From assembly GCA_964611355.1 (NCBI GenBank), contig CAZSYD010000008.1:53939-73938 (forward strand): a DNA stretch of 20,000 nt, read 5' to 3'. This DNA comes from an uncultured Ignavibacteriales bacterium. Lineage in GTDB: Bacteria; Zixibacteria; MSB-5A5; GN15; JAAZOE01. A model generated the notes under the pieces. It searched no databases and was not told where the DNA came from. It saw only the letters and a program-made list of their open reading frames with translations. Numbering within the stretch: the stretch's first letter is position 1; each line of letters begins with the position of its first letter. The position numbers and the translations under genes were made by a program. Shown here piece after piece: positions 1 through 20,000 of the stretch.

Positions 1-2
1 AC

Positions 3-512
3 GACAGTTTTTCCTCGCCGGAACCGCTGGACGTCAGAAAGGCGGATTTGAAGAAGCTTTTGCTCTATAACGCTTCCAGCGGGAGTTACGAGGACAAGAC
101 AGATGAAGCGGCTTCATCCGAAACGGCCGATGTTTTCCACTCGGCCTCGAATGCGCTGCTTTCCGCGGTTGGCGATGCGCTGTTTATCGGTATAGATGAG
201 CCGTTCAACTATCTTCATTTGCTGTTGTCCACTACCGGAGCCGGCGGCGAAGTCAACTGGAAGTACTGGGACGGCCAGACATGGAAAGCGTTTACGCCCG
301 TTTCCGGAACGTGGCACTTCGCCGCGGCTGAACATGACCTGCTTTTATGGAGCGACTTCGATTCAATCCCGGACGACTGGCAGAAAAAAACAATTTCCGA
401 AAGCAGTTGTTACTGGATTGTCGCAACGGTAACGTCGGCCTTCACGACGGCGCCGGTCGGTTCCCGCATTAACGCTATTTCCAACCTTAAAGCAATATCG
501 GCACAGGTGTAA
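3..512 (+). CDS. 5'-truncated hypothetical protein with C-terminal beta-sandwich domain of a type common in phage structural proteins
   Basis: Frame is open from position 3 (DSFSSPEPLDVRKADLKK...), so the TTG at 48 is probably not the start. Pattern 'DALFIG..PF..L....T.G.GG...WKYWDG..W ... W.K.TI....YWI' resembles jelly-roll domains of virion proteins. Stop TAA 510-512, 2 nt before the next ATG. Confidence 0.7.
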   Translation, partial: DSFSSPEPLDVRKADLKKLLLYNASSGSYEDKTDEAASSETADVFHSASNALLSAVGDALFIGIDEPFNYLHLLLSTTGAGGEVNWKYWDGQTWKAFTPVSGTWHFAAAEHDLLLWSDFDSIPDDWQKKTISESSCYWIVATVTSAFTTAPVGSRINAISNLKAISAQV

Positions 513-514
513 AT

Positions 515-1327
515 ATGGGTTTAACCAGCATAAGCCAGGTGCGCAATCATCTCAACCGGATAAATCTCGGCGAAGGCGAGATCCGTAACCACGCCGTACG
601 GCTTACTTCGGAAAGTTATGTCAACCTGCCGCACGGGCATATTGTAACCGGTTCGGAGACGGTTAAAGCGGTCGAAAATGATATTCCTTATTCGGAGATT
701 ATCGCCCTCGATTCAAGCCCGGTATCGCTGACTTATTCCAGGCTTGTTTCGGGCACAGTTGTCTGCGCCGGCGACAGCTCGCTTTCGAAGATATATCAGG
801 AAAACATCGATTTTTCGGTGGATTATGGCGAGGGGACGGTGGCGCGGATTGACGGCGGGGGTATCGAAGCGGGATGCGACGTGAGCATCTGGTATCTGTA
901 TTATCGCGTTTACCAGCGAGGCGTCGATTATCTTTTCGATTATGATCGGGGTCGTACCCGGCGGATCGCAACCGGCGCCATCGAAGAAGGCCAGGAGATA
1001 GCGGTTGATTATCAACTGGGAGATTCAGAATTCTCCGACGCCGAAATAGAACAGGGCATCACCGAAGCGGAAGCCGAGATTGCGAGGCTGATCCACCCGG
1101 ATTACCGTGAATCAACCGATCCGGCTCTTCAGACGGCCGCCACTTGTTTGACTTTGTCGGTTTTATGTCGAAATGCGGCCGGGATGGCTGTCTCCGGCGG
1201 ATCGCCAGGCGACCGCAGCCTGTCGGGCTGGATGGAGCTGTCGGATTCGTACCGGCAGACGGCGGTTCGGCTGCTGAGCTGGTTTCGCCGTGAGACGTCA
1301 GGACTTCGGACTCCGCGATTGTCATAG
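515..1327 (+). CDS. Putative phage head-tail adaptor/connector-like protein (Mu gp36/HK97 gp6-like helical fold) with inserted duplicated beta domain
   Basis: N-terminal 'LTSISQVRNHL' plus C-terminal 'SDAEIEQGITEAEAEIARLI...PALQTAATCLTLSVL...Y...A..LL' match the helical pattern of head-completion proteins. Two internal 'Y....D(F/Y)..DY..G...RI..G.IE.G....(I/V).Y' repeats. Confidence 0.55.
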   Translation: MGLTSISQVRNHLNRINLGEGEIRNHAVRLTSESYVNLPHGHIVTGSETVKAVENDIPYSEIIALDSSPVSLTYSRLVSGTVVCAGDSSLSKIYQENIDFSVDYGEGTVARIDGGGIEAGCDVSIWYLYYRVYQRGVDYLFDYDRGRTRRIATGAIEEGQEIAVDYQLGDSEFSDAEIEQGITEAEAEIARLIHPDYRESTDPALQTAATCLTLSVLCRNAAGMAVSGGSPGDRSLSGWMELSDSYRQTAVRLLSWFRRETSGLRTPRLS

Positions 1328-1341
1328 AGGGGAATATGTAA

Positions 1342-1716
1342 ATGAATACGACATTGTCATATCTGCGCGGGCGGCGGGCCTGGCTGGTTGATGGGCTGAC
1401 CGTGTGGGGGGCGGAAAGCGAAGCGGAAATTTTGATGGCTGCTATGGAGACGATCGGCTCCGATAATCGCGTCTGCTTCTGGCAGATTTCCCTGGGAGGG
1501 CATCGGCAGGAGGTGACCTTTGCCGATTTGATCGACAATCGGGGCAATCATCTACCCGAGCAGATAAAAAAGCCGACGGTGATAATCGTTCCCCGCGAAA
1601 GCAGTAGCGCTTATGTCAAAGCCGTCCGGGGCGAGGCTGGCTTTATAGTCGCCAAAAGCGACACCGATGGCAAATCGGTAGTGGTTGATCTGTTAATTTT
1701 TGAGACCGGGTTGTAG
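1342..1716 (+). CDS. Hypothetical protein (weak resemblance to H-type-lectin/gp53-like fibre domain)
   Basis: 124-aa ORF, SD-like AGAGGGGA upstream, in operon. 'EVTF...KPTVIIVP...GFIV...VDLLIF' strand pattern. Product call is weak. Confidence 0.65.
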   Translation: MNTTLSYLRGRRAWLVDGLTVWGAESEAEILMAAMETIGSDNRVCFWQISLGGHRQEVTFADLIDNRGNHLPEQIKKPTVIIVPRESSSAYVKAVRGEAGFIVAKSDTDGKSVVVDLLIFETGL

Positions 1717-1721
1717 AGCGG

Positions 1722-1979
1722 GTGGCGAAAAGACAGAAGAAAAAACCGGCGGCCCCAAAGGCCGCGGGAGGGAAACGGTTCTCTTCGGATATGGAGTTGC
1801 TTGAATATCTGAAGGATACCATCGTTTCCCAAATCGAGAAGGGAACCATAAGCCTGAAAGTGGGTGATCTTTTGAAAATACTGGAGATTCAGAAAAAACT
1901 GTCCTCCGACACCAGCGCCGAAGAGAAGTTCTGGGAGATTATTGAACAGATTCGGCAGACGGAATTGAAGGACGAATGA
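1722..1979 (+). CDS. Small helical hypothetical protein with basic N-terminal tail
   Basis: GTG start 5 nt after previous stop; 85 aa; MAKRQKKKPAAPK followed by amphipathic helices (LKVGDLLKILEIQKKL). Confidence 0.7.
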   Translation: MAKRQKKKPAAPKAAGGKRFSSDMELLEYLKDTIVSQIEKGTISLKVGDLLKILEIQKKLSSDTSAEEKFWEIIEQIRQTELKDE

Positions 1980-2022
1980 GGGCGTCAACACATCACGCGC
2001 CAATAGCTGATTTGGCGGCACA

Positions 2023-2841
2023 ATGAAAAGGCTGTTTCCGATACTGGTTTTTCTGTTTTCTTCGACTGTCCTGGGCGGGAGTTATACAATTTCTTCACCC
2101 GGGGCGACAGACTGTCGGGCGACGTTTATCAATGGCCGCTCAGGCAAGTCGCTGACCAACTTCGGCCAGGTGAACTTCGTTCGTTCCGGTTATTATTACG
2201 GAGAAATCCGGGGACTGATTGATTTTGAGGCTCTGGCCGATTCCATGCGACAGGTCGTTAATGACAGCGGGTCGGTGACCTGGGACAGCGCCATAGTTGG
2301 ACTAACCCATTACAATGTTACGGCTCCCGACGACAGTATATATGTTTCCGTTTATAAGGTAATACGCATGTGGGAAGAGGGGTTGGGCGACGGCGCACTG
2401 GGTTCCGGCAAAGATACGTGCGGTGCCTGCTGGGACAGCGCCAACGCTGCGGGGTATTCCGGTTGTTCCGGTACGGCAGCCGACTGGGGAACCGACGGCT
2501 GTGATAATACCGGCAATGACCGTTCTTCGACGAGGGAAACATTCGGCTCGCACGCCGATTCAATTTTAATACACGACGGCATATCTACGGGGACACCGGT
2601 TGATTTTTATATCTCCGGCTCAACCGTAACCGATACGTTGGGAGAGGGGCTTATTTTTATCCCCGTCGATTACGGCGACCCTTCTCCACCAACCAACAAT
2701 CCCTGCATAGCGACATTTTACTCCGACGATTATACAACCATTGCATCACGCCAGCCAAAGATAACCGTTTACTATACTCCAACCGGCGGCGGCGAAGAAC
2801 CCCGCCGACGCAGGCGAATGTTGTCGGGAGGCTCACAATGA
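2023..2841 (+). CDS. Secreted DNRLRE/TGF-beta-propeptide-like beta-sandwich protein
   Basis: Signal peptide MKRLFPILVFLFSSTVLG. Motifs 'TFI...TNFG', 'RGLIDF', 'SAIVGL', 'VYKVIRMWEEG', 'W...G', 'FYSDD......PKITVYY' are typical of DNRLRE-type domains. Stop overlaps next start (ATGA 2838-2841). Confidence 0.65.
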   Translation: MKRLFPILVFLFSSTVLGGSYTISSPGATDCRATFINGRSGKSLTNFGQVNFVRSGYYYGEIRGLIDFEALADSMRQVVNDSGSVTWDSAIVGLTHYNVTAPDDSIYVSVYKVIRMWEEGLGDGALGSGKDTCGACWDSANAAGYSGCSGTAADWGTDGCDNTGNDRSSTRETFGSHADSILIHDGISTGTPVDFYISGSTVTDTLGEGLIFIPVDYGDPSPPTNNPCIATFYSDDYTTIASRQPKITVYYTPTGGGEEPRRRRRMLSGGSQ

Positions 2842-4823
2842 GAAGAATATATATTTTAATTCTGGTATTTTGTTTGTGCACGGCGGCGCAGGCGAATTTC
2901 CTGGGGATAAAAAAGGCTTCGGAAACAGTGGTGTTCCCGGTGCAGCCGCCTCTCGATTCGGCCGGTATCCCGGGAACGGCGGATTCGATCCAGGTTATTA
3001 CTTACGCCGACAACGACGCCACCAGAGCGTACGGCGCAACCGGAACCGGTTATTCCTGCGCGGGAATTGATACCACCAAAGACTACGGCGGGACGCTTAT
3101 CTGGTTTTCCGACCGGATTCAGGATATCGACGGGGACGGCGGCAACGTGGAGCTGGCTGTTCAGATTGTTGCTTGGGTTGACGGACTGCCCACGCATACT
3201 TTCGCCACGATGCAGGTCGTCTCCGACTCGCTCGAAAATTTCCTCGATGCGGCGATGGATTCATCCTCGAGCGCCGCGGCGTTATCCAAGGATTGCCTTG
3301 ACAGCCTGCAGAATCAGGACGACTGGGTCGGGAACGTGCGGTATAACTGCGCCGATTCGATTCTGAGGCTGCGTGGTTTGCACGTTCGAGGAACGAATGC
3401 GGGCGATACGGGGCTGATTGCCATTGGCCATACCGACGGGTCCGGGGCGTACTTCAGCGGCGGCGCGGGTAATGCGCACGGGCTTTATGCCCGCGGTTTC
3501 GGAACCGGCAACGGCTTTTTAATTCAGGCTGATTCCACCGGCCACGGTATCCGGGCTCAGGGCGGACAAACCAGCGGCGACGGTATTCTTGCCGAGGCTC
3601 GCGGAAGCGCCTCCTCCTCTTACGGTATCCGGGGTAACGGGCAGGCGGCCGGTGCAGGCATCTATGGTTATGGCGGTCCGTCCGGAAACGGTATTCAGGG
3701 CGTCAGCGGCGGTGCCGGGCATGGCGCATATTTCAGGGGCGGTTCATCCGGCGGCCATGGCTTTTTGGCCGAAGCGCAGGCGGGCGACAGTTGCGGTATC
3801 GCGGCGCGCGGTCATGGTTCGGGCGGTGATTTTGCAGTCACTATTGATCTCGACGATCTGACAGGTACCCTCGATGCCTCGGAGATTGGGACTGGTGCCA
3901 TCGGTGGCGATGAGATGGCCGCTTCGGCGGCGGCGGAAATGGCCGTCGGCGTCTGGGGATACCTGCTTGACACCGCCTGGACAGCCGGATCGTTCGGCGA
4001 CTCCGCCAAAGGATGGGGCGCGACATCCGCTTCCGGTCTTGATTCGGGAGTGGTGCAGCGAATTGCCAATCGGCGCCTCGATTCAACCCAGACGGCCGAC
4101 GTGATCTCAGGGACGATTGACAGTATTGGCGGCGGCGGGGTTGACGCTATATGGAATGAAACTCAAGCCGATCACGGCCAGGCCGGTACTTTTGGTTTCT
4201 ACCTTGATGCGCCCATAAGCGGTATCGAAGCGCCTTCGGGAAGCGGGTCGTACCCGGTGACTCTGGCCGTGATTGACAGCGTCAATGCTCAGGTTGTTCC
4301 GGGAGCAAAACTATCGGTTTATAATCTCGGTCTTGACGCCCTTTTGGCGATCGGCGCTACCGGATCGGAAGGGACGGCGGTCTTTAATCTTGACTCCGGC
4401 GGTTATGTTGTCTCCACATTCGCGCCGGGATATATTTTTTCGACGTATGATACCATAACCGTTTCCGGAACCACCAGCGATAGTATCGCCGGGTATCGGT
4501 TTGATCCCGGCAGTCCGCCGGTTGGGGATCTTTGCCGGGTGTACGGGTTTATCTACGGTATCGACGGCCGGCCGGTAGAAGGGGTCCGGGTGGACGCGCA
4601 GATTACCGACGGCGTTGTCCGGCATAATTCGACGATTATCAGTCCATACCGGAAAAGCGTCGTTACCGATTCGACCGGATACTTCTATCTCGATTTGATA
4701 CCTTCCGACAAGCTGGCCCCGCCACAGACGGAATACCTGATAACCGCGACCTATCCCGCGGGAACGATCCTGAAGAAGAAAATCCAGGTCCCTGCCGGCG
4801 ACAACTGGCTTCTGGCCTGGTAG
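2838..4823 (+). CDS. Signal-peptide-bearing Gly-rich repeat fibre/adhesin-like protein with two C-terminal transthyretin-like (carboxypeptidase-regulatory/tail-fibre-N-like) domains
   Basis: Signal peptide MRRIYILILVFCLCTAAQA; about 12 imperfect 11-14-aa G-hydrophobic-x-small-x-G repeats; two '(V/I)W........AG(S/T)FG' motifs; C-terminal 'VYGFIYGIDGRPVEGVRV...TDSTGYFYLDL...Y.I'. Confidence 0.7.
   Translation: MRRIYILILVFCLCTAAQANFLGIKKASETVVFPVQPPLDSAGIPGTADSIQVITYADNDATRAYGATGTGYSCAGIDTTKDYGGTLIWFSDRIQDIDGDGGNVELAVQIVAWVDGLPTHTFATMQVVSDSLENFLDAAMDSSSSAAALSKDCLDSLQNQDDWVGNVRYNCADSILRLRGLHVRGTNAGDTGLIAIGHTDGSGAYFSGGAGNAHGLYARGFGTGNGFLIQADSTGHGIRAQGGQTSGDGILAEARGSASSSYGIRGNGQAAGAGIYGYGGPSGNGIQGVSGGAGHGAYFRGGSSGGHGFLAEAQAGDSCGIAARGHGSGGDFAVTIDLDDLTGTLDASEIGTGAIGGDEMAASAAAEMAVGVWGYLLDTAWTAGSFGDSAKGWGATSASGLDSGVVQRIANRRLDSTQTADVISGTIDSIGGGGVDAIWNETQADHGQAGTFGFYLDAPISGIEAPSGSGSYPVTLAVIDSVNAQVVPGAKLSVYNLGLDALLAIGATGSEGTAVFNLDSGGYVVSTFAPGYIFSTYDTITVSGTTSDSIAGYRFDPGSPPVGDLCRVYGFIYGIDGRPVEGVRVDAQITDGVVRHNSTIISPYRKSVVTDSTGYFYLDLIPSDKLAPPQTEYLITATYPAGTILKKKIQVPAGDNWLLAW
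3370..3830 (+). repeat. Imperfect Gly-rich peptide repeats (probable beta-helix/beta-roll)
   Basis: GLIAIG/GAYFSG/GLYARG/GFLIQA/GIRAQG/GILAEA/GIRGNG/GIYGYG/GIQGVS/GAYFRG/GFLAEA/GIAARG units separated by short G/S/N/H turns. Boundaries approximate. Confidence 0.75.
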
Positions 4824-4836
4824 AAAGGAAGAAAGA

Positions 4837-5163
4837 ATGTCATTTCCGGGTTCAATACTTGATTTTATCGCCAACAATCTACTCAGTCTCGCCGGCGGTA
4901 TATGGGCGGCGGTCGGTTTTCTGATTACCTGGCTGGCCAAACAATACCTGGTTCCTCTCCTGAAGGTGGAAAGGAATCGGCGGTATGCCCGATGGATTGC
5001 AGCCATCGCCGATGAGTTGACGGATGATTTGAAAGCGCGTTATCCGGGCAATAAATGGATCAGCGAACTGGATGAGGCCGTCGATCGAATTATGGAGATT
5101 TGCGGCATCGAAAAAGCGATTGCCGGACGGGCAATCCGGGCTGCGGTTGCCCGGAAAAGCTGA
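4837..5163 (+). CDS. Putative phage holin-like membrane protein (LL-H family-like)
   Basis: 108 aa; single N-terminal TM (LLSLAGGIWAAVGFLITWLA) then charged helices ending 'RAIRAAVARK', like the 'IEAAV..K' end of LL-H holins. SD AAGGAAG upstream; last gene of the operon. Confidence 0.55.
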   Translation: MSFPGSILDFIANNLLSLAGGIWAAVGFLITWLAKQYLVPLLKVERNRRYARWIAAIADELTDDLKARYPGNKWISELDEAVDRIMEICGIEKAIAGRAIRAAVARKS

Positions 5164-5174
5164 GAATCCCAAAC

Positions 5175-5205
5175 GAAAACCCCGCCGAAGGCCGGCGGGG
5201 TTTTC
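5175..5205. terminator. Bidirectional intrinsic terminator between convergent genes
   Basis: GAAAACCCCGCCG-aaggc-CGGCGGGGTTTTC, a perfect 13-bp inverted repeat with A/T tracts at both ends. Confidence 0.85.
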
Positions 5206-5227
5206 AATCTATCATAAAACCCTGTAA

Positions 5228-7420
5228 TTAGGGGCAAGGAGGCGGCCCTGACAGGAACAGGTATTTGTGTAAATAAATAACGTCGGAAATATCCACCGAA
5301 CCATCGCAGTTGACATCAGCCGCTTCGTGGCCGGTAACCGGTGGCGGGCCGTCGCCGTACAGGAAATTGGTCAGATAGACGATATCGGCCGGGGTCACAC
5401 CACCGTCATCGTCAACGTCACCCGGAATACAACCAACGATACAATCGATATGTGTCAGAACTGAGGTGCAACCCTTATTGCCGTTGGCGTCATGGGCGGT
5501 GGCGAAAAGGAAATAGAGCGAATCTTCATCCAGAGAACCGGTATCCCAGTAGAATTGCCAGCCGTCCCCCGGGTTGGCGTCGATACCGACGGCGGTGCGG
5601 CTGACCGTCCAGTCAAAAGGAACAGCCCCGACCATAATATCGACCTCAACCCACACGTCATTGTACGATATCCATAGCTTGTCGGCTTCTTCTTTAGCCG
5701 TGAAGTCGTTGATTGCGGCGGTTACCGGATTGACCATGCTTAAAACATAATGGCGGTTGTTATCGGCCAGGCCGGTGGCGCCGGCGATCGTCATCCACAC
5801 TCCGGGATTGCCGGATATCCCGACCATAACAATATATTCGTAATCCTCGGCCCAACTGCGTAACATGGCCATGGTTGGCTGGCGATCAATATGCAAATCA
5901 AGCTGATTTCCGTGGGCGACAACATATTCGCGCAGTCCCGAAACGAATTCGCCGTCATAGGATCCAAGATTTTCCCGGATGTGCATGGCGGAAAAAAGGC
6001 GATCTATGAGCTGGGTATCGGTCAATGTAGTCGTGCCTTCGGTTAAGAGATAGTTGTATCCCTTGTCGAACCAGTACCTGATGGCCGTGGCCGCCGCCGC
6101 CGGCCCAGAGCAATAATCGCCGTATTCGCCCTCCGAAGCCGGATTGCCATCACCGGGGTCATCGTCGACATCACCCCCAAGCTGCTGGTCGATGACGGTC
6201 AGCGGCAGCGAAAATGCCCGGCTGGCGTTCTTGATGTCAAAGGTCATATAGGTCAAATCTTCATCGGTACAGCTAAGCTGAGCCATGATACTGGTGCAGA
6301 CATTCTGACCGAAAGTCGGCTGGATGAATTCGGGCGTCGGGGGCGTCGGGTCGATATGGACGCTTACCTCTGAGGTGTCCGCTCGGCCGAGGGTATCGGA
6401 GACAATTACTCGCAACTGGTAATCATTTTCCGGAAGTCCGCCAGTGTTCCATGAATATGAAAGGCCGTCGCCGGTTCCCGAAGGGGTTACGCCGTTTCGC
6501 AACTGGGGATTGTCATTATCGTCGGTCCCGATATCAACCCAGGAATCACCGAGATAATACCGGAACTGCGCCCTGTCGATTATTTCCGAGCCGGCAGCGT
6601 CATTGGCCCATAAATCGACAGCCATACCGAGGAACTGGTTGTGTTCCGGATGAATAAATCGAGCTGCCGGAGCGGGTTGGTCGCCGGACATTCCGCCGGT
6701 GGTACCGCTCGAGAAAAGAACCAGGCGTCCGGGAAATATTTTGAACGGGTTGGACGGGTCAGTGCGGTTGTAAACCGTATCCAGGTCGACGTATCCGTCT
6801 CCCCAGTCGTTATAGGAAATGCACGGTTCGGGAAAAGTATCGGTAACCACGGCGCAGGAGGTGGGTGTGCCGGCATCGGCGAAGTATGCGCCGACGAAGT
6901 ACGGCCCGTTGATCACCACCGGAGTGTCGAGGGGAAAGGTAACCATGTAAAGACTGGGTACGGTGATCTCGATTTGGTATAGCGGCGTGATGGCTAGAAT
7001 GGTATCCGGTTTGGGACAGTTGGGATTGGTTCGGTCAACTCCTTCAACGTCGACCGATATGAAAACGGTCCCGGTATCGACAAAATAAAGGGCAAAGTGG
7101 ACGTTTTCGACAGTAAACGGATAAGGCTTGTCGCAACTCAGAGACGGGTCCTGGTAAGCTTTATACAACTCGTCGCCGATCACCCAGGGATAGATATAAT
7201 AAATTATATCACCGCCGGCATAGACTGTACAGGTGTCGCCGGTTCGCAGCCGCGGAGTAACGCCTTTGGGACTTATCGAGACCGGGTTGGTATCGGTAAT
7301 TTTGTTTATCTGAGGCGGTGGTTTTACGACGTGCGCAGCTTCCGCGGGAGCTAATATGAAAATCGTCACAACTATTGCAAAAAGGATAAAAAAACGTCGT
7401 GGATAAATATTATCGTACAT
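5228..7420 (-). CDS. Secreted multidomain protein: N-terminal beta-sandwich, Ig-like (Big) domains, degenerate C39/papain-like domain, C-terminal dockerin type I-like domain
   Basis: Signal peptide (RRFFILFAIVVTIFILAPAEA); SD GAGGAG; Ig motifs 'YSWNTGGLPENDYQLRVIVSD..G' and 'FYWDTGSL...YFLFATAHD.NGN'; 'YCSGPAAAATAIRYW'; twin EF-hand-like repeats GDVDDDGGVTPADIVYL / ADVNCDGSVDISDVIYL. Confidence 0.85.
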   Translation of the reverse strand: MYDNIYPRRFFILFAIVVTIFILAPAEAAHVVKPPPQINKITDTNPVSISPKGVTPRLRTGDTCTVYAGGDIIYYIYPWVIGDELYKAYQDPSLSCDKPYPFTVENVHFALYFVDTGTVFISVDVEGVDRTNPNCPKPDTILAITPLYQIEITVPSLYMVTFPLDTPVVINGPYFVGAYFADAGTPTSCAVVTDTFPEPCISYNDWGDGYVDLDTVYNRTDPSNPFKIFPGRLVLFSSGTTGGMSGDQPAPAARFIHPEHNQFLGMAVDLWANDAAGSEIIDRAQFRYYLGDSWVDIGTDDNDNPQLRNGVTPSGTGDGLSYSWNTGGLPENDYQLRVIVSDTLGRADTSEVSVHIDPTPPTPEFIQPTFGQNVCTSIMAQLSCTDEDLTYMTFDIKNASRAFSLPLTVIDQQLGGDVDDDPGDGNPASEGEYGDYCSGPAAAATAIRYWFDKGYNYLLTEGTTTLTDTQLIDRLFSAMHIRENLGSYDGEFVSGLREYVVAHGNQLDLHIDRQPTMAMLRSWAEDYEYIVMVGISGNPGVWMTIAGATGLADNNRHYVLSMVNPVTAAINDFTAKEEADKLWISYNDVWVEVDIMVGAVPFDWTVSRTAVGIDANPGDGWQFYWDTGSLDEDSLYFLFATAHDANGNKGCTSVLTHIDCIVGCIPGDVDDDGGVTPADIVYLTNFLYGDGPPPVTGHEAADVNCDGSVDISDVIYLHKYLFLSGPPPCP

Positions 7421-7592
7421 CCTTGAACTCCTCTGTTCAGCAAGTGCTGACGCCGGCCGGACAGCCGATTTTTTATCGTTATTATAGATATCGAAAGAAA
7501 AAACTTTTTCTGAAGGAGAGATTTCTATTCCATACCGGGCTTAATCGTTTATATTTCCAAGTGATTGATTTTTGAACACCGACAAATGGTAA

Positions 7593-8450
7593 ATGCCTGA
7601 TAAGCTTCCCAGACGGCCGCCGTGGCTCAAAGTAAGAGCTTTCGGTGGCGACGAATTTCATCGGATTACAAAGCGGTTAAGAGGATTATCGCTGCGCACG
7701 GTTTGCGAAGAGGCCAAATGTCCCAACCGGGGCGAATGCTTCAATTCGGGCACCGCTACGTTTCTCCTTATGGGACCGACCTGCACTCGCAACTGCCGTT
7801 TCTGTAACATCGGCGGCGGCCGGCCGCAACCGCTTGATCCCGATGAGCCGGGAAACGTCGCCCGCATGGCCGCCGAGTTGAATCTTACCCACGTTGTAGT
7901 TACTTCCGTTACGCGGGATGATTTGCCTGACGAAGGCGCGGGATGCTTCCGGGATACGATCCTTGAGATACGCAGGAGGTGCCCCGAATCCACGATTGAG
8001 ATATTGACGCCCGACTTCAATGGAAGGAAAGAGCTTTTGGATATCGCCCTTGGGGCTCCACCAGACGTTTTCAATCATAACGTCGAAACGATTCCACGCC
8101 TTTATCCTTCGGTCAGGCCCCGGGCTGATTTCCGGCGGTCACTGGATGTTCTTGGTTATGCCGCCGGTAAATATCCGGATATTCGTATCAAGTCAGGTCT
8201 GATGGTTGGCCTGGGCGAGACAATCACTGAACTGGTCGATGTTTTTCGTGGGTTGGTCGGAGCCAAAGTGGAAATACTGACGATTGGGCAGTATCTGCCG
8301 CCGACCAGAAATCATTATCCTGTCGCCCGATTTTATACCCCTGATGAATTCATAGAGCTAAAAGAGACAGCCGAAAAGGCCGGTATTCCGGTAGTTGTCT
8401 CCGGGCCGATGGTTCGTTCCTCTTACCGGGCAGGCTCATTGATCAACTGA
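7593..8450 (+). CDS. lipA: Lipoyl synthase (radical SAM)
   Basis: CEEAKCPNRGEC (CX4CX5C), CTRNCRFC (CX3CX2C), NHNVET, KSGLMVGLGE, TIGQYL, C-terminal RSSY. Confidence 0.97.
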   Translation: MPDKLPRRPPWLKVRAFGGDEFHRITKRLRGLSLRTVCEEAKCPNRGECFNSGTATFLLMGPTCTRNCRFCNIGGGRPQPLDPDEPGNVARMAAELNLTHVVVTSVTRDDLPDEGAGCFRDTILEIRRRCPESTIEILTPDFNGRKELLDIALGAPPDVFNHNVETIPRLYPSVRPRADFRRSLDVLGYAAGKYPDIRIKSGLMVGLGETITELVDVFRGLVGAKVEILTIGQYLPPTRNHYPVARFYTPDEFIELKETAEKAGIPVVVSGPMVRSSYRAGSLIN

Positions 8451-8543
8451 ACAGATCATCTTTCCAACAATATTTGCTCGACAACCCGGCTCCCTGTAAG
8501 TAATCCCAAAATTGTTCCGATGGGTAATAGGGGTAACTGTTTT

Positions 8544-10031
8544 ATGACCGGCACTGAGCACAAATATCGACTCATCATTGTCGATGATGAGCCATATATC
8601 TGCAATATCGTCACCGAGGCCCTTTCGGCTGTGGACGAGTACGAGGTTATCGCTTTTTCCGATCCTCAAAAGGCTATTGACTATATCGGCAAAAACCGGC
8701 TCGATCTGGTTTTGACAGATCTGGTTATGGGCGACTATTCGGGGGTGACTATTTTTGAACAGGCGTTTCGTTATCACCCGGATTGTATTGTTATATTGAT
8801 GACCGCCTATCCGACAGTAGATAATGCCATCTCGGTACTCAGAAAAGGGGCCTATGACTATCTGGTCAAACCGTTTAAGCTGGAAACCCTCAGGAATGCC
8901 GTCAAGCGGGGGCTCGAACATCTGGAACTGGCCCGTGAAAACCTGCATTTGAAGGAACAACTGGCGCTGTACAAGCTGTCGGGGGCCATCAGCGGCTCAA
9001 CTTCCCTCCAGTCGATTTTGAATCTGGTGGCAGATACTGCCAGATCGATCATCGGAGTCGAAGGGGTATCGATTCTGGTTCGAGATCGTGATTGCGATAT
9101 TCCCTCATCGTACCTGGCCAGAGGAGAACCGCCCGACAAGGAGAGCGAAAAATTCCTGAAGGGCGATCACGAGTTATGCCGCTCTGCCATGGAGGAGCTT
9201 AAGGCCAAAGTCAGAAGCGTCGAGATTACCGGGCGCAAGGCGAAAATTCGATCACTGGTGGCGCATCCTTTAATGTCACGAGGAGAGGCGATTGGGCTGT
9301 TAAATGTTATTCAGGAAGATCGTTTTATGCCGATCAAGCCGGGGCAGTCGCACCTTCTCTCGATCATCGCCGGCAAGGCAGCATCGGCGATAGAAAACAG
9401 TCGCCTCTACGAACATCTGCAATCGTCCTATCTTAAGGCGATAAAAGCGTTGGCTAATGCTATTGAAGCACGGGATCGGTACACTCGCGGTCATACCGAG
9501 CGGGTAACTATCCTGGCCGATTCGATTGCCACCCGGCTGGGCTGGTCGGAAATTAAGCGGGCTGAGTTGAAAATGGGATGCACGCTTCACGATATCGGCA
9601 AGATTGGGGTACCGGATGCCGTTCTGAATAAACGGGGACATTTAAGCGAAAAAGAACGAGAACAAATGAATATGCACCCGATCCTGGGCGCCGGCATCCT
9701 GGAGGGAATTGATTACCTCAAGCCGGCTGTCCCGTATATTTTATACCATCACGAAAAATACGATGGGACCGGTTATCCGCATGGACTTAGGGGAGAAGAT
9801 ATTCCTCTCGAGGGCCGTCTTCTAGCTGTGGTTGACACCTATGACGCCGTTGTCTCCGATCGCCCCTACCGAGACGGCGCCCCGCCGGAGAAAGCGATTG
9901 CCGAACTCGAAGAACATAAGGGTATCCAGTTTGACCCGGTGATAGTCGATATTTTCGTCTCGATCTGGAAAGAGGGTTTAATCGATCAACTTGGAATTTA
10001 TAAAGAGACAGAGCCGGCGACGGTTCAGTGA
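8544..10031 (+). CDS. Response regulator with REC, GAF and HD-GYP (cyclic dinucleotide phosphodiesterase) domains
   Basis: REC: IIVDDE, LVLTD, MTAY, YLVKPF; GAF ending 'AASAIENSRLY'; HD-GYP: GHTERV, LHDIGKIG, HHEKYDGTGYP. ATG 8544 preferred; ATG 8520 is an alternative start. Confidence 0.93.
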   Translation: MTGTEHKYRLIIVDDEPYICNIVTEALSAVDEYEVIAFSDPQKAIDYIGKNRLDLVLTDLVMGDYSGVTIFEQAFRYHPDCIVILMTAYPTVDNAISVLRKGAYDYLVKPFKLETLRNAVKRGLEHLELARENLHLKEQLALYKLSGAISGSTSLQSILNLVADTARSIIGVEGVSILVRDRDCDIPSSYLARGEPPDKESEKFLKGDHELCRSAMEELKAKVRSVEITGRKAKIRSLVAHPLMSRGEAIGLLNVIQEDRFMPIKPGQSHLLSIIAGKAASAIENSRLYEHLQSSYLKAIKALANAIEARDRYTRGHTERVTILADSIATRLGWSEIKRAELKMGCTLHDIGKIGVPDAVLNKRGHLSEKEREQMNMHPILGAGILEGIDYLKPAVPYILYHHEKYDGTGYPHGLRGEDIPLEGRLLAVVDTYDAVVSDRPYRDGAPPEKAIAELEEHKGIQFDPVIVDIFVSIWKEGLIDQLGIYKETEPATVQ

Positions 10032-11092
10032 ATCGGCATCGGGGCAAAGGAAATAATAAACAGAATAACGGCGGCCCAGCCGATTTTTTTTGCCCGGTCG
10101 TCAGGAGGGATATTTCGTTCGATGATCGGCGGATGAAATGGTCGAATAAAGAGGGCCAGAATCATCCATATCCACCAGCCGCTCCATAAAAAACCGAGCC
10201 CAAAGAGAAAAAGTAAAAAAACAGTCGCGAGCCAATGTTGCCGCCTTTCAAAAAGGCCGTAGATGATATGCCCGCCGTCGAGTTGCCCCAGAGGCAGCAG
10301 GTTAATCATTGTCACCACCAGGCCGACGTGCCCGGCCAGGGCCACCGGCGAATAATCGAGAACCATACCGGAAGGGATATTACCGAAAAACGCCAGTTGG
10401 AGCAGCCAGGTTATCAGCGAGTTGCCCCATATCAGGATAGGTTCGTCGGGCATAGGGACGACTCGTGAGGCGGCATAACCCCATATAAGGGCAATAAGCG
10501 CCGGCACGGCGCCGGCCAGCGGCCCTGCAGCGCCGATGAGGATAAGATCATTGCGGCTGCGAATCGGCGTGCGGGAACGAATCAAAGCCCCGAATGTGCC
10601 CAGGAAGGTCGGCGCCGGAATGAAATAGGGGTAACTCATGATCACGCCCCGTCGATTTCCCGTCAAAAAATGTCCCATTTCATGTACCAGCAGGATAAAC
10701 AGCAGGGTCAGGCTAAACGGCAGACCGGTTGCGAGTAATTCGGGATGCGAAAAAACAGCGGCTCCCGATTCCCGGTAAGAGGCCGCGATCAGAACGGTCA
10801 GGAAAGTCAGGATAAACAGGAGAGAGTTTACCGGGGGCGGCCATCCGGGCGATTTCGACAGGGGCGTAATGGTTATCCGGTAGCGTTCCCGGTCGCGCTC
10901 GACTTTTGCCCGGGCGCGAATCGAGGCCAGGCGGCGGTTCAATTCCCGCTTCCATCCGCGTTTACGCAGAACGGGGTTTCCCCAGAACACTATCTGCTGC
11001 TTTGACGGACGATAGAGAGTAATGTCATAGTAATCGGCCATCACACGGTAAACCGAGGTCGCAAAAAGATCAACGTCGATGGCATCAGTCAT
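10025..11092 (-). CDS. Site-2 protease family (M50) intramembrane zinc metalloprotease
   Basis: HEMGH, 'AAGPLAG', 'NLLPLGQLDGGH' and multiple TM helices. 3' end overlaps the convergent HD-GYP gene by 7 nt. Confidence 0.93.
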   Translation of the reverse strand: MTDAIDVDLFATSVYRVMADYYDITLYRPSKQQIVFWGNPVLRKRGWKRELNRRLASIRARAKVERDRERYRITITPLSKSPGWPPPVNSLLFILTFLTVLIAASYRESGAAVFSHPELLATGLPFSLTLLFILLVHEMGHFLTGNRRGVIMSYPYFIPAPTFLGTFGALIRSRTPIRSRNDLILIGAAGPLAGAVPALIALIWGYAASRVVPMPDEPILIWGNSLITWLLQLAFFGNIPSGMVLDYSPVALAGHVGLVVTMINLLPLGQLDGGHIIYGLFERRQHWLATVFLLFLFGLGFLWSGWWIWMILALFIRPFHPPIIERNIPPDDRAKKIGWAAVILFIISFAPMPIH

Positions 11093-11206
11093 TTGAACAT
11101 CAATTCATTCCGAGGATCGTAAAATCGCCTTTATATTGCCGCGGTCGCCCAGCCACATGGCGGCGACCTCGCAATGATCACATATCTCTTATGGAATAAT
11201 ACGGGC

Positions 11207-11244
11207 AAAAAAAAGGGAAGCAAGGCAAAAACCCTGCTTCCCTT
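11207..11244 (-). terminator. Intrinsic terminator of the 1651-aa gene
   Basis: AAGGGAAGCA (11213-11222) / TGCTTCCCTT (11235-11244) stem with A8 at 11207-11214 (U8 on the minus strand), 22 nt past the stop. Confidence 0.88.
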
Positions 11245-11266
11245 GAAGATGTATTGTCAAACCAGC

Positions 11267-14200
11267 TTACGGAGTAGGAATCTCAGGTAGTGTCCATTCG
11301 CCAACAGGTGCGGGACCTGTGCCAAACCAGTAGTCGACCAGATAGACAAAGTCAGCGTTGTCTAATGCGCCGCTGTTGTCGACGTCGGCCAGGTGCTCAA
11401 AGAGCGGACCGTCGCCACCCGCATTAAGCAGGTTAAACATGGCAACAAGGTCAGACAGGCTGATTCCACCGTCGCGGTCGATGTCGCCGCGCATGAAGCC
11501 GGCCCACTGGTTGACCAGAATCGCGAACTGCTGGAAGAACTCAACGTCGAGCGCGCTCTTGTCGTTGAAGCCGAAGAAGTAGAAGCCGATGGTGTGGGTT
11601 TCAAACGGAGCGTAGTCGCGCATGTCATACGCAAACCAGGCTTCGCGATCAGAAGAAGCGCTGCCGGCATCGCAAGGCAGGTTCATGTCAATACCGGGCT
11701 GATAGGTCTCGCCGGTATTATGGCTCATCCAGTAGTAGATGGAGTCGAGCATGACGTTATCGGCGTGCCATCCGCCCTGATCGGCGTCAATGGTATGGAC
11801 ATTGTAGAGCCTGTGCTTGGGGTTGGTCTCATCCATCGGGATAGTACCCTGGCCCCAGACCCAGGTGTCATTGGGAGCCGCATTACAGGCCTGACCAAAA
11901 CCAATGGCGTGCGCTTCGTCGTACTTGAAGACGTCGAATGTATTGCTCTCAAGGTCATAGTCGTTGAACGAGCCGATGCCGATGTTGCTGAGGGTCGTGT
12001 TGTTGCGGTTGGTAACGTTCGCCTTGAAGATGACGAAGTTGCCAAGATCCGCGTGCTCGGCGCCGTACATGAACTCGTTAACCTTCAGACCAATCGTCAG
12101 GCCGTTGTCATACGGGCAATCCGTGTTGGTCCAATCCCAGCCTTCGCCATGACAGTCATAGTCAACAATCGAGTCAACGTAACTGTAATGGAAAACAGTG
12201 CCGGGGACATCGACATAACCGCCCTTGGAGTCATCCCAGATTTTACCAAGAGAGGTAAGGGTCTCGGATATCGGAGGGCAGGTGCCGCTGAGGTTGGCAT
12301 CCGCAAGCAGAGTGTTCCAGTAGTCAGCCGGGTCGCCGCCGTGCCAGCTCTCGAGGTTGAAGGCAATACGGTACTTCGAAGCGCCGTAGATCAGACCGCC
12401 CTGCCAATAGGCAGCGCTGTTGCCGTCAAATTCCCAGAGATGGACGTCCTGGTTACCGAACTGACCGGTGTTCATAACCACACCGGAGTTCGCTTGGCCG
12501 TCGCCGAAGTATATGACATCTTCAGCTTCAAGGCAGCCGCCGAGAACACCATACTGAACGGTCGGATCGAGATCGCTGTTGATGTAGTAATTGTCGTTGG
12601 ATGCAACAGTCACATAACAGCGATGCGGACCACGAGTAACGAGGCCGGGGAACACCGAGTAACTGACTGTAAAGGCAGCGCCGGGACCTATATCGAAGGC
12701 CGTCGTCAGCACTTCATCCAGCCAGTCGGGCTCGGCATACGCCGCCGCGTTGCTGTATGTCTCTTTGGAGTAAGCCGTCGTCGAGAATTCGCGGGACGAC
12801 ATATCCGGTTGAGCCTTGACCAACTCCCTGGCCATTGACGGGTAGTCGTAATCAACCATGTCGTTGGCCATCTTCTGAGCCCTGGCAATCCGGTTAGGAG
12901 TGACTGTGCTGTAATAGGCAGGCGGAGCAACCTCGTCGACAGCAATTGTACCGGTCAGGTTGGCGGCGCCGTTGTTCATGAAGGCGTCAGCATAATCAAC
13001 CTGATAGGTTGTCGGTTCAACCGGCTCGAACTCGTCGAACTTCAAGAAGCGGAGACGCGGACGATCGCCCTTCGCCGACTGAACGGTGAAGCAGAAGATA
13101 TCGCCCAGGCGGTTGGACATCACCACGTGATCCGGATCAATCGCCGCACCGGTACCACGCCGGCCGTACGTATCGGAGCCAGCATAGAAGTAGTTGTACT
13201 CGAATTCACTGGTACCGGTTTCGGCGTTCCAGACAACGAACTGGGCGTCCGTGTTGGGCTGATACAGAAGATCAGGCTCAAGCAGGCGGCAGTCGAGCGC
13301 GGGTTCAACCCAGCCCATGCCGTCAAAGAACGCATCGGATTCATAAATGAGACCGCCGCTGAACTTGTCAACAGACGCAAAAGTCATGGGCTCGGAAGTC
13401 CAGCCGCGCAGGGCCACGAAGTAAATCGTGCTGGCGTCGATGACCGGGCCGGTATAACGCGGGAAGCGTCCGGCCACACCCCAGTCAATACTGCCTGTGG
13501 AGCTGATTCTGTAACGAGCACCGGACGGATCACCGGACATCTCGCTTTCGAAGCCGGTCATGACATAGATTGAGCCGTCTATATCAACGCCGATCGGGCC
13601 CTGGAATATCTCGGTGGTAACGTAGGGAATGGTGTCACCGTCGATGTCATGGCCAAGCAGGTCGCCGTCACTCATTGACCAGATGGTTGCACCGTTGGCG
13701 GCATCCAGGGCATATATGGTGCCATAGAAGGTGCCGCCCGAGCCGTCAGTGCCGACATAAAGCACGTCGGAGCCGTTGCTCGAAAGAGTGGCGTAGGTAT
13801 CGCCATCGAGCACAACCGGGTTACCTGCACCTGCCGTCCAGCCTGCGTACTCACTGCCATCGGCGTCATTGAGGGCATAAACCTCGCCGGCAGCGGTGGT
13901 GACGAATATCACAAGGTCGCCGCCGATATCAAGAATAATCGGGGCAGTGTAGTAGGTACCGCCGGCAAAGCCGCCCACAGCGGTAGTCCACTCGATAGCG
14001 CCGGTGTAGATATTGGCCTTGGTGAAGTTCCTTATGGCAGCGCCGCCAAAGTAGACATAATCGCCATAGGCCATCGGCGAGCAGTTAAAACTGCTGCTGC
14101 CGATATACGGCGTGCCGGAGATTGTCCACATCACGTTTGGCACGATATCTAGCGGATTGGTCTGATCACCGTTAACACCGTAAGCCACGAGTTCCGCATC

Positions 14201-16222
14201 AAACGGAGCGACTACGACGGTGTCGTGGATGATCGGACGAGCGTACGGGCCATTAAACAGACCCGGGCCCTGTAAGTGGTCCCGATGCTCCCACCAGAGC
14301 ACTGCCTGCTTTGCCTTAACGTCGCCGGTGTTGTTGTCGGACGCTGAGGTACGACGCTGATCGTGACCCGGGAAGCTCCAATCCTCGCCGGGACCGAAGA
14401 CGTCGCACTCACGCTCCGGCGGCTTGACGCAGCAGGTGTAGGCGTCCATGAAGGCATGGTAGGTGCTCTGGTTGACATAACCGTCGGACCAGAGCTGATA
14501 CACGCCGGCGCCGCATGATCCGTCATCCTTAAGCATGTAGAGATCCGGTGTGGAGCTGTTATAGGGCGCATCCGATTCAACACCAATATAGATTGGCATA
14601 TCAAAACGGATGTTTTGAGCGGAAACGTCGAATTCATTCCAGGCGGGGAAGTAATTTAATCCGCCGGCCGGAACAACGATTTGATGCAGAATAGTTCCCG
14701 GGGTGCCGCCAGGCCCGTCACTGTCGCGGATTATAAACCGCGTATCGTACTCAGTGGGAGCCTCACCGGCATCATAGGTCACGACACGGAATTTCTCTAT
14801 ACGACAATCCATGCCCTGGTTTTGGACGATCTCATAACCTGCAATAAGGGCATAATCATCGGGCGCAGGGTAGTAGGTCGGTATGCCCGTGATATATGCC
14901 GGATCCGGACAATAATTAACTATCATCCGGCAGAGATCGAACTCGTCTTTGCAGAGGTCAACTTCCATATATATGTTATTGTCTGTGGTAAAGAAGTTAC
15001 CCCAGAAATAGCATTCATATACGCCCGGACCGGCGACATAGTCGGTCAAAAACGCCGTCCAGAGACCCCCGCAGCTTCCATCGTCCATAAGATAGGCGAT
15101 GCTATCGCCGGGGGCATTAATTACAGGCTGAAAGCCGACAAAGAAATCCTCGCCCGGAGGCAGAACATAATCTATGCCGGTGAAGTTCTGATCCCAGTCG
15201 CCCGGGTCCAAACTGGCGTTTAAGCGGGTAGTCTCCCAATATATAACGGAAGTATCGGGAAGACCGGTAGTCGCATCAGCGCCGCAGACCCATACTCTCA
15301 GATCAGGGGCGCCAGTCCAGTAGTAGAGGCCAACCATAATCGACTTCAGAGTGTCTGCGCCGCCCGTTGTGTACCTTGTGCTGATGTGGGATCGGTTAAA
15401 GTCGCCATCCGGAATCGTTGAGTAATAAGCAACACCGCAATAGTGGGCTTGGGTATAGCATTCGGAGAACCCGATATCAGTACAGCAGACGTCAACACCA
15501 AAACCGAACGCAGTAGTCGAAGGTGGATAAACGTAATAACCAACTCCATCGGTTATAAGCTGACGTCGTTCTGTGAGATTACTGCCATCATCCATAAGAA
15601 TTGCAAGTCCGGTAGTTACAGGATCAACCGGGTGAGCAGCGATGTGATAATCCTCTCCATCGGAGAATACATAGGGATTACCGGCATTGAGCGTGCTTAC
15701 ATCGGCTGCGGCATAACCCATTGCTGTGGGCAAAGATGCAAATGGAACGGTTACATATCCTAACAAAGACCCGGGCCAGCCGGTTCCGTCGTCATCCCAG
15801 ACTTCTACTACCATATCAGGACTGCCGGTAAATCCGGCTGGGTAAACCCCAATATATGCTGTAAGAAGACTGCAGTCGTATCCCTCAGCGGCAGTATGAC
15901 GCATCCAGGAATTGATCAATGGATCGGGGTCACCACCGATTACGCCGTAGGAAACCCAGGCTCCCAGGGAGTAATCGATGAATTCACAGTAAACGTCCGG
16001 GGGCCAGTGTTTTACGGGGAGAGGCAATGCAATATTCCCCTTCGATTGCGTAATCCTTTCTTCAACCGCAAAGGCATTGTTGTCCTGGCCGTTGGGATTA
16101 CCCTGGCCGATATTCACTGCGTTGGCAGGGTCTGGTCGCGTATCGTCGGAACCTATAACCGCACCACTTATGGCAAACAAGAACCCAAAAGTTAGCACTG
16201 CGATTAACAGTTTCTTAGACAT
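11267..16222 (-). CDS. Large secreted surface protein: three Cys-bounded N-terminal repeats, PQQ/BamB-like beta-propeller, Ig-like region, C-terminal dockerin type I-like domain
   Basis: SD AAGGAGG; signal peptide MSKKLLIAVLTFGFLFAISGAVIG; 'WSFPGHDQRRTS', 'VYALNDADG', 'IYALDAANGATIW' propeller motifs; 'RGDIDRDGGISLSDLV...ADVDNSGALDNADFVYLVDYWFGTGPAP'. Confidence 0.9.
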   Translation of the reverse strand: MSKKLLIAVLTFGFLFAISGAVIGSDDTRPDPANAVNIGQGNPNGQDNNAFAVEERITQSKGNIALPLPVKHWPPDVYCEFIDYSLGAWVSYGVIGGDPDPLINSWMRHTAAEGYDCSLLTAYIGVYPAGFTGSPDMVVEVWDDDGTGWPGSLLGYVTVPFASLPTAMGYAAADVSTLNAGNPYVFSDGEDYHIAAHPVDPVTTGLAILMDDGSNLTERRQLITDGVGYYVYPPSTTAFGFGVDVCCTDIGFSECYTQAHYCGVAYYSTIPDGDFNRSHISTRYTTGGADTLKSIMVGLYYWTGAPDLRVWVCGADATTGLPDTSVIYWETTRLNASLDPGDWDQNFTGIDYVLPPGEDFFVGFQPVINAPGDSIAYLMDDGSCGGLWTAFLTDYVAGPGVYECYFWGNFFTTDNNIYMEVDLCKDEFDLCRMIVNYCPDPAYITGIPTYYPAPDDYALIAGYEIVQNQGMDCRIEKFRVVTYDAGEAPTEYDTRFIIRDSDGPGGTPGTILHQIVVPAGGLNYFPAWNEFDVSAQNIRFDMPIYIGVESDAPYNSSTPDLYMLKDDGSCGAGVYQLWSDGYVNQSTYHAFMDAYTCCVKPPERECDVFGPGEDWSFPGHDQRRTSASDNNTGDVKAKQAVLWWEHRDHLQGPGLFNGPYARPIIHDTVVVAPFDAELVAYGVNGDQTNPLDIVPNVMWTISGTPYIGSSSFNCSPMAYGDYVYFGGAAIRNFTKANIYTGAIEWTTAVGGFAGGTYYTAPIILDIGGDLVIFVTTAAGEVYALNDADGSEYAGWTAGAGNPVVLDGDTYATLSSNGSDVLYVGTDGSGGTFYGTIYALDAANGATIWSMSDGDLLGHDIDGDTIPYVTTEIFQGPIGVDIDGSIYVMTGFESEMSGDPSGARYRISSTGSIDWGVAGRFPRYTGPVIDASTIYFVALRGWTSEPMTFASVDKFSGGLIYESDAFFDGMGWVEPALDCRLLEPDLLYQPNTDAQFVVWNAETGTSEFEYNYFYAGSDTYGRRGTGAAIDPDHVVMSNRLGDIFCFTVQSAKGDRPRLRFLKFDEFEPVEPTTYQVDYADAFMNNGAANLTGTIAVDEVAPPAYYSTVTPNRIARAQKMANDMVDYDYPSMARELVKAQPDMSSREFSTTAYSKETYSNAAAYAEPDWLDEVLTTAFDIGPGAAFTVSYSVFPGLVTRGPHRCYVTVASNDNYYINSDLDPTVQYGVLGGCLEAEDVIYFGDGQANSGVVMNTGQFGNQDVHLWEFDGNSAAYWQGGLIYGASKYRIAFNLESWHGGDPADYWNTLLADANLSGTCPPISETLTSLGKIWDDSKGGYVDVPGTVFHYSYVDSIVDYDCHGEGWDWTNTDCPYDNGLTIGLKVNEFMYGAEHADLGNFVIFKANVTNRNNTTLSNIGIGSFNDYDLESNTFDVFKYDEAHAIGFGQACNAAPNDTWVWGQGTIPMDETNPKHRLYNVHTIDADQGGWHADNVMLDSIYYWMSHNTGETYQPGIDMNLPCDAGSASSDREAWFAYDMRDYAPFETHTIGFYFFGFNDKSALDVEFFQQFAILVNQWAGFMRGDIDRDGGISLSDLVAMFNLLNAGGDGPLFEHLADVDNSGALDNADFVYLVDYWFGTGPAPVGEWTLPEIPTP
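14430..15995 (-). repeat. Three tandem ~170-aa diverged domain repeats
   Basis: Each starts C.....Y(S/C), contains 'D.....+.....G.P...+' and '(L/M)..DDGS(N/C)' (near 15590, 15080, 14525), and ends 'DVCC'/'DLCKD'/'YTCC'. Boundaries approximate. Confidence 0.75.
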
Positions 16223-16339
16223 TTATTTCCTCCTTAGAATTAGGAAAAAGCTGAGAACCTTCATTCCGATAACATCCTTAGAATTTACATCGGCATTTAA
16301 GTCAAATATTTGATTTTCCATTTAACCTTCCTACCGATC

Positions 16340-16825
16340 TCCTATGAACGTTTATCCCGCAAAATCTTGTCTAGGGATGGCGCGGGATTAGTCCAAAATA
16401 AACGGTTCTTAGATTCCTATTACGGAGTAAGGAGTTAAAAAACTTTTCTCTAAGCAGTAAGTTTCTTAGAGAGGTTGACGAATAACTCCAAAAACGTTGT
16501 GTTTTGAATTTTCGCACCTAACTCTTACAAAAGACTCAAAAACAGTTAAAACGTCACCTCCTGTAATAATCTATGATGTGTTCTTAGTTTTCCGATGAAA
16601 ATTCAGTGGGGTATTCACTTGACGGATATACCAGGATAAGTTACCTGAGGGGTATGTATAAAGCGTAAACGCTTTTATGCATTATCAGTGTTTGATTGAC
16701 CCCCGTAAAAAGCATAAGTATCAGTCTTATTCAAACTGAAGCTTTTTACATACATCAAAGGTCAGCAAAGAAGTATAGTCGGTTTCCTCGGGCAAAGTTG
16801 GCTCAAAGCCCTTGGGAACCAGTAA
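16340..16825 (-). ncRNA. Candidate long structured 5' leader / cis-regulatory RNA
   Basis: AT-rich non-coding region with at least five consecutive non-overlapping inverted repeats; no known family recognised. Confidence 0.45.
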
Positions 16826-16840
16826 CACACGCTCGAAAGT

Positions 16841-16868
16841 ATAATACGGGTTTTTCCGGCGTTGTCAA
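16841..16868 (-). promoter_or_regulatory. Sigma70-like promoter (proximal) for the 1651-aa gene
   Basis: Minus strand TTGACA (16868-16863), 16-nt spacer, TATTAT (16846-16841). Confidence 0.65.
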
Positions 16869-16895
16869 GGCTTTTTTGCCCAAAAGATTAAAAAT

Positions 16896-16923
16896 ATTCT
16901 ATCTGCAAATCCGTTTCTGTCAA
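16896..16923 (-). promoter_or_regulatory. Sigma70-like promoter (distal) for the 1651-aa gene
   Basis: Minus strand TTGACA (16923-16918), 16-nt spacer, TAGAAT (16901-16896). Both -35 boxes lie in an identical 11-mer AAGCCTTGACA. Confidence 0.6.
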
Positions 16924-16978
16924 GGCTTCGCGGCCATTTGCCTCTTGATTTGAGGCCCCGGTTTTGATAACTTCGGGC

Positions 16979-19381
16979 ATGATCCTGAGGCGGCTTTTTC
17001 TGACCAATTTCCGGCAGTACGAAAAACTGGATATAACCTTCCGGGACGGAATAACCGGCATTGTCGGCCAAAACGGCTCCGGAAAGACAACTATCCTCGA
17101 AGCCGTGCTCTGGTGCCTTTTCGGCAACCGGGCGGCTCGGACTTCCAAAGAAGGTATCAGGCGGCAGTCGACTTCCCCGGCTGATCCGTGCCGGGTCGAG
17201 CTGTCGTTCGAGATTCGCGAAACCGAATATCTCCTCAAGCGTTCGCTGACCGGCAAAAGTAACCGTTCCGAGGCGCGGTTGACCAGACAGGGAAGCCTCG
17301 ACGCGGTATCCACGCGTGAAGTGGACGATTATGTCGTGAAACTAATCGGATTGGACCTGAAAGCCTTTCTTTCGAGCTTTTTCGCCCGTCAGAAAGAACT
17401 GAACGCTCTCACAGACGCCCGCCCCGCCGACCGGAAAGATCACCTTGCCAAAATGCTGGGCGTGGGGCGGCTGGATGATGCCATACAATTACTCAAAGAG
17501 GATATCAAATCGGTTCGCCAGGGAATCGGTATCCTGAGCGGCCTGCAGGTTGACCCGGCCGTGATAACCGACGAACTTTCGGCAAAACAATTGGAAATAG
17601 AAGGACTTGAGAAATCGAAAGCAGACAAAAATGAGAACCTGACCCGTGTCGAGGCGGAGATTCAAAAGAAGAATAAAGACCTGGAAGATATCAGGGCAAA
17701 GGAACTGGAAAACAACAAGCTGGAGAAACAGGCCTCGGCCGGGGCGGCACAGCAAAAAGCCAAAACCGGAGAAATCGATCGCCTGACGGCTGAACTGGCC
17801 GAACTGGATCAGTTAAAGGGAAGGCTGGAGATACTGCGCGGCCGGGTTGGGGGAATCGATGAACTCCGGGAAAAGGTTACCGAACTGCAAAAGGCGGAGA
17901 ATTTAAGCCGGGAAAAGAGCCGCCTTGAGATTGAGTTGAAGCGGCTTTCCGATTTGGCCGAAACGCACCTGACCGAAAAGCAGGAAATACAAAAGAGTAT
18001 CGCGGAGCTGGAAAAGGCGCTGGAAGCCAAGAAAAGCCTGATCGAGAACCGGTCGGAGAAGGAAGCCGGACTGGAAAGATATCGAAATGAGTACCGCGAG
18101 ATTACCGCTGAATTGAGGGTAGTCGTCAGGGATTTGGAAAAGCTCGAAAAACAAAAAAGCGAGATACAGAATCTCGGGCCGGATGCCGTCTGCGAATTTT
18201 GCCTGCGGCCGTTCGGCGAAGAATTTGAAACCATAGAAGAGCATTTTGACCGCGAGCTTTTTTCGCTTGGGCAACGCGCCGAACCGATGAAGGCGAGGCT
18301 GGCCGAGGTTGACAAAGGCGGCAAAACCCTCAGCAGTCAGCTTGAACAGGCCAGGAATCAGCTTGAGAAGTTAAACAAAATTGAACGTGATCTGGCCTCG
18401 TCCCGGACATCTCTGAAGGCGACCGAAACCGGTATCGGCGAATCTGAAGCCGGAAAGAGAGAAATAGAAAAGCGGTTGGCGGAGATCGGTGAAGTCGCTT
18501 TCGACCGTGATAAATTGGCAAAGCTGGAAAATGAACTCAAACTAAAGCAGAAAGAGCGCGAAGAATATATCCGCCTTGCCGAACGGCTGGCGCGGCGGGG
18601 GACTATTGAAGCTGATCAGAATCGGCTCAAAGAAGAGTTAAGCGCTATTGAAAATCAGCTCAATGAGTTTAAGGCGGAGATCAAAGCTCTTGGTTTCGAC
18701 CGTCAGGTTTATCAGCAGGCGCAGGCGGAACTGGATAAAATCCGGAGCCATATCGCTGATATCAAAGTCGAGATCGAACGGCTGGAAGGCCGGATCGCGT
18801 TGCTTGAATCTGAAGTCAAATCTTTAAGACAAAGGCTCGACGATTACGAGAAATCAAAAAAGGAAATCAGCCGGTTGCGCGAGGAGTTGACCGTTCTGGA
18901 AAGGCTGTCCATACTGCTTGCCGAATTCCGGGTTTATCTGATCGGTCGGATCAGGCCGGCGCTGTCGAAGCAGACGTCGCAGCTTTTCTATGAAATGACC
19001 GGCGGGCGGTATCAGGAAGTCGAACTGGACGAGGATTATAATCTCCGCCTGTATGATAACGGCGAGAAATTTTCCGTCGTCCGTTTTTCCGGCGGCGAGA
19101 TTGACCTGGTTAATCTCTGTTTCCGGCTGGCGATTTCTCTGGAAATGGCGGCCGCCGCCGGAATCGACCGCAGCTTTATTATTCTCGACGAGATTTTCGG
19201 ATCGCAGGACATCGAAAGACAGCAACTCATTATCGAAGGTCTCAACCGATTGAAAAACAGGTTCCAGCAGATAATCCTTATTTCCCATATCGAAGAAGTC
19301 AAAGGGATGGCCGAGCATGTCATCTCGGTCGAACGGGATTGTTCCGGTATCAGCCGGGCGATTGTCTCCGGGGGGGAATGA
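16979..19381 (+). CDS. sbcC: SbcC/Rad50-family SMC-like ATPase
   Basis: N-terminal 'LTNFRQY', Walker A GQNGSGKTT, Q-loop FARQ, long coiled coils, central zinc hook CEFC, signature FSGGE, Walker B IILDEIFGSQD, H-loop ISH. ATG 16979; alternative TTG 16964. Confidence 0.92.
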   Translation: MILRRLFLTNFRQYEKLDITFRDGITGIVGQNGSGKTTILEAVLWCLFGNRAARTSKEGIRRQSTSPADPCRVELSFEIRETEYLLKRSLTGKSNRSEARLTRQGSLDAVSTREVDDYVVKLIGLDLKAFLSSFFARQKELNALTDARPADRKDHLAKMLGVGRLDDAIQLLKEDIKSVRQGIGILSGLQVDPAVITDELSAKQLEIEGLEKSKADKNENLTRVEAEIQKKNKDLEDIRAKELENNKLEKQASAGAAQQKAKTGEIDRLTAELAELDQLKGRLEILRGRVGGIDELREKVTELQKAENLSREKSRLEIELKRLSDLAETHLTEKQEIQKSIAELEKALEAKKSLIENRSEKEAGLERYRNEYREITAELRVVVRDLEKLEKQKSEIQNLGPDAVCEFCLRPFGEEFETIEEHFDRELFSLGQRAEPMKARLAEVDKGGKTLSSQLEQARNQLEKLNKIERDLASSRTSLKATETGIGESEAGKREIEKRLAEIGEVAFDRDKLAKLENELKLKQKEREEYIRLAERLARRGTIEADQNRLKEELSAIENQLNEFKAEIKALGFDRQVYQQAQAELDKIRSHIADIKVEIERLEGRIALLESEVKSLRQRLDDYEKSKKEISRLREELTVLERLSILLAEFRVYLIGRIRPALSKQTSQLFYEMTGGRYQEVELDEDYNLRLYDNGEKFSVVRFSGGEIDLVNLCFRLAISLEMAAAAGIDRSFIILDEIFGSQDIERQQLIIEGLNRLKNRFQQIILISHIEEVKGMAEHVISVERDCSGISRAIVSGGE

Positions 19382-20000
19382 AACTCAGGCATTATATATT
19401 TGCTGCGGTTTTGGTACTGCTTTTCCTGCTTTTCAGGTTTGTCGCCGAAATCGGGCGGGAGACTTCTTCGCGATTCCGCGTCATCCGGATTATCGACGGC
19501 GACACGGTCGAACTGGCCGGAAGAGGACGGGTGCGTCTTCTTGGGATCGATACTCCCGAACAGGGCGAACCGTTTTATGATTCGGCGACGGCTTTCCTTT
19601 CTGAGATGGCTCTTGGAAAAGAAGCATGCCTTCGGTTTGACGCCCGCAAGCGGGACGGCTACGGGCGGCTTTTGGCTTACCTTTACATCGACACCATATT
19701 TATCAACGGCGCCATACTGGAGAACGGTCTCGGATATTTATATCTTTTTCGGGACAACCTCCGCGACGAAACCATCCTGTCCGAGCTTTTGTCCGCCCAG
19801 CGGAAAGCGATGGAAAAAAGTATCGGCCTCTGGACGTTACCATACACGGAAGAAGAGTATTACATCGGCAACAGCAACAGCATGCGTTTTCATCGTCCCG
19901 CCTGCCGTGGAGTCGAAAACCTGTCTTCAAAATATCGGGTAATCTTCAACACGCGCGAAGAAGCCTTTTACGAAGGTTATTCCCCCTGCCGCAACTGCAA
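19378..20000 (+). CDS. Thermonuclease (SNase-like) with N-terminal membrane anchor and C-terminal Ada-type metal-binding domain; 3'-truncated, absent from the ORF track
   Basis: Manual translation from ATG 19378 (ATGA overlap with sbcC stop): MKLRHYIFAAVLVLLFLLF...IIDGDT...RLLGIDTPE...DGYGRLLAY...AQRKAMEKSIGLW...FHRPAC...EEAFYEGYSPCRNC. Confidence 0.93.
   Translation, partial: MKLRHYIFAAVLVLLFLLFRFVAEIGRETSSRFRVIRIIDGDTVELAGRGRVRLLGIDTPEQGEPFYDSATAFLSEMALGKEACLRFDARKRDGYGRLLAYLYIDTIFINGAILENGLGYLYLFRDNLRDETILSELLSAQRKAMEKSIGLWTLPYTEEEYYIGNSNSMRFHRPACRGVENLSSKYRVIFNTREEAFYEGYSPCRNC

Follow-up and report, generated by a model that had tools for sequence, protein, structure and literature searches.

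The question raised by this locus is whether a step in codon usage inside one very long gene, a kind of step that can mark a recombination border, reflects the exchange of part of the encoded protein against a constant remainder. The gene (11267..16222, minus strand) lies in a window of 20,000 nucleotides, which is the whole stretch of DNA that was analysed. It encodes a secreted protein of 1,651 aa, and ORF and copy searches found it as a single copy in the assembly. A preliminary description had read it as a candidate for a strongly promoted expression locus, in which an exchangeable N-terminal cassette, recently swapped or fast-evolving, was fused to a very highly expressed constant region.

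All features described here are on the minus strand. The protein starts with a signal peptide called by eye (about aa 1-24) and a lead segment of low conservation (aa 25-78), together at 15989..16222; since the signal peptide has no cysteine, it has no lipobox. Three modules of about 175 aa follow, named R1 (aa 79-254, 15461..15988), R2 (aa 255-431, 14930..15460) and R3 (aa 432-605, 14408..14929), with pairwise identities of 22-27% and joined by cysteine linkers whose cysteines are invariant. R1 is predicted to be a beta-sandwich and R2 to have a Cwp84-lectin-like fold. The module structure model had a mean pLDDT of 86.8, and its top fold match was the lectin-like domain of Clostridioides difficile Cwp84 (PDB 4ci7; Z 17.5, rmsd 2.2 Å over 153 residues). 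At the sequence level, the module profile found no significant match among the sequences of solved structures, and R1 matched only unnamed clusters in the ESM Atlas. The next region, a PQQ_2/BamB-like beta-propeller (about aa 606-1060, 13043..14407), matched the folds of YxaL (Z 40.9, rmsd 2.3 Å over 342 residues) and BamB, and the name BamB given to homologues in databases is a misnomer resting on this fold. The C-terminal core (about aa 1061-1570, 11513..13042) is predicted to be mostly beta and had no fold match in the structure searches, whose lists were filled by propeller matches. At the C-terminus is a tail that resembles type I dockerins and contains two calcium-loop repeats (11290..11500). 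Against PF00404 it scored 20 bits in one search (cut-off 22.9) and 25.9 bits, above the cut-off, in another; the family profile matches solved dockerins, and genome-wide domain searches returned 35 dockerin and 7 cohesin matches. Neither a CWB2 anchor nor a protease domain was found in the 1,651-aa protein, and the SLH domain was absent both from the protein and from the assembly. At 11205..11245, a hairpin with a T run behind it, read by eye, resembles an intrinsic terminator. An M50 peptidase gene lies downstream of the surface-protein gene in this genome as well as in the related genome G061.

The codon split proved to be real. In a step model, GC3s increased from 0.49 in the first 552 codons to 0.68 beyond (change at window position 14569, support 14587-14473), with a log-likelihood ratio of 25.9 (300 shuffles gave at most 9.0), and both codon runs quoted in the preliminary description are present. 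Optimal-codon use increased from 0.41 to 0.59, with the change at codon 571 (window 14512, support 14839-14476). The step is located at the 3' end of R3, and the host-adapted core begins with the propeller. Among the 284 ORFs of at least 600 codons in the genome, the GC3 step was the second strongest internal one. Regarding its sharpness, a linear trend scored lower than the step model (18.4 vs 25.9), but sigmoid widths of 66-132 codons cost only about 2 units and fitted nearly as well, and the abruptness is weakly resolved. The 3' part had been said to use almost only C-ending codons, which is an overstatement since C ends just 49% of its 1,047 codons (C 518, T 274, G 190, A 65 at the third position). 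Likewise, the mixed patches proposed at about 14100-14300 and 12180-12300 showed no significant difference from the core (p 0.10-0.61). The 5' part is itself uneven, with a GC3 of 0.39 in R1 and 0.57 in R2 and R3, and host-adaptation percentiles of 2nd, 71st and 81st for R1, R2 and R3, respectively.

The main codon outlier was the core and not the 5' part. The core is at or above the 99th percentile for GC3, for C-ending two-fold codons and for G-ending Lys/Glu/Gln codons, also when compared with 165 other lagging-strand genes, and the codon bias of its C-terminal portion reaches the 99.9th percentile. GGA, GGG, CGA and CGG are nearly missing from it, GGG being absent, and the G-ending share of Lys/Glu/Gln codons is 0.76 compared with 0.41 in lagging genes. 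GroEL has the same bias, and so do further genes that we take, from their N-termini, to encode isocitrate dehydrogenase, citrate synthase, Rho, ATP synthase alpha and beta, S1, SecA, DnaK and enolase. Using a ten-gene housekeeping reference, seeded on the same codon features as the core, the optimal-codon score was 0.59 for the core and 0.41 for the modules, the 99th percentile of the genome being 0.52. The C-ending bias is missing from the ribosomal-protein and EF-Tu genes of this genome, and ribosomal proteins, tried as a high-expression reference, were unbiased and hence uninformative. In relatives with two copies, the core bias was stronger in the leader-bearing one in 5/6 (NNC) and 6/6 (Gly/Arg) within-genome pairs, a set in which the 5' end of G007b is missing and G030 and G052 represent one genus. 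The core thus has the codon signature expected of the very highly expressed constant region described earlier, but since ribosomal proteins and EF-Tu are unbiased and the reference was seeded on the same features, we infer the expression itself. From the codon bias and the promoter, the surface protein is likely to be very abundant.

The strong promoter claimed for the locus was found, and it is conserved in relatives. This proximal sigma-70-like promoter (16841..16868, TTGACA-16-TATTAT, 11/12 match) keeps its position, about 650 nt ahead of the start codon, in relatives that have the leader. A distal sigma-70-like promoter (16896..16923, 11/12 match) precedes it, with no conservation seen in relatives. 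Downstream is a conserved structured 5' leader of about 610 nt (16223..16834, its start inferred from the promoter), which contains an internal GGAGGTGA and, close to the gene, the ribosome-binding site AAGGAGG (16229..16235), near-invariant in 26 aligned leaders and predicted to be mostly paired, with alternative pairing partners. The leader folds in prediction as a multi-helix RNA with a pseudoknot (16556-16552 with 16480-16476), whose pairs are TGACG/CGTCA in 11/15 and GGACG/CGTCC in 4/15 sequences. The fold z-score was -3.6 for the 612-nt leader and ranged from -1.1 to -8.7 for 15 family leaders. The leader profile was found, in full or in part, upstream of 37/50 homologues in three families, and it had one match in this genome.

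Covariation was evaluated on 80 hand-set pairs of a structure derived from the same sequences as tested. Compensatory change was observed in 24 of them, a number reached in 0/500 shuffles, while slid controls gave 10-14. An alignment-free swap test supported three helices (0/5,000 permutations each) and not a non-partner control; it was not significant for helix P6, because P6 is nearly invariant. On the MAFFT alignment, helices P3 and P10 were 57% and 49% paired, and P10 passed the alignment-free test. Searches of the window stretch and five related loci against Rfam 15 gave only chance-level matches, none near the gathering score, and no conserved leader peptide or ORF was present among 9 leaders. 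Judged from sequence, the conserved, covarying leader of about 610 nt marks the main copy of the gene.

The history of the different parts of the protein was then compared using trees of 59 of 64 aligned proteins, five partial rows being dropped. The core tree recovers host families. When its strongly supported clades were imposed in AU tests, they were rejected for R1 (p 4e-4), R2 (p 5e-4) and R3 (p 1.5e-45), whereas the same constraint on core pieces of 134-160 columns was rejected in 0/6 cases (p 0.10-0.48). This constrained form was used because a whole-topology AU test rejected the reference for the core controls too. Around aa 580-610, congruence with core distances climbs to 0.63-0.69, having been about 0.35-0.45 before. 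Of 17 pairs whose core identity is 70% or more, 15 contained low-identity tracts. The tract stops at aa 592-622 (window 14449-14359) in 7 pair groups, and the 3' end of R3 coincides with the codon step and with the point where replaced tracts usually end on their 3' side. The different history proposed for the N-terminal part was therefore supported, with its border at the codon step.

By contrast, the single, recently swapped cassette was not recovered, since the three modules have separate histories. Module trees fit each other poorly (475-740 log units vs 103-233 among core pieces), and the nearest relative, P0002, departs from this gene only over aa 260-440, that is, in R2, where identity is 55-58% compared with 84% in the core, R1 and R3 being shared. 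In another pair (G052a/G030a) the difference is confined to R1, and in a third (G002/G011) R1 and R3 differ. Breakpoints picked by hand were at most 25 residues from a module border in 16/21 cases (35% expected); for the inner ones, 6/11 were near a module border and 5/11 away from linkers, and two small divergent tracts sit in the core. None of the three modules rejected monophyly of the window gene's family (p 0.085, 0.33 and 0.19), and the clade of the window gene and P0002-P0006 was rejected for R1 only (p 0.015), which points to no particular donor or direction. Module transfer across families was considered and set aside, since monophyly was not rejected and the similarities between families are old, with synonymous sites at saturation.

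Variation within the population was studied in 8 of 20 listed runs as low-depth contigs, in which rare variants are dropped and which were probably sampled in a single campaign that may include the source sample. The sequence was traced to salt-marsh and sediment metagenomes; no RNA data set was listed with it, which carries no weight for or against expression. The variants listed comprise 40 in-gene sites in 10 clusters, densest in R2, with 28 sites in R1-R3 (1,581 bp) and 12 in the propeller (1,365 bp), the latter being the 12 of 40 found 3' of the codon step; none of those listed is in the last 1,776 bp of the gene, nor hence in the C-terminal core. In one of the listed clusters, 16 bp contain five synonymous changes, a pattern that an imported tract would leave. 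Alternative 5' alleles and breakpoints near 14500 had been suggested as the trace of cassette exchange, but in the 8 low-depth runs no whole alternative module, 5' allele or joint near that position was listed, only SNP clusters. The genome contains comEC and dprA, so natural transformation is possible.

At the level of the phylum, the core profile matched 181/285 genomes. Besides its own genome, these are 180/212 genomes in ten families and 0/72 in ten others, and the named homologues are mainly from Zixibacteria. The copy number within genomes bears on a programmed form of antigenic variation, in which silent copies in the same genome would feed N-terminal cassettes to one expression locus, as in the sap system of Campylobacter. 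It would agree with the leader being usually missing from second copies, since for 12/13 leaderless genes the genome holds another copy or a separate leader contig, and with the near-identical tracts shared by copies in one genome. A tandem pair in G002 has identical runs of 552, 167, 1,126 and 1,245 nt, and the two copies of G049 are 93-99% identical over aa 101-400 vs 73-86% in the core, so second copies, where present, exchange sequence with the main one. Moreover, assemblies break inside the gene in 18/56 genomes compared with 10.6 expected (a rough figure from our own assignment), so donors may have gone unassembled. However, tblastn, blastn, phmmer and the module HMM found only the gene itself, and no second, partial or promoterless copy, in this 96%-complete assembly. 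In 20 well-assembled genomes there was one match in 14, two or three three-module copies in three and lone modules in four (G002 being in both groups). Lone modules are parts of different, longer ORFs, several of which carry a dockerin-like tail, and in 8/8 comparisons they lacked similarity to the main gene at the DNA level, while second copies are entire genes with their own signal peptides. In addition, the promoter-leader was in sense orientation at all loci examined, and no joints were seen in 8 contig sets, where contigs drop rare variants. Since no silent cassette was found, the Campylobacter sap model proposed earlier fails for this locus, and we regard programmed variation as quite unlikely.

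The codon split could also arise with no exchange at all, if the exposed modules evolved faster under relaxed or diversifying selection and amino-acid change eroded their codon bias. The 16 non-synonymous among 33 affected population codons (17 being synonymous, for the variants listed), the weaker bias at variable than at conserved sites within the core, and the mean family identity of R3 (0.275, compared with 0.33-0.34 in the core) would fit with this. But R1 (0.32) and R2 (0.33) match the core in average conservation, and restricting the count to conserved residues leaves the codon deficit in place (27/62 and 33/76 vs 185/285; p 0.002 and 0.0009), so faster protein evolution alone is insufficient. 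Some pairs even have a module identity far above that of the core, such as R2 of G006/G042a (0.76 vs 0.30). Synonymous sites in the divergent tracts are saturated, with values of 0.48 in R1 vs 0.80-0.88 in the core for G052a/G030a, and of 0.48 in R1 and 0.52 in R3 vs 0.80-0.90 in the core for G024/G027, indicating that these tracts are not the product of point mutation under diversifying selection. Overall, this explanation is an unlikely one. A selected translational ramp, with slower codons over the first 550 residues helping the Cys-linked modules to be exported during translation and to fold with their disulfides, is very improbable, even though the linker cysteines are invariant and N-terminal GC3 is lower in 43/51 full-length homologues (8/51 reversed, kin not being independent). 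The profile is not monotonic, the segment right after the signal peptide having average codon adaptation and R1 being below the genome norm; the gap among relatives runs from negative values to +0.17 (median +0.046), this genome being the extreme at +0.17; and the tree conflict would be left unexplained. Finally, an artefact of strand or mutation and a diversity-generating retroelement that targets the N-terminus are both hardly credible. The gene is indeed on a C-rich, likely lagging strand, but the strand is constant along the gene, and a C excess does not account for the enrichment of G-ending Lys/Glu/Gln codons together with the absence of GGG. As for a retroelement, searches of the assembly gave no reverse transcriptase, no template/variable repeat pair was found, and the population variants are not adenine-specific.

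Most probably, then, this gene encodes a likely very abundant, dockerin-tailed surface protein whose predicted lectin-like modules at the N-terminus have been overwritten in place by homologous recombination, the codon split being the footprint of these events. R1-R3 would be replaced, often singly, through recombination with divergent alleles, and the conserved linkers and the start of the propeller may be where the incoming DNA pairs. It would come chiefly from other cells and, in genomes that carry one, from a second copy. When the source is a lower-GC relative or a weakly expressed second copy, the import would reset the codon tuning of the modules, while the core would keep its own; the core has probably been in place long enough to adapt to its host, the modules probably not. 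The protein may be displayed on the surface through a cohesin, phages or predators may select on the exposed modules, and the leader may act in mRNA stability or translational control. A bolder version of in-place replacement sees here the main cell coat of a whole Zixibacteria class, a dockerin-anchored S-layer equivalent with three outer lectin-like modules exchanged between cells as units to escape phages, and with a hitherto undescribed 610-nt RNA switch gating the ribosome-binding site; it is rather doubtful and put forward tentatively.

In the searchable literature, limited to open-access text, no relevant paper on the Zixibacteria envelope was found. The gene is a concrete candidate for the dominant surface protein and likely phage receptor of Zixibacteria. 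Exchange of surface alleles at the scale of single modules would here take place in a free-living lineage without host immune pressure, a display role of cohesin-dockerin pairs outside cellulosomes is hinted at, and the large structured leader RNA is amenable to in vitro testing.

Several parts of the locus have counterparts in known systems. The slpA gene of Lactobacillus acidophilus is reported to have two consensus promoters and a stable mRNA, and the present gene is similar in having two promoters ahead of a surface-protein gene and a long folded leader. Other S-layer mRNA leaders are not known to reach about 610 nt; this one does, is multi-domain with a predicted pseudoknot and has no Rfam 15 match. 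The predicted propeller is like the BamB, YxaL and PQQ-type beta-propellers but differs from them in forming one part of a protein of 1,651 aa, which has no lipobox. Similarly, the predicted module fold resembles the Cwp84 lectin-like domain and galactose-binding-like jelly rolls, but differs from the former in its 10% identity, its three tandem copies and the lack of a detected protease domain. The protein may belong to an S-layer, and the absence of SLH is not decisive against this, because SLH is missing from many S-layers.

In Campylobacter fetus, sap variation depends on a single promoter on an invertible segment and on several promoterless homologues conserved at the N-terminus. As with sapA, there is here one strongly promoted locus, with which leaderless second copies exchange sequence in a minority of relatives. 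Unlike sapA, there is mostly one copy per genome, no inversion was seen at the loci examined, and the N-terminus is the variable part. In C. difficile SlpA the variable LMW fragment is also N-terminal. Both proteins would combine a variable exposed part with a conserved anchoring part, exposure and anchoring being deduced in the present case, and in both the history of the variable region is discordant from that of its flanks. On the other hand, no CWB2 or SLH anchor was found here and the tail is a dockerin. According to the accessible parts of two reports, the S-layer isoforms of C. difficile arise by recombination rather than point mutation and the exposed part is a phage receptor (PMC12680318, PMC5270738), and what is exchanged in switching is a four-gene cassette of about 10 kb (PMC5270738). 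The tracts found here instead lie within the gene, span roughly one to three of the 175-aa modules and have their end near aa 592-622. By analogy, the data fit allele replacement as in slpA, but at the scale of a single module, and it is this proposed exchange of surface alleles by module inside one gene, unlike the multi-gene slpA cassette, that is likely to be new.

The codon pattern of the main gene was found again in two other secreted proteins of the same genome (G000), both with a sorting-type C-terminal tail. GC3 was 0.32 in the N-terminal part versus 0.63 at the C-terminus for the protein encoded at G000:C26:29095-33027, and 0.37 versus 0.61 for that at G000:C29:35-2911. Since both repeat the main-gene pattern, with an AT-rich N-terminal part and a host-like C-terminus, passenger-domain import is suggested to be common in G000. 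Ribosomal-protein genes and EF-Tu, in the ribosomal operon on G000:C16, did not show the C-ending bias of central-metabolism and chaperone genes, and leading-strand skew may hide it there.

The predicted lectin-like module was also present as a single copy in many further proteins (P0102-P0170), mostly near the N-terminus, with 990 matches at E ≤ 0.001, and a Pfam scan of the window protein assigned it to no family. A second dockerin-tailed secreted protein is encoded at window 5228-7420. Its N-terminal segment appears by eye to be of the module-like jelly-roll type, and the protein gave no match to the module HMM.

Among relatives, the leader-bearing copy was frameshifted in two genomes, G002 (L037:5924-10905), by a one-base gap within a short C run, and G039 (L077). 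These frameshifts may be long-read errors, or they may mark an inactivated main copy adjoining an intact second copy. Locus L159 (G121:C6:224000-237500) holds a tandem pair with leader-like sequence at both copies, whose 655-nt leader/signal regions are 82% identical, compared with about 69% elsewhere.

At the window start, the gene run of window 1-5163 and G000:C8:44857-53938 resembles by eye a degenerate prophage or capsid operon. The N-termini upstream of the window were read by eye as what we take to be portal-, terminase- and capsid-like, and PHROG tail matches within the run were weak and confined to window 515-1327.

Downstream of the main gene's terminator-like hairpin lies a G+C-rich palindromic element of ~45 nt (window ~11135-11180). 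It recurs at three to four further intergenic sites (C8:39864, C9:65134, C16:165 and, weakly, C44:791) and is REP-like.
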